Positions 1 through 64,000 are shown, numbered from the stretch's first letter. The stretch is 64,000 nt of DNA from Nannocystales bacterium (GCA_050633305.1 JBOEGF010000005.1:416001-480000), one strand, 5' to 3'. Numbers and translations are program-made. The notes: generated by a model not told the origin, from the sequence alone.

Positions 1-333
1 CTCCATCGCGATGAAAACCTCCCCCTCGTATGTCCCGACCTCGAACACAGTCAAGACGTTGGGGTGGGACAGTCGTGCCATTGCCCTCGCCTCTCGCTGC
101 AACCGCGCGGTGCCGCCGGCGAAGTCGCGGTGCAGCTTGATCGCCACCGTTCGTTCCAGGCGAGGGTCCCAAGCGCGATACACCACGCCCATTCCTCCCG
201 CACCGATCTTCCGTTCGATCACGAAGTGCCCAACCTGGTCGCCTTCGTTGACGAGCAGCGGTGTCACATTGATCGCAGGGGCGGCTGCGAGCTCGCGTAG
301 AGCAGACCCCAGCGAACTGAGGTCCGAGTGCAT
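1..333 (-). CDS. Ser/Thr protein kinase, N-terminal part (runs off the window's left edge)
   Basis: Manual minus-strand translation gives FVIERKIGAGGMGVVYRAWDPRLERTVAIK...LQREARAMARLSHPNVLTVFEVG (Hanks kinase subdomains I-IV). ATG at 333, alternative GTG at 366. Not in the ORF track. Confidence 0.9.
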   Translation of the reverse strand, partial: MHSDLSSLGSALRELAAAPAINVTPLLVNEGDQVGHFVIERKIGAGGMGVVYRAWDPRLERTVAIKLHRDFAGGTARLQREARAMARLSHPNVLTVFEVGTYEGEVFIAME

Positions 334-458
334 CGGCACGGAGTCGTCACGCCTTGCCACCGACACCCACTATACCGCCCTCCGTTGCGACTCACGGAAG
401 ACTTCCCGTGGGTGCCGACAGCCGACGGCCGGACCGTTCGAGGAGTCCCTCGGGGCTG

Positions 459-1199
459 CTAGAGGCGCTCCACTACGCACGAGGTGAGCGTCCAGTTCTC
501 TTTGCTTGTCGACCGAAGTGCGATGCCGAACGCTGGGTTCTCGACCTCCGCGGAAGGCACGGTGATCATGAACCTCAACGTGTCGGCCACAAACGAGAAG
601 CTCGCCGCGCTGGTTGTGAAGAATCCCCCGGGGTAGGTCACGCCGCCCCGAACGGACATCGTCTCGGTGAATTCCCCGGAGCACTCGACCAGGAGGTCGT
701 GGCCCACGAGCTCGGGGCGCAGTGGCATCATGATGCTGACCCCGCCGTCGCCCTCGACGTTGATCTGCGCTTCTCTCCAGCTGGCGACGCCGGCTTGCCA
801 CTGCACCTTGTAGCCGAAGAAAAAGAAGCCTCGGCTGGACGGTCTCGTTGGTGTCAGCTTGGACGGTCGCGAGAGCCGCAGAGGGGCGACGTCGAACATC
901 TTCTTCTCGATCGTCCCGGCCGCAGGGTTCGAGGTCGTCCGCATCGAGCCGAACTGGGCGTCGAAGTTGTTGTCGAACGTCGCCTCCTTCGGCGCCAACC
1001 CCATCCGCACCACCCCCTTGCGCACCGTGACCGCCGGTCCTTTTGCGGTGGCCTTCTTGATCGCTGCCGTCCCTTTGCTGGGGCGCCGCTTCCGGTGTTT
1101 GGTGGGCGCTGCCTTCTTCGTGGCAGGGGCGCTGTGGGCGGAGCCCGTGAGCAGAAGAGCAAGAGAGCAGATGGACAAGACAGCGGGGGTGCGGCGCAT
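459..1199 (-). CDS. Secreted hypothetical protein
   Basis: Signal peptide MRRTPAVLSICSLALLLTGSAHS, then a Lys/Ala-rich linker and a beta-rich body. Start moved to ATG 1199. Confidence 0.7.
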   Translation of the reverse strand: MRRTPAVLSICSLALLLTGSAHSAPATKKAAPTKHRKRRPSKGTAAIKKATAKGPAVTVRKGVVRMGLAPKEATFDNNFDAQFGSMRTTSNPAAGTIEKKMFDVAPLRLSRPSKLTPTRPSSRGFFFFGYKVQWQAGVASWREAQINVEGDGGVSIMMPLRPELVGHDLLVECSGEFTETMSVRGGVTYPGGFFTTSAASFSFVADTLRFMITVPSAEVENPAFGIALRSTSKENWTLTSCVVERL

Positions 1200-1432
1200 C
1201 AGAGGTGTTCCTTCGGATCGGTAGGTGCGCGGCGAAGGGTTTGTGACACGCTGAGTTTCCCCGGACCCGGCGGCGCGGCGCTCGGCAGGCCGGTCGCGGC
1301 CGTGAGCCCCGGCTCCGGATGCCTGACCGGGGTGTCGGTTTGAGCTTGAGGCGGTTTTCCGGCCGAGCGCTGCTTGCGCTTTTCCGGACACGGGGCCCGG
1401 AGGGTTCGCGCTCCGTGGTATCCACCCAACGC

Positions 1433-2341
1433 ATGCGCTTCTTGGCCGTTGTTAATCCTGCAGCTGGTGGTGGCCGCTGTGGCAAGGAGTACCCCGCGGC
1501 GATCCGGCGGCTCGAGGATGCCGGCCTGGAGGTCGATGTGGTGACGACGTCCGGGCCTGGCGAGGCGGTGGAGTTGGTACGGAAAGCCTGGGCGGACGGG
1601 CAGCGGCGTTTCCTTGCGGTGGGCGGAGATGGAACCGGCTACGAGCTGGTCAACGGCATGTTCCCACTGGCACTCGAAGGTGAAGAGGAGCCGCCTCAGC
1701 TGGGGTTCCTTCCGCTGGGAACGGGCAACTCATTCCTCCGGGACTTCATGAAGCCCGGCGACAAGGACGGAGCGGGGCACGCCCTCGGTGCGCTCCTCGA
1801 ACAACGGCTTCGGTCGATCGATGTGGTTCGCATCGAGCACGACAAGGGCGAAAACTTCTACATCAACCTGTTCGCGATCGGCTTCGCCGCGGACGTCAAC
1901 TCTCGTGCGGCTCGGTACAAGAACTGGGGCGAGTTTGGGTACATCGGCAGCGTGGTCGCGGAGACCCTGGGTCTGGCGCCGAACACCTACCCCCTGCGTG
2001 AGGACGGCGGTGCGCTGAACCAGGACCCCGCGGCGTTCATCGCGATCTGCAACAGCAAGTTCACCGGAGGCACGATGATGATGGCGCCCAACGCCGACAC
2101 TGGGGACGGCAAGGTCGACGTCGTGCACGTGGGCGCCTTGGGCCGGATCGGTCTGTTGCGCGCGTTCCCCAAGTTGTTCGAGGGAAAACACCTCGACCTC
2201 GACGTTGTGCGGGGCAGTCAGCCCAGTCGTGTGGAGTTCGAACTCGACGGTCCGACGAACATCATGCTCGATGGGGAAGCGCTGTACGTGCAGCCCAAGG
2301 TGATCGAGGTGCTGCCGGGCGCGCTTCAGGTCTTCGCCTGA
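1433..2341 (+). CDS. Diacylglycerol/lipid kinase family protein (YegS/DagK-like)
   Basis: Motifs VVNPAAGGG, AVGGDGT, PLGTGN, and C-terminal LDGE. Confidence 0.92.
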   Translation: MRFLAVVNPAAGGGRCGKEYPAAIRRLEDAGLEVDVVTTSGPGEAVELVRKAWADGQRRFLAVGGDGTGYELVNGMFPLALEGEEEPPQLGFLPLGTGNSFLRDFMKPGDKDGAGHALGALLEQRLRSIDVVRIEHDKGENFYINLFAIGFAADVNSRAARYKNWGEFGYIGSVVAETLGLAPNTYPLREDGGALNQDPAAFIAICNSKFTGGTMMMAPNADTGDGKVDVVHVGALGRIGLLRAFPKLFEGKHLDLDVVRGSQPSRVEFELDGPTNIMLDGEALYVQPKVIEVLPGALQVFA

Positions 2342-2342
2342 C

Positions 2343-2373
2343 AGCCGGCCCGAACGAGACGCTCGGGCCGGCT
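2343..2373. terminator. GC-rich hairpin between convergent genes (possible bidirectional terminator)
   Basis: Perfect 11-bp stem AGCCGGCCCGA/TCGGGCCGGCT with a 9-nt loop, between the lipid kinase and maeB stops. No U-tract. Confidence 0.55.
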
Positions 2374-2381
2374 CGGCGCAC

Positions 2382-4652
<2,271 letters not shown>

Positions 4653-4671
4653 GGCGCGGAGGGTATCGCGT

Positions 4672-5886
4672 TCAGAAGCGGCCTTCGACGGTGAGTCCAC
4701 CAAGTCCCGGTCCGCCCAGAGGCGCGACGGAGAGCCTCTCAGCGCGACGTTCAAGGGTGTGCGAACGGTTGCGCGCCCCAGCGGCCAAGCCGATGAGCGC
4801 GGCTGCGCCGACCGCCAGTCCAACCCCTGCGAACGTTGCTGCACGGCGGCTGGACCTGTATCTGTCGATGTCTGCGTCGAGTTCGGCGACCCGTTCGGAT
4901 GCCCGTCGCTGCTCCGCGTCGCTCGCAAAGAACGGGTCATGCTCATCCGCGGTTTGTGCCTCGAGGTCCCGGTCGAACTCGGCCATGCCGATCTGAATCG
5001 AGCGAACCCCTGCGAAGAGCCCCGCACCGAGTGCACCCGCCACGGTCAAGCCCGTCCCAATCCGGGCCCCCCGCCGGACACCGCTCCACCGTTCTGCAGC
5101 CGTTCGGAGCGCCTCGGCTTCGGTTGCGTTTTGTGCATGCTCAGCGGAGAGCAACGAGCCGCCCACACCGAGCGGAGCGAGCTCGACGCGTAGGAGCGCG
5201 CCGCATTGCGCGGGGGGTCGTGCTTCGACGAGGTTTGTGTCCCCGCAGCGTGCAAGGTCTCCGTCTCTGCGTAGGGTCTCGGTCGACCGAGCCAGGCTCA
5301 CGCCACCGCCCGCGCCGTGGACCGATGCTCCAACGTCTCCGTCGATGGCGCTGCCCGTGTACAGCGAGAAGGCGCCCACGGTCATCGCGGTCACGAGATG
5401 CGTGGCCCCGCTGCACGCCGCGGCGTTTCCGATTGCACGTGCTTGGTCGACGCCCGCTTCGCGTTGTCCGACGACGATCATGTCGACGTTGAGTTGGCCC
5501 TCCCGAGACAGCGCGGACTCGAGACGCGCCGCGCCGAGCGGGAGCTTCGCCCACAGGGCATCTCGGTCTCGGATCCGTAGCTCGTCTCGCTTGTGCGTGA
5601 GCGGGTGATAGGCGTACTCGCCCTCGAGTTCGCACCGCGAGAGCACCTGCATCTGGCAACCGTCGTACCGGACTGCTACGAGGCCTTGGCCAGCCGCAGC
5701 CTCCAGTTGGGCCCTGTCTGCCGCGGGCCACTCGACCAGCAGCGGTTGGGTCTCGTCGGGTGTTGTAGGGCACGCGGTTGGGCTTGCCAGCGCAGATGAA
5801 GCCGTGGGGACCGACGACCCTGGTGTGTTTGCCTGGCAACCCGACAGGAGAAGCAGGCTCGTGGCCACGAGGGAAAGCATCCGCAC
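4672..5886 (-). CDS. Putative lipoprotein with two C-terminal hydrophobic segments and a beta-strand-like end
   Basis: Lipobox LLLSGC; Cys-containing N-terminal domain (PLLVEWP...AVRYDGC); ends GLTVEGRF. Confidence 0.7.
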
Positions 5887-5965
5887 GTCAACAACTGACG
5901 CGTCACTCCCACGATCGATACAACCGCATCGGACGCGGATGTGCGGGCGCTGGGACTCGCCCCGC

Positions 5966-7468
5966 TCAGCTCGAGGGTTTTCCCGGGGCCGGGTGCGGGG
6001 GACGAGGGGGAAGCACCAGACTGATGCGAGCTCCGTCGTCGCTGTCGATCTTCAGGTGCCCGCCATGCATGTCCACGATCTTGTGTGCGATGGCCATGCC
6101 GAGTCCTGTCCCGGTTTCTTTGGTCGTGAAGAACGGCTCGAAGATTCGGGGGGCGACCGCCTCGTCGATGCCTGGGCCGTTGTCGGCGACCACGATCCGT
6201 GCGCCGGCGCCGTCTTGGTGGACGGACAGTTCCACCTGGCCGTTCTCTTGCTCGCGCACGGCTTCGAGTGCGTTGCGAAGCAAGTTGAGCAGGACCTGTT
6301 CGATCCGCTGGCGGTCCACCTCAACAGGGATGTCGCGGGCCTCGCACAGCGTGATGAGGGTGACACCGATCTCGTCTGCGACCGGGCGTTCGAGGCTGGC
6401 CACGTGCTCGATCAGCTCGCAGAGGTTGGTCGGGCGGGCGTTGATCGCCGTGGGGCGGGCGAAGGTGAGGAAGTCAGACACGAGCGCGCCGAGTCGGAGG
6501 ATCTCCTCGCGAACCGTATCCAGCGGCTCGAGGACCTTGGGGTCTTCGCTGAGTTTCCGAACCCGACGCTCGAGGAGCTGGAGCTGGAGGTTGGCGGCAT
6601 TGAGCGGGTTGCGAATCTCGTGGGCGAGGCCGGCGGAGACGGTGCCGACCGCAGCGAGTTTCTCGGCCATCCGGGTCCGCCGTTCCAGCTCTGCAATGTC
6701 GGTGATGTCGAGTCCCGAAGCGTAGATTCGAAACGCGGGTCCTTCACCGAGCGCGGAGAGTTGCCAGCTGATGCTCCGCTCCTCGAGGCGTCCATCCTCA
6801 GCGCGCCGGGTGATCAACCCGTCGACACTGACTCCTGCGGCGTTGTCTTGCACGGACGCGAAGGCCTCGCGGGCGGTGCCGCGGACCCGCGGCGGAACAC
6901 AGGTCTCCAACCAGTCGGCGCCTTCGAGGTCCTCGCATCGCAGCCCTGTTGCCGCTGCGACAGCGGGGTTCGCCTGCACCACTCGGAGGTCTCCATCCAG
7001 GACCAGCAGCAGAGCCTGGACGGTGTCCACCATCGTCCGCAGCGCTTCTTCACTGCGACCGAGTCGGGACTGCAGCGACGCCGCGCGTCGACGCAGATCG
7101 ACTTGCCTGAACGCGCGCTCGACGTTGGCGATCAGATCTTCGGGGTCGAAGGGCTTGAGGATGTACGCGAACGCATCGGACTTTACGGCCTCGGCCGCGT
7201 CGTGGATCGAGGCGTTTCCGGTGACCAAGAGGACCTCTTGGAGCCCGTCCCCGGTCTTGAGTTGGGGGACGATCTTGGGACCGCGGGCGTCCGGCAACTG
7301 AACGTCGAGCAGTGCGATGTCGAAGCCGGCCTTCGCCAGCTCCAGGCCAAGCTCAGCGTTGTCCGCTGTCTGCACGGTGGCACCCTCGCCCTCGAGGATC
7401 TCTTGGAGGTTCTCGACGAGGTCGGCGTGGTCGTCGATGACGATGATGCGTGCGCCCGAAAGCCGCAT
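5966..7468 (-). CDS. Hybrid sensor histidine kinase (REC-PAS-HisKA-HATPase)
   Basis: IIVIDD...LLDVQLP...KPF receiver; PAS-like LDGDLRVVQANP; AHEIRNPL; NLLRNA, DNGPGI, FFTTK, GTGLG. Confidence 0.95.
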   Translation of the reverse strand: MRLSGARIIVIDDHADLVENLQEILEGEGATVQTADNAELGLELAKAGFDIALLDVQLPDARGPKIVPQLKTGDGLQEVLLVTGNASIHDAAEAVKSDAFAYILKPFDPEDLIANVERAFRQVDLRRRAASLQSRLGRSEEALRTMVDTVQALLLVLDGDLRVVQANPAVAAATGLRCEDLEGADWLETCVPPRVRGTAREAFASVQDNAAGVSVDGLITRRAEDGRLEERSISWQLSALGEGPAFRIYASGLDITDIAELERRTRMAEKLAAVGTVSAGLAHEIRNPLNAANLQLQLLERRVRKLSEDPKVLEPLDTVREEILRLGALVSDFLTFARPTAINARPTNLCELIEHVASLERPVADEIGVTLITLCEARDIPVEVDRQRIEQVLLNLLRNALEAVREQENGQVELSVHQDGAGARIVVADNGPGIDEAVAPRIFEPFFTTKETGTGLGMAIAHKIVDMHGGHLKIDSDDGARISLVLPPRPPHPAPGKPSS

Positions 7469-7518
7469 TCTGCCCAGTGTGCGCCGTGCCCCGCCCGCAG
7501 GGAAGGCACAAAGTGGTG

Positions 7519-8541
7519 CTACGGCTGCTGCTGTGCGCGCGGAAAGTGCACACAGACCCGGGCGCCTCCATCTGAGAGGTTTTCGGCTGAGGCTTGGCCT
7601 CCGTGGCGCCGCGCGACGCTGTCCACCAGGGCGAGGCCAAGACCAATTCCCGACGTCGTGGAGAGAGGGTCGAACGCGTCACGCAGAAGTTGCGCCTCGA
7701 ACCCGGGGCCCTGATCTCTGACCCACAGGACCAGCGCGTCGCTCGACTCCGTGGCCCCGAGCCGAAGCACGCCCTCGCCCCGCATCGCCGTGTTTGCGTT
7801 TCGCAGCAGGTTGACCAGCACCCGCTGCAGGAGGCCGGGGTCGGCATCGACGCGGAGACCCGAGGGGGTCTCGATGAGTCCACGCATCGCGGATGGCAAC
7901 GCGGCTTCCTCGAGGGCGAGGGAGAACGCCTCCCGCACGTCGAGAGACTCGAGTCGCGGCGGCGCGTTGCGGGCCAGATGCATCAGGTCCTCGATGATGC
8001 GATGGCAATTCTCAACCTGGCGCCCGATCTTCTCGATGTGCCGCCCTGTTTTCTCGTCGCTGGGAGCCCGCCGCTGCAGAAGGTAGAGCGAGGACTGGAT
8101 CACGCCCATCGGATTGCGGAGTTCGTGGCCCAGCGTTCCTGCGGCCTTGCCCAGCATCGCGAGCCGATTCCTCTGAGACGTGGGGTCGTCGAAGCGGGCC
8201 TGGGCGACGACGGTCGTGATGCGTAGTTCCGCCTCGGTCCACGCGGTGAGCCGTTCGGCGAGCGCGGGGTCCTGGAGCCGCCGGGCTTGGGAGACGCGCA
8301 GGAGCGCCTCGACGTGTTGCGGGAGGGAGGTCGCCTCCAGGGCGCTATCGGCGAGCGATGCGCGAAGCTGTCCGGTCTGGGCGTCGTCGGATCGGACAGC
8401 CTCGATCCACTGCCGATATCGCTGCGCGTCGAATCCGAGCTCGCGTGCGTCGTCGTCGGCGCGGCCGAGCAAGACCCCAAGGACCTCGGAGGAGAGTGAC
8501 TCCCCGCGTAGGGGCCACGAGACTGCGTCCCAATCCGACAT
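7519..8541 (-). CDS. Sensor histidine kinase with a short cytoplasmic N-terminal domain
   Basis: GHELRNPM, NLLRNA, DQGPGF, GIGLGL. Start uncertain (ATG 8541, or upstream in-frame at 8625). Confidence 0.88.
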   Translation of the reverse strand: MSDWDAVSWPLRGESLSSEVLGVLLGRADDDARELGFDAQRYRQWIEAVRSDDAQTGQLRASLADSALEATSLPQHVEALLRVSQARRLQDPALAERLTAWTEAELRITTVVAQARFDDPTSQRNRLAMLGKAAGTLGHELRNPMGVIQSSLYLLQRRAPSDEKTGRHIEKIGRQVENCHRIIEDLMHLARNAPPRLESLDVREAFSLALEEAALPSAMRGLIETPSGLRVDADPGLLQRVLVNLLRNANTAMRGEGVLRLGATESSDALVLWVRDQGPGFEAQLLRDAFDPLSTTSGIGLGLALVDSVARRHGGQASAENLSDGGARVCVHFPRAQQQP

Positions 8542-8673
8542 TTCACGATCAACTTCAGACAAGACCAGCCGTTCGCCAAGCCGCTTTTTCCGCGCTCCGC
8601 CCGCTGCGTTGATTGCGCTACGCAAAAACTGCGCGGCGACGGCGTGAACCGCGGGATATGCCCACTAGAGCGC

Positions 8674-10080
8674 ATGTCTGGCACGGACGCCCCCACCGAA
8701 GAGACTCGAATCCTGGTCGTGGACGACGAGGCCGCAGCCCGCAACGCGCTCGTCGAGCTGCTTCGCGAGGAGGGGTTCGCCGTACACTCGGCGGCGGACG
8801 GCTTCAAGGCGCTCGGCCAAGTCGACGCGTGGAGCCCCCACCTCATCATCACCGACGTGAAGATGCCTGGCCTCGATGGGCTGGAGCTGATGAAGAAGCT
8901 GCGCGTGCGGGGAGACGTCGTGGGCATCGTGGTGATGACCGCGTTCGGTTCCGTCGAGAGCGCCGTCGAGGCCATGCAGCAGGGCGCCGACGACTACCTG
9001 ACCAAGCCCGTGCACTTCCCCGAGTTGTTGGTCGTCGTCCGCAAAGTGCTGGAGCACCAACACCTTCGGCAAGAAAACTCGCTGCTCAAGTCCGAGCTGA
9101 GTGAGGCCGGGAGTGACGGGGTGCAGTGGATCGGGACGTCGAAAGCATCTCGCGACTTGGTCGCACTGATCCGTCAGGTCGCGCACTCGGATGCGCCCGC
9201 CTTGGTGCTGGGCGATCACGGCACGGGCAAGCAACTCGTGGCGCGAGCGCTTCATGATTGGGGAGCGCGCGCTGCCGGGCCGTTCGTCACGGTGCACTGC
9301 GCCGGGCTGGAAGAGTCCGTCCTCGAAGCGGAGGTGTTCGGTCACGTCGCAGGGGCATTGCCGGGCACGACCTCAGCACGCGACGGGGCGTTGGCCCGAG
9401 CGAACGGCGGAACGCTACTTCTCAACGACGTCTCCCACCTTCCAGGTGGCGCCCAGAACCGTCTGCTGCGGTTCCTACAAGAGGGGGTCTTCGAGCGTCT
9501 CGGTGGATCCGAGACCGAAACCGCGGACGTTCGGATCGTTGCGGCGTGTGATCTGGACCTTCAGCAAGTCGAGACGTTCCGAGATGAGCTGTACTACCGG
9601 CTCAACGTGGTGACGCTGCGGGTTCCGTCGCTTCGGCAGCGGTGGGAGGACCTCCCCGCGCTCGCGATGCACTTCCTTCAGGTGCACGCGAAGCAGCGCG
9701 GAAAACACATTCGGGGATTCAGCGATCGTACGCTTCACGTCCTGCAGCACTTCGACTGGAAGGACAACGTTCGTCAGCTTGAACATTGCGTCGAGCGGGC
9801 GGTCGTTTTGTGCAACGAGCGAGAGGTTCAGCCGCGCCACCTGCCTCGCGAGGTCCTTCACCACAGTCCGGGCGACAGCGGAGACGCACCGCGTATGCCG
9901 GGGTCCTCGATGGCCGACATCGAGAAGTACGCGATCCTCAGCACGCTCGAGCTGGTGCGGGGATCGACGCGGAAAGCCGCAGAAATCCTCGGCATCTCGC
10001 CGCGTAAGATTCAGTACCGCCTCGCGGAGTATCGAGAAGCCGGCCCGTCTGGTGTGCCGGCCGTCAAGCCGACGAAATAG
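8674..10080 (+). CDS. NtrC-family response regulator (REC-AAA-HTH) with degenerate AAA motifs
   Basis: ILVVDD...TDVKMP...KP receiver; GDHGTGKQ; FRDELYYRLNV; Fis-like HTH (TRKAAEILGISPRKIQYRL). Confidence 0.93.
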   Translation: MSGTDAPTEETRILVVDDEAAARNALVELLREEGFAVHSAADGFKALGQVDAWSPHLIITDVKMPGLDGLELMKKLRVRGDVVGIVVMTAFGSVESAVEAMQQGADDYLTKPVHFPELLVVVRKVLEHQHLRQENSLLKSELSEAGSDGVQWIGTSKASRDLVALIRQVAHSDAPALVLGDHGTGKQLVARALHDWGARAAGPFVTVHCAGLEESVLEAEVFGHVAGALPGTTSARDGALARANGGTLLLNDVSHLPGGAQNRLLRFLQEGVFERLGGSETETADVRIVAACDLDLQQVETFRDELYYRLNVVTLRVPSLRQRWEDLPALAMHFLQVHAKQRGKHIRGFSDRTLHVLQHFDWKDNVRQLEHCVERAVVLCNEREVQPRHLPREVLHHSPGDSGDAPRMPGSSMADIEKYAILSTLELVRGSTRKAAEILGISPRKIQYRLAEYREAGPSGVPAVKPTK

Positions 10081-10243
10081 CGTCGGCCGCGACGCGAGCG
10101 TGAAGCCCGTGTTGGCCAGGGTGTAACGCTACGACCACTCGACCCGTCTCACCCGCGGGCCGTCACAGCGTTGGTTCGCGGCGGGTGTTGATCATGGCCC
10201 CGTTGCTCGCCGTGAGATGCTCCTGCCAGGCCGAGATCCGTTC

Positions 10244-11878
10244 ATGACGCACGCACCCAACAAACCTGTCCAAGTTGCGACCTGGTCTGCACTCGAGGAC
10301 CGCGCGCCTTCCTATGCGCTCGTGGCCAACGTCGACCTCGTTGTCACCCGCTTCGATGACCGCGTGTCTGTGCTGTACGGGCGTTGCCTGCACCGCGGCG
10401 CGCTGATGTCCGATGGCACCGTGCAGGGCAACGACCTGGTGTGCGGGCTTCACGGCTGGGACTACCAGCTCGACTCGGGCGTGAGTGCCTACGACAACAA
10501 GGAGGCGCTCCATCGATTCGAGGCCTGGATCGACGTCGACAAGGACGCCGTCTTTGTCGACGAGTCCGAGGTCGCGGCGTGGCACGAGGAACACCCGCAG
10601 GCCTACGACCGGGACGCGTATCTGGGCCTCTACGACGACCCCCATGGGGGACCTGAGGAGCCCTACAACAAGCGGACGCGCAGCCTTGCCGTGCTGGGAC
10701 CACAGAAGACGGGCCATCACGGTCCCATGTCGTCGATGGGCGTGGCTCTGACCGAGCTACCCCGTTGGGACTCGATCCAAATCCTCACGGCCCAGCTTCA
10801 CCGAAAGCCTCGGCTCGATGAGGACGTGGTCGGCAGCGGAATCACGATCGGCCCCAACGCGAAGAAGCCCATGCAGCTGAAGATCCCGCTGTTCGTCAGC
10901 GACATGAGCTTCGGGGCGCTGAGTGAGGAGGCCAAGGTTGCCTTGGCGAAGGGCGCTGAGGCGGCGGGGACCGGGATCTGTTCTGGTGAAGGGGGCATGC
11001 TTCCTGAGGAACACGCCGAGAACTCCCGGTACTTCTACGAACTCGCGTCGGCGAGGTTCGGCTGGAGTCTCGACAAGGTCGAGGGGGTCCAGGCGTTTCA
11101 CTTCAAGGGCGGGCAGGGGGCCAAGACCGGGACCGGTGGGCACCTACCCGGAGACAAGGTGAAGGGGAAGATCGCCGAGGTCCGTCAGCTCGATCCTGGC
11201 ACAGCCGCGATCAGCCCTGCGACCTTCAGAGACCTCAGCACCCCTGCCGACTTTCAAGCCGTGGCGGACCAAGTTCGAGAGCGCAGCGGCGGTATTCCGA
11301 TCGGGTTCAAACTCAGTGCCCAACACATCGAGGCTGACCTCGACTTCGCGCTCACGGCGACGGCGGACTACATCATCCTCGATGGCCGCGGCGGTGGGAC
11401 CGGGGCCGCGCCAGAGGTGTTCAGGCAGAACATCTCGGTCCCCACAATGGTCGCGCTTGCTCGCGCGCGTCGGCATCTCGACCGTCGTGGACGGGGGGAT
11501 GTCACGCTGATCATCACCGGAGGATTGCGAACCGAGTCGGACTTCGTCAAAGCGCTGGCACTGGGGGCGGATGGGGTCGCGGTCTCCAACGCCGCCATGC
11601 AGGCGATCGGCTGCCTTGGCATGCGGGCCTGCCACACCAACAACTGTCCGGTTGGGATCGCGACCCAGAAATCCCACCTTCGGCGACGTTTGGAAATCGA
11701 CAAGTCCGCAGCGCAGCTCACCAACTTCTTCGACACCACAGTCGGTTTGATGAAGGTGCTGGCCCGCGCGTGTGGCCACGAGCACGTCTCGCAGTTCTGC
11801 CTCGACGACCTGACGACCTACGATCGCGACCTCGCCTACCTGACCGGCGTGCCCTATGCCGGCGTTGTGCCGTTGTAG
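10244..11878 (+). CDS. Rieske [2Fe-2S] domain fused to an FMN-binding glutamate synthase family domain
   Basis: CLHRG...CGLHGW Rieske motif; MSFGALS, SGEGG, GQGAK, DGRGGGTGA, GGLR, and Cys cluster GCLGMRACHTNNCPVG. No glutamine amidotransferase domain. Confidence 0.92.
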   Translation: MTHAPNKPVQVATWSALEDRAPSYALVANVDLVVTRFDDRVSVLYGRCLHRGALMSDGTVQGNDLVCGLHGWDYQLDSGVSAYDNKEALHRFEAWIDVDKDAVFVDESEVAAWHEEHPQAYDRDAYLGLYDDPHGGPEEPYNKRTRSLAVLGPQKTGHHGPMSSMGVALTELPRWDSIQILTAQLHRKPRLDEDVVGSGITIGPNAKKPMQLKIPLFVSDMSFGALSEEAKVALAKGAEAAGTGICSGEGGMLPEEHAENSRYFYELASARFGWSLDKVEGVQAFHFKGGQGAKTGTGGHLPGDKVKGKIAEVRQLDPGTAAISPATFRDLSTPADFQAVADQVRERSGGIPIGFKLSAQHIEADLDFALTATADYIILDGRGGGTGAAPEVFRQNISVPTMVALARARRHLDRRGRGDVTLIITGGLRTESDFVKALALGADGVAVSNAAMQAIGCLGMRACHTNNCPVGIATQKSHLRRRLEIDKSAAQLTNFFDTTVGLMKVLARACGHEHVSQFCLDDLTTYDRDLAYLTGVPYAGVVPL

Positions 11879-11929
11879 CGGGTCCTCCGACGCGGCCCGA
11901 CCTCTTCCCCAACAAGACGACGTTCCATC

Positions 11930-14746
11930 ATGTGGACCACCCTCGGAACCATCTCACCTTCGAAACTCGCCGATGCCCGGCTGTCCGTGCACTGGGCCTC
12001 CCAGCTCCCCGCTGCGGTGGCTGCGGCTGTGTTGCCCCACCGCGACGACTACGCGCACACCAACCTGGGTTGGGACTCCGCAACCGGAGCGCTGTTGAGT
12101 CGAGCTCTCGGCGAGGAACGGGCGGTCTACGCTGGTTTACGCGTCCGAGACCTGAGCTGGGTCGTCGTGGAGAACGGAGAGGTTGTCGCCTCGCTCGACG
12201 CCGACGGAAAAACACTGGCGCAAGGGCAAGCGTGGTTCGCGGAGTCGGTGGGGAAGGTCTCGGGAACCGGCATCCCCTCGTTCCCGCTGTTTGAGCACGA
12301 CATGCCCGCGGCCGCTGTTGAGGGAGGCGGGGTCTTTGACGCCAAAGGCCAGGCCGCCGAACGTGCAGAACTCGCGCTTTGGATCGCCAACGCGCACTTC
12401 GTCCTCGAACGATTCGTCCGGGACGACGGGGCTGCTTCGCAGGTGCGGTTGTGGCCTCACCATTTCGACCTCGCCAGCCTGATCACGCTCGTACAGCATG
12501 AGGACGCCGAGCAAGCCAAGTCGGTGAATGTCGGCTTCAGCTTCGGTGACGGGAGCTTTGACCAGCCCTACGCATACGTCAGTCCTTGGCCGTACCCGAC
12601 CGATCGCAACGAGACTCCTGCGCTCGTGCACGGCGCGTGGCAGACCGACGGCTTCTTCGCGGCCGTTGCAACTGGGGAAGTGCTTGTCGAGGGGGGAGAA
12701 GGACAGAGTCAGCGCACCGAGCAGTTCCTCGCCCAGGCATCCAACCAGAGCCGAGCGATGCTGGGGCTGCCTTCCGCCCCTCGTCGTAGCGCCAAGCTCG
12801 TTTGGTACAAGGCCGCGGAGCCGGAGGAACTCGAAGAAGGACGGGTCAAGAGCGTCACCGCGGGCCACCGAGGCGTTTGTCTGACGCGGCACGAGGGCTG
12901 CTACTCCGCCTTGACCAACGCCTGTCCCCACCAGGGCGGACCGTTGGGAGAGGGGTCCATCGAGAAGGGCTGGCTTCGCTGCCCGTGGCACGGGTGGGAC
13001 TTTGATCCGCACACCGGCCAGTCTCCGGGGGCGCTCGAGGATGGCCTCGAGACGTTTGCAGTCGAGGTCCGAGACGACGGTGTGTACGTCGGCGTGGAAC
13101 CCGAGGACCCGCATGTGCGCGACGCGTCGGACGTCATGGCTGAGACCATGGTCGGTTGGGGGGTGAAGTGGGTGTTCGGCATGGTGGGGCACTCCAACCT
13201 TGGGCTCGCGGACGCGCTCCGTCGGCGCACCGAGGCGGGCGAGCTGGGGTACATCGGCATCCGTCACGAGGGCGCTGCATCGTTTGCCGTGTCTGCCTAT
13301 GGCAAGCTCACCGGACGTCCCGCAGCTTGCCTCGCGATCGCGGGTCCGGGGGCGACGAACCTGCTCACCGGGTTGTGGGATGCGCATGTCGACCGGGCGC
13401 CCGCGCTTGCGTTGACCGGCCAGGTGCAGTCGCAGGTCCTCGGTCGGGGCGCGTTTCAGGAGATCGATCTCGAGGCCGCCTACGGAGGCGTTGCGCAGTT
13501 CCACGCGACGGTTCTGCACGACAGCCCGTTCGCAGAGCTGATGAACCTGGCGTGCAAGAAGTCGATCTTGGGCCGCGGGGTCTCACACTTGGTCTTCCCG
13601 GACGAGGTGCAGACGCTTCCGGTCGGGGACACCCCCGCGGGTGGCCCACAAGGGCGCATGCCCGACCTCCATGTCGCTCCTGCTCCTGCTTCGCTCGATG
13701 CTGCCGAAGCGGCGCTGAAGGCCTGCAAACGCCCGGTCATCATCGTTGGGCACGGTGCGCGTTTCTCGATGGATGCCGTGCGGAGCTTCGCGGACGCCTT
13801 CGGCGTTCCGGTCGTCACCACGTTCAAAGCCAAAGGACAGATCTCCGACAGCCACCCCTTGGGCTGCGGCGTCTTGGGGCGCAGCGGCACCCCGGTTGCG
13901 AGCTGGTTCATGAACGAAGCGGATCTGTTGTTGGTTCTTGGCAGCAGCTTCAGCAATCACACGGGCATCACGGACTACAAGACCATTGTGCAAGTGGACT
14001 TCGAAGCGGATGCGCTCGGTCGCAAGCACCCCGTCTCGGTCCCGGTGCTCGGAGAGATCGGTGTCACGCTCGAAGCGTTGGGCCAACGGATGAAGGGGCA
14101 CGTTGGCTTCGAGGACCAGCGGACCGAAGTAGCCGAACGCTGGGTGCTTTGGCGGGCCGAAAAGCACAGCCGGCTCCGCGACGACATGGGCAAGGGGCTG
14201 AGCAGCGCCACCATCTTCGATGCGCTCACTCGCCTCGCGCCCAAGGACGCCATCATGGCCGTGGATGTTGGCAACAACACCTACTCGTTTGGCCGCTACT
14301 TCGAGGCCGACCAACACGCGGTGTTGATGTCGGGCTACCTGGGCTCGATCGGGTTTGCGCTTCCCGCCGCGATGGGAGCGTGGGCGGCGACGCAAGAGGA
14401 TGACCCGCGCTTCAACGGACGCAAGGTCATCTCGGTGTCCGGCGATGGGGGACTGGGGCAGTACCTCGCCGACCTCACCACCTGGGCCAAGTACGGGATG
14501 AACATCACCCACGTCCTGCTCAACAACGGAGAGTTGGGGAAGATCAGCAAGGAGCAGCGAGTGGGGGGATGGGACGTTTGGGAAACCTCCCTGCACAACC
14601 CGAACTTCTCGGAGTTTGCCAACAACTGTGGCGTGCTGGGCATCCGGGTCACAGCAGCAGACGAACTCGACACGGCCCTGGAGGCGGCCCTGGCACACGA
14701 TGGCCCCGCGCTGGTCGAGGTCATGGCAGACGCGCTGCTGTTCTAG
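11930..14746 (+). CDS. Fusion protein: DUF5996-like domain, Rieske domain and TPP-dependent enzyme (pyruvate oxidase/acetolactate synthase-like)
   Basis: N-terminal WPHHFDLA...GFSFGD...PYAYVSPWP; CPHQG...CPWHGW; RHEGAA catalytic Glu; TPP motif GDGG...LLNN. Confidence 0.88.
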   Translation: MWTTLGTISPSKLADARLSVHWASQLPAAVAAAVLPHRDDYAHTNLGWDSATGALLSRALGEERAVYAGLRVRDLSWVVVENGEVVASLDADGKTLAQGQAWFAESVGKVSGTGIPSFPLFEHDMPAAAVEGGGVFDAKGQAAERAELALWIANAHFVLERFVRDDGAASQVRLWPHHFDLASLITLVQHEDAEQAKSVNVGFSFGDGSFDQPYAYVSPWPYPTDRNETPALVHGAWQTDGFFAAVATGEVLVEGGEGQSQRTEQFLAQASNQSRAMLGLPSAPRRSAKLVWYKAAEPEELEEGRVKSVTAGHRGVCLTRHEGCYSALTNACPHQGGPLGEGSIEKGWLRCPWHGWDFDPHTGQSPGALEDGLETFAVEVRDDGVYVGVEPEDPHVRDASDVMAETMVGWGVKWVFGMVGHSNLGLADALRRRTEAGELGYIGIRHEGAASFAVSAYGKLTGRPAACLAIAGPGATNLLTGLWDAHVDRAPALALTGQVQSQVLGRGAFQEIDLEAAYGGVAQFHATVLHDSPFAELMNLACKKSILGRGVSHLVFPDEVQTLPVGDTPAGGPQGRMPDLHVAPAPASLDAAEAALKACKRPVIIVGHGARFSMDAVRSFADAFGVPVVTTFKAKGQISDSHPLGCGVLGRSGTPVASWFMNEADLLLVLGSSFSNHTGITDYKTIVQVDFEADALGRKHPVSVPVLGEIGVTLEALGQRMKGHVGFEDQRTEVAERWVLWRAEKHSRLRDDMGKGLSSATIFDALTRLAPKDAIMAVDVGNNTYSFGRYFEADQHAVLMSGYLGSIGFALPAAMGAWAATQEDDPRFNGRKVISVSGDGGLGQYLADLTTWAKYGMNITHVLLNNGELGKISKEQRVGGWDVWETSLHNPNFSEFANNCGVLGIRVTAADELDTALEAALAHDGPALVEVMADALLF

Positions 14747-16638
14747 GGGGCTGCGTCTCCTCGCTGGGGTCTTTTCGCGTTGTCGCCCTCGGCGACGAGC
14801 TGGTGTAGGTGCCAGGCCCGTACTGCGTTCTCGCGTTGTGCGGCGTTCCAGGCGGCTCGCGCTCGTCCGATGAGAACGACCGGCGTGATGATCAACCCCA
14901 GGCTACCGACCGCCAGCACGACAGGGGTAAACGTGGGGTGCAAGCCGGTGATCCCCGGTAGGATTTGGATCGAGTCCTGCGCAAAAACCGTCTGCGCCGG
15001 GATCCAGCCGAGCGCCTCGAGGACAACCGGCCCGAGAATCCCCAGAGCGCTCATCGCCGCGGCCACCAGACGCTCACGGCGATAAGGGGACAGGCTGAAT
15101 GCGACCGCCTGTCCCATGAGGATCGTGGGCAGCAGCAGGTACGGGCCGAAGAGTCGAGTCATGCTCGACAAGGCGAGCGTGCCCACCAGGATCACCAGCA
15201 ACGAGTGCGAACGAACATAGCGGTCTTGTCGAGCCGCCCACCAACTGACCCCAGCGGCGGCGACCATCAGGACCGTGGAGATGGCGAGCGACATACCGTC
15301 GCGAAGCCCCATGAGGAGCAGAAGGGGGACGTAGAACACCCAGGAGATGAAGCCGATCGCACCGTCGCGGGCGGCAAGGCGCATGTGCTCCTGGTGCAGG
15401 GCGTCGATTTCCGTGTCGGCTTCGGGGGGGAGTTCCTTCGGCGGGTGTTCGAGAAGGTCGACCATCGTTGCGATCGCGTCGCGATTGCTTGGGTCGAGTC
15501 CGAGTGCGCGGCCAATGGCTTGCAACGCCATCCCTCGAGCCTCCTCGTCCCCCTCGAGCGCACGCGCGCCGAGGCCTTGCGCGTGCTCTGCAAGCTCCGA
15601 CGCGGCGACCCGTCTCAACTCGAGGTTCTGGTCACCGTCCAAGAACGCGGTCAAGGAGGCATGAAGTGCCCGGGCGCTATGGAAACGATCGCCGGGATCC
15701 GTCGCGGTCGCACGGAGACAGATCGCCTCGAGCTCTGGAGGCACGTCGAGGTCCGGGTACCTTCGGGAGATTCTGGCGTCGGCACCGTCGATGGTCGCGG
15801 CGACGAGCGCTGCACCCGAGTCCCCGGCGTGGAGCTTCTCGAGGGTGAGGGCTTCGAACAGGACCGCGCCCAGCGCATACACATCGCTGGCACGGGTTGC
15901 CTGCTGCCGAAGCTGTTCGGGCGACGCGTAGCCCGGGGTTCCCAAGACCGCGCCGACTTGTGTCTCGTCATCGCGACTGGACGGGAGCGAAAGCTCGTCC
16001 AGCTCTGGTGCGTCTTCGATCTTTGCGAGGCCCCAGTCGAGGACGTAGACCTCTCCGTACCCTCCGAGCATGATGTTGGCGGGCTTGAGATCACGATGGA
16101 TCACGCCACGCTCGTGCGCGAAGTCGACGGCCAAGCAGACCTGGGCGAACGCATTGAGCAGTCGCCTTCGGGTGTCGGCTGGCTTGGCCGTCCCCGAACG
16201 CATGCGCCGCAAGATCTGGAGCAGGGACTCTCCCTTGACCCGCTTCATCGTGAAGTACGTTCGGCCGTCGTGTGCGCGCGACAACTCGTACACCGGAACG
16301 ATCGCCGGGTGCTCGAGTTGGCCTTGGACACGGGCTTCGCGAAGGAACCGTCGGCGTGCGGCGGCGTCGTGCTCGACTCCTTCGCGGATCTGCTTCATTG
16401 CGACCTCGCGGCCGATGACCGGGTCGGTGCACAGAAACACCTCGCCCATGCCCCCACGACCCAGCAGTTCCCGTCCCTCGTAACGGCCCCCGCGAACGGC
16501 GAGGGGCTCGTCGGCGTCCGGGTCGCTCACCGAAGTCGCGGGCGGTTGTGCCGAAAGCGCCCCGAGAGTGTCGGCTTCCGCCACGTCCGGCACAACCGTC
16601 GCGACGTCCGCGGGGGCATCCGGGGTGGGATCCTTCAC
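14743..16638 (-). CDS. Ser/Thr protein kinase with a multi-pass membrane C-terminus
   Basis: GRGGMGEV, VAMK, HRDLKPAN, DWG, GTPGYASPE; about six hydrophobic segments at the C-terminus. Start uncertain (GTG 16638 or ATG 16710). Confidence 0.92.
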   Translation of the reverse strand: MKDPTPDAPADVATVVPDVAEADTLGALSAQPPATSVSDPDADEPLAVRGGRYEGRELLGRGGMGEVFLCTDPVIGREVAMKQIREGVEHDAAARRRFLREARVQGQLEHPAIVPVYELSRAHDGRTYFTMKRVKGESLLQILRRMRSGTAKPADTRRRLLNAFAQVCLAVDFAHERGVIHRDLKPANIMLGGYGEVYVLDWGLAKIEDAPELDELSLPSSRDDETQVGAVLGTPGYASPEQLRQQATRASDVYALGAVLFEALTLEKLHAGDSGAALVAATIDGADARISRRYPDLDVPPELEAICLRATATDPGDRFHSARALHASLTAFLDGDQNLELRRVAASELAEHAQGLGARALEGDEEARGMALQAIGRALGLDPSNRDAIATMVDLLEHPPKELPPEADTEIDALHQEHMRLAARDGAIGFISWVFYVPLLLLMGLRDGMSLAISTVLMVAAAGVSWWAARQDRYVRSHSLLVILVGTLALSSMTRLFGPYLLLPTILMGQAVAFSLSPYRRERLVAAAMSALGILGPVVLEALGWIPAQTVFAQDSIQILPGITGLHPTFTPVVLAVGSLGLIITPVVLIGRARAAWNAAQRENAVRAWHLHQLVAEGDNAKRPQRGDAAP

Positions 16639-16729
16639 CGACGCATCGTAGCGCGTTGGGGCAGCGGTCGACTTCAGGTGCGGCCCATGCCCGGAAGCGG
16701 TCGATCTCATGCTAGGAATCGCTCACGCC

Positions 16730-18571
16730 ATGACCGATTCGAGCGAAGCCACCGAGCAGACTCCTTCCACAGGCGCCGAAGAGGTTCGTTGGGACCTTTC
16801 AGACCTCTACAAGGATCTGGACGACCCGCAGTTGGACGCGGACCTGGCCGAGTTGGTCTCGATGGCCGAGTCGTTCTCCACCGAGTACGAGGGCAAGCTC
16901 GCCACGAAGCTGGGGGCCTCGCTCGAGAGCCAGGCCGCAATGACCTGCCTCGCCGAGAAACTCATGGTCTACCTGTTCCTGCGGCGCAGCACGGACGCGA
17001 CCAACCCCAAGATTCAGCAGAAGCTCGGTGTTGTCCAGGAAACATGGAGCCGAACCGAGGCCAACCACCTCAACTTCTTCGAACACGAGCTGGTTGCGAT
17101 GCCGGAGGAGACCTACCAGGGGTTGCTCTCGAGCGATGCGGTGGTCAAGCGCCACCAATCGATGATCGACAACGTGCGCATCAACGGAAAGTACCTGCTC
17201 GAGGAAGGGGTCGAGCGTGCTCTGACGCTGCGCGGTCCGTTTGGGCCCTCAGAGTGGTCCGACTACATCGACGAGTGGGAGGCTGAGCTGCGGTTCGAGT
17301 TCGAGGGGCAGTCGATGATGCTCCCTCAGATCTTGCATGTGATCAGCAATCACCCCGACGGCGACGTGCGTGACCAGGCTCTGGGTGTGTTCAGCAAGGG
17401 GCTGACGGAGCAGAAGTTTGACCGCCTGATGGCGCGCACGCTCAACGTGGTCATCGGGGCGAAGTCGGTGGAGGACGCCGAGCGGGGCTACGCGAGTCCC
17501 ATGTCGGCCCGAAACCTCGGCAACAAGATCGACGATGCCACCGTAGAGGCCTTGCACGACGTGGTGGCACAGACGGGGGCCAAGCACGCCCGCCGCTACT
17601 ACAACCTGCTTCGTAAGCATCTGGGCCGAGACACGCTGCGCTGGAGTGACCGCAACGCCAAGCTTCCTTTCGCAGACAACCGTGTCGTGCCTTGGGCAGA
17701 GTGTATGGACACGGTGCTCTCAGCCTACGGCTCGTTCAGCCCCACGCTGAAGGGACTCGTCTCCACGATGGTCGACCGGAAGTGGGTCGACGCGCCGCCC
17801 TACGAGGGAAAGACCGGCGGAGCGTTCAACTTCGCCGTGTGCCTGCCAGGAGAAGAGGCGCGGGCCTACAACTTCCTCAACTACATGGGCTCGACCCGTG
17901 ATGTGATGACGGTCGCCCACGAGGCGGGCCATGGTGTGCACGGGATGTTGGCTGCCAATGCTCAGGGCCCGCTGATGTTCCGTGCACCGATGGCCTACGC
18001 CGAAACAGCGTCGATCTTCGGCGAGATGACCACGTTCAAGTACCTGCTCGACCGGGCAGAAACCGACGAGCAGCGTTTGGTCATGCTCATGGACAAGTGC
18101 TCGGACCACATCAACACGGTGGTCCGCCAGATCTCGTTCTCCAACTTCGAGCGCCGTATCCACGACGCACGCAAGGCCGGCAAGCTGACCGCCGACGACT
18201 ACGCCGGGCACTGGATGCACGTGACCTACGACTTCTACGGGAAGCCGGGCGACCTCTTCACGTACGACCACACCGAGAACCTGTGGTCGTATGTCAGCCA
18301 CTTCTTGCGTCCGTTCTACGTCTACGCATACGCATTCGGAGAGCTGTTCACGCAGTCCCTGTTCGCGGTGCAGGACAAGTTTGGGGACGACTTCGAGGGC
18401 ATGTACCTCGACCTCCTCAAGGCCGGGGGCAGCAAGGATGCAGTCCAGTTGATGGCACCGTTCGGGCTCGACCCACGGGAGGCGTCGTTCTGGAGCGATG
18501 GCATCGAGGGCAGCCTCGCGAAGTGGCTCGATGAGGCCGAAACGATCAGCGCCAGGATGGGAGTCGAGTAG
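16730..18571 (+). CDS. pepF: M3 family oligoendopeptidase (PepF-like)
   Basis: WDLSDLY N-terminus, GKTGGAF, HEAGH zinc motif, AETASIFGE, HF..PFYVYAYAFG. Confidence 0.93.
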   Translation: MTDSSEATEQTPSTGAEEVRWDLSDLYKDLDDPQLDADLAELVSMAESFSTEYEGKLATKLGASLESQAAMTCLAEKLMVYLFLRRSTDATNPKIQQKLGVVQETWSRTEANHLNFFEHELVAMPEETYQGLLSSDAVVKRHQSMIDNVRINGKYLLEEGVERALTLRGPFGPSEWSDYIDEWEAELRFEFEGQSMMLPQILHVISNHPDGDVRDQALGVFSKGLTEQKFDRLMARTLNVVIGAKSVEDAERGYASPMSARNLGNKIDDATVEALHDVVAQTGAKHARRYYNLLRKHLGRDTLRWSDRNAKLPFADNRVVPWAECMDTVLSAYGSFSPTLKGLVSTMVDRKWVDAPPYEGKTGGAFNFAVCLPGEEARAYNFLNYMGSTRDVMTVAHEAGHGVHGMLAANAQGPLMFRAPMAYAETASIFGEMTTFKYLLDRAETDEQRLVMLMDKCSDHINTVVRQISFSNFERRIHDARKAGKLTADDYAGHWMHVTYDFYGKPGDLFTYDHTENLWSYVSHFLRPFYVYAYAFGELFTQSLFAVQDKFGDDFEGMYLDLLKAGGSKDAVQLMAPFGLDPREASFWSDGIEGSLAKWLDEAETISARMGVE

Positions 18572-18730
18572 CTCCACACGAACCGCAACGGCGATCACGC
18601 TCTTCTTCGCGGTCTTTGCTCCCGCCATCGGAGCGTGCGGCGATCCACGCCCGCATGGCCCAAAACCCTGCCGAGTGAGCTTGGCGCATCATTGCGGGCG
18701 CGGCACGGGCCAGCCTGCTACGCTTGGGCC

Positions 18731-18898
18731 GTGGTTTCGAAGGTCCTTGCGGCGATCGCTATCTTCGCAGTCGCGGCGCGCGTGTTCGTGCGCCGCGACT
18801 CCGAGATCGCGCGACGCTTCCGGATCTTCGTCAACGTCAGCCTACTGGCCATCCTGGTCCTGTACGCGACCCGGCTCGTTCAGCTCTACGTGATCTAG
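18731..18898 (+). CDS. Small membrane protein with two hydrophobic helices (55 aa)
   Basis: GTG start; hydrophobic VLAAIAIFAVAARVFV and IFVNVSLLAILVLYA segments separated by a basic loop. Confidence 0.55.
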   Translation: MVSKVLAAIAIFAVAARVFVRRDSEIARRFRIFVNVSLLAILVLYATRLVQLYVI

Positions 18899-18952
18899 GC
18901 TCTCGGCGCTGTCGGCCGGGCATGTCTAGTGCTTCTTGGGGCACTCACGCGG

Positions 18953-19711
18953 CTACTCCGCGAACCGGTGTACCGGGACCTCCCGATGTAGCCACGGTAG
19001 ATACCCGTACCGCGCCTCGAGGTCCTCGCCCTCGGGCGGCATCCAGCTGGCCACGACGACTCCGCTGTCGAGCCCGAGTTGCTCCGCGGGGTCGGAGGGG
19101 TTGGAGCGAAACTGCGCGAACTCCAGGTCGCGAAGATGCGGAGAGGCTGCAAGCGCCTCCGCCGACGCTATTGTCAGGTGGTTGTCCGCAACGGACAGCC
19201 AGCGAAGGTTCGCGGCGTGCGGCGAGTCGGCGACCAGCTGTAGGTGGAGGTCGTGCAGGCCGCAGCCGTCCATCCGCAGGGTGCGAATCTTGGCCAGAGC
19301 GGCCGAATCGGCGAGGGCCTCATCGACATCTCGTACGGCGCTCAGATCCAGATGCTGCACGGGTGCGAGGGCGTGGATCTCATCGGCGTGGTTGACGAAG
19401 TTCGACGCACTCAGCCTGATGAGTCCGACGAACCCTCGCAAAAACAGAAAACCGTCGATCCAAGCGTCGATCCCTTGCGTCCAGACGGAGCCATAGGTGT
19501 CCAAAAGCTCCTGGATGCGTTGCCGATTGCTGAGCGAGGCGGGGTTCCTTCGGTCCAGCCCGACTCCATCGAGCTGTAGGCGAATCAGCTCGCCCCGCGA
19601 TGTCCAGCTCGGGTCGGTCAGCGCGTCGCACCAAGCCGCATAGTCGAGCCGGGGCGCGTCCTCATCCGGAGACGCGAGGACCGCCGCGAGTAGTTCTGCC
19701 TCATCTGCCAT
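18953..19711 (-). CDS. TIGR02996 domain protein with LRR-like repeats
   Basis: LLAAVLASPDEDAPRLDYAAW...RGELIRLQL is the TIGR02996 signature; then F.RGFV and LxxLxL repeats (VQHLDLS, IRTLRMD, LRWLSVADN). Confidence 0.88.
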   Translation of the reverse strand: MADEAELLAAVLASPDEDAPRLDYAAWCDALTDPSWTSRGELIRLQLDGVGLDRRNPASLSNRQRIQELLDTYGSVWTQGIDAWIDGFLFLRGFVGLIRLSASNFVNHADEIHALAPVQHLDLSAVRDVDEALADSAALAKIRTLRMDGCGLHDLHLQLVADSPHAANLRWLSVADNHLTIASAEALAASPHLRDLEFAQFRSNPSDPAEQLGLDSGVVVASWMPPEGEDLEARYGYLPWLHREVPVHRFAE

Positions 19712-19766
19712 TCGTGGTCATCCTTTCCAAGTTCATCATCGACCCGTTTCGTCTGTCTTCCGCGCG

Positions 19767-22079
19767 TCACCGGTTCGGATAGGAGAACCGGACCTTTCCC
19801 TCTCGCACCAGCTTCGCGAGGAACCTCATCGAGTGCTGGGTGTCGCGGGTGTTGACCAGGGCTTGGTACCGAGCGCTCTCGCTGTACTCGCCAAACTCGG
19901 CATCGGGCATCATCGTCACCATCTCCTCCCGGTTGGCCCGAATGTCAGCTGCGAATGTTCCGAATCTCAGCGTTGCATCTGCAACCGCGCGGCGGCGTCG
20001 CCCGACGACCGCGTTGAATCGTCTCCGCCTGATGCCGCTGGCCGCGATGAACGCTTCGCTGGCCCCGCGAGGCGTCCTCTGTTCCGCTCTGAGCGCAGCG
20101 TCTTCCGCCCTGACCCGACCGCTCGCTTCCCTGAGCGCGGCTTCGGCGGCCCTGAGCTCTTCAAGCATGCCGCGAACGTCCCCGCCTGCGGTGGGAATGC
20201 AGACTGCGATCAGCTCGCGGAGGTTCTCGTAGCCATTGAGCTCTTTTCGGAAGAAGACGATGCGCTCAGCGTAGTCGGGCCGGATGAGGTATTGAACCTC
20301 TCGGAGGGTCATCGTGTTGATGTTCCTGTTGTATGTCTCGGGGATTGCTCTCCCTGGGAGGTGGCCAGGCGTCGGCGGACTCCTGAAGTACCCGTTCGCA
20401 ACGGCTGTGTTGATCGCACAAATGATGAAGCCGTCCGGCACTGCGCACTTCGGCAACGTGTCGTGGTAGTCCCACATGGCGGCGGCATCGAGAGCCTCGC
20501 CGTTCTGCCAGTCTCCAATCCCCTGACCAGGGTAGTTGTTGCTTGCAGCGCCAAGGATCCGGACGCGGCCGTTGTCCGCTTGCAACCCGACCATCCGGTT
20601 TTCGAGTTGAAGTGGAGCGAAGTTTAGCTGCCTCGCAAATGACTTCGGTTGGCCGAGCGTGTTTGACTGCTGTCCATTGGGGATGACGAGTCGGCTGTAG
20701 AGCCTGGTGGGGTTGGGATCGCCAAGCCCATAGATCACGTTCATCTGGTACTCGCCGCCGTACATCCACCATCCGTTCTCCTCGTCCAGGACTCTCTCCT
20801 GTTGAAAGAAGTCTCGAATGGTGCCCCGGGCGCCTCCCGAGCTCTGGAGCCGGACATCGACTTTGTTCGACTCCTCGTCGAACTCAACCTCGTTGAGTGA
20901 GGCGTTCTTTCCCATCCTGCCCTTGACCCCCGCTGGGAAGATGTTGCTTTCTTGGTCAGTCTCCAGGATTCCTGTGCCGTCGTAGAGGTCGCCAAGTTCG
21001 AATCGTTTGCCCAACTCGAAGGGCGGCAGCACCAGTGGGGGATGCGGCGCCCAGTGGGGGTGGCTTTCTGGGTACTGGAGAAATGTCCTGTTTCGAGGGT
21101 TGAGGAGAATTGGCGTCAGACCTGAGCGCCCGAACCAGTCCGCCGGGCAGTCGGCGTCACGGGCCTTCTCTGCTGCGTTGAGGCCCACGCCCCCACCCGC
21201 AGTGACGCAGATTCGTTCGGTGAAGTGCCAACTCACTTCATCGCGAATCGCATCGACGCCGTTCATGACCTTGCGGTTCTTCTGCTCGTCGGTCCAGTTT
21301 TCCGGCGAGATCCATGGAGGGGTTCGTGCCGCGACAATGACGTCGCTTTCATTCGGGGCAGGCTGACCTGCCGTCGGGAAGACCTGAGGGCGCCCCGGCC
21401 CCGTGCAAATGTCGATCTTCGATGCGTAGACCAACTCCGCAGTGCCGGTCGAGGGGTCGTACAGGCACAAGCGATAGGGGGCCTCGCCCGGCGGGTGGGC
21501 GGGCCATGCTCGGTGCGCTTGGACGTTGACCAGGCCGACGACACCGTCCCCACCTTCTTCATTCGCGAAGTCGCCCTCCGGGAGACCGACCTGGCTCGGA
21601 CGGCGCTGGATGAGGGCGACCCAGCGTTCTCGGGTTTGTCCCTCGGCGCCCTTGGCTCGCTCGGCCTCCGCGTCGATCCTGTCTCCAAAGTGCTGGGAGT
21701 CTAGGCCGGAGTCTTTCGTTGGCCCCGTCATCATTGCGTCGTTGTCGAAGCCTGGGAAACTCAAGAGGTGGTTCGGTTGCCCCAACCCGTGCTGGAAGTA
21801 CTTGGGCCACGGGTTCGGAAACCCGATGTGCATGATCGTCTTGCCTTCGACGCGGTTGTCGTCCGAGCGATCCGCCTGCAGTGTCGTGCTGTTGACAACA
21901 GCCATGGGTCCCCTTCCGATGATCACGTAATAGACCTCGGGCGGCTGCATGTTGATCGCGTTGACACCGCCTCCCAGCGCGGCGGCAGCCTGCACTGGAG
22001 GCGGGGCCGGCTGGACCGGCTGCGCTGCTTGGTTCCGCTGGAGCTGAGCGAAGATGTTCAGAGGATTAGCTTGACCCAT
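19767..22079 (-). CDS. Uncharacterised 770-aa protein: flavin/NAD(P)-dependent oxidoreductase-like region plus helix-hairpin-helix-like segment (candidate effector)
   Basis: Rossmann-like YVIIGRGPMA and RICVTAGGGVGLNAAE; ICTGPG; RILGAA; NINTMTLREV...AERIVFFRKELNGYENLREL resembles ComEA-type HhH. The ORF is well supported; the function is inferred. Confidence 0.7.
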   Translation of the reverse strand: MGQANPLNIFAQLQRNQAAQPVQPAPPPVQAAAALGGGVNAINMQPPEVYYVIIGRGPMAVVNSTTLQADRSDDNRVEGKTIMHIGFPNPWPKYFQHGLGQPNHLLSFPGFDNDAMMTGPTKDSGLDSQHFGDRIDAEAERAKGAEGQTRERWVALIQRRPSQVGLPEGDFANEEGGDGVVGLVNVQAHRAWPAHPPGEAPYRLCLYDPSTGTAELVYASKIDICTGPGRPQVFPTAGQPAPNESDVIVAARTPPWISPENWTDEQKNRKVMNGVDAIRDEVSWHFTERICVTAGGGVGLNAAEKARDADCPADWFGRSGLTPILLNPRNRTFLQYPESHPHWAPHPPLVLPPFELGKRFELGDLYDGTGILETDQESNIFPAGVKGRMGKNASLNEVEFDEESNKVDVRLQSSGGARGTIRDFFQQERVLDEENGWWMYGGEYQMNVIYGLGDPNPTRLYSRLVIPNGQQSNTLGQPKSFARQLNFAPLQLENRMVGLQADNGRVRILGAASNNYPGQGIGDWQNGEALDAAAMWDYHDTLPKCAVPDGFIICAINTAVANGYFRSPPTPGHLPGRAIPETYNRNINTMTLREVQYLIRPDYAERIVFFRKELNGYENLRELIAVCIPTAGGDVRGMLEELRAAEAALREASGRVRAEDAALRAEQRTPRGASEAFIAASGIRRRRFNAVVGRRRRAVADATLRFGTFAADIRANREEMVTMMPDAEFGEYSESARYQALVNTRDTQHSMRFLAKLVREGKVRFSYPNR

Positions 22080-22863
22080 GTCTTCGAAGCCTTTCGTCGG
22101 CGCTGTTTCGCTGCACTCGAGTCAGCCTTGCGTACCGCCGGATCGCGAGCAGCCCGCTGGCGTGGAGGCGCCCCGCGTGGTCGGTCGGGTTCTCCGCCGT
22201 CCGACGCTGCACCGCGCGGGACGCCCAGGGGTGGAACGGGTCCTGGTCGAAGCCGCGACCCAGCAGAAACATCAGCATCACCCAGACACCGACACCTGCG
22301 TTCGTGGTCAGCCCGTGTGCGTGTGTCAAGGAACGACCGTGTTCGATGAGCTGCTGAACTGCGGGCTCGCCGAGCAGTTCGTACTTGGGGCGGAACATTA
22401 GGCCGAGAAGTTGGTGAAGCCCTGGGTCGTCTTCGCTGTGTGCCGCAATCTCGTCGAAGTCATGGTGGAGCACCCACGCCAGTGCCCGTCGGTACAGGGC
22501 TCCGTCGGGACCGATCATGGGCTCCATTCGGGCAGCCGAGGTCGCCAGCAGGGCGGCCATGGCGTCTCTGCGGTTGGCGGCGTTGTGCTTGCGCAGGCTC
22601 GCGCCGGCCCACGGTAGCTGCGGGTCTTCGTCGAAATGGACCCCCAGCAAGACCATCAGGCTCACGAAGGCCGATACGTCGGCCTGCGCGTGAAAACCAT
22701 GTCTCTGTGCACGCGCAATCCCGATGTCGACGGCCGCACGCGCGCCCGGGTCGGTGAGCACCAAGCAGTGTTGTGGAAAGTGAACCCAAAGGTCCTCGAG
22801 GACCGCCTCGCGCGTCTGGATGTGCTTTGGGGTCCCCGATTGGAGTGCTTCGTGTTGGGTCAT
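22066..22863 (-). CDS. Hypothetical protein with an internal duplication (possible effector chaperone/adaptor)
   Basis: Two similar units: GIARAQRHGF...LMVLLGVHFDEDPQLPWA and GRSLTHAHGL...LMFLLGRGFDQDPFHPWA. Overlaps the next gene by 14 nt. Confidence 0.75.
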   Translation of the reverse strand: MTQHEALQSGTPKHIQTREAVLEDLWVHFPQHCLVLTDPGARAAVDIGIARAQRHGFHAQADVSAFVSLMVLLGVHFDEDPQLPWAGASLRKHNAANRRDAMAALLATSAARMEPMIGPDGALYRRALAWVLHHDFDEIAAHSEDDPGLHQLLGLMFRPKYELLGEPAVQQLIEHGRSLTHAHGLTTNAGVGVWVMLMFLLGRGFDQDPFHPWASRAVQRRTAENPTDHAGRLHASGLLAIRRYARLTRVQRNSADERLRRHGSS

Positions 22864-22877
22864 CGGCAGGCGCTCCG

Positions 22878-23525
22878 CTACGCGTTCCCGGCATGAACGG
22901 CCGACAGGGCGGCGACCGTGGCCTGGTCGAGCTCCCCGGTGGGGTCGAGTTCTTGGACCCGCTGAAACCGCCGCAACGCAGCGGCGGTTGCGTCGTCGAG
23001 TGTTCCGTGGGCCTGGCCCTCGTAGTAGCCGAGGTTTGCCAGGCGGGCCTGCGCACCGTCGACGTCTTCGGTCGGGTTGAGCGTTCGTGGTGAGATGTCG
23101 TAGACCCGCTCCTCGTCTCCCTCGCCGACCCGCAAGATGACCTTGGTCAGGTCCGGCGGGACATACACTTCAACAACTCCGTTCGCGTCTGTCGTCCCGG
23201 CAAACGTCTTCCCGCTGTGCTCGAGGGTGTAGTCGAGGTTGGCGAGCGGTTCGTCGCACTCGAGCAGCTGAAGACGCAGCATCTCCGGTACCCCTTTGAG
23301 CTCAAAGCGATGGAGCTTCCCCGTCGGGCAGGTTTCTTCGCGCGGCTTCAGGGGGGGGATCTGCACGATGTCCCCGGGCTTGAGGACGAAGGGGGTGTCA
23401 CGCGTGGCCTTGAGTTCCGCGTTGGCGGGGTGGGACCACAGCGACTCCCAGAAAAAGCCGTGTTCGTAGGCGATGCTCGACATGCACTCGCCTTGTTGGA
23501 CCGTGTGTTTCTTCGTGGAACTCAT
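22878..23525 (-). CDS. LysM-like, transthyretin-like and peptidoglycan-binding (PG_binding_1) domain protein
   Basis: HTVQQGECMSSIA...LKPGDIVQIP (LysM-like); EPLANLDYTL...GTTDANG; QARLANLGY...TAAALRRFQ...TGELDQAT (PG-binding). No signal peptide. Confidence 0.88.
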   Translation of the reverse strand: MSSTKKHTVQQGECMSSIAYEHGFFWESLWSHPANAELKATRDTPFVLKPGDIVQIPPLKPREETCPTGKLHRFELKGVPEMLRLQLLECDEPLANLDYTLEHSGKTFAGTTDANGVVEVYVPPDLTKVILRVGEGDEERVYDISPRTLNPTEDVDGAQARLANLGYYEGQAHGTLDDATAAALRRFQRVQELDPTGELDQATVAALSAVHAGNA

Positions 23526-23560
23526 CGGGACAGACTTCGTTGGTGTTGCGAAACGACTCG

Positions 23561-24103
23561 TCACAGGGGTTCGGCGTGGACGTAACTCCAGGCCTCGCTG
23601 TCGAATTCAGGGAACGACACTTTGCAGGTACCGGCCTTTCGGATTTCCCGAATCTCGGCCCGTCCGTCGTGGTCGAGGCTGCCGCTGTGGGTTCGGCCGG
23701 CGGGGTCCAGGAGGCGATACGCGGCTCCGGCGATGGGTTCGTCCAGGGCGTTGACGAGCTCGAGCACAACGGCGTGGAGCGGAACTTCGTCCTCGTTGTC
23801 GTCCTCGGGGAGCAGCGCGGTGAGGTCGGTCGGTGCGGATGACCCCTTGGCTGACCCCGCGGATGGATGCCAAGCGACGTACTCGAGCTCCCCGCAGGCG
23901 AGGGCTCGCATCGCCTTTTCCGCGATGCGATCACCGGATTCGACCCACGCGTTGAGGAGGTTTGCGAGCGCTCGGGCGCCCGAAACGGTACTCGCGAACT
24001 CGCGGACTTCGAGCTCAACCTGGCGTGGCACATCCACGAATCTCCGGAACGGACTTCCCGAGACTTGGAGGGCGCCGAACCCGAGTTGCAGGCGTCGAAA
24101 CAT
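23561..24103 (-). CDS. Hypothetical protein with a C-terminal transthyretin-like module
   Basis: LELVNALDEPIAGAAYRL...SGSLDHDGRAEI...GTCKVSFPEFD resembles the extensions seen on VgrG/PAAR-associated proteins. Confidence 0.7.
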   Translation of the reverse strand: MFRRLQLGFGALQVSGSPFRRFVDVPRQVELEVREFASTVSGARALANLLNAWVESGDRIAEKAMRALACGELEYVAWHPSAGSAKGSSAPTDLTALLPEDDNEDEVPLHAVVLELVNALDEPIAGAAYRLLDPAGRTHSGSLDHDGRAEIREIRKAGTCKVSFPEFDSEAWSYVHAEPL

Positions 24104-24502
24104 GGAGACCTCACGATGTTTTCGCGCCGCGGACCTCCCAATGTCGCCCCGGTTTCGCCGCGGGCTCGGGGGGGTCGAGCGGGGTCATAGAAGCGATCAA
24201 TCGGTCGGATAGGGACGAAGTATTGGCAACGCTGCCGCCGTCATAGGCGACGAGCTCGGCGGCGAAAAGGGCCGCACGGGTCCATCGGCCTTCACGGCCG
24301 TGGGCGGCTTCTGCGGTCCTCGGTAGGAGGTGTCCTGCACATCGGGATTCCGTCTCGATCGAAGAACCCGGGGCCGGGCGCGCCACACCCTCCAACGGCA
24401 CTGACCCGTCGCCGTCGCTCGTCCACAAGAGCCTCTCGCGGATGCTGACCTCGCGATGCGTGCCTCGCACCGTGTCGTGTGTAGAGCCGAAGGAGGCCTA
24501 CA

Positions 24503-25774
24503 TTGAGCCTCGACCAGGAGAGGCCCCCGCCGCATGAGCTGCCTATGGGCGAGCCTGCCGTCGACCAATCCGAAGCGCTTCAGCGGCTCTACGAAACGTT
24601 CCCGTACCCAAGGGAGGTTTCCGGCCTCGACGACTTCAAGGCGGGCAAGCGGCAGCCGATCTGGAACCCCAAGACCAGCTACTCGGTGTTCTTTCCGGAA
24701 TCGAAGCCCCGTGCGGACCTCGATATCCTCGTCGCCGGGTGTGGAACCAACCTCGTCCCCGTGTTCGGCGCCTTCATGCCCGAGGCGCGAATCGTTGGGG
24801 TCGACATCTCGACCGCCTCGCTGGAGATCAGCGCCGAACAGTGCGCCTCGAATGGCATCGCCAACGTCGAGCATCGAAGGCTCCGCCTCGAGGAGGTCGC
24901 ATCGCTGGGAGAGAGCTTCGACTTCGTGTGTTGCACAGGCGTGCTTCACCACCTCGAGGACCCCGTCGCCGGGCTGCGGGCACTCGGCGACGTGACGCGG
25001 CCCGATGGCGCGATCATGGCGATGGTGTACGCCCGGTACGGTCGGCAGGGCATCTACATGCTTCAGGAGCTGGCGACGATGCTGGGCCTGCGTATCGACG
25101 AACTCAGCGCAGCCAAGACCCAGAAACTCCTCGCCTTGCTGCCTGCGACGCACCCCTTCCGGGCGGTCTACCGTGAGGTCGGAGAGATGATCAGCATCGA
25201 GGAGGTGATGGACATGATCCTCAACCCCCGGGACCGAAGCTTTCGGGTTCACGATGTTCGGGACCTGGTGGACGGCGCTGGGCTCCGCTTCCATCGCTGG
25301 CTCGGCAACGCGCCCTACTTGCCGGAGATGACGGCGCTGGGGCAGGCAGGTCTGCTACCCGAAGCCGACGCGCTTGGGCCTTGGGACCGGGCCGCCGCTG
25401 CCGAGCTGGCGTTTGGGAACATCATCAAGCACAGCTTTGTCGTCACCCATCCCGGACGAGAGAGCGCCGCGGAGCTGTTCGAGGGAGCCGCGCTCCTCGA
25501 CGCGTATCCAGCGTTGTCGACTCACCTCAGGGTCGAGCATTCCGGAGCGAATCTGGTCGTCACCAACGAGGGCCATGCGGTGCCGATCCAGACGGCCGCG
25601 CCGGTTGCCGAGATGGCCGCGTTGCTCAAGGCGTGCGACGGCAGTCGGACCGTTGCCCAGTTGGCCTCTGCGCTCGGGGACACGGTGGTCTCCGCATACC
25701 GGCATCTGTACAACGCGGATGCGATCACGCTTTCGCGGGTCCCGTGCGTCACACCGACGTCTGCACCTCGCTGA
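24503..25774 (+). CDS. Class I SAM-dependent methyltransferase with C-terminal winged-helix-like extension
   Basis: YETFPYP, ILVAGCGT, VGVDIS, FDFVCCTGVLHHL, PDG; C-terminal CDGSRTVAQLA. Start TTG 24503 or ATG 24546. Confidence 0.9.
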   Translation: MSLDQERPPPHELPMGEPAVDQSEALQRLYETFPYPREVSGLDDFKAGKRQPIWNPKTSYSVFFPESKPRADLDILVAGCGTNLVPVFGAFMPEARIVGVDISTASLEISAEQCASNGIANVEHRRLRLEEVASLGESFDFVCCTGVLHHLEDPVAGLRALGDVTRPDGAIMAMVYARYGRQGIYMLQELATMLGLRIDELSAAKTQKLLALLPATHPFRAVYREVGEMISIEEVMDMILNPRDRSFRVHDVRDLVDGAGLRFHRWLGNAPYLPEMTALGQAGLLPEADALGPWDRAAAAELAFGNIIKHSFVVTHPGRESAAELFEGAALLDAYPALSTHLRVEHSGANLVVTNEGHAVPIQTAAPVAEMAALLKACDGSRTVAQLASALGDTVVSAYRHLYNADAITLSRVPCVTPTSAPR

Positions 25775-25911
25775 GTGCTTCGGAGCCGTCCCACAGCGCG
25801 TCTGGACCCGGTGCATCAGCGGCTGGGGCAGCGTGCGCTGTGGTCTCCGACTGCGGTCCGAGCATCGAGCGCTTGCGTGCCGTCGCCGCGCGACGCTACC
25901 GTCCGAGCGCC

Positions 25912-27879
25912 ATGCTGTCCCACGCTGCTCGTCTCTGTGTTGCCGCGCTGCTGGTCTCGACGACCGTCGGCGCCTGTGATTCGACCAAACCCGCCCCCAA
26001 GGCGACGAAGCCGGATGCGGAGGCAGCCGACAAGGCGGCCGCCGACGCGAAGGCCGTCAAAGATCAGGCGGCCAAGCGTGTCGCGATCGACCCCAACGGC
26101 AAGGCGGGGAAGAGCCCGTTCGAGAAGAAGTCGGACAAGACGCCCGAGCAAGCCAAGACGTTTGCGGAGAAAACCGACAAAGAACTCAAGGAGCTTTGGA
26201 CGCGCTCGGCCAAGGCACAGTGGACCAAGGCCACGGACATCACCGACGAGCACGACAAGGCCGCCGCGCTGCTCACCGCAGAGGTGATGGCGTACGAGAC
26301 CAAGGCGATCGCCGAAGCTGCGACGTTCGATGGCGTGAAGGCCGAGCCGGACGTTCGTCGGCAGATCGACCTCCTCAAAGTCTCGAGCACCGTCCCGGCT
26401 CCCGACGACGAGGTGAAGCGGAAGCAGCTCGCCGACATCACATCAAAGCTGGAGAGCACCTACGGCAAGGGGAAGTTCTGCACCAATCCCGACGACGACA
26501 AGACCTGCAAGGACCTGGGCGAGCTCTCCGACGTATTGGCGACCAGTCGGGACTACGACGAGCAGCTCGCGGCCTGGGAGGGCTGGCGCACGATCTCCGT
26601 GCCCATGAAGGAGGACTACACCAGGTTCGTCGAACTGGGGAACGAGGGTGCCAAGGCGATCGGATTCTCGGACATGGGCGTGCTGTGGCGCAGCCGATAC
26701 GACATGTCCCCAGAGGCGTTCGAGCAGGAGATGGACCGGTTGTGGGGGCAGGTCAAGCCGCTGTACGAGCAGCTGCACTGCCACATTCGCGCGTCACTGA
26801 GCGAGAAATACGGTGCCGACAAGGTCCCCGCCGACGGCATGATCCCCGCGCACCTCTCGGGCAACATGTGGACGCAGGACTTCATCAACCTGTACCCGAT
26901 GCTCGAGCCTCACAAGGGGCAGCCCAGCATCGACGTCACCAAGGCGCTCAAGAAGAAGAAGACCACCGAGGTCGAGATGGTGAAGATGGGCGAGGCCTTC
27001 TTCACATCGATGGGCCTCAACCCGCTGCCGGATACGTTCTGGGAGCGCTCGATGTTCGTCAAACCGAAGGATCGTGACGCCGTCTGTCATGCCAGCGCGT
27101 GGGACGTGACCTCGAACAACGATCTGCGCATCAAGATGTGCATCAAGATCAACCACGAGGACCTCGTGACGATCCACCACGAGCTTGGGCACAACTACTA
27201 CTACAACAACTACTTCACGAAGCCGGTCCTGTTCCAACAGGGCGCGCACGACGGCTTTCACGAGGCGATCGGCGATGCCATCGCACTGTCGATCACACCG
27301 AAGTATCTCAACGAAATCGGCCTTCTCGGGAAGGTCTCCGAGAGCGATGAGGCGGTGGTCAACAAGCAGATGCAGGACGCGTTGGCGAAGATCGCCTTCC
27401 TGCCGTTTGGCAAGATGATCGACCAGTGGCGCTGGGACGTGTTCTCCGGGAAGGTGAAACCCGAGCAGTACAACGCGCACTGGTGGAAGCTTCGCGCCAA
27501 GTACCAGGGGGTCATGCCGCCGACGGCGCGCTCCGAAGAGCACTTCGATCCCGGCGCGAAGTACCACATCCCCGCCAACACCCCGTACGCCCGCTACTTC
27601 ATGGCGCACATCCTTCAGTTCCAATTTCACAAGGCGATGTGCCAAGCCGCCGGGCACGAAGGGCCACTTCACACCTGCTCGGTCTACGGCAGCAAGGAGG
27701 CCGGCGCGAAATTGGCCGCCATGCTGGAGATGGGCAGCAGCCAGCCGTGGCCTGATGCGCTCGAGAAGCTCACGGGAACGCGCGAGATGGATGGCGCTGC
27801 GGTCGTCGAGTACTTCGCGCCACTCATGGGATACCTGAAGGAGCAGAACGAAGGTCGCAGCTGCGGCTGGGATGGTTGA
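25912..27879 (+). CDS. M2 family metallopeptidase (ACE/peptidyl-dipeptidase A-like), lipoprotein
   Basis: Lipobox VGAC; PAHLSGNMW, CHASAW, HHELGH, FHEAIGD, DPGAKYH, PYARYF. Confidence 0.95.
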   Translation: MLSHAARLCVAALLVSTTVGACDSTKPAPKATKPDAEAADKAAADAKAVKDQAAKRVAIDPNGKAGKSPFEKKSDKTPEQAKTFAEKTDKELKELWTRSAKAQWTKATDITDEHDKAAALLTAEVMAYETKAIAEAATFDGVKAEPDVRRQIDLLKVSSTVPAPDDEVKRKQLADITSKLESTYGKGKFCTNPDDDKTCKDLGELSDVLATSRDYDEQLAAWEGWRTISVPMKEDYTRFVELGNEGAKAIGFSDMGVLWRSRYDMSPEAFEQEMDRLWGQVKPLYEQLHCHIRASLSEKYGADKVPADGMIPAHLSGNMWTQDFINLYPMLEPHKGQPSIDVTKALKKKKTTEVEMVKMGEAFFTSMGLNPLPDTFWERSMFVKPKDRDAVCHASAWDVTSNNDLRIKMCIKINHEDLVTIHHELGHNYYYNNYFTKPVLFQQGAHDGFHEAIGDAIALSITPKYLNEIGLLGKVSESDEAVVNKQMQDALAKIAFLPFGKMIDQWRWDVFSGKVKPEQYNAHWWKLRAKYQGVMPPTARSEEHFDPGAKYHIPANTPYARYFMAHILQFQFHKAMCQAAGHEGPLHTCSVYGSKEAGAKLAAMLEMGSSQPWPDALEKLTGTREMDGAAVVEYFAPLMGYLKEQNEGRSCGWDG

Positions 27880-27880
27880 G

Positions 27881-27955
27881 CGGGTCGGTGGGCTCCGAAC
27901 GTCCTCGGGGGAAGGCAATCCGCGTTGCGAATCGCTTCCGGCCTCCCCGCGATTT
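27881..27955 (-). repeat. REP-like palindromic repeat, inverted copy of 30815-30890
   Basis: The reverse complement of 27901-27955 (AAATCGCGGGGAGGCCGGAAGCGATTCGCAACGCGGATTGCCTTCCCCCGAGGAC) aligns closely with 30815-30870. Weaker similarity continues for about 20 bp. Confidence 0.75.
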
Positions 27956-28036
27956 CGCGTCGTGAATCACTTGGTGTGAGCCAGCCCTTTCTCGCGAACC
28001 CCGAACCCGGTTATGTTCCGGGGCTTCGGGGTTCTT

Positions 28037-29077
28037 ATGCGTCGCGTTTGTCTTGTCGTTTCTTGCATTGCTGTACTCGGGCTCGGGTGTAGCTCCGAGG
28101 TGATCAATCCGTTCTCCAGCGCCACGATGGGCGCGATGGAGAGCAGCTCGGGCGCAGCGCCCGACTCGACTTCGGGCCCGCGGACGACAGGGATCAGCGG
28201 GGCCAGCATCAGCGCGAGTGGTGGGTCGACGACAGACGACGCATCGTCGAGCACCGCGTCTTCAGGCCAGGTGGATTCAAGCTCGACCACCGTGGTCGAA
28301 ACGACCACCGGAACTGTCGACGAAACAACCACTGGCGGTGTCGATGAGACGACCACCGGTGTGATCGACGAGTCGACATCGTCCTCGTCGAGTTCCAGTT
28401 CGTCGAGTTCCAGCTCGTCGAGCTCCAGTTCGTCGAGCTCGAGCTCCTCCACGGGGGACGCCTGCGACCAGCCTCCCACCGACTACGATGACTGCTTCAA
28501 CTCGGGCAACGGGGTTTGTGATGAACCGAACTCCACATGCCTGCTCGACGACGTGATGGCCCCGACCCATGGCGCTTGTGCGGCGCTGGAGTGCGTCGAG
28601 GACTGCGACTGCCCTGCAGCTCCCGATACCGGGACGGCCGAGTCGGTCTGCGGGGACATTTTGTCCGGAGGCGGCACGGCTTGTATTCTCGATTGCTCGG
28701 GCGGTGCGACGTGTCCCGATGGCATGAACTGCATCGGCAACCAGGTGTGCATGTGGCCCGACTTGGTCTGCGACGACCCGCCGCCGGAGGGCGTCTATGG
28801 CGACTGCCTCACCGAGGGCAACGGCGTGTGCAACAACTTGTCTGCGACCTGCCTGCAAGACGACACGATGGCCCCGACCGTGGGCGTGTGCGCTCCGCAG
28901 GGGTGTGAGACGGACTGCGACTGTCCTGCGGCCCCCGCAACCGGAGACGCGACCGTATCGTGTGGGACGATCGTGGATGGTGGCGGGAATGCCTGCTTCC
29001 TCAGCTGCTCCGCGGGCGAGACGTGCCCCGACAGCATGGTCTGCTTCGACGACTTCCTGTGCATGTGGATGCCGTAG
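28037..29077 (+). CDS. Cys-rich lipoprotein: Ser/Thr-rich stalk plus two tandem 14-Cys domains
   Basis: Lipobox LGLGC; poly-Ser/Thr linker containing 15-bp tandem repeats near 28385-28445; two ~100-aa repeats with the pattern C..DCDCPAAP..G...C......G..C...C....CPD.M.C.....C.W. Confidence 0.88.
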   Translation: MRRVCLVVSCIAVLGLGCSSEVINPFSSATMGAMESSSGAAPDSTSGPRTTGISGASISASGGSTTDDASSSTASSGQVDSSSTTVVETTTGTVDETTTGGVDETTTGVIDESTSSSSSSSSSSSSSSSSSSSSSSSSTGDACDQPPTDYDDCFNSGNGVCDEPNSTCLLDDVMAPTHGACAALECVEDCDCPAAPDTGTAESVCGDILSGGGTACILDCSGGATCPDGMNCIGNQVCMWPDLVCDDPPPEGVYGDCLTEGNGVCNNLSATCLQDDTMAPTVGVCAPQGCETDCDCPAAPATGDATVSCGTIVDGGGNACFLSCSAGETCPDSMVCFDDFLCMWMP

Positions 29078-29199
29078 GCCGCCGCGAGATCGCGGGATAG
29101 GCGGTGCCCGCCCTCGCTTTGCTCCTGGGGGCGGGAGGCTCTGGGCTGTCGTGTTTTTCCTGCGTCCGAGAGGGGTTTGTATGCAACCGTCGTGGCGTC

Positions 29200-30912
29200 A
29201 TGCATGTCGCCCGGATCTCGCGTTCTCTGCTTGCCGCGCTGTCGCTTCTCGCCATCACCGGTTGTGACGACCTTCTCGGAGGGTCGTCGGACGACCAGGC
29301 CGAGGCGACGAAGTCCGAGCCCTCGGAGACGGAGGAAAAGAAGGACGAGGCGGAGAAGGAGGCCGACGGCGAGCCCGAGCCCGTCGCGGTTGTGAAGCCG
29401 GACCTTCCTCCGGAAGCGCCGAAGGAGATCGCAGGGCTGCCGTGCTCCGATGGCACAGTTGCTCGAGGCGCCGCTCCCCCCGACGGACATGAAGCGTGGT
29501 GCGAGAAGCCTGCTGATGGGGATGGAGTCGGTGTGCGGCACGGACGGTTTATCCGGTGGCACGACGCTTCGGAGCAGAAGTGGCGCGAGGGCGACTACCG
29601 TGACGGCAAGCGGCACGGCTCATGGACGACCTGGCACGAGGGCGGTGAAAAGGCCGAGGAGGGGGAGTACGCGGACGACCTGAAGTCCGGTGCTTGGACC
29701 CACTACGGCGCGGACGGAAAGAAGACATCCGAGGCTCAGTTTCGGGATGGAAAACGTCAGGGCACCTCCAAGACGTTCTTTGCAGACGGGACACCGGAGA
29801 CTCAGTCGGAGTTCAAGGATGACGTCGAGACCGGAACGTTCGTTCGCTTTCACACCAACGGAAAGAAGGCCGAGGAGGGCGCATACAAGGAGGGCCGGAA
29901 GGACGGGACGTGGCGTACGTTCGACGAGTCCGAGGCTTCGCTGACCGAGGAGGTTTGGAAGGATGGAGTGCTCGAGCCGAGTGACACGATCTGTGGCGAG
30001 GAACTCGTGGCTGGGGGCGCGGCCCCTCCAAAGGGGCTGGAGCAGTGGTGTGAAACCAAGGGCGGCAAGCGCCAGGGGCCCTACAACAAGTGGTTCGAGG
30101 CGAAGACCGAAGACACGCCCCAACTCGAACTCACCGGCTCCTACGACGACGGCCAGAAGACCGGCAAATGGAGCACGTACTACGAGGACGGCGACCTTCG
30201 CGAAGAGGTGACGTACCGAGAGAACCGCCGCGAGGGCGAGTTCCTGGGCTACTGGCAAAATGCGCAGAAGCGGGTCGAGGGCGAGTACTGGGACAACCGA
30301 AAGCAGGGGGCCTGGACGTACTGGTACGGCGGTGGCCAGAAGAACGAGGAGGGCGACTTCAAGCGCGGTCAGAAGCAGGGCGAGTGGCTAGGCTGGCACC
30401 CCGGCGGGGAGCGTCGTTACATCGAGAACTACAGCGACGGCAAGCGAGAGGGCCTGGCTGAGACCTTCCACAAAAACGACAAGCTCGAGTCCAAGGGCAA
30501 GTACAAGGACGACAAGAAGCACGGCAAGTGGACGTTCTTCGACGACACCGGAAAGAAGACCGGGACCTCCAAGTTCATCGCCGGTGAAGAGACCGAGGCG
30601 GACGAGGTCCCCGTGAAGCCGGACCCCAAGCCAGATACAAAGCCGGACACCAAACCAGACACGAAGCCGGACCCCAAACCAGATCCGAAGCCTCCCGTGC
30701 CGACGCCGGACGCGAAGAAGAAAAAGAAGAAGGGCAAGAAGGGGAAAAGAAGAAGGGCAAGAAGGGGAAGAAGAAGTAGGCCAAGCGATTCGCGGGCCAA
30801 GCGATTCGCAGTCCGAATCGCGGGGGAGGGCGGAAGCGATTCGCAAAGCGAATTGCGTGCCCTCGAGGACCTCCGCAGACCTCCTCCCCCGATCCCCTAC
30901 GCCGGGATGTGA
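29200..30912 (+). CDS. MORN-variant repeat lipoprotein (YwqK-like); natural stop probably at 30779
   Basis: Lipobox AITGC; many repeats of the EGxYxDGKxxGxWxxW type; PKPDTK repeats; poly-Lys tail with an apparent 1-nt slip near 30745. Confidence 0.88.
   Translation: MHVARISRSLLAALSLLAITGCDDLLGGSSDDQAEATKSEPSETEEKKDEAEKEADGEPEPVAVVKPDLPPEAPKEIAGLPCSDGTVARGAAPPDGHEAWCEKPADGDGVGVRHGRFIRWHDASEQKWREGDYRDGKRHGSWTTWHEGGEKAEEGEYADDLKSGAWTHYGADGKKTSEAQFRDGKRQGTSKTFFADGTPETQSEFKDDVETGTFVRFHTNGKKAEEGAYKEGRKDGTWRTFDESEASLTEEVWKDGVLEPSDTICGEELVAGGAAPPKGLEQWCETKGGKRQGPYNKWFEAKTEDTPQLELTGSYDDGQKTGKWSTYYEDGDLREEVTYRENRREGEFLGYWQNAQKRVEGEYWDNRKQGAWTYWYGGGQKNEEGDFKRGQKQGEWLGWHPGGERRYIENYSDGKREGLAETFHKNDKLESKGKYKDDKKHGKWTFFDDTGKKTGTSKFIAGEETEADEVPVKPDPKPDTKPDTKPDTKPDPKPDPKPPVPTPDAKKKKKKGKKGKRRRARRGRRSRPSDSRAKRFAVRIAGEGGSDSQSELRALEDLRRPPPPIPYAGM
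30783..30890 (+). repeat. Cluster of REP-like hairpins
   Basis: AAGCGATTCGC occurs at 30783, 30799 and 30834. Hairpins GCGATTCG-CAGTC-CGAATCGC (30801-30821) and GCGATTCGC-AAA-GCGAATTGC (30836-30856). Confidence 0.75.
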
Positions 30913-31484
30913 AAGCAGATCCCGCCGTCGCAGGTCATCCCGTCCGGACACGTCTGCCCTGCGTCGCACGCCAACACGCATGCCGTCCCACCACCCTTGA
31001 GCGTCTCGCGGCAGACCGACGGCGCGTCCCCGCTGGGCGGTGCGTTGAAGCAGTCGCAGTCGTCGACGCAGTCGCGGATCATGCAGACGTTCGAGCCCTC
31101 GGTGGGTCCGTTGAGACAGCCCACTGTGCCGACGGACGCTCCGGTGCCCATGTAGTTGCATTGCGTGTTGTCGGTGCCACCGTTCTCATCCACGCAGGCG
31201 TTGTACTCGCCGATGACCGGTGGGTCGCACGCGTTGGGGTTGCCCGTCGAGCTGCTGCCCTCTGCCACGCCGGTGGAGCTGCTTCCCTCTGCCACGCCGG
31301 TGGAGCTTCCTGAGCTGCTCCCGGATGTCGTCCCTGGATCCGTCGTGGTCCCCCCTGTGCCCGCGGAGTTCGTGGTCGTCCCGGACGCCATGCCCGTGCT
31401 TCCCGGGGCTCCGGTATCGTCCCCATCGCCGTCACAGGCCCCTAGAAGCAACACAGCGGCACATCCCAAGACAAAACGCGTCAT
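30897..31484 (-). CDS. Cys-rich lipoprotein with one 14-Cys domain (related to 28037-29077)
   Basis: Lipobox LLGAC; duplicated GVAEGSSST; CVDDCDCFNAP...GGGTACVLAC...TCPDGMTC. Confidence 0.85.
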   Translation of the reverse strand: MTRFVLGCAAVLLLGACDGDGDDTGAPGSTGMASGTTTNSAGTGGTTTDPGTTSGSSSGSSTGVAEGSSSTGVAEGSSSTGNPNACDPPVIGEYNACVDENGGTDNTQCNYMGTGASVGTVGCLNGPTEGSNVCMIRDCVDDCDCFNAPPSGDAPSVCRETLKGGGTACVLACDAGQTCPDGMTCDGGICFHIPA

Positions 31485-31549
31485 TCCCCGAGTATCTCGC
31501 ACGCACGGCGCGCCCCACAACTCCCGTGCGGAACGTATGCTCCGCGCCG

Positions 31550-32263
31550 ATGCGACGCCTTTCGCTCCTGCTCCTGCACATGGTCATTGCAGGCGGCTGT
31601 GCCCACGAGGCAGCCTCGAAGGTTGTGGACCCTTTGCTGCTGGCCGAGGGGACGATGCTCGAACGAAGCTCGGGGTCTCGAGGAGGCTTCGTGCTCGGCG
31701 ACTTCACCTTCGAGCGGACGAACCTCGATCGGACACCCGCGCCCAACGCCAGCACCGGGCTCTCGCCGGACGGTCTCAGCCGGCCGGCGGAGCGGCTCGA
31801 TTTGCAGATGACGATGTTGGCTGAGGACCGCCGGTGGACGGGGGTATGCAAGGCGTTGCGGGAACCAACCGGGCGCCAGGACTACGCCGCGGTGACCGAA
31901 GAATTCCACGACATGGTGCAGATCGACTGCACCTTCGAGAGCGGCGCCAGCACTTGGAGCTTCGCGATGAAGGGATCGCTCGCGACGAACCTAGGCGGCA
32001 TCCTCAGCCCCAAGCACCGAGCCGTCGAGGGCGGTGGCCTCGAGGTCGAGGTGCTGATGTGGCGCGACGTGTGGGGTCGAGTCCGCCGCCAGATCCCCGA
32101 ACCCGTGGGCCAGGTTCGGCTCAAGCGGTCAACGTCGGCGGCCATGATTCTGGCGCGGCCGGAAAAAGCGTGGTTCGCCCCGAGCACGCCGCAGGAGCTC
32201 CTCGACGCGGCGATGGTCACACTGGGAGCCCTTCGCATGCTCCCGCTGGGGTTCGAGGGCTGA
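31550..32263 (+). CDS. Hypothetical lipoprotein
   Basis: MRRLSLLLLHMVIAGGC signal; GC-biased codon usage; fills the gap between neighbouring genes. Confidence 0.7.
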   Translation: MRRLSLLLLHMVIAGGCAHEAASKVVDPLLLAEGTMLERSSGSRGGFVLGDFTFERTNLDRTPAPNASTGLSPDGLSRPAERLDLQMTMLAEDRRWTGVCKALREPTGRQDYAAVTEEFHDMVQIDCTFESGASTWSFAMKGSLATNLGGILSPKHRAVEGGGLEVEVLMWRDVWGRVRRQIPEPVGQVRLKRSTSAAMILARPEKAWFAPSTPQELLDAAMVTLGALRMLPLGFEG

Positions 32264-32270
32264 GGGCCGT

Positions 32271-32978
32271 TCAGGTTTTGGCGTCGGTCACGACGGGTTC
32301 GACCGCGGCGGGCGCGGGCAGGGACGGCTCGTAGCTTGGCTCGGTGGACATCCACCAATCGAGCTCGAGGTTGCCAGCGATTCCGTCCGCGGCTTCGAGT
32401 TCCTGGAACAGTCGTGCGTAGCGGCGCATGACATCCTCGTCGGAGCGCTTGACGTAGTCCACCGCCTCGCCAAGCGCGACGATTCGGGGCCGGGATGGCT
32501 GGAGCTTGTCCGTGGTTCCCAGATCGTCCTTGCCGGCCTCGCGCCATGCGACGAGCTCCGGCCTCCCGAAGGCGTCTTTCTCGTCCAGAAGCCGGGAGGC
32601 CCAAGCCTCGAGTTTGAACGCATAGTGCTCGAACGTGCCGCGTTCGGGATCGAAGCGCACGATGGCGTCCCGGTACATGGCGAACCCGTGTCCGAATACG
32701 TCGTCCGCGAAGAACAAGAGCTCGCTCGATCTCGAGTACGGTTTGCGCCACCCAGTGAGGCGGTTCCAGGCCTGGATGCCGGCTGTCGTGGCGACCGTCA
32801 CGGAAGGCCGGATCAGCAACGCCCCGTCGAGGGCTCGAAATCCGTCGCGCAGGTGGAGGACCGTTTCGAGTTCCAGGCGGCGCTCCTTGGCGAGGGTGAC
32901 TGGGAGATCCCGTAGCCGCTGCGGTGTGCGGCTGACCGGAACCCCCGCCGACTTGATCAGCTGTGCGAGGGCCGACAT
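32271..32978 (-). CDS. SMI1/KNR4 (SUKH)-like immunity protein
   Basis: DGFRALDGALLIRP...AWN...WRKPY...LLFFADDVFG...RFDPERG...LEAWA matches my recollection of an SMI1/KNR4 subfamily pattern. Confidence 0.65.
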   Translation of the reverse strand: MSALAQLIKSAGVPVSRTPQRLRDLPVTLAKERRLELETVLHLRDGFRALDGALLIRPSVTVATTAGIQAWNRLTGWRKPYSRSSELLFFADDVFGHGFAMYRDAIVRFDPERGTFEHYAFKLEAWASRLLDEKDAFGRPELVAWREAGKDDLGTTDKLQPSRPRIVALGEAVDYVKRSDEDVMRRYARLFQELEAADGIAGNLELDWWMSTEPSYEPSLPAPAAVEPVVTDAKT

Positions 32979-33106
32979 GGCGGGAGGATAACAACGCCCA
33001 TCGGTCCTGCATTTCAGGGGTGCGCAAGTCGGGCAAGCGGTTGCACAACTCGAGCAACTTCAGCTTCCGAAGCCGCGCAAGTCCGTGAAAACCCGTCCCG
33101 TTCCGC

Positions 33107-33122
33107 CGGCATGGTCGGTGCT
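33107..33122 (+). promoter_or_regulatory. Possible sigma54 (-24/-12) promoter for the L,D-transpeptidase gene
   Basis: CGGCATGGTCGGTGCT has GG-N10-GC spacing just upstream of GTG 33136, but the match to TGGCAC-N5-TTGC is imperfect. Confidence 0.3.
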
Positions 33123-33135
33123 TTACCTACCTCCC

Positions 33136-34461
33136 GTGAACGCGCATCGGACCCTCTCGCTCCTGCTCGCGACGCTTGCCTCCTGCTCGCATCGACCCGC
33201 ACCGACGGAGGCTGCCCCCGATGAAGCCCGAAGTTCACCCGCTCTGGAGCTGGCGCCGGCACCGGTCGGGACCCGTCGCGCGCCGCGGGAAGTCTCGCGC
33301 GGGGAGGACGAGGAGGTCATCGTGGTGGAGGACATTCCCGACGGCTCGTACATCCTGCGCGCACCCTCGGTCATTCGTGCCGCCCCGCAAGCGGATGCCG
33401 TCGCGCTGGGTGTCCTCGCAGTTGGAACTCGGCTGCCACGTCTCGAGCCCATCGACGCGCCCGGGTGCAAGGGCGGCTGGGTTCCGGTGGAACCTCGAGG
33501 TTTCGCCTGTGTCGCGTTGGACGTTGTGGAGCACGAGCCTCGCGCACTGGTCCAGCCGGTCATGCGTGGAACCGCGATGCTGCCGACGGTCTACGGTCGG
33601 GTGCGACGCGATGCGAAGGTGTATGCGGACGCAGATGCAGTGCGGGCCGGCCTTGGCGCGCTGCCGACGGTCTCTTTGACCGTCGAATGTCGAGGGTCGG
33701 TGAAGATCGCAGGGGTTACGTACTGGCGCACGCGTCATGGGTTGATCGCCCGCGGCGACGTTCGACGCCTGCGGGGCTCACGGTTCGAGGGGGTGGCGCT
33801 GGACGGGGGCGTGAGCCTCCCGGTCGCCTGGACGCTCCCGGGCGAGCGTCGCTCGGTGCCGGTCCGCTCCAAGCCGTCGAAGCGCGCACGAACGATAGGA
33901 CGGCTGCCGGCCCACACCGCATTGACCGAACCCGATTTGGCTTTGGACGCCGACTTCGTCGAGGTTCCAGGCGAGGGGTGGGTCGCTCGCAAAGACATGC
34001 GTGTCGCGCTGCCGGCCGAGGTTCCCACGGACCTTCAGCCTGACGAGTTGTGGCTCGATGTGAACCTGCCCGAGCAAACCCTGGTGGCCTATCGCGGCGA
34101 GACGCCGGTCTACGCCACGTTGGTCTCCACCGGGAAGGCCCGCTACGAGACGCCCGTGGGCGAGTTCCGGATCGAGCGCAAGGTGTCGATGCGAACGATG
34201 AACAGCCGCCAGGGCGCGAAGGAAACCTATGCCGTCGACAAGGTTCCATGGACCGCCTATTTCAAGGACAGCTACGCGCTCCACACCGCGTACTGGCACT
34301 CGGGCTTCGGTCGCGTTCGTTCCCACGGGTGCATCAACCTCGCGCCCGCCGACGCACAACGCATCTATGGGTGGATGGGACCGCACGCCGCGCCCGGGTG
34401 GCGAGAGGTGTACGCGACCGACGAACAGCCCGGCACGCGTGTCGTGATTCGAAACGGCTGA
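33136..34461 (+). CDS. L,D-transpeptidase (YkuD family) lipoprotein
   Basis: Lipobox LASC; LDVNLPEQTL, VSTG..TP.G.F, ALHTAYWH...SHGCINL catalytic motif; SH3-like segments upstream. Confidence 0.92.
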   Translation: MNAHRTLSLLLATLASCSHRPAPTEAAPDEARSSPALELAPAPVGTRRAPREVSRGEDEEVIVVEDIPDGSYILRAPSVIRAAPQADAVALGVLAVGTRLPRLEPIDAPGCKGGWVPVEPRGFACVALDVVEHEPRALVQPVMRGTAMLPTVYGRVRRDAKVYADADAVRAGLGALPTVSLTVECRGSVKIAGVTYWRTRHGLIARGDVRRLRGSRFEGVALDGGVSLPVAWTLPGERRSVPVRSKPSKRARTIGRLPAHTALTEPDLALDADFVEVPGEGWVARKDMRVALPAEVPTDLQPDELWLDVNLPEQTLVAYRGETPVYATLVSTGKARYETPVGEFRIERKVSMRTMNSRQGAKETYAVDKVPWTAYFKDSYALHTAYWHSGFGRVRSHGCINLAPADAQRIYGWMGPHAAPGWREVYATDEQPGTRVVIRNG

Positions 34462-34539
34462 GGCCCGAGGTTCTGAACCAAAGGAAAAGGCGCGGCGCCC
34501 AGGTGGACGTCACGCCTTTTCTACGACAAGAGCGTCTTC

Positions 34540-36117
34540 CTACCAGCGGTAGGTGAACAGCAGTCTTGCTTCTTGTGAGTCGGCGAAGGTGCCCTCGGCG
34601 AACCCCGTTTCTTCGCGCCGGTTCTGGTAGACGGCCGATGCGAAGAAGACGTTGCGCCACAGGTACACGTGGGCGGCGGTGCGCCATTGGGTGGACTGAA
34701 GCTGGCGACGGAGGTCGGCTTGCACGTCGTCGGCATCGGGCGGCGAGTCGAAGTCGGAAGCGAGGAACTGACCGAAGTCGGCCGCGAGCAGGATGCGCTT
34801 CTCCCATGCGAGGAAGCCGAGCTGCGCATTGTAGGCGTTCTGGAAGTTCCCGAATTCGAGTTCGCGCTTGCCGTAGTACTCGCCCTGCAGGTGGAAGCGC
34901 CAGTAGCGGAAGATCGTCTGAGCGTTCCAGGCGGGGTAGCGCTCTTGAGCCCTCTGATCGTACTTCACGCCGCCGACCAGGGCGAGCGTCATGGGCGACT
35001 TCGTGTACAGGAACGGAGTATCCCAGCGGTTGTAGTAGCCGATGATGTTGGACCAGACCTGACCACCGACGGACCACGTGTAGCGCGTGTTGCCGTCAGG
35101 GAAGAAGGTTCCGCCAAGGTTGCCGTTGAAGCGGCCTGAACCACCGGCTGCGAAGGCGCGGTAGAGGAACCGGCTCTTCTTGTCGATGGGTCCACCGAAC
35201 TCGAGCGCGGCGCCGTTGCCCTGCTCGAAGCCGTTGTAGAGGTAAAACGCTTGGTCGACGAGCAGTCGCTTGTGTACGGAGCGAACGGGCTCGAGCGCCA
35301 GACCGCCCCCACCGCTGTTGATGTTGAAGTAGTGGCCCTTCTTGCCGATCGGAACCTGGAACAGGGCGAACGTGACTCGGGGGGTCTTCTCGACGCGGGA
35401 GCTGATCAGGAAGAACGAGTTCTGGATGAACGGCATCTGGCCGAGTACCCGGAGCTGGAGGCTCTCGAACTCGGTGGTGAACTGTTCGTCTTCGGTGTTG
35501 TAGCCGAGCGCTTCAATGCGGCCCACGAGCGAGAGCCGGAAGTCGCCCGAGGGCTGGCAGATCGTGACCTGTGTATCGAGCCGACATCCAATGTCTTCGC
35601 AGTCGATACGGCCGTCGTCATCGTTGTCGATGCCGTCCGAGCACAGGACGTTGGAGTTCTCGCCGAAGTTGTCGTCTTCGGCGACAACCGTGGGGGCTCC
35701 GGTCACGACGTTGCCCGAGGACCCGCCGACCGTTGTGTTTCCAGAGCCGGCAGAACCCGACTCTGGGACGGCGCCTCCGGCCATCTCGGTGTCCCAAGAT
35801 CCGTAGCAAGCCGTGCTGCCGTTGCAGTCATCGTCATCGCAGTCGACGTAGCCGTCGGCGTCGTTGTCGATCCAGTCCTCGCAACGTTCGGGCGTGTTCT
35901 CGGGTTCGCCGTCGGAGGCGCAGGCCGGGTCCTTCTTGCAGTCGTTGTCCCCGCAATCGAAGACGAGGTCGCCGTCGTTGTCCTGACCATCGTCGCAGAC
36001 CGTCTCTTTGGCGGTCCCGTCCGGAGCGGCCATCGCAGTCGCACCCGTCAGGAACGTGAAGACGAATGCAACCGGCCCGAGTAGGCGCAGCAGGTTGGTG
36101 GAAGTGCAGAGCGTCAT
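34540..36117 (-). CDS. Outer-membrane beta-barrel (porin-like) with three N-terminal Cys/Asp-rich repeats
   Basis: Signal peptide ending TAMA; repeats CDDGQDNDGD..DC, CEDWIDNDADG..DC, CSDGIDNDDDG..DC; amphipathic strands (FHLQGEY, YNAQLGFL); terminal LLFTYRW beta-signal. Confidence 0.8.
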   Translation of the reverse strand: MTLCTSTNLLRLLGPVAFVFTFLTGATAMAAPDGTAKETVCDDGQDNDGDLVFDCGDNDCKKDPACASDGEPENTPERCEDWIDNDADGYVDCDDDDCNGSTACYGSWDTEMAGGAVPESGSAGSGNTTVGGSSGNVVTGAPTVVAEDDNFGENSNVLCSDGIDNDDDGRIDCEDIGCRLDTQVTICQPSGDFRLSLVGRIEALGYNTEDEQFTTEFESLQLRVLGQMPFIQNSFFLISSRVEKTPRVTFALFQVPIGKKGHYFNINSGGGGLALEPVRSVHKRLLVDQAFYLYNGFEQGNGAALEFGGPIDKKSRFLYRAFAAGGSGRFNGNLGGTFFPDGNTRYTWSVGGQVWSNIIGYYNRWDTPFLYTKSPMTLALVGGVKYDQRAQERYPAWNAQTIFRYWRFHLQGEYYGKRELEFGNFQNAYNAQLGFLAWEKRILLAADFGQFLASDFDSPPDADDVQADLRRQLQSTQWRTAAHVYLWRNVFFASAVYQNRREETGFAEGTFADSQEARLLFTYRW

Positions 36118-36121
36118 CGGA

Positions 36122-37561
36122 TTACTCGGTGTCGGATTCGGATTCGGAGTCATCTGCACTCGGGCGGGTCGGGCCCATCCATTCGCAGACACGGGGGCCG
36201 TCGTTGCAGACGGTGACCAGGGGGTCGTACGCGCAGTCGAAGTCTTCACAGTCGACGAATCCGTCGAGGTCTTCGTCCTCGCCATTGGTGCAGCGCTCGT
36301 TGGCAGCGTCGCGTTGAGCGTCGCCGGGGTCATCCTGCGCATCGATGACGCCATCGAAGTTCATGTCGAAAGCGTTGGTACCGCTCTCCTTACAGGCGAT
36401 GACGACCAGCGCGTCGTCGGCCTGCGCGCACCCAAAATCGGCACAGTCGATGAAGCCGTTGCCGTCGTTGTCGATGCCGTCCGTGCATCGCTCGAAGGTG
36501 TTCTCGAGCGACTCAGCGCAAAACTCGACGGCTTCCATGGACGCTCCGGACATGGCGTCCTGGCAGCTGAAGTCTTCGCAGTCGGTGAAACCGTCGGCAT
36601 CGTTGTCCTCGCCGTCCGTGCACTCCTCGACGCTTGTCTCCTCGAACTGAGCGCAGGCCTCGACGACCGCCTGGTTTTCGCTCATCGAACAGCTGAAGTC
36701 GCTGCAATCGGCAAAGCCGTTGCCGTCGTTGTCTTCGCCGTCGGTACACTTCTCGATCGTGTCTTCGGCGCTCTCGCGGCAGAACAGTACAATCTGCTGG
36801 TTCGGGTTCATCGAGCAGCTGAAGTCACCGCAGTCGGTGAACATGTTGCCGTCGTTGTCGACGCCATCGGAGCACTTCTCCAGCGTGTCCTCCGGCTCCG
36901 GGTCGTTGCCGCAGACGGGGTCCGCGAAGCAGCCGGCGAGGTCTTCGCAGTCGGTCAGACCGTTCTGGTCGTTGTCGATTTCGTCGTCACAGTTGCCGAC
37001 CTCGGCGCAGGGCCCGATCCCCGCGCAGTCCTCGTCGGCGCAATCGATGCCTTCGCCAAACCGGTCATCGTTGTCATTGTCGATGCCGTCGGAGCAGCGC
37101 TCGGGCGTGTTCTCGGCGCAAACGGTGACGAATTTGGCGTTGCGGCACCCGAAGTCCTCGCAGTCGGCGAAGCCGTTCTGGTCGTTGTCGAGGCCGTCTG
37201 TGCACAACTCGTTGGTGAACTCGCGTAGACAGCAGGTCTCGGCGATCGCTTGGCATTTGCGATCGCCACAGTCGAACTGACCGTTGTGGTCGTTGTCGAT
37301 CCGGTCGAAGCAATCGTTGAACGAGTCCTCGGGCTGGACAGTGCCGTCGTCGGGGATGACTTCACCGCAGAGCACGGAGAACACGAGGCACTCGGGATCG
37401 CGGCAATCGATCAGGCCGTCGAAGTCGTTATCCTGGCCGTCTTGGCAGGCAAACTCGTCGATCTCGTAGCCGTACACGGGCAACGCGGGCGCCTGCCCGC
37501 ACGAAGCGAGACCGAGCGCGGCCAGCCCGGCCAGCGTCAGGAATCGGGCTACTTGAGACAC
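36122..37561 (-). CDS. Acidic lipoprotein with ten CxDGxDNDxxGxxDCxDxxC repeats
   Basis: Lipobox GLASC; ten repeat copies counted directly in the translation. Confidence 0.9.
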   Translation of the reverse strand: MSQVARFLTLAGLAALGLASCGQAPALPVYGYEIDEFACQDGQDNDFDGLIDCRDPECLVFSVLCGEVIPDDGTVQPEDSFNDCFDRIDNDHNGQFDCGDRKCQAIAETCCLREFTNELCTDGLDNDQNGFADCEDFGCRNAKFVTVCAENTPERCSDGIDNDNDDRFGEGIDCADEDCAGIGPCAEVGNCDDEIDNDQNGLTDCEDLAGCFADPVCGNDPEPEDTLEKCSDGVDNDGNMFTDCGDFSCSMNPNQQIVLFCRESAEDTIEKCTDGEDNDGNGFADCSDFSCSMSENQAVVEACAQFEETSVEECTDGEDNDADGFTDCEDFSCQDAMSGASMEAVEFCAESLENTFERCTDGIDNDGNGFIDCADFGCAQADDALVVIACKESGTNAFDMNFDGVIDAQDDPGDAQRDAANERCTNGEDEDLDGFVDCEDFDCAYDPLVTVCNDGPRVCEWMGPTRPSADDSESESDTE

Positions 37562-38511
37562 GCTGCCCGCCCTTCACCGAATCGACGCTTGAAGTCGATG
37601 TGGAGCATACAGGCGCCGTCGCTGCGCTGCTGGTCGCCGAACTTTCCGGCGTTGGCGTAGTTGGCGAGCAGGTGCTGCTTGAACGCCTCGCGGTCGTCCT
37701 TCTTGACCGAGCGGTTGATGTGCCGGAACTCCGCGAACTCTTCGACCATGGCCCGCAGGTCGGCGTCGGAAAGGCCTGCGATCCAGCCTGCAGCGGCGGT
37801 GTCGGACTTGAGGGCGAGGGTCACCGCATCCACCGCATCGTCATCGATGTCGTAGACGCTGTGACAGACCTTGTCGCACTCCTTGTAGCGGGTGGTGTGT
37901 TTCCACTTCACCGAGTGCGCGTCCTCGGAGGACACCAGGCGGTTGTAGGTGCCCTTGCCGTTGACGTCTTCCTCGACGCTGTGCAGCGACGTGAGGATGA
38001 ACTTCGGAACGCCGTGCGCCCACATGCCGCGCTTGTTCTCGATGGCTTCCTTCTGCGCCTCGAGCAGCACCGGTTTGGCCGGGTCGTCGTTGATGCTCAT
38101 GGCGTGCGCGTAGCCGCCCCGAACCAACTCGACCGCCAGATCCTCGCACCACAGCAGTGTTCGTCCGTAGGTGTCAGTCTCGCCCGCGGTTTCGCAGTGC
38201 CAGACACCCTTGCGAGCCAGCAGCGTCGCCATCTTGGCGAGCACGTACATCTCTTTCTCGGTCCAGTCGCCCCAGCTGTGTACGGGGCCGTAGGACTCGA
38301 GCGTGTTGTAGCCCGCGAGTCGTGCCTTGGTGCCTTGGTATCCGCCACCCATGCCACGGAAGCTGTCTCCGTCGTTGAAGAAGACCGGCGTGGGCTTCCC
38401 GTTGATGAAGACCTTGGTCTGCGGTTCCTTCGCGCCGGCGGTCGGTGTGACGAGCGCGCCAACAGTGACGGCGACCAAAGCGGAGGCGAGTTTCCAGTTG
38501 CGGTACGACAT
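37549..38511 (-). CDS. Secreted thermonuclease (SNase-like) family protein
   Basis: Signal peptide; NDGDSF, ARLAGYNTLE, DTYGRTL, LVRGGYA, AQKEA...KRGMW correspond to staphylococcal nuclease motifs; C-terminal extension. Confidence 0.85.
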   Translation of the reverse strand: MSYRNWKLASALVAVTVGALVTPTAGAKEPQTKVFINGKPTPVFFNDGDSFRGMGGGYQGTKARLAGYNTLESYGPVHSWGDWTEKEMYVLAKMATLLARKGVWHCETAGETDTYGRTLLWCEDLAVELVRGGYAHAMSINDDPAKPVLLEAQKEAIENKRGMWAHGVPKFILTSLHSVEEDVNGKGTYNRLVSSEDAHSVKWKHTTRYKECDKVCHSVYDIDDDAVDAVTLALKSDTAAAGWIAGLSDADLRAMVEEFAEFRHINRSVKKDDREAFKQHLLANYANAGKFGDQQRSDGACMLHIDFKRRFGEGRAACLK

Positions 38512-38633
38512 GGCGCGAACGGGCTCCGGGCCGCGGAGCCGGGCGCATCATGCGGGAAGGTGGGCTGCAGAAACAACCGAAACCCCCCGGCCCGCGGCGT
38601 GTGGCAGCCCCGGAGTCTGGGTCGTGGCGGTCC

Positions 38634-39515
38634 TCACCGCAGGGGCACGGCGCGAAGTTCGTCTGCAAGGCCCCGCAGTTGCGGTTCTAGCGGCGAGTCG
38701 GCTTCGTAAAGTAGCCGAAATGTGTCCTCCAGGAATGGGAGAGCCGGGAACAGCTCGATGAGCAGGCCGCCGAGCTTGTCTTGCACCGTGTGCCGCGGGA
38801 GCACCGCGACACCGAGACCTCGCGTCACCATGGCCTCGACGGCCGCCGAGCTCCCGCAGGGCCAAACCTCTGCGAACCGCATCGAGGGCGACGCCGAGAG
38901 CATGTATCGAGCCAAGGGTAGCTCGGCGCTGATGTCGATCAGCACGTGCTTCGCGAGGTCACCGGGCGTCTCGATCTCCGCGGCGACACTCTGACTCGCG
39001 ACCAAGACGTACACCTCGGGGTGTAGGACCTCGGCGAGCCAACGCGCGTCCGCGACCGGAGCGCTCGTGACAATGGCGTCGAGCTTTTGCGCGCGGAGCT
39101 GTCCCAGCAAGTCCGCGCCAGAGCCGAAGTAGAGCTCGATGGTCCACAGCGGCCGACGTTGGCGGAGGTCGGCGACGATGGGGACGATCCAGGAGATCCC
39201 CAGCTCGAACCGCGTGCCCAGTCGAATGGTCACCGGGCTCTCGTCTCCAGACTCGCCGCGCGTGACGGGCCCGACTCGCGCCGCGTCCTTGAGGAGGGCC
39301 TCAGCGTGTGGGAACAGGCGGCGACCGGCGGCGGTGAGGTGCACGCTGCGAGAGGTTCGGTCGAACACGCGCTCCCCGAGTTGGTCCTCCAGCTGTCGGA
39401 TCCGCTGGCTCAGGGCGGTGGGAGTGAGCCCGACGTGTTCGGCCGCCCTCCGGAAGCTCGAACGGTGTGCAATCGCGACGAAGCATCGAAGGCTCTCCAA
39501 GGAGGGCAGGGACAT
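38634..39515 (-). CDS. LysR-family transcriptional regulator
   Basis: LRCFVAIA..SSFRRAA..VGLTPTALSQRIRQLEDQLG..VFDR....V.LT.AG helix-turn-helix. Confidence 0.95.
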   Translation of the reverse strand: MSLPSLESLRCFVAIAHRSSFRRAAEHVGLTPTALSQRIRQLEDQLGERVFDRTSRSVHLTAAGRRLFPHAEALLKDAARVGPVTRGESGDESPVTIRLGTRFELGISWIVPIVADLRQRRPLWTIELYFGSGADLLGQLRAQKLDAIVTSAPVADARWLAEVLHPEVYVLVASQSVAAEIETPGDLAKHVLIDISAELPLARYMLSASPSMRFAEVWPCGSSAAVEAMVTRGLGVAVLPRHTVQDKLGGLLIELFPALPFLEDTFRLLYEADSPLEPQLRGLADELRAVPLR

Positions 39516-39651
39516 ACGTGCAGAGTACCCGGGGGCTCCGTTCTGATGCCGCGCGCACCGCGGTCCCGAACCGTCCTGACAGCCTGGTGAGCCATGTCGA
39601 GCTCCCTTGCGATGGCCGAGCGTTGCCCGGACCCGCGGTATTGTCCCGGGC

Positions 39652-40524
39652 ATGGACCAGCTCGCAGGCAAGGTAGCAGTCATCACGGGAGCGGGCAGCG
39701 GCCTGGGCCGTGCCCTCGCGCATCGGCTTGGGTCCGCCGGCATGCGGTTGGTGCTCGCAGACATCGATTCGAGTCGGCTCAACGACGTCGGTGGCGAACT
39801 CGATGACAAGGGGGCGAAGGTTGCAACGCTGGTGACCGACGTCTCCAAGCGCAGTCAGGTGGAAGGGTTGGCGGATCTCGCCTACGAGCAGTTCGGTGCC
39901 GTCAACGTGCTGTGCAACAACGCCGGGGTCGCCGTGGTCGGGTCGGCGTGGGAGTGCACCGATGCCGACTGGGCGTGGGCCATGGGGGTGAACCTGTGGG
40001 GGGTGATCCATGGACTACAGGCGTTTGTGCCTCGCATGCTCAAGGCGGGGGAGCCTGGTCACATCGTCAACACCGCCTCTGCTGCCGGCATCTTGGCGCC
40101 TCCGCTGAGCAGTCCGTATGTCGCAACCAAACACGCGGTCGTGGGGATGACCGAGAGCTTGTTTCACGACCTGGCGCTACGCGAGTCGAAGATCGGGTGC
40201 TCCGTGCTGGCGCCGGGATTCGTGAAGACACAGATCGCGACGTCGGAGGCGTTCCGACCTGAGGAACTCAAGAACCCGGTCCCATCCTCCGACCCCCTGA
40301 TGGCGGAGGTCGGCAAGTACTACGCGCACGAGGTCGCGCGAGGCATCCCGGCGGAGGCCGTTGCCGACGCTGTTCATGAGGCGATCGTCGAAGGTCGCTT
40401 CTACATCTTCACGCATCCCGAGATGACCCCCGCGTTCGAGGACCGGTTTTCGCGGATGGTCGCGGGCAAGAACCCGAAGACCCGGCCTCTTGCGGCATCG
40501 CGGGACGACGATCCGACCTCGTGA
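39652..40524 (+). CDS. Short-chain dehydrogenase/reductase
   Basis: TGAGSGLG, NNAG, NTAS, YVATK. Confidence 0.95.
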   Translation: MDQLAGKVAVITGAGSGLGRALAHRLGSAGMRLVLADIDSSRLNDVGGELDDKGAKVATLVTDVSKRSQVEGLADLAYEQFGAVNVLCNNAGVAVVGSAWECTDADWAWAMGVNLWGVIHGLQAFVPRMLKAGEPGHIVNTASAAGILAPPLSSPYVATKHAVVGMTESLFHDLALRESKIGCSVLAPGFVKTQIATSEAFRPEELKNPVPSSDPLMAEVGKYYAHEVARGIPAEAVADAVHEAIVEGRFYIFTHPEMTPAFEDRFSRMVAGKNPKTRPLAASRDDDPTS

Positions 40525-40579
40525 CCCCGCAGGCTGAGGGCGGGGCGGCGAGGATTCGAGAGCGGGGCTGAGATGAGCG

Positions 40580-43500
40580 CTAGCCGCCGAGCTTCGCGTC
40601 GACCTTGTCGATGCGTCGCGCGGCGGACGCTACGCCAAGCTCGTCCGCCTCGACGTAGTGCTTGCGTGCCTTCGAAAAACGGCCGAGCTTGAAGTAGGTG
40701 TCCCCTAGGAGCAGGCGGTACTTCGCGTTGCCGGGGACCTTGCGTACCGCTTTCTCCAAGTAGGAGGCGGCCTTCTTGTATTCGCCGCGGTTGAAGGCTC
40801 CGTTGCCCAACTCCGCGAGCTCGGATGCCGGGGCGCCTCGGGTACTCGGGGATGGCGTGGAGTCACCGCCCGTGGGCTTACGCGGTGACGCGGGCTTCTT
40901 CGGCTTCGCGGGCTTGGGGGCTTGTTTCGCGGCGGTGGACTTCTTCGCCTGAGGTCTCTTGGTCTCTGGCTCTGGCTCTGGCTCTGGCTCGACAGGCTCT
41001 GGCTCTGCTGCGGGCTCCGGTTCCGGGGTCGCAGGCTTCGGATCGACGACGGGCGGAGGCTCTGCGGCGGGGGGGGGTGAAGAGGACGCGAGTTTTTCCG
41101 GGTCGTCGTCCGAGGGGCCGAGCAACACGACGCCGAGGGCGAGAACGCCGACGCCTGCGGCAATGCCGAGCCACAGCGCCCAAGGCTTCCGCGGGGAGTC
41201 GAACTCGTCGTCGAAGTCCTCCGTTGTTCCGCCGAAGTCGGCCGCGGCGGGAACGGGCTGAGGCTGAGCGCCCGGCGTTGAGACTTGGGTTCGGTCGACA
41301 ACGGGCTGAGGGGCGAAGGGGTCGTCCGCCCGGGCGTCGAGCGGAGCTCCTTGGGCTTGGGCCGCTGGCGGAGTGACCAGGATCGGCGCGGGGGCGGGGG
41401 CGGGCGCCGGAGCAACGGGCCCCAGCACGGGATTCGGCTCAGATGCGGGGAGGGGGTCTTCTGCGGGAGCGGCGACGGGAGCAGGGATAGGGGCGGCGAC
41501 GGGAGCAGGGATAGGGGCGGCGACCGGGGGCGCGGGGATGGGGGCCGCGGGCGCTGGCGCGGGTTCTGGTTGCGGGTCCGAGCGGGGCTCGGGTGGCGCG
41601 GCCGGAGCCTCAGCCTCAGGTGCCGACAACGGCGGCTGCGAGGGGGCGGGCGCTGTTCGGGCAGGCTCCCGAGCTTCGGGCTCGGAGTCGGCGAACGGGG
41701 ACACCCGAGGCGCGGACATGTCTTCCGGCGCAGGGTTCTGTTCCCGCTCTACGGGGCCGACAAACGGGATTTTGCGGGGGACCGAGACGGCCTCGGGCGC
41801 CTCGTCTTCAGCCCCGGTCCACGTCGTGAGCAGGTCGCTGTTCTTGAGCCCGTCTTCCGCAGCGGGCAACGAGACCGGGGGGGGAGGTGGCAATCCTTGG
41901 GCGCCGAGTGGCGGCGGCGCGGGCATCGGGACCGAGCCTGGGGCGATCGGAGCCCGCCGCGGAGCCGGCTTGGGAACCGAAGTCGACGCGGCAGGGGGTG
42001 GCGGGGCCGGTGCCCGCGCGGCAAATGGCGGCACCTTCGGTGCAGCACCCGGTCCAGGGTACCGAACCGGTGGTTTCGGCTTCGCAGCGGGCGGTGGGAC
42101 GAAGCTCGAACCCTTCACCACGCCGCGTTTCATGGTCTGGGCGGTCGTCGCGGGGGCGACCGGGGTGGGGATCCCCGTCCCTGACTCCATCATGTGCGCG
42201 GGCTTTGGGAATGCCTTGGCGTTGGGTCGGGTGGCAAGGTTGTCGAGGTCCTCGCGCTCGTCCGTCGAAGCGGGCGGGCGCTGCGGAATGGTGACGCGAC
42301 TGACCGCGGTCACTGCACCATCGAACTCGTCGGAGTCTTTCCTGGCTCCCTTGACGACGGGGGACGATTGACCGAGGGACGGAGGAGCCCGGTGAACATG
42401 CAGGGGCGCCGTCCCTTTCTTCGGTGCCGCCTTGGGGATGCCCGTGAACTTTGGCGCACCGAGGTTGGAGTTGGACGACGGGCCCTTCGGTCGCGGAATC
42501 GAGAGTGGACGGGTGCTCGACTTGGGAACAGGTGCAGGCATTCCCGGAGCCGGACGTGCTCCTGCCCGCTTCACATGTTCTTTGCGCTTGGCCTCGACCT
42601 TGGCCGCGAGTGCTTCGGCTTCGTCCACGGTGATCGGTCTGGACTCGGCGACGTCCACGACAGACGGTGCGCCCAGACCCGACTCGTCCGGCCTCTGACC
42701 TTGAAGCCCTTGAAGGATCGCGCGCCGACGAACTTCGTCCACGCGCGGGATGGGAAGGTCGTCCCAAGGGGTGTGAATGTCTGCGTCGATCTGGGCGAGG
42801 CAGAGCTCGGCCTCCAGGTCGGCCATGTCCTCGAACCGGTCCTCGGCGTCCTTGGCGAGGCAGCGATGGATCACATCGATGAGGCCTTGCGGGGGCAAGC
42901 CTGTGGACCGAAGTCGAGCCGCGATTGGCATCGGGTCTTCGATCGCGTGACGTCGAGAGACGGCGACGGCGTTCCCGGTTCGGAACGGAGGCGAGCCCGT
43001 GAGCATCGTGTAGCCGATGCAGCCGACCAGGTAGAGGTCTTCGCGCTCGGTCCGCGAGAGCCCGAGGATTCGCTCGGGGGTGACGGGGTGGCTGCCAGCG
43101 TTGCTGTCGGGGATCTGCAGGTCGGCATTCATCAGCCCCTGCAGCGCGAAGTCGGTGAGCACGACGCTGTCGGGTCGACCCTGGGCGCTGGTCAGGAGCA
43201 CGCTGCCGACGCTCAGCGCTCCGTGTGCGACGCCGGCGCGGTGGGCCAGGCCGAGCGCCCGAACGATTTGCCGCAGGATGGCGACCACCCGCGGCGCGGG
43301 GAGTGCCTTGCGTCCGAGTTGCTGGCTGAGGGCGCTGGCGTTGAGGAACTCGGTGACGACAGCGACACGGTCATCCGGGTAGGGGACGACGTCGATGACG
43401 CCGTTGATCGACGCATCGATGACCCCGCCCAGGACGTTGGCCGTCGCGCGTGCTGCATCGAGGTGTCCTGCTGTGAGTTGTCGAGCCGGATGCAGGAGGG

Positions 43501-43813
43501 TCAGGACGACCCGATCTCCGGTGGCCGAGTCGACCGCCGTGAACACGTCGCCGAGCGGGTGTGTCCATCGTCGCCCTCGGGTTCGGTACCGTGAACTTGC
43601 TTCCGAGGCTTGGTCGGGCGTCGAACGACGGACCGTGCGCTGGTCATCCCCGGAACCCGGTGGGCTCGGCGGGCTGCGATGTACACGCGTCGCGTCGCCA
43701 TCCACGGGCGAGAGCGCGGGAGGCTGGATTCGAGGCGCTCCCCCACGCTTCCGGAGTCCTCCCGATGGAGGTGGTGGTGGTGGGGCTTTGCGGCCGGGGC
43801 GGTCCGACGACAA
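40580..43813 (-). CDS. Membrane-anchored Ser/Thr pseudokinase with a long Pro-rich linker and C-terminal TPR
   Basis: Kinase fold with HGALS in place of HRDLK, TDFA, TPE, DLYLVG; TM segment WALWLGIAAGVGVLALGVVLL; TPR-like LGNGAFNRGEY...LGDTYFKLG. Confidence 0.85.
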   Translation of the reverse strand: MSSDRPGRKAPPPPPPSGGLRKRGGAPRIQPPALSPVDGDATRVHRSPPSPPGSGDDQRTVRRSTPDQASEASSRYRTRGRRWTHPLGDVFTAVDSATGDRVVLTLLHPARQLTAGHLDAARATANVLGGVIDASINGVIDVVPYPDDRVAVVTEFLNASALSQQLGRKALPAPRVVAILRQIVRALGLAHRAGVAHGALSVGSVLLTSAQGRPDSVVLTDFALQGLMNADLQIPDSNAGSHPVTPERILGLSRTEREDLYLVGCIGYTMLTGSPPFRTGNAVAVSRRHAIEDPMPIAARLRSTGLPPQGLIDVIHRCLAKDAEDRFEDMADLEAELCLAQIDADIHTPWDDLPIPRVDEVRRRAILQGLQGQRPDESGLGAPSVVDVAESRPITVDEAEALAAKVEAKRKEHVKRAGARPAPGMPAPVPKSSTRPLSIPRPKGPSSNSNLGAPKFTGIPKAAPKKGTAPLHVHRAPPSLGQSSPVVKGARKDSDEFDGAVTAVSRVTIPQRPPASTDEREDLDNLATRPNAKAFPKPAHMMESGTGIPTPVAPATTAQTMKRGVVKGSSFVPPPAAKPKPPVRYPGPGAAPKVPPFAARAPAPPPPAASTSVPKPAPRRAPIAPGSVPMPAPPPLGAQGLPPPPPVSLPAAEDGLKNSDLLTTWTGAEDEAPEAVSVPRKIPFVGPVEREQNPAPEDMSAPRVSPFADSEPEAREPARTAPAPSQPPLSAPEAEAPAAPPEPRSDPQPEPAPAPAAPIPAPPVAAPIPAPVAAPIPAPVAAPAEDPLPASEPNPVLGPVAPAPAPAPAPILVTPPAAQAQGAPLDARADDPFAPQPVVDRTQVSTPGAQPQPVPAAADFGGTTEDFDDEFDSPRKPWALWLGIAAGVGVLALGVVLLGPSDDDPEKLASSSPPPAAEPPPVVDPKPATPEPEPAAEPEPVEPEPEPEPETKRPQAKKSTAAKQAPKPAKPKKPASPRKPTGGDSTPSPSTRGAPASELAELGNGAFNRGEYKKAASYLEKAVRKVPGNAKYRLLLGDTYFKLGRFSKARKHYVEADELGVASAARRIDKVDAKLGG

Positions 43814-43896
43814 GACCCCTCTAGGGTCTCACAGTCCACGGTGGGCGTCGCAGCAATTTCGTGGAGACCCCCATTGTTGCTACGCTCGGACCTGGA

Positions 43897-45009
43897 ATGC
43901 TGCGGATCGGAACGTGTGGGGGGACCCCCGGCCTAGGAAGTGCCGCGCTGGTCGCGGCCTTTTTTGTGGCTGTGAGCCCGTTGACCGCCCTTGGGGCGAA
44001 GCCAAAGGCCAAGACCCGGGTCGCGGTGATGCCCTTGTTGACGGAGGGGGACGTGCCGAGCGAGGTACGCTCGGAAGCTCGCGAAGAGGTCAAGGCCGCG
44101 CTCGAAAACAAGAACGTCGAGCTCGTCGACGGACGGCCGACCGGCGCAAACTGTACGGATTTTGAGTGCATCCACTCGGTTGCCGAGGACGCGGATGCGC
44201 AATGGGTGGTTCAGCCCGCGCTTTCGACCATCGACCACGACTACGGCATCGCGGTCCGACTGTTCGACGCAGCGGGCAACCTCAAGGCGGACGAAGCTTC
44301 AACCTGCGAGATCTGCAGCTATCCCGACGCGGTCGAGGCCCTTGTGACCGGCGCGAAGCAACTCAAGGTCCCGTTGCTGGAGTTGGTCGAGAATCCCTAC
44401 GGCGACCGCGAGCAGGAGACGCACGAAGCCGAGGCCATCTCCCGCTTTGCGATTCGTACCGAGCCCGAGGGCGCGTTGGTCAAAATCGATGGAGAGCGGG
44501 TTGGAAAGACGCCGCTCGAACTCGAGGTTGAGCCCGGCCTACGCGACATCGAGATCACACTGCGAAACCACAACGACGTGGTCGAGACGGTCCGCGCCCC
44601 GCGGGGGGGCTCGGAGATGCTCAACTACACGCTGACCAAGAACAACGAGAAGCAGACCCGGGCGTTGCGTATCACGGGTTGGACGTTCTCGATGTTGGGA
44701 GTCGGGCTGCTCGGCGCGGGCGTTCCGCTGCTCGCCCTCGAGGAGGAGCCGGTCAAGCGTCAGTGCTCGGGCAACGACGTCGACTTCGAAGGTCGCTGCC
44801 GATATCGCTACGACACCCTTCTGCCCGGTGCTCTGCTGACTGGCTTTGGGATCGCGTCCTTGTTGACCGGCATCACCACCGGGGTGATCGCTGCGTCCCG
44901 TCGCGACAAAGGCCCAAGCAACGGGACGCTTGATTCGATGGACGAGGACACGATTTCCGTGCGCCCGATCATCGGGCCGACCAGCGCTGGCGTGAGAGTG
45001 AGATTCTGA
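43897..45009 (+). CDS. PEGA domain-containing membrane protein
   Basis: IRTEPEGALVKIDGERVGKTP (PEGA); signal-like N-terminus; two TM segments; ends AGVRVRF. Start uncertain. Confidence 0.85.
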   Translation: MLRIGTCGGTPGLGSAALVAAFFVAVSPLTALGAKPKAKTRVAVMPLLTEGDVPSEVRSEAREEVKAALENKNVELVDGRPTGANCTDFECIHSVAEDADAQWVVQPALSTIDHDYGIAVRLFDAAGNLKADEASTCEICSYPDAVEALVTGAKQLKVPLLELVENPYGDREQETHEAEAISRFAIRTEPEGALVKIDGERVGKTPLELEVEPGLRDIEITLRNHNDVVETVRAPRGGSEMLNYTLTKNNEKQTRALRITGWTFSMLGVGLLGAGVPLLALEEEPVKRQCSGNDVDFEGRCRYRYDTLLPGALLTGFGIASLLTGITTGVIAASRRDKGPSNGTLDSMDEDTISVRPIIGPTSAGVRVRF

Positions 45010-45320
45010 TGAAGCGACTGATCTTCGGCCTTGTGCTTCTTCCTGCGTGCATCGAGGACAATCCGTTCTTCGTTGAGACAGACGGCCCAACGACCGGGTT
45101 CGTGGCACCTGACCAGACCATGGGCGACACGTCGTCGACCGGCACGACGGGCGCCATGACGTCGTCGGGCTCGTCGTCGGGCTCCAGCTCGTCGAGTGAC
45201 GCGTCGTCGAGCGGCTCGTCGTCGAGTTCCAGCTCGTCGAGTTCTACGGAAGACGACTCAGGTGACTCGAGCGACTCGGCTTCATCGACGAGCAGCTCGA
45301 GCACCACCTCGACTACGTGA
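45009..45320 (+). CDS. Small Ser/Thr-rich lipoprotein
   Basis: MKRLIFGLVLLPAC lipobox; TGATG overlap with the PEGA gene stop. Confidence 0.7.
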   Translation: MKRLIFGLVLLPACIEDNPFFVETDGPTTGFVAPDQTMGDTSSTGTTGAMTSSGSSSGSSSSSDASSSGSSSSSSSSSSTEDDSGDSSDSASSTSSSSTTSTT

Positions 45321-46419
45321 GACCGAGTCGATGGCTCCGGTCGCGGATCTCCGCGTCCGCGCCAAAGACCGACGCAAACACGGCCGCTCGGATCCACATC
45401 CCGTTGCGGACCTGTCGCCAGACGACGAATCCGGGGTGGTCTTCCCACGCGTCGGGGAGCTCGTTGACCCGAGGCAGCGGGTGCATCAACACGCAGTCCG
45501 GCCGGATAAGCTTGCGGTACTCGTGGTGAAGGATGAACTCGTCGGGCGCACCGAGTTTTTTGTTCGCGTCGGGCTGACCTGCGGTGCTGCCCTTGTCCCA
45601 CTCCTGCTGGAGGCGAGTCATGTACATCGCATCGATGCCCTCGCCGTGGTCTCGCAACACGGGCTCGATCGCGTTGTGGACCTGTACCTCGATGTCATGG
45701 CCGCGGATGTACGCCAGGAGTTCGTCGTCCGGCGCATGGGCTTCAGGCGAGACGAAGTGGATCTTCGGCTTGTCGAACTTGGTCAACAGGTACGCAAGCG
45801 ACCGCGCGGCTCGGTTGCGGGCGATGTCGCCGACGATCATCACGGTCTTGCCGTCGACGCCGCCCCGCTCGGCAAGCGAGTAGCGAAGCGTGTAGAAGTC
45901 GAGCAACGATTGGGTGACGTGCTGACTCTTGCCGCTGCCAGCGGAGATGACGGGAATCGTCCGTTGTGTTGTGGACAGCGCCCACGATGCTCGCGCTCCG
46001 AAGTCGTCGTCCGGGTGGCGGGCAACAATGGCGTCGAAGAAGCTCGACAGGGTTCGCACACTGTCTTCGACGGACTCGCCCTTCGAGAATGAGCTGGTCC
46101 GGATGTCCGAAACCAGCCGGCTGGTCGCCCCGAGCTTGTCGGCTGCGGCGACGAACGACTCGGCTGTCCTGGTGCTCGGCTGCGCGAACAGGTTCATGAT
46201 GCGGGCACCTCGCAGTAGGTTGCGCAGGTACTCGCGTCCCTCGACGTGTCGGTCCAGGCGCCGAATTGCCGTAGCCGTGTCGCAGAGGTTGCCGAGCTCC
46301 TCCTTGCTGAACTGTTGCGAGATCAGCACAAAAAAGTGCCGACCATCACGTTTGAGAACTTTTGCTCGCCGGCTGCGGCTGGCGAGACTGTCGCGAAACT
46401 CTTCGAACGTCAGATCCAT
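45313..46419 (-). CDS. pyrB: Aspartate carbamoyltransferase catalytic chain
   Basis: PSTRT, KGES..D, RHP, HVTQ, YMTRLQQE, MHPLPR, Q..NG..IR.A. Confidence 0.85.
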   Translation of the reverse strand: MDLTFEEFRDSLASRSRRAKVLKRDGRHFFVLISQQFSKEELGNLCDTATAIRRLDRHVEGREYLRNLLRGARIMNLFAQPSTRTAESFVAAADKLGATSRLVSDIRTSSFSKGESVEDSVRTLSSFFDAIVARHPDDDFGARASWALSTTQRTIPVISAGSGKSQHVTQSLLDFYTLRYSLAERGGVDGKTVMIVGDIARNRAARSLAYLLTKFDKPKIHFVSPEAHAPDDELLAYIRGHDIEVQVHNAIEPVLRDHGEGIDAMYMTRLQQEWDKGSTAGQPDANKKLGAPDEFILHHEYRKLIRPDCVLMHPLPRVNELPDAWEDHPGFVVWRQVRNGMWIRAAVFASVFGADAEIRDRSHRLGLT

Positions 46420-46560
46420 GGCGATCTCCGGGGTGTGGGCCGCCGCGGAATTTACCTCAGCCGTGTGACAGGACGGCTGCAGGAATTGCGAAGCCCCGCG
46501 CCTGACCCACCAAAGAGGGGGCAGGGACGGGGCCTTCCGAGTGAGTTCGCGCGCGCGATC

Positions 46561-47988
<1,428 letters not shown>

Positions 47989-48034
47989 GGCGCGCACTGT
48001 AGCAGGCTCACGCACCTGGGGGGAGCCGGCGCGT

Positions 48035-48238
48035 TCAGCCCTTGTCTGCGGGTTCGGCTTGAAGCGTTTCCAGGGTCGCAGCGAGCTTCAGCAGCCGTTC
48101 TGCAAGCTTTCGCGTCTGTTCCGCATCGAGCTCGACCGGCATCCCCTTCGCGGTGACGGCTTTGAGTTGGACGCAACGAGGCGCATCCACCCAGGCGAGG
48201 GCTTCTTTGACCCGGACCATTTCCGCCGTCGTGTTCAT
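48035..48238 (-). CDS. Small hypothetical protein (67 aa)
   Basis: MNTTAEMV...VQLKAVTAKGMPVELDAEQTRKLAERLLKLA; protein-like composition; fills the intergenic gap. Confidence 0.6.
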   Translation of the reverse strand: MNTTAEMVRVKEALAWVDAPRCVQLKAVTAKGMPVELDAEQTRKLAERLLKLAATLETLQAEPADKG

Positions 48239-48309
48239 CCGGCGCGGACGATACCAGAAGCAGAGGACCAGCGTCATGCACGCCCGGATGTCGCGGTACG
48301 GTACCGAGG

Positions 48310-48762
48310 ATGGGTCGGTTTCTTTCCGCGGTGTTGCTGGGTGGGTTGATCGGGTGCTCCTCAGAGCCCGACTCGTTGCGGGAGGCGGCGCGGTCCGTTC
48401 AGGACGAGGCCGAACTCTCCTCGCCACGCCCGATTCTCAACGTCCACGATCTGCAGGCCAGCTTTCGGTACTACCGAGACGAACTCGGCTTCGCGGTGGA
48501 CTGGGAGCACGGTGACCCGCCGGACTTTGGCTCGGTGAGCCGCGGCGACGCCGTGGTCTTCTTGTGCGAAGGCTGCCAAGGAACGCCGGGGGCGTGGATG
48601 ATGGTGTTCGCACGGGACGTGGACGCCCTACATGCGGAGTACGCTGAGACCGACGCGAAGATTCGACTGGCTCCCAAGGACATGCCATGGGGCATCCGAG
48701 AAATGCATGTCTCGGACCTGGACGGCAACGTGATCCGCTTCGGGACCGGCGAGGACGAGTAG
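48310..48762 (+). CDS. VOC/glyoxalase/bleomycin-resistance family protein with an apparent lipoprotein signal
   Basis: PILNVHDLQASFRYYRDELGF, DVDALH, PWGIREM...DLDGNVIRFG; N-terminal LLGGLIGC. Confidence 0.88.
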   Translation: MGRFLSAVLLGGLIGCSSEPDSLREAARSVQDEAELSSPRPILNVHDLQASFRYYRDELGFAVDWEHGDPPDFGSVSRGDAVVFLCEGCQGTPGAWMMVFARDVDALHAEYAETDAKIRLAPKDMPWGIREMHVSDLDGNVIRFGTGEDE

Positions 48763-48809
48763 GTCTCCCTTGGGCCGTGCTCGGGATCGTCTGCAGCGCG
48801 CGTAGCCGG

Positions 48810-51800
48810 TTATCGCGGCTGGACGACAACAAACCTGTCTCGGAGACCTTCCGGGCCGGCGAGGTACTGCATGGCGGTCTCGCTCTCGGTCGCGTTGACG
48901 TAGTCGCGCAGCAACCCGAGGAGGCGAGACTGGCTGTCTTCGTCCAGCGCGGCGGACTGAACGTAGTCGGTGTTGATCCGGTGCTCCTGATCCCGGGGGA
49001 GGAACAAGAGACCGCCGGTCATTCCGGCGCCGGCGTTGGCGGCGATGGGCCCGAGGACAGCGACCTCGCCCCCCGTCATGTACTCGCAAGCATGCAGACC
49101 GGTGCCTTCGACGACGGCCCGGGCTCCACTGTTGCGAACCGCGAACCGGTCCCCTGCGCGCCCGTAGATCCAGACCTCCCCTCCCGTGGCTCCGTACAGC
49201 GCACCGTTTCCGATGATTGCGTTGTGGGCGGGGTCGAACGGGGCTTCGGGCGCCGGACGGACGACGAGGGTGCCGCCCGCCATCGACTTCGCGACGGAGT
49301 CGTTGGCTTCGCCGTGCAGGACGACGTGCATCCCAGCGACCGCAAATGCGGCGAGACCCTGGCCGGCGCTTCCGGACAACTCGAGTGTGATGGCGCCGCG
49401 CTTGGGCCACAGCGCAACGCTCTTGTTGTCGACCCGATTCGATGTTCGGACCTCGGCGGCCCGCCGGGCGAGCGCGCCTGCCAACCCTGCCCCCACGGCG
49501 CGGTCGAGGTTCGTGATGGCTCGAGACACGAGGGCCGCTCCGTTGTCGTCGAGCTGGCGTAGGGCTTCGGTGGTCAAGGCAACCTCGCGAGAACGATCGG
49601 GCATTGACGGTTCGGGCACATCCCGCGGCGCGCGCCAAGCGATAGGCTCGAGCATCGGGCCGATGTCCAGCCCTCGTTCGACGATGAAGCGGTCGTGACG
49701 CGTCGCGGCACACAGCCACTGGCGCGCGCCGATGATGTCTTGCAGGGTCCGAACTCCGAGCGCTGCGAGATGGGCTCGGACTCCTTCGGCGAGTCGAGTC
49801 ACAAATGCCACGACGTGTTCTGGGGTCCCGGCGTACTTCGCCTTGAACTTCGGGTCGTGGGTCGCGATGCCGGTCGGGCAGCTGTTCTTCTCGCAGATGC
49901 GCGCCATGATGCACCCCTGTGCGATCAGCAGGCCCTTGCCAAACCCGAACTCCTCCGCGCCCAACGTCGCAGCCTTGATGATGTCGTCGGGGGTGCTCAG
50001 TCCTCCATCGACCCTGAGTCGCACCCGCGACCGCAAGCCGGTCTCGACAAGCCGCGCGTGCGCGTCGAGTAGGCCGAACTCCCAAGGCAGGCCGGCGTGG
50101 CGCATCGACGAGATCGAGGCCGCACCGGTTCCGCCGTCGCCTCCCGAGATCTGGATGACGTCGGCGCCGGCTTTCGCCACGCCGCAGGCGATCGTGCCGA
50201 CGTTGGAACCGGAGACCAGCTTCACGCAGACGGCGGTTCCGGCACTGAGCTGCTTGAGCTCGTAGATCAACTCGGCCAGGTCTTCGATGCTGTAGATGTC
50301 GTGCATCGGGGGGGGCGAGATCAGGCTGACGCCGGCGGTCGCGAACCGGGCCCGCGCGATTTGTGCATCCACCTTCACTCCCATCAGCTGGCCGCCTTCG
50401 CCAGGTTTGGCCCCTTGGGCGATCTTGATCTCGATCTCATCACCTGTGACGAGGTACTCCGCCGTCACACCGAAGCGGCCAGAGGCGATCTGCTTGGTCA
50501 CGGCCGTGATGCCGTGGCTGAAGTAGTACGGGTTCTCGCCGCCTTCTCCGCTGTTGCAGCGGGCGCCTACGGATCGCATCGCGATGAAAATGTCGCGCTG
50601 GGACTCGGCATTGATCGCGCCGAAGGACATCGCACCGGAGCCGAATCGTCGCAGGATGTCAGGGGCTGGCTCGACCTCGTCCAAGGGAACGGCGGGGTTC
50701 CCTTCACGCAGGGCGAGGAGGTCGCGCGGGTTCACGGGCGCGACGGCGTCGCCGTGGTGCAGATAGCGCTCCCAAATCTCGGACTCGGTCCGACCCCGGA
50801 GCCGACCGCGAACGAGGTCGTGCACGAGCCGGCTTCGTTGGGCGGTCATGACGTGTCGCTCTCCGAAGGTGGGGTCGTCGGTTTGCCAGGCGCCTTTGCG
50901 CTCTTTGAGCTGGTAGGTCGAAGGCTGCGGTGCCGAGAGTTCGCCGCGTTCTGCCCAAGACCAGGCGCGCTCGAGGGCCGCCGCCAGTTGGTGGAGTTCC
51001 AGACCTCCGATGGGGCTGCAGGTGGTGCCGAAGTAGTCCTCGACCAGGGCATGTCCGAGGCCGACGGGCGTGAAGAGTTTGCTGCTCTGGTAGCTCCGGA
51101 CGACGGAGATCCCCATCTTGGCCATGACCTTCAGCAGACCGCCCAACAGCGCGTCGATCAGCTGTTTCTCCCGGGCCTCGGCGGCTTCGGGGCCATCCGC
51201 TTCGAAGCGCGCGATCTCCAGCGCAAGGCGAGGGCAGACCGCCGTCGCGCCGAACCCGATCGTGCACGCGAGCGCGTGGGTCGTGCGGACATCGCCAGCC
51301 TCCACGACCACGCTCGCCTCGAGGCGGTGCCCGTGTCGGTTGAGCGTGGTGACCACCGAGCGCAAGGCCAGGAGGCTCGGGACGGGTGGGTTGTCTGCCG
51401 AGGCTGTTCGGTCAGAGAGCAGCAGCACCGAGGTTCCTGAGCGGACGGCCTCGAGCGCGGACTGCCCGATCCGCCACAGCGCCTCCTGCAGAGCCTCGCC
51501 GCCGCCCTCTCGTGCATAGGTGGTCGCAATCTCGGTCGAGAGGGTGCGAAGCCCGGTCGGCAGCCGGATGCTCATCGCCCGCAACACCTCGATCTGCTCG
51601 AGCCGCAGGATCGGGTCGGCCAGCTCCAGCGCTGGCGTTGGAGGGATGAGTTCGGCCGGCGAGAAGATGTTCGGTCGCCTTCCGAGGTGCGTCGCGAGGT
51701 TCGTGACCATCGCCTCCCGCAAGTAGTCGAGCGGGGGGTTGGTGACCTGTGCGAAATCCTGGACGAAGAAGTCGAAGAACGAGCGCGGTTGGTCGGAGAA

Positions 51801-53216
51801 GATCGCGGGGCGTGCCGTGTTCCCCATCGAGCCAATCGGTTCCTTTCCGGTCGCCATCATCGGCGCCAGAATTCGCGCGCGCTCCTCGGTGGTGACGCCA
51901 AACAGCGCCTGTCGGTCGAGCAGCTCGCAGACCGGGGCTTGGATCGAGGCCTGGGCCTCGGGGTGGAGCTGGGCTGGTGCATCCGCGATCGGCACCAAAC
52001 GTGCGTCGAAGCTCGCCCCTGCGTTGCGCCGCGTCACGCTGGCTTCGCGCATGTGTACCTTGCCGGATGCGAGTCGGACGGTGACTCCAGAACCGGCGTG
52101 CAAGGTGCCTTTGGCTTCGACTGCGGACTCGTCGACTTCGAACGCACCGGCCTCCGAGGCGAGGTAGAACGCATCGGCGGTCATGCACCATCGTGCTGGG
52201 CGGAAACCGTTGCGATCGAGGCGTGCTCCGACGCTTTGCCCGTCGCTGAAGGCGAGCAGAGCCGGCCCATCCCAGGGTTCCATCGCGCGGCCCCAGAAAC
52301 GATAGTAGCCCGCAGTTGCGTCGGCCGCGGGCATCATGATCGCGAGGATGTCGTCGATATGCGGGAGGCTGGAGCGGTACTTCAGCGCTTCGACCATTTC
52401 CCCGAGGCTGCCCGAGTCGCTGATCTCGGTGCGCGTGAGGAGTTCGTCTCGACCGAGCCCCGATGCGCGCTCGCGCGAGTGCGCCCAAGAGCGATTCCCC
52501 GCGACGGTGTTGATCTCACCGTTGTGCGCAATGAGCCGGAACGGTTGGGCCTTGTCCCAGGAACTGCGGGTGTTGGTGGAGAAGCGGCGGTGAAACAGTC
52601 CGAAGCGGCTGACAAAGCGAGGGTTGGCCAGGTCGGGGAAGAACTGGTCGAGATCAACGCCTCGGCACAGGGCCTTGTAGACCACGGTCGTGGTGGATAG
52701 GGAGGCGAAGAAGAGGTCTTTCCAGGCGTCGGCGCGTTTGAGCTTGTTGCGGGTGGTCTGTTTCGCTCGGTAGAGCTTCGCGTTGAATGATGCGTCGTTG
52801 CGGGCCGACTCGGGTCGCTGCAACGTCGCTTGCACGATGACCGGACAGCTTGCGCGGGCCTCGGGGCCCAGGACATCGAGGTTCCGCGGGACGTCGCGGT
52901 ACTCCAGTACCGGCATCCCGAGGAACTCGAACGTCGACTCGAAGACGGCGAGTGCGCGTTCGCGCCTCACAGCATCGGGGTTGAGGAAGAGGGTTGCGAG
53001 GGCGATGGTACCGGGTTCGTGTCCGAGCACGGCGAAGGGGATGTCGGTCATGACACCCGCGCCGTCGCTGCTTCGTCCATCGTGGCCCACAGCGCCGCGG
53101 TGCTCGACCCTTCGCAACGCGTGCAGAGTCGAGCGGACGATGGCGTGCGAGCGAACGCGATTGCGGGCAGCGACGAACCCTACGCCGCACGCGGCGTACT
53201 CGGACTTCGGCTCCAT
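48810..53216 (-). CDS. gltB: Glutamate synthase large subunit
   Basis: ACGVGFVA (catalytic Cys), HRGA, RFSTNT, HNGEINT, FAQVTNPP, MSFG, QGAKPGEGG, CIMARICEKNSCPTG, C-terminal GXGXG repeats. Start 53216 or 53228. Confidence 0.97.
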   Translation of the reverse strand: MEPKSEYAACGVGFVAARNRVRSHAIVRSTLHALRRVEHRGAVGHDGRSSDGAGVMTDIPFAVLGHEPGTIALATLFLNPDAVRRERALAVFESTFEFLGMPVLEYRDVPRNLDVLGPEARASCPVIVQATLQRPESARNDASFNAKLYRAKQTTRNKLKRADAWKDLFFASLSTTTVVYKALCRGVDLDQFFPDLANPRFVSRFGLFHRRFSTNTRSSWDKAQPFRLIAHNGEINTVAGNRSWAHSRERASGLGRDELLTRTEISDSGSLGEMVEALKYRSSLPHIDDILAIMMPAADATAGYYRFWGRAMEPWDGPALLAFSDGQSVGARLDRNGFRPARWCMTADAFYLASEAGAFEVDESAVEAKGTLHAGSGVTVRLASGKVHMREASVTRRNAGASFDARLVPIADAPAQLHPEAQASIQAPVCELLDRQALFGVTTEERARILAPMMATGKEPIGSMGNTARPAIFSDQPRSFFDFFVQDFAQVTNPPLDYLREAMVTNLATHLGRRPNIFSPAELIPPTPALELADPILRLEQIEVLRAMSIRLPTGLRTLSTEIATTYAREGGGEALQEALWRIGQSALEAVRSGTSVLLLSDRTASADNPPVPSLLALRSVVTTLNRHGHRLEASVVVEAGDVRTTHALACTIGFGATAVCPRLALEIARFEADGPEAAEAREKQLIDALLGGLLKVMAKMGISVVRSYQSSKLFTPVGLGHALVEDYFGTTCSPIGGLELHQLAAALERAWSWAERGELSAPQPSTYQLKERKGAWQTDDPTFGERHVMTAQRSRLVHDLVRGRLRGRTESEIWERYLHHGDAVAPVNPRDLLALREGNPAVPLDEVEPAPDILRRFGSGAMSFGAINAESQRDIFIAMRSVGARCNSGEGGENPYYFSHGITAVTKQIASGRFGVTAEYLVTGDEIEIKIAQGAKPGEGGQLMGVKVDAQIARARFATAGVSLISPPPMHDIYSIEDLAELIYELKQLSAGTAVCVKLVSGSNVGTIACGVAKAGADVIQISGGDGGTGAASISSMRHAGLPWEFGLLDAHARLVETGLRSRVRLRVDGGLSTPDDIIKAATLGAEEFGFGKGLLIAQGCIMARICEKNSCPTGIATHDPKFKAKYAGTPEHVVAFVTRLAEGVRAHLAALGVRTLQDIIGARQWLCAATRHDRFIVERGLDIGPMLEPIAWRAPRDVPEPSMPDRSREVALTTEALRQLDDNGAALVSRAITNLDRAVGAGLAGALARRAAEVRTSNRVDNKSVALWPKRGAITLELSGSAGQGLAAFAVAGMHVVLHGEANDSVAKSMAGGTLVVRPAPEAPFDPAHNAIIGNGALYGATGGEVWIYGRAGDRFAVRNSGARAVVEGTGLHACEYMTGGEVAVLGPIAANAGAGMTGGLLFLPRDQEHRINTDYVQSAALDEDSQSRLLGLLRDYVNATESETAMQYLAGPEGLRDRFVVVQPR

Positions 53217-53300
53217 GGCGTCGATCATGCGGGGAGCCTGAGCCCACGTCGAGGGGGGAAACATCGGGATCGAAGGCCGACGATTACAATTTTACGAACA

Positions 53301-53335
53301 CACCGTGCCTACGTGTAAATGCATTTACCACGGTG
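53301..53335. promoter_or_regulatory. Palindromic operator-like site in the divergent gltB/amtB intergenic region
   Basis: Perfect 14-bp palindrome GTAAATGCATTTAC (53315-53328) flanked by the inverted pair CACCGTG (53301) / CACGGTG (53329), within an AT-rich patch. Confidence 0.6.
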
Positions 53336-53420
53336 CGATGGCAGAGCTTTTCCTCCGGATGGCCTCGACTCCGGGGAGCTGAGGCCGCCTTGCGTTCGAT
53401 GAACGCCTGCTGAAGCATTG

Positions 53421-54689
53421 ATGCCCATGCAAGCGCCGACGACCGTCGACTCGGGGACGACCGCATGGATGCTGACCTCAACCGCGCTCGTGCTCCTGAT
53501 GGTGCCCGGACTCGCGATGTTCTACGGCGGACTCGTCCGCACGAAGAACGTCCTGGGCACGATGCTCCATAGCTTCGCTGCAATGGCGATCATCGGTGTG
53601 TTCTGGGTGGTCGCCGGCTACGCGATGGCGTTTGGCCCGAATGCGCTCGGTGGCTGGATCGGGTGGGACCCGGACCTGTTGTTCCTCGAGGCCGCAGACA
53701 CGAGGATCATGGATGAGGGCGTCCCGGAGTACGTCTTCGCCATGTTCCAGGGCAAGTTCGCGATCATCACACCTGCGATTATCGCCGGAGCATTTGCCGA
53801 GCGGGTTCGGTTTCGTGGCTACTGCGTCTTCATTCTGCTGTGGGCGGTGTTGGTCTACACACCGTTGTGCCATTGGGTCTGGGCCTCGGACGGGTTCTTG
53901 TTCAATCTCGGCGCTCGCGGTGCCGTGGACTTCGCAGGGGGAACGGTTGTGCATATTTCTGCAGGGGTCGCTGGCCTCGTGGCGGCGCTGTACCTTGGGG
54001 CGCGGCGGGGCTATCCGGGGACCACAATGCCGCCCAACAACCTCGTCATGACCTTGATCGGTGCGGGTCTGCTCTGGGTTGGGTGGTTCGGGTTCAATGC
54101 TGGTAGTGCGATCGCCTCTGACCTTCAGACCGCGCAGGCCCTGACGGCGACGCAGGTTGCGGCGGCGGCTGGTGCGCTCGCATGGATGCTGATCGAAGCG
54201 GCTCATCATGGTCGGGCCACAAGCTTGGGCGTGGCCTCAGGCATCCTGGCCGGTCTCGTGGTGATCACACCGGCCGCTGGGGTGGTCCAGCCCAAGGGCG
54301 CGATTGCGTTGGCGACCCTCGCCTCGGCGGTCAGCTACGGGGCAATCCTGGTGAAGAACCGGTTGCGCTACGACGATACGCTCGACGTTTTTGGGATTCA
54401 CGGCATCTCAGGCATCGTTGGGGCGTTGTTTCTCAGCTTCTTCATCCGCGATTCGTGGATGCTCGAGGCGGCGAGTGCGGCGGGGGGCTCTTGGAGTACC
54501 TTCGAGCAGTTCCTCGTCCAGTTGGCCGGCGTAGGGATGACGCTCGTGTACGCCGGTTTACTCACCTGGGGACTGCTCGCTCTCGTGGAGAAGACCTTCG
54601 GCCTGCGGTTGGACGAGACGTCCGAGATGGCGGGCATGGACCATACGGAACACGGCGAACACGGCTACGGGATGGTCAACGTAGGTTGA
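53421..54689 (+). CDS. amtB: Ammonium transporter
   Basis: DSGTTAW, PGLAMFYGG, FQGKFAIIT, DFAGGTVVH, WFGFNAGS, DDTLDVFGIHG. Confidence 0.97.
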   Translation: MPMQAPTTVDSGTTAWMLTSTALVLLMVPGLAMFYGGLVRTKNVLGTMLHSFAAMAIIGVFWVVAGYAMAFGPNALGGWIGWDPDLLFLEAADTRIMDEGVPEYVFAMFQGKFAIITPAIIAGAFAERVRFRGYCVFILLWAVLVYTPLCHWVWASDGFLFNLGARGAVDFAGGTVVHISAGVAGLVAALYLGARRGYPGTTMPPNNLVMTLIGAGLLWVGWFGFNAGSAIASDLQTAQALTATQVAAAAGALAWMLIEAAHHGRATSLGVASGILAGLVVITPAAGVVQPKGAIALATLASAVSYGAILVKNRLRYDDTLDVFGIHGISGIVGALFLSFFIRDSWMLEAASAAGGSWSTFEQFLVQLAGVGMTLVYAGLLTWGLLALVEKTFGLRLDETSEMAGMDHTEHGEHGYGMVNVG

Positions 54690-54699
54690 GGGCCGACCC

Positions 54700-55044
54700 A
54701 TGAAACTCGTGATCGCAGTGTTTCCACCCGATCGCCTCGACGAGGTGCGCGAGTCTCTTCTCGCGGCGGGCATCGCCCGAATCACCGTGATGCGGTGTTC
54801 CGGCCGAGCCCGTCCCGATGCGTCACCGAAGCTGTTTCGAGGACGCGCCGTGGCGCCGTCGTTGGTGAGCCACGTTCGAGTCGAGGTGGCGTGCAACGAC
54901 GAGTTCGTCGACCCTGCGATCGAAGCGATTGTCAGCGGTGTTCGTCGCGGGGAGGGCCAGGTGGGGGACGGCAAGGTCTTCGTCGTCCCGCTCGAACGGT
55001 GCATCCGGATTCGAACGGGCGAGACGGGACCTGAGGCGGTGTAG
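54700..55044 (+). CDS. P-II family nitrogen regulator (divergent GlnK-like)
   Basis: MKLVIAV...GDGKVFV.P....RIRTGE; begins 10 nt after amtB. Confidence 0.92.
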   Translation: MKLVIAVFPPDRLDEVRESLLAAGIARITVMRCSGRARPDASPKLFRGRAVAPSLVSHVRVEVACNDEFVDPAIEAIVSGVRRGEGQVGDGKVFVVPLERCIRIRTGETGPEAV

Positions 55045-55052
55045 ACTCGGGC

Positions 55053-56075
55053 ATGGCTTCGAAGTGGACCCTGGTCGGAGTCTCCGTCCTCCTGGCCGCA
55101 TGCGGTGTCGAGGATGAGGGGACGGGGGCGGCGTTCGAGCCCGACAGTCTGGGTGGGATGAGTACGGGAGAGGTCGGCGAGGCCGGGACTGCAGGACCGG
55201 GGTCGTCGAGCGGGGGAGTGACCTCCGTTGGTGTGACGTCCTCTGCGTCCTCTGCGTCCTCCGCTGAGGGCACGAGCCTGGGCACGGCTACGGAGACGGG
55301 CGAGCTTGGGAGCAGTTCAACGGGCGTGGACGTGTGTCCGCGGGTACGGGTCGATGTTGGGATGGGGCTGACCCTCAACGTTCGACCGGATCCTTCGACG
55401 ATCAACGCCCCGGTGGGCTCGTTGGCCAACGGAGCGCTCGTCGATGTCCTCGGCGAGGCCACCGGCGAGTCGATCGACGGCGTGGACCTCTGGTACGAGA
55501 TCGAAAACCCGGTCGTTCACGGGTTCGTGTTGTCCTCGCTCGTGGAGTGCACGATGGACGAGCCTCCAGCGCTCGATGGCTTCTATCTTCCGTTGCTCTG
55601 TGGAACGACCGCCGAGGTCACGCAGGGCAACAATGGAGCGCTTAGCCACAATGGAACGTCCGCCTACGCGTTCGACTTTGGGCTCCCCTTGGGCTCCCCT
55701 CTCGTTGCGATTGCGGACGGCGTCGTCACCCATGTGTTTGACGAAACCGGTCCCGGCGACCCTTGTTACAACGGCGGCGGCATGGGCTGCTCGGACTTTG
55801 CCAACTACGTCACCCTGCTCCATGCCGATGGAACCAAGTCGGTCTACATGCACCTGCAGGAGGTCTCGGTGGGCGTTGGGCAGGACGTACCCATTGGGTC
55901 ACAAGTCGGCCTCTCGGGCTCGACGGGGTGGTCGACGGGCCGACACGCACACGTCATGCGCATGGAAGACTGCGGCGGGTACTATTGTCAGTCGGTCCCG
56001 CTCGCGTTCTCGGATGTGGCCGGGGACGGCGTCCCGCTCAGCGACGATATCGTGACCTCGGGCAACTGCCCCTAG
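55053..56075 (+). CDS. M23 family metallopeptidase lipoprotein with an SH3-like domain
   Basis: Lipobox LAAC; LNVRPDPS (SH3b-like); H....YAFDF, YMHL, GSTGWSTGRHAH. Confidence 0.9.
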   Translation: MASKWTLVGVSVLLAACGVEDEGTGAAFEPDSLGGMSTGEVGEAGTAGPGSSSGGVTSVGVTSSASSASSAEGTSLGTATETGELGSSSTGVDVCPRVRVDVGMGLTLNVRPDPSTINAPVGSLANGALVDVLGEATGESIDGVDLWYEIENPVVHGFVLSSLVECTMDEPPALDGFYLPLLCGTTAEVTQGNNGALSHNGTSAYAFDFGLPLGSPLVAIADGVVTHVFDETGPGDPCYNGGGMGCSDFANYVTLLHADGTKSVYMHLQEVSVGVGQDVPIGSQVGLSGSTGWSTGRHAHVMRMEDCGGYYCQSVPLAFSDVAGDGVPLSDDIVTSGNCP

Positions 56076-56102
56076 GGCGGTCGGCCCTCTCTCGCAGCCG
56101 GG

Positions 56103-56897
56103 CTACGCGCCACCTGCCGGGATGAACTTGCGCCGGAACACAAGGCGCGTGGGAGTCGAGGCTGCCGCGGCGAAACGGTAGCGGTCGACACGAAAGTCCT
56201 GAAGCCCTTCGACGCGGTCGACCCGCTCGGTGATCAGGTAGCGGGCCATCGCACCGCGGGCGACCTTGGCCATGAAGCTGATCACCTTTCCGTCGTCGGG
56301 AGTGTTCTTCCAGTCCTCGAAGACACACTCCACGATGGGGCGCGAGAAGTGTCGCGGACGGACGACCTTGAAGTACTCGCCCGAGGCGAGGTTCACGAGC
56401 GTGTCGTCTTGGTGCCCCTCGAGGGCGGTGTCGAGCTGTTGCGCAACACGGTCGCCCCAGAACTCGTAGAGGTTCTTGCCGCGTCGTGTTGGTAGGCGTG
56501 TTCCCATCTCGAGCCGATACGCCTGCATCAGGTCGAGGGGTCGCAGCAATCCATATAGCCCCGACAAGATCCCGAGGTGGCTCTGGGCGTAGTCGAGGTC
56601 CTCTGCGGAGAACTCGCGGGCCCGCAGCCCACGGTAGACGTCTCCGTTGAAAATCAATGCGGCCGGTTGCGCGTTATCGTCCGTGAACGGGAGCTCGAAC
56701 GCCCGGTAGCGATCGTAGTTGAGCTTGGCCAGGTTCGCGGACAGGTTCATGAGCTCGCGAATCTTGGTCTGGCTCAGCCCGCGCGTCGTCTTCATGAGCG
56801 ACTCGGCGTCGGTCATGAGTGCGGGCTGCGTGGTGTCGAGCTTGCGCCCGACGGGAGACAGATCCAGGTTCTTGGCGGGGGAGATGACGGCGAGCAT
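56103..56897 (-). CDS. yaaA: Peroxide stress protein YaaA
   Basis: ISPAKNL, GDVYRGL, ILSGLYGLLRPLD...YRLEMGT, NLASGEY, AKVARG.MAR. Confidence 0.95.
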   Translation of the reverse strand: MLAVISPAKNLDLSPVGRKLDTTQPALMTDAESLMKTTRGLSQTKIRELMNLSANLAKLNYDRYRAFELPFTDDNAQPAALIFNGDVYRGLRAREFSAEDLDYAQSHLGILSGLYGLLRPLDLMQAYRLEMGTRLPTRRGKNLYEFWGDRVAQQLDTALEGHQDDTLVNLASGEYFKVVRPRHFSRPIVECVFEDWKNTPDDGKVISFMAKVARGAMARYLITERVDRVEGLQDFRVDRYRFAAAASTPTRLVFRRKFIPAGGA

Positions 56898-57039
56898 GAC
56901 GACCGGGTCTCGGACTTGTATCCGGTCTGCGCGCGGCTGTGAACAGTTGTCGTCAGGGCTGTCGCCGGGTGACGAGGTTCCTGTTCCACGACCTGGTCGT
57001 TCCCGCGTACGACAGGCGGCCGCCGCCGCTCTGCGCGGG

Positions 57040-58026
57040 TCAGGCGGGGAGTTCGTCTCGAAGCTCGGCGAGCAACTCAAACGAGCGTAGGCGCGCGGAG
57101 TGGTCGTAGAGCATGGATGTCACGATCAGCTCATCTGCGCCGGTCTTCGTGGCAAACGACTGAAGCGCATCGCGTACGGTGGCGGGCGAGCCGATGGCGG
57201 CGGCCGAGAGTACCGAGCTGAGCACGGCATGGGCCTGCGGTGGCAGTTGTTCGTCGAACGTGGGGTTGGGTGCGGGAAGCGTGCTCGGACGACCCAGCCT
57301 GAGGTTGACGAAGGCCTGCTTGAGTGAGGTCGCGAGGAGTCGAGCCTCGTCATCCGTGTCGGCAGCGATGACGTTGTAGCCGAGCATGACGTAGGGCTTG
57401 GCCAGCTGTTTGGAGGGGCGAAACGATTCCCGGTAGACGGTGATCGCCTCCATCATCTGCCCCGGAGCAAAGTGGGAGGCGAACGCGTAGGGCAGGCCGA
57501 GCGCGGCTGCGGTCTGGGCACCGAACAGGCTCGAACCGAGGATCCAGACCGGGACGTCGGCCCCTTTGCCGGGGACGGCTAGGATCGGGCCGCTGCCTTC
57601 GAAGTAGGAGAGGAGCTCCTTGACGTCCTGGGGGAACGCATCGGGATCCGAATGCATGGTCCGACGCAGCGCGCGAGCGGTCGCCCCATCGGATCCCGGG
57701 GCGCGGCCTAGGCCGAGGTCGATACGGCCGGGGTACAACGTCTCGAGCGTGCCAAACTGTTCGGCGACCATCAGCGGCGCGTGGTTGGGGAGCATGATGC
57801 CGCCAGCCCCGACCCGTAACGTCGAGGTGGAGCCGGCGACGTGCCCGATGAGGACGGCCGTCGCAGCGCTGGCAATGCCCGGCATGCCGTGGTGCTCCGC
57901 GAGCCACATGCGGCGGTATCCCAAGCGCTCGACGTGCTGCGCCAACTCCACGGTGTTTTGCAGCGTCGTGGCCACGGAGCCTCCGCGGGTGATGGGGGCC
58001 AAGTCGAGGACGGAGAGCTGCACCAT
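57040..58026 (-). CDS. LLM-class flavin-dependent oxidoreductase (luciferase-like)
   Basis: [44 protein letters not shown]. Confidence 0.95.
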
Positions 58027-58088
58027 GACGACCGAAGGACGATACCGCGGGGGCGCCCGTTACGGCCCGCCGTGCCCGCTTGGCCCGT

Positions 58089-58658
58089 TCAGCCCGCGTT
58101 CGCGGCGTCCATGAGGACGGCCCGCAGTGACTCGGGTTCCGCCGGTCGCTCCCCGCCCAACCCATCGAGGATCGCGCTACGCGTGATCGCGGGCGCTTCG
58201 GTCAGGGCTCGGATGAACTCGGCTCGGTGCGCCTGCCGCTGTGGAGCGTCGAGAGGTTCGAGGAACTCGAGCACGGACTCCGGGGACAGTCGCTCGAGCA
58301 GGTCGGGAAGCGAGGCTACAACCCAATCTCCGAAGTTTTCGGGGCCCACATCCCACAGCGTCGTGGCAGGCGGCCCGTCGGGCGTTCCAAAGGTGTCGAG
58401 CCGCGCCTCGAAGTGCTCGCGGTCGGATGGACCGTCGGTCTCCCGCTCGCCAGAGCGCAGGCTTTGGAGGAGCGCCTCGGCCTCCGCGACCACGGAACGC
58501 GGCACCAGCAGTTGCGAGGTCCGAAGCTCGTCCCCCGCGAAGGTCGGCTCCATGTAGCGCACCTTGTAGCGGATCACGTAGGGGATCCCGTGGGCGCGAA
58601 ATGCCGTTTCGGCCAACTCCACCTCGATGAAGGTCAGGGCCGAGTAGACCACGACCAT
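58089..58658 (-). CDS. Hypothetical protein with a DUF2007-like N-terminus
   Basis: MVVVYSA...EVELAE..FRAHGIP...QLLVP...AEAEALL pattern. Start ATG 58658 or 58727. Confidence 0.65.
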   Translation of the reverse strand: MVVVYSALTFIEVELAETAFRAHGIPYVIRYKVRYMEPTFAGDELRTSQLLVPRSVVAEAEALLQSLRSGERETDGPSDREHFEARLDTFGTPDGPPATTLWDVGPENFGDWVVASLPDLLERLSPESVLEFLEPLDAPQRQAHRAEFIRALTEAPAITRSAILDGLGGERPAEPESLRAVLMDAANAG

Positions 58659-58782
58659 CTCCACTTCGCGCTTGACCGGTTGGTTGTCGGGCACCACGAA
58701 GGCGTACCCGCGCGACACCGTCGGCATTCCCCCTCGATTGCGGCGGGGGCGCTGTTGCCGACGATACGTGCGGGATGAACGG

Positions 58783-59418
58783 CTACTTATTCGGTTGCGG
58801 GGTCGTCCGCAGGTACGGCTTGACCTCGGTCACGCCCTTGGGGAACTGCTTCTTCGCGTCTTCGGTGGTGATCGATGGCACCACGATGCAGTCGTCGCCG
58901 TCCTTCCAGTTCACCGGCGTCGCCACTTTGTGGTCGGCGGTGAGCTGGAGGGAGTCGATCACCCGAAGGATCTCGTCGAAGTTACGACCGGTGCTGGCGG
59001 GATAGGTCAGCGTCAGTTTGACCTTCTTGTCGGGCCCGATGATGAACACAGACCGCACCGTGAGGGTGTTGTCCGCGTTGGGGTGAATCATGTCGTACAG
59101 GTTGGCGACGGTGCGCTCGGGGTCGGCGAGCAACGGGTAGTTGAGGGCTGCGCCTTGCGTCTCCTCGATGTCGCTCTTCCACTTGTTGTGGTCTTCGACG
59201 GTGTCGACGGAAAGCCCGACCGCCTTCACGTTGCGTTTGTCGAACTCAGGCTTGAGCTTGGCCACCATGCCCAGCTCGGTCGTGCACACGGGCGTGAAGT
59301 CTTTCGGGTGCGAGAAGAGAATCCCCCACGAGTTACCGAGCCATTCGTGGAACTTGATCGTGCCCTCCGTGCTGGGGGCTTCGAAATCGGGTGCGGTGTC
59401 TCCGAGACGGACTGCCAT
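58783..59418 (-). CDS. 1-Cys peroxiredoxin (Prx6 subfamily)
   Basis: FSHPKDFTPVCTTE, TVRSVFII, YPASTGRNFDEILR, ATPVNW. Confidence 0.97.
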   Translation of the reverse strand: MAVRLGDTAPDFEAPSTEGTIKFHEWLGNSWGILFSHPKDFTPVCTTELGMVAKLKPEFDKRNVKAVGLSVDTVEDHNKWKSDIEETQGAALNYPLLADPERTVANLYDMIHPNADNTLTVRSVFIIGPDKKVKLTLTYPASTGRNFDEILRVIDSLQLTADHKVATPVNWKDGDDCIVVPSITTEDAKKQFPKGVTEVKPYLRTTPQPNK

Positions 59419-59501
59419 GGTCCGGAAACTACCGCTTTTCGCTGCGGGGCTGACCGTGGGTGGCGCCCAAAGATCAACACGGCCCCGGGCCGGACAAAGT
59501 C

Positions 59502-59966
59502 TCAGGGGCCGATCGGCAACAAGACTTGTGTTTTCCAGTCGGCCCGGTCGGGAACCTCTCCCGGATCGGTCAAGTAGACCTCCCATGGGGGTCCGCTGGC
59601 GCTCGTGCCGTGCTCGCCGACCCAAGCCTGCAGAGCCGCGTGCGCCGCACCAAGGCCATCGTAGGGGCCGGTGTGGATCGTGGAGGCCGCTGGACCGGCA
59701 GGGAGCTCGCCGAGCTGGATGTCGCCCTTGGCCGCGGCGCCCGGGGCGACTGGAAGGCCTGCTTCGAGCGCGATCTCGTCCGCGGTGAACTCCAGGTAGC
59801 GGACGAAGGGAGGACCGACGAGTGTGGCGCCGGACTCCGTGGCATAGCCGAAGACCTTGGGCAACAGCTGGCCGAGCAGCGCTGCGATCTCGGTCTTCGA
59901 GACGCGGCCGCTGCAGAACAGGATGGGTTGGGCGTCGAGGGTGGTGCGGACGATGTCGTAGCTCAT
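59502..59966 (-). CDS. GyrI-like small-molecule-binding domain protein
   Basis: GPPFVRY, HTGPYDGL..AH..L..W, WEVYLTDP. Start overlaps the AraC stop (ATGA). Confidence 0.9.
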   Translation of the reverse strand: MSYDIVRTTLDAQPILFCSGRVSKTEIAALLGQLLPKVFGYATESGATLVGPPFVRYLEFTADEIALEAGLPVAPGAAAKGDIQLGELPAGPAASTIHTGPYDGLGAAHAALQAWVGEHGTSASGPPWEVYLTDPGEVPDRADWKTQVLLPIGP

Positions 59967-60400
59967 GAGTGGTCTTCGGAGGTGTCGGGGGTGGACATGC
60001 GATACAGGCCGATGCACGGCCCAACGTGGCGGACGACGCTCGCGTGACGGTCGAGCGCGGCCGGAGAGAGGTGCGCATGTATGCGTCGAAAATCGCGAGG
60101 AGAGACGCCCATCAGTGAGCGAAACGCACGGGTGAACCCTTCGTGGCTTTCGAACCCGGCTCCGAGCGCGATGTCCAAGACGGTTGTGTCACCACACTCG
60201 AGCAGCATGGCGGCCGCTTCGAGTCGAAGTCGTGTGTCGTAGCGCTTGGGGGACTCACCGACCAGCTTGGCGAACGTTCTCTGGAAGTGGGTCGGGGAGC
60301 GCTCGGCGCTTTCGGCGAGTTCGGCGAGCGACGTCGGACGGCCGCGGTCGGAGGCGATGGCGTGGATCATGGGGAGCAACCCCTCGAGCGTCACGGCCAC
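59963..60400 (-). CDS. AraC-family helix-turn-helix protein (DNA-binding domain only)
   Basis: SLAELA....SPTHFQRTF...GESP, RLEAAAMLL, IALGAGFESHEGFTRAFR..MGVSP. Confidence 0.9.
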   Translation of the reverse strand: MAVTLEGLLPMIHAIASDRGRPTSLAELAESAERSPTHFQRTFAKLVGESPKRYDTRLRLEAAAMLLECGDTTVLDIALGAGFESHEGFTRAFRSLMGVSPRDFRRIHAHLSPAALDRHASVVRHVGPCIGLYRMSTPDTSEDHS

Positions 60401-60498
60401 GGAGCGACCCTACCAGCCGTGCATCGGCGGTTCTTGACCAAACTTGCGATCTCGGCGGACAGCAGACCGCAACAGCCTTCCGCGATACTCTCAGCCTC

Positions 60499-61953
60499 GT
60501 GCGACCCGTCGCTTTGCTGTCTGTGTTGTTTAGCCTTGGCTGTTTTACGGAACCCACGAACACGCACGGGGAGGACGAGGGGTCCACGGGTGCTGCGAGC
60601 AGCAGTTCGACCCGGGGCGGTGGGACATCCACTGGAGATGCCAACTCGAGCACCACGGCTGGGTCGAGCGACGGGTCGGTCGGCACAACGGAGACGACGG
60701 TCGCGGACGGGAGCACTGGCGTGGCCGAGCCGATCTGCGGAGACGGGTCTGCGGATCCCGGCGAGGAGTGCGACGATGCGAACGACATCGACGGTGATGG
60801 GTGCAACCGCGACTGCCTGGAGTCGGGTGGTGTCGTCTGGCTACGGACGCTCCCGACGATTCGAGGCGCCGATCGAGACACTCTGAACGCGGTTGTCACG
60901 TTGGACGAAGGCTCCATTGTCGCCGGTGGGAGCAAACTCGTGGGTGCCCCTGGTGCGCTCCAGAGCGAGGCGAACCTGGTTCGGCTCTCACCGGAGGATG
61001 GACGCATTGTGTTTGAGACCGACCTCGTCCTCACCGAGCGGGACGACACGGTGCGCGGCCTGAGCATCGGCAACGAGGGAAACATCTACGCGGTTGGGGA
61101 GCAGGACATGGTCGCCGGTTCTCAGTCCAGTGGCTGGGTGGTCGCCCTCGACGTCACGGGGCTCCCCTTGGAAGACATCGTGACCTCGTCGGTCGGGGCG
61201 CGCAGTGGGTTTCTTGCCGTCGCGAGCGGGCCGGGGCTGGTGAGGGTGGGCGGGTACCAGGGAGATGGTGAGGGGATCAGCACACATGTCCTGAGTTACT
61301 CCCCAATGCTCGCGCTGACCGATACGGACGAAAGTGTCGGAAGCAACCCACCCGAGACGCAATCCACCGTTCATGCCGTCGCGATGGATCAGCACGGCGC
61401 CTACGTCGCAGGGACCCGGCGAGATGGTCCGAGGCTCCGCGGATTCACCACGACATCACCCGCGATGGGAGTCGCCTCGACCCCACCTGATGCCGAGCAC
61501 AACCGGTACATCTGGGGTCTCGCGATCGCCGAACGCGGGAATCCTGAGTCGGTGCTGTGGTCCGCTGGGTGGACCGAGGCCGATGGTGTGCCGTTGCTCG
61601 CCCAGCTGCATCGAGTCAGTCGAGGCGGCAACCCCGAGGAGACCCTGCCCGACTACGACGGCGCCGAGTCCGAAGGGGCGTTTTACAGCGCGATCGTGGT
61701 TGATCCTGCCGGAGACCTCATCGTCGCGGGCGGGAGTCTCATCGGGAACGGTCCCAACCAGTTCCGCCCCCTGGTCCGCAGGCTCGACCCCTCGGGCGCG
61801 GAGCGGTGGACGCGGGTGCTGGACGGGGGGGAGCTGACGCGAGGGGCAATCTCAGGCCTTGCGTTGGACGGGGATGGGATGATCGCAGCGTGCGGCCACG
61901 CGTGGGATGCCGCAGGCGACCGACGGCGGATGGTCGTGAAACTGCGCCCGTAG
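60499..61953 (+). CDS. Lipoprotein with a myxobacterial Cys-rich repeat and a probable beta-propeller
   Basis: Lipobox SLGC; Ser/Thr stalk; CGDG..DPGEECDDAN.IDGDGC; repeated blades such as D..G.I..AG and RLDPSGAERW. Confidence 0.82.
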   Translation: MRPVALLSVLFSLGCFTEPTNTHGEDEGSTGAASSSSTRGGGTSTGDANSSTTAGSSDGSVGTTETTVADGSTGVAEPICGDGSADPGEECDDANDIDGDGCNRDCLESGGVVWLRTLPTIRGADRDTLNAVVTLDEGSIVAGGSKLVGAPGALQSEANLVRLSPEDGRIVFETDLVLTERDDTVRGLSIGNEGNIYAVGEQDMVAGSQSSGWVVALDVTGLPLEDIVTSSVGARSGFLAVASGPGLVRVGGYQGDGEGISTHVLSYSPMLALTDTDESVGSNPPETQSTVHAVAMDQHGAYVAGTRRDGPRLRGFTTTSPAMGVASTPPDAEHNRYIWGLAIAERGNPESVLWSAGWTEADGVPLLAQLHRVSRGGNPEETLPDYDGAESEGAFYSAIVVDPAGDLIVAGGSLIGNGPNQFRPLVRRLDPSGAERWTRVLDGGELTRGAISGLALDGDGMIAACGHAWDAAGDRRRMVVKLRP

Positions 61954-62007
61954 GTCTCCTTCCGACTCGAGCGTCGATCCGGGTCCTGCTTCGATACACT
62001 TTCCACT

Positions 62008-63120
62008 ATGCGAGGGGGTTGGTTGTTGTGTGCGGTTGTTGTGGGCGGGTGCAGCGGAGACGGGGAGGGTGGTGGCACCGATGATGGCTCCTCGGGCTCG
62101 GGCGGCGCAGTGACCTCGCCGGGCACGACGGGGCAGTCCGCGACCAGCGGCGGACCGACGAGCACCGCCGCGATGTCGAGTAGCGGGGAGACAACCGCGA
62201 CCGAACCCACCGGTCCGACCACGTCCCAGCCGACTGGCGATGGCAGCAGCGGCAGCAGTGGCGGTGAATCCGACTTCCCCGATGTCGACCTCACCGATCC
62301 CCAGTTGTACGAGTTCGAACTCGATCCCGTCGAACTCGATCCCACCGTCGAAGACGCGATCGCGTTGCAGTACGCGCATCTCGATACCCGCGCCGAGCCT
62401 CAGGGCAAACTGGTCTTCTTCCTGTCCGGCTTCACCAACACGCCCGCGGCGTGGCGCAACTTCGGCGCTCACCTTGCTGGGTACGGGTTCCACGTGGTCG
62501 AGCCACACTATGCCAACGACTGGAGCTGCGACGGCAGTCCCGACTGCAACAGCAACACCCGGTGGGAGGCGCTCATCGGTGAGGACCACTCGCCGGTGAT
62601 CGACATCAGTCGGGCTGATAGTGCCGAGGGCCGGGTTGTGACGATCCTCGAGCACCTCGACGAGGTCCACCCTGGTGGAGACTGGGCGTTCTATCTCGAC
62701 GGCGCGGGCGGTCTCCGCTACGAGCACGTCATCATCGCCGGGATCTCCCACGGCGCGTCGAGCAGCGGGCTGTATGCGACCCGTCGACCCTTCCACCGGG
62801 CCGTCATGCACTCGGGCGGCTGGGGAAATGTCGACGCGTCGACGATGACTCCGGTCGACGTGATGTTCGGGCTGTCCCATGTCGCCGATGAGCAACACGC
62901 CGGGCACCTCAACGCGTGGGAGTCCGCCGGACTCCCCGGGGCTCCGGTCGTCGCCGACACGATGAAGCCTCCGTACGGGGACTCGCATCGCCTCATCGTG
63001 CAGACCCCCAATGGCTACCCGCACTGTTCGGTCGTCGTCTCGGGGGACTCACCCGTCGTGGATGATGAGTACGTATTCGACCCGGCTTGGCGCACGATGT
63101 ACGGCGCCCCCCAGTTGTAG
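62008..63120 (+). CDS. Lipoprotein alpha/beta-hydrolase (BPSS1187-like)
   Basis: Lipobox VGGC; Ser/Thr stalk; LVFFLSG; nucleophile elbow AGISHG; late PH His. Confidence 0.78.
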   Translation: MRGGWLLCAVVVGGCSGDGEGGGTDDGSSGSGGAVTSPGTTGQSATSGGPTSTAAMSSSGETTATEPTGPTTSQPTGDGSSGSSGGESDFPDVDLTDPQLYEFELDPVELDPTVEDAIALQYAHLDTRAEPQGKLVFFLSGFTNTPAAWRNFGAHLAGYGFHVVEPHYANDWSCDGSPDCNSNTRWEALIGEDHSPVIDISRADSAEGRVVTILEHLDEVHPGGDWAFYLDGAGGLRYEHVIIAGISHGASSSGLYATRRPFHRAVMHSGGWGNVDASTMTPVDVMFGLSHVADEQHAGHLNAWESAGLPGAPVVADTMKPPYGDSHRLIVQTPNGYPHCSVVVSGDSPVVDDEYVFDPAWRTMYGAPQL

Positions 63121-63260
63121 GGCGGCGCCGATGCGGTGGGTCGCGCCCCGCAAGTTCGACGGCGGAATGCGCTCGTTGCCAGGTTCGGCCGCAACGTTTG
63201 CAGGCGATGGGCCTGCGTACGTGACTACCGTCGTGGTGCTGCATTCACGGCCGCACACGC

Positions 63261-63700
63261 ATGAAGAACCTCGTGATCCTCTGGTGCCGGAACCGGCGGC
63301 ACTCTCATGGCGAACAAGCTTCGGGCGCGGGTCCCAGACTCGTGGCGTATCACGGTCGTCGACCGCGACAACGAGCATGTCTACCAGCCGGGGCTGCTGT
63401 TCCTCCCCTTCGGGCTCTATCGCCCGGCGGACCTCGTGCGACCCCGAGATGCGTTCCTTCCCAGCGGTGTGGACTTCCGCATCGCGGAGGTTGAAGCCGT
63501 CGACGCGGCGGCCAAGCGAGTCCTGTTCCGTGACGGCACTCGGCTGGCCTACGACGTGCTCGTGGTGGCGAGCGGAGCCAAGACCGCGCCTGAAGAGACC
63601 GAGGGGATGTGTGGCTGCGGATGGAACGAGCGCGTCTTTGACTTCTACACGCTTGAAGGCGCGACGGCGTTGGGTCGCGCCCCGGAGCGGTTGAAGGGAG
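63261..63700 (+). pseudogene. Sulfide:quinone oxidoreductase-like fragment (frameshifted and truncated)
   Basis: Removing one T near 63282 restores MKNLVILGAGTGGTLMANKL; then HVYQPGLLFLPFG, YDVLVVASGA, FYTLEGA. Similarity ends near 63700, after about 146 codons. Confidence 0.8.
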
Positions 63701-63805
63701 ATGTTCGGGTTCGCCAAGGACGACCTCGTGCCCCAGATCCGCAGCGTGCTCACCGTCGGAGAGTTCTACGATGTCTCAGCCGGCGGCCAGGTGATCTTCA
63801 CGTAG
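63701..63805 (+). pseudogene. 3' remnant of a DsrE/DsrF-like sulfur-relay gene
   Basis: MFGFAKDDLVPQIRSVLTVGEFYDVSAGGQVIFT* resembles the C-terminus of DsrE2-like proteins found in sqr operons. Confidence 0.6.
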
Positions 63806-63915
63806 CCGGGGCGCGGGCCAGAAACGTTCAGCGCCGGTTCGCGTGGAGCGGTGCGCGTGTCTCGGGTCGCTGTGGCCCGTGAAAAAGCGGCTCGCGCATG
63901 CCACAATCCTCGACC

Positions 63916-64000
63916 GTGAGTGGCCCGAGCAACCCCGTAGGACTCCAGGCGCTCGAGACGGCGCTCGAGCGAGACTTCGACCTGTTGCAGTATCCCAAGG
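63916..64000 (+). CDS. Start of a probable FAD/NAD(P)-dependent monooxygenase (runs off the window)
   Basis: GTG start; GLQALETALERDFDLLQYP resembles the N-terminus of HpyO-like flavoproteins. Only 28 codons are visible. Confidence 0.5.
   Translation, partial: MSGPSNPVGLQALETALERDFDLLQYPK

Follow-up and report, generated by a model that had tools for sequence, protein, structure and literature searches.

The window, a stretch of 64,000 nucleotides from a Nannocystales bacterium, contains five adjacent genes which, judging from structural models and gene neighbourhoods, probably form an orphan cargo cassette of a type VI secretion system (T6SS) whose toxin is an NAD(P)H-dependent flavoenzyme acting in the cytoplasm, with an immunity protein that would occlude the cofactor site of the enzyme. 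All five (g1 to g5; P0001 to P0005 in the ORF calls) lie on the minus strand: g1 at 24103-23561 (180 aa), g2 at 23525-22878 (215 aa from the ATG, or 228 from a GTG at 23564), g3 at 22863-22066 (265 aa), g4 at 22079-19767 (770 aa) and g5 at 19711-18953 (252 aa). The co-orientation and the spacing of 35, 14, -14 and 55 nt claimed in an earlier reading of the sequence alone agree with the ORF calls, as do the flanking genes, pepF (Peptidase_M3/M3_N) and a methyltransferase. An ORF of 62 codons lies on the plus strand at 18710-18898, between pepF and g5, and in the relative L024 pepF is present and the kinase is absent. The GC3 of the cassette (0.76-0.81) is like that of coding frames and slightly lower than that of the flanking genes (0.82-0.85); the cassette is about 70% identical to that of one close relative, and the flanks of the same relative are 82-84% identical. 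A hydropathy scan found no hydrophobic h-region or transmembrane stretch in g1-g5 (maximum 19-residue KD mean 0.84-1.52). A sigma-70 promoter scan returned 0 sites, and terminator-like sites occur at chance level.

The product of g4 had been taken for a novel enzyme. No catalytic family was found for it in Pfam or NCBIfam, but its fold is recognisable as that of a FAD/NAD(P)H flavoprotein. In the g4 model (pLDDT 84, pTM 0.86) and the fold matches, residues ~46-565 form a two-dinucleotide-binding flavoprotein core, in which the FAD Rossmann motif, the second NAD(P) motif, two xTG-type motifs and the overall fold of that superfamily are all present. The predicted FAD-binding glycine motif (residues 53-60; 21900..21923, minus strand) aligns where the flavoprotein matches begin, and its G55 and G57 are kept in 90 of 92 family members. 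The predicted NAD(P)-binding strand and glycine loop (residues 289-304; 21168..21215, minus strand), which is also the predicted docking site of g5, corresponds in the profile alignment to the NAD(P) motif, the second of the two, in NfnI and in the glutamate synthase small chain; G296 is conserved in 90/92 members, and N301 and E304 in 92/92. The best structural match is YpdA 7a76 (Z 17.6, rmsd 3.0, 304 aligned), besides TrxR (Z 16.6) and FMO-like proteins (Z 16.2 and 15.7), and Foldseek matched SidA/PvdA with E values of 1e-10 to 2e-9. ESM Atlas gave only generic Pyr_redox clusters.

Membership in each of these enzyme classes was rejected. In thioredoxin reductases a redox-active CxxC sits before the NADP strand; cysteine is not among the commonest residues at positions 269-280 of g4, so this CxxC is missing. 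The fingerprint of FMOs is FxGxxxHxxxY/F, and the equivalent stretch of g4 reads R-x-x-x-N-G; moreover, FMO-like and Lys_Orn_oxgnase had no match in 46 family members. Despite this, g4 may work like a class B FMO or N-hydroxylating monooxygenase. Assignment to YpdA/Bdr was dismissed on the 14% identity to 7a76 and on the lack of any NCBIfam match at E<=1.

Two further elements follow the core. Residues 584-626 (20202..20330, minus strand) form a ComEA/EEPD1-like helix-hairpin-helix (HhH) domain, with profile matches to EEPD1 (E 3.5e-6) and ComEA (E 0.06); HHH_3 matches 24 of 46 family members at E<=0.1 and in g4 itself stays below the curated cut-off. DNA-binding domains of the ComEA type have two HhH motifs with Gly-x-Gly hairpins. 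The structural signature of this type aligns to g4, but the hairpin glycines are not conserved and the score is below cut-off, so membership was not accepted. A long helical hairpin insertion (residues ~635-760; 19800..20177, minus strand) consists of two long helices in the model, is weakly common to the three close relatives that were compared, and precedes the conserved terminal Tyr767, nearly invariant in the family. On the model, g4 can be described as a putative toxin made of a two-dinucleotide-binding flavoprotein core, an HhH domain and a lineage-specific helical insertion.

The distribution of the domain bears on whether g4 is a toxin at all. It is patchy, with 0/3 other genomes of the same genus and 23/300 genomes of the class, and distant versions are embedded in DUF4157/annexin proteins of 2,000-7,000 aa which have ADP-ribosyltransferase-like domains and also carry transglutaminase, RelA/SpoT-like and eCIS_core domains. 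A search for longer fused forms among 8000 candidates found none, a weak negative that is contradicted by the results of other searches; natural fusions of g2 to the g4 domain occur in P0126 and in L096/L120. These sequence comparisons suggest that the domain behaves as a polymorphic-toxin domain. It would be most improbable, by contrast, for g4 to be a flavoenzyme of metabolism or biosynthesis (N-hydroxylase or disulfide reductase) that is not toxic, with g5 as its regulatory subunit and with T6SS neighbours due to insertion into variable islands. The nearest solved folds are indeed housekeeping or biosynthetic enzymes, in 19 of 30 related loci the available DNA (often a short stretch) contains no T6SS gene, and a flavoenzyme-toxin precedent was not found in the titles and abstract openings of the open-licence literature; the supplementary tables of PMC3482391 or PMC8213781 could list members of the family. 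The locus ORF lists, on the other hand, contain no recurring biosynthetic neighbours, and the occurrence of the domain inside multi-toxin giants, its fusion to g2 and its patchiness all speak against a metabolic role.

The reading of g4 as a toxin is reinforced by its companion. The identification of g5 as a TIGR02996-LRR protein was borne out (TIGR02996 score 37.7 bits, cut-off 29.05; LRR matches weak), and its architecture is TIGR02996, an RI-like LRR and an acidic hairpin; no paper on TIGR02996 was found in the open-licence literature. With its LRR and its place next to a putative toxin, g5 may be one of the Imm-LRR proteins, and it is probably the immunity protein of g4. A g5-like gene adjoins g4 in 25 of the 30 outside loci, the five misses all being contigs that end inside g4; these loci are partly redundant (three are from Sorangium, L015/L026 and L031/L034 are near-identical, and L119 and L010 are one contig). 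Seen from the toxin side, a g5-like gene lies 0-4.4 kb downstream in 18 of 19 distant regions, with L116 lacking it and the match in L112 being weak; from the g5 side, six of nine distant homologues adjoin a g4-like domain and three have no such neighbour. Genes of this type are rare (10/401 genomes of the phylum with g5 as query), and the only two TIGR02996 matches of the genome both adjoin g4 paralogues, the two pairs lying on contigs C5 and C38.

The co-folding of g4 with g5 that the sequence-only reading had proposed gave a score of 0.89, the best of 3 controls reaching 0.00. Of solved complexes 116 of 157 score this high, and of mismatched pairs 2 of 215; these figures hold only roughly, own alignments having been used and FAD included, with the ligand unscored. 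At least 90% of contacts recur between runs, and the partner pLDDT is at least 89. In the predicted complex the acidic hairpin of g5 (residues 211-223; 19043..19081, minus strand) places Asp215 inside the NAD(P) pyrophosphate loop of g4, the lowest-error contacts being those of g5 215 with g4 296-299 and 469-470. Position 215 is always acidic (D in 22/24, E in 2/24), and an acidic-Gly turn is seen in most of nine distant g5 homologues. On average the predicted interface residues are no more conserved than others (g4 0.42 vs 0.45; g5 0.52 vs 0.61), the exceptions being the g5 hairpin and the core of the g4 glycine loop. The predicted complex suggests that g5 binds g4.

In the family the co-oriented order of these genes is atypical: of 25 outside loci, 23 have g5 convergent. 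Among T6SS toxin-immunity pairs a convergent orientation is atypical. Relative to a close relative, g5 is inverted exactly at the ends of its own ORF, the lineage of the window having the inverted form. A recombinase-type invertible switch was rejected because no convincing inverted repeat flanks g5 in the window or in L024. Nor is the g4-g5 junction a misassembly: an independent contig (X2 record 11) covers 18878-20988 unbroken, without a joint between g4 and g5 and with 97 differing letters in ~2.1 kb. The co-oriented arrangement is thus also present in an independent strain.

The upstream genes can be understood as adaptors. The duplication in g3 was confirmed, its two halves being homologous (hhalign probability 99%, E 5e-18), and the protein is a tandem duplication of an all-helical unit with a conserved His-Cys. 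In 17 of 30 loci it precedes g4, and single-unit relatives come after DUF4123 in L011 and L013. In an ESM Atlas structure match below the threshold of the tool, 109 residues align to a DUF4123 cluster, in the stretch not covered by Pfam; the other ESM Atlas clusters are unnamed, Pfam and NCBIfam gave no match, and the g3 profile found nothing significant among PDB sequences. We regard g3 as probably an effector-binding co-chaperone, predicted to resemble the DUF4123 C-lobe or co-TecT.

As claimed, g2 is a LysM/PG-binding protein (PG_binding_1 E 4e-15; LysM weak, E 0.04), with the order LysM, beta-sandwich, PG_binding_1. Its middle domain is shared with g1 (hhalign 89.5%, E 2e-6), in agreement with the transthyretin-like module that had been noticed in two of the genes; the label fits but is unspecific, as many Ig-like folds score equally. 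Residues 82-137 of g2 match VgrG 6sjl_A (Z 6.6, rmsd 2.3, 55 aligned) and the TTR domain of carboxypeptidase D (Z 6.2), with Ig-like domains at Z 7-8. A g2 gene is found in 21 of 30 related loci, and three of the five g2 paralogues in the genome precede S8, Amidase_2 or OmpA/C39 proteins, which are putative effectors. Together with the fusions these data suggest that g2 is an effector carrier or marker, and the LysM-sandwich-PG-binding order could serve for finding more myxobacterial and acidobacterial effectors. The g1 protein has a variable N-terminus and a C-terminal beta-sandwich (TTR/Ig-like) module of ~65 aa; no Pfam or NCBIfam family matches it, and its profile found nothing significant among PDB sequences. 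Modules of this type recur beside relatives and in L021 one is fused to a PAAR motif (PAAR_motif E 1e-10), and g1 is probably a spike-side adaptor.

Linkage to secretion genes was also expected and was found: vgrG, PAAR, DUF4123, DUF2169, TssG and TssH lie near homologues, and vgrG, PAAR or DUF4123 adjoin 11 of the 30 loci. On the contig of the window (C5) VgrG and PAAR are unmatched, in line with their reported absence near the cassette. The machinery presumed to be encoded elsewhere was located, with TssM/L/E/F/G/H, TssC and Hcp on contig C18, PAAR in the genome, VgrG matches on 8 contigs and a DUF4123 gene on contig C11, away from the cassette. The proposal of a delivery module for an uncharacterised toxin with cognate immunity is supported, as neither homologues consistently lacking secretion-system neighbours nor a genome devoid of the machinery was encountered. 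A genuine toxin-immunity pair might still be a decaying or silent orphan in this window, or use an eCIS-like particle instead of a T6SS for delivery. The inversion of g5, the loss of a Cys tag described below, the distance from any vgrG and the association of distant g4 versions with DUF4157/eCIS_core all point that way. We consider it very unlikely nevertheless, as the five frames are intact with all core motifs kept, the same arrangement is found in the independent strain, and short-form g4 relatives are linked to T6SS and not to eCIS genes.

The Cys tag raises the question of the target. Thirty of 92 g4 family members begin with MG followed by Cys at positions 3-5, against 5 of 2571 ATG-started ORFs on the large contigs of the genome, and a PROSITE-type myristoylation pattern occurs in 17/92 against 18/2571. 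The motif resembles eukaryotic acylation signals, and other members begin with MG and a polybasic run or hydrophobic anchor; g4 of the window lacks the motif. The family might accordingly be mainly anti-eukaryotic, directed at amoebae, fungi or other micro-eukaryotes, with MG-Cys as a myristoylation/palmitoylation signal used by the host that would place the redox enzyme on host membranes, g5 as a storage inhibitor, and a window copy that has lost its Cys. The annexin of the giants, which PMC8213781 places among the predicted anti-eukaryotic eCIS domains, would suit this explanation. We think it rather unlikely. Antibacterial toxins typically come with an immunity gene of their own, several members without Gly2 keep the Cys, and the members are related, so that the counts are overstated. 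Moreover the Cys motif follows g3, being present in 16 of 17 g3-linked loci and in 0 of 9 without g3 (the Fisher P of 3e-6 was set aside because the members are kin and not independent); it may accordingly serve as a tag that binds g3 or bridges a metal.

For the T6SS-delivered flavoenzyme toxin that we prefer, the following mechanism can be proposed. The beta-sandwich modules of g2 and g1, for which linkage and fusions were seen, would tether g4 to the VgrG/PAAR spike of the T6SS on C18, with g3 binding g4 as co-chaperone. In the cytoplasm of the target cell g4 would act as a FAD/NAD(P)H-dependent redox enzyme, and the producer would be protected by g5, whose Asp215 is predicted to mimic the dinucleotide phosphates and plug the NAD(P)H site. 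That this site is blocked would mean that toxicity depends on NAD(P)H turnover. As to the chemistry, an NAD(P)H oxidase working uncoupled, which would drain reducing power and form H2O2/superoxide, has close to an even chance; a monooxygenase with a metabolite as substrate, or with nucleic acid bound through the HhH domain, is somewhat less likely, and a low-molecular-weight thiol redox reaction like that of YpdA is improbable, as is any other chemistry. More speculatively, and less likely than not, these proteins could constitute a flavoenzyme toxin superfamily that hits the NAD(P)H pool or oxidises a universal substrate, occurring as T6SS cargo, g2 fusions and eCIS giants, with a TIGR02996-LRR phosphate-mimic inhibitor nearly universal and one branch bearing an N-terminal acylation tag of eukaryotic style. 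To our knowledge, known contact-dependent toxins cut, modify or deplete through nuclease, hydrolase, transferase or pore-forming folds. If correct, a flavin-dependent redox warhead would be a chemistry new to interbacterial warfare, the uncharacterised TIGR02996 domain would gain a testable function and the acylation-tagged branch would be a trans-kingdom weapon; the precise prediction is that a single acidic residue of g5 blocks the NAD(P)H site of g4.

Tse6/Tsi6 and Tne2 are NAD(P)-consuming glycohydrolase toxins of the ART fold with immunity proteins that plug the active site. The present pair is similar in that the dinucleotide pool would be targeted and an acidic immunity residue would occupy the NAD(P) site, but differs in the flavin redox fold of g4 and in its predicted inhibitor, an LRR protein. 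With YpdA/Bdr, TrxR, class B FMOs and N-hydroxylases (SidA, PvdA, FzmM, SmFMO) g4 shares the fold (Z 13.6-17.6 over ~290-330 residues), whereas identity is 10-14%, and the curated family and the CxxC are lacking, while an HhH domain, a toxin-type gene context and a dedicated inhibitor are added. The shuffling of the toxin domain among delivery modes and the LRR immunity recall the polymorphic toxin systems with Imm-LRR (Zhang et al. 2012, PMC3482391); in the parts of that article available to us LRR immunity is given beside T5SS toxins, the one toxin named as an oxidoreductase is an aldo-keto reductase with a TIM barrel, and the term FAD is absent. The distant g4 domains inside DUF4157/annexin giants are likewise comparable to DUF4157 (eCIS core) multidomain toxins (Geller et al. 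2021, PMC8213781), where FAD and oxidoreductase are absent from the main text; g4 of the window is a stand-alone cargo protein. A parallel in organization is offered by the DUF4123 T6SS cassettes (Tap/TecT and co-TecT; Colautti et al. 2024, PMC11582642), in which adaptors are followed by a toxin and an immunity gene without signal peptide, and the all-helical effector-binding lobe can be a separate ORF. Relatives of the present cassette adjoin vgrG-DUF4123, but the window cassette lacks the DUF4123 N-lobe, duplicates the helical unit in g3, adds the LysM-sandwich-PG-binding carrier g2, which is sometimes fused to the toxin, and belongs to a family whose immunity gene is usually convergent.

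Five co-oriented open reading frames on the minus strand (g1 to g5; 180, 215, 265, 770 and 252 aa) were re-read in the window with gaps of 35 and 14 nt, a 14-nt overlap and a gap of 55 nt, all as first described, and they are flanked by pepF and a methyltransferase gene. The source genome has 11 Mb and 66% GC, which together with g4 relatives in Myxococcota and Acidobacteriota makes a myxobacterial host probable. A domain-family search gave PG_binding_1 and a weak LysM match in g2, while g5 lies above the TIGR02996 cut-off and has leucine-rich repeats. Pfam and NCBIfam searches placed g1, g3 and g4 in no curated family, the sole exception being a sub-threshold HHH_3 match in g4. The 265-aa protein g3, called duplicated, is indeed an internal duplication. 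A small beta-sandwich is common to g1 and g2, a shared module having been claimed for two of the genes, but its transthyretin label is compatible rather than specific: the middle domain of g2 is a beta-sandwich that matches the VgrG TTR domain (6sjl, Z 6.6) and is not specific to TTR.

Around the cassette, a small hydrophobic ORF of 62 codons without a Pfam match (18710-18898, plus strand) occupies the pepF-g5 interval, a region kept in L024, the locus of a close relative. A membrane Ser/Thr kinase gene (14743-16710, minus strand) is missing from the corresponding place in that relative. The plus strand also encodes a bacterial angiotensin-converting-enzyme-like peptidase (25381-27879; Peptidase_M2, E 2e-227) and a protein with repeated Cys-rich domains and a Ser/Thr-rich linker, resembling a myxobacterial surface protein (28013-29077).

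The 770-aa protein had been described as a novel enzyme. It has no curated family, but its fold is recognisable in an AlphaFold2 model built from 46 sequences (pLDDT 84, pTM 0.86) as that of two-dinucleotide-binding flavoproteins. The best solved match was YpdA/Bdr (Z 17.6, rmsd 3.0, 304 aligned), with further matches to thioredoxin reductase (Z 16.6), flavin monooxygenases (16.2 and 15.7), FzmM (14.2) and SidA (13.6); SidA and PvdA ranked top in Foldseek. Conserved in 87-92 of 92 relatives are G55 and G57 of the FAD motif, W91, H97, G100, Q101, the D223-C225-G227 motif, G296, G297, N301 and E304 of the NAD(P) loop, G469, R507 and N562. A broad profile pairs this loop with the NAD(P) motif that NfnI and the glutamate synthase small chain carry. 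Judging from the model, g4 belongs to this superfamily outside the thioredoxin reductase, flavin monooxygenase and YpdA families, because it lacks CxxC, the FMO fingerprint and any curated YpdA match, respectively. The flavoprotein core is followed by a ComEA/EEPD1-like HhH domain lacking the hairpin glycines and then by a lineage-specific helical insertion. The family comprises 344 clusters at 50% identity (E<=0.001), and its named members are from Myxococcota and Acidobacteriota.

Searching from g4 gave 30 loci outside the source genome (12 from genomes, 18 from metagenomes), and a g5-like gene adjoins g4 in 25 of them, the five misses being contigs that end inside g4; these pairing counts are not independent, because several loci are kin. 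The g5-like gene is convergent in 23 of the 25; of the other two, L010 has it downstream in the same orientation and L019 has it upstream. The only two TIGR02996 genes of the source genome adjoin its two g4 paralogues. The second of these belongs to a complete g2-g3-g4 cassette with convergent g5 (contig C38, 151234-155447), which has 37-51% identity and a Cys-rich tag at the start of g4. From the g5 side, 10 of 401 phylum genomes gave matches, and six of nine distant matches lie beside a g4-like domain; the other three (L058, L060, L062) have no such neighbour and may be orphan immunity genes. From the toxin side, a broad profile matched 23 of 300 class genomes. Leaving out three genomes with sequences in the profile and matches at contig ends, 19 wider regions were obtained, 18 of them with a g5-like gene 0-4.4 kb downstream (the match in L112 is weak and L119 duplicates L010); in L116 no g5 was found near the g4-like gene.

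Most of the distant copies of the g4 domain are inside frames of 2,000-5,000 aa or more, and the two frames that were traced upstream come to about 5,000 and 7,600 aa once joined. Co-occurring domains include ADP-ribosyltransferase, transglutaminase, RelA/SpoT-like, deaminase-like, eCIS_core (DUF4157) and annexin. In L061/L064, L057/L065, L055, L059 and L102-L118, eCIS_core, annexin, ART, transglutaminase, RelA/SpoT-like and g4-type flavoprotein domains are strung together in giant proteins of myxobacteria, about 7,600 aa at most. According to PMC8213781, DUF4157 proteins are long carriers with toxins at the C-terminus.

Co-folding of g4 (residues 44-630, with FAD) and g5, a pairing proposed from sequence, gave a score of 0.89 against 0.00 for the best of three controls. 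Of 157 solved complexes 116 score this high, as do 2 of 215 mismatched pairs; these counts apply only roughly here, given the custom alignments and the ligand. The runs share at least 90% of their contacts, with partner pLDDT of at least 89, and structure and profile searches turned up no closely related solved structure for either chain. The model supports g4-g5 binding as a prediction. In the best-defined predicted contacts the g5 hairpin 211-223, centred on Asp215, sits on residues 294-299 of g4, its NAD(P) glycine loop, and on motif 467-471; the interface also takes in R318 and 547-550. All 24 close g5 sequences have an acidic residue at position 215, and most of the distant homologues show an acidic-Gly turn, the remaining interface being conserved no more than average. 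The hairpin may therefore mimic a phosphate and shut NAD(P)H out of g4, in which case the harmful activity would require NAD(P)H.

L024 has 82-84% identity to the window in the flanks and about 70% in the cassette; against it, g5 is turned round with breakpoints exactly at the two ends of its ORF, and no flanking inverted repeats were found. The orientation in the window also occurs on an independent contig. The neat five-gene order is thus real here but not the ancestral layout: as judged by sequence comparison the tidy operon is a derived state, since g5 is inverted against L024 and convergent in most relatives.

As regards delivery, vgrG, PAAR or DUF4123 genes, anticipated near homologues, were present in 11 of the 30 outside loci, confirmed by Pfam in L008, L009, L011, L013, L014, L016, L018 and L021 and by tblastn in L031, L034 and L036. 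The secretion machine expected elsewhere in the genome was also located, with T6SS genes on contig C18 and VgrG matches on eight contigs. Among the outside loci g2 occurs in 21 and g3 in 17; g2 is fused to the toxin domain in P0126 and L096/L120, and the g1 module to PAAR in L021. Paralogues of g2 in the source genome precede S8, amidase and OmpA/C39 proteins. These loci (L002 5229-9365, L004 7186-10181, L005 2332-9523, L003 8780-9436) are probably further orphan effector cassettes; the g2 paralogues are followed there by an S8 peptidase protein of 1153 aa, by an Amidase_2 protein of 599 aa together with a g1 paralogue, and by a NAGPA/OmpA/C39 cluster, and one of them comes after an uncharacterised 874-aa ORF. 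Single-unit g3 relatives likewise precede ORFs of 820-900 aa (L069 6814-9983, L067 6807-10243, L007 8463-12140), namely an 898-aa protein-arginine deiminase (PAD, E 3e-54) and unannotated 822-aa and 894-aa proteins, which are candidate effectors. Moreover a structure match under the significance bar of the tool likens g3 to the portion of DUF4123 proteins that Pfam does not cover, and single-unit relatives come after DUF4123 in L011 and L013. PMC11582642 describes a helical C-lobe of DUF4123 that binds the effector and may be a separate gene, co-TecT. All adaptor contacts in the cassette are putative.

A start of MG with Cys at positions 3-5 was found in 30 of 92 g4 relatives against 5 of 2571 background ORFs; it resembles eukaryotic dual-acylation signals. 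Leaving out unresolved starts (L017 and L030, g3-linked; L012, L015, L019 and L028), the tag is present in 16 of 17 g3-linked loci, the window being the exception, versus none of nine loci without g3. It would serve either for acylation in the host or for recognition by g3. In some other relatives (P0085, P0105 and MG-polybasic proteins) the start is an anchor-like hydrophobic segment or MG followed by a lysine/arginine run, suggesting that membrane-targeting N-termini were acquired repeatedly.

It is fairly probable that the cassette is a T6SS cargo effector-immunity module with g4 as toxin and g5 as immunity protein; the exact chemistry of g4 is held with less confidence. Searches for TIGR02996, FAD/oxidoreductase T6SS, flavin polymorphic and NADPH-oxidase toxins found no precedent among listings and abstract openings of open-licence literature, and the first 300,000 characters of a polymorphic-toxin survey mention a single oxidoreductase toxin, a TIM-barrel enzyme (PMC3482391). 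With T6SS cargo effector-immunity cassettes g1 to g5 share a T6SS encoded in the genome and homologues linked to vgrG, PAAR or adaptor genes, and the predicted g4-g5 complex agrees with such a cassette; the delivery cassette is of a type already known, and what is new is the warhead class, a flavoprotein-type putative toxin.
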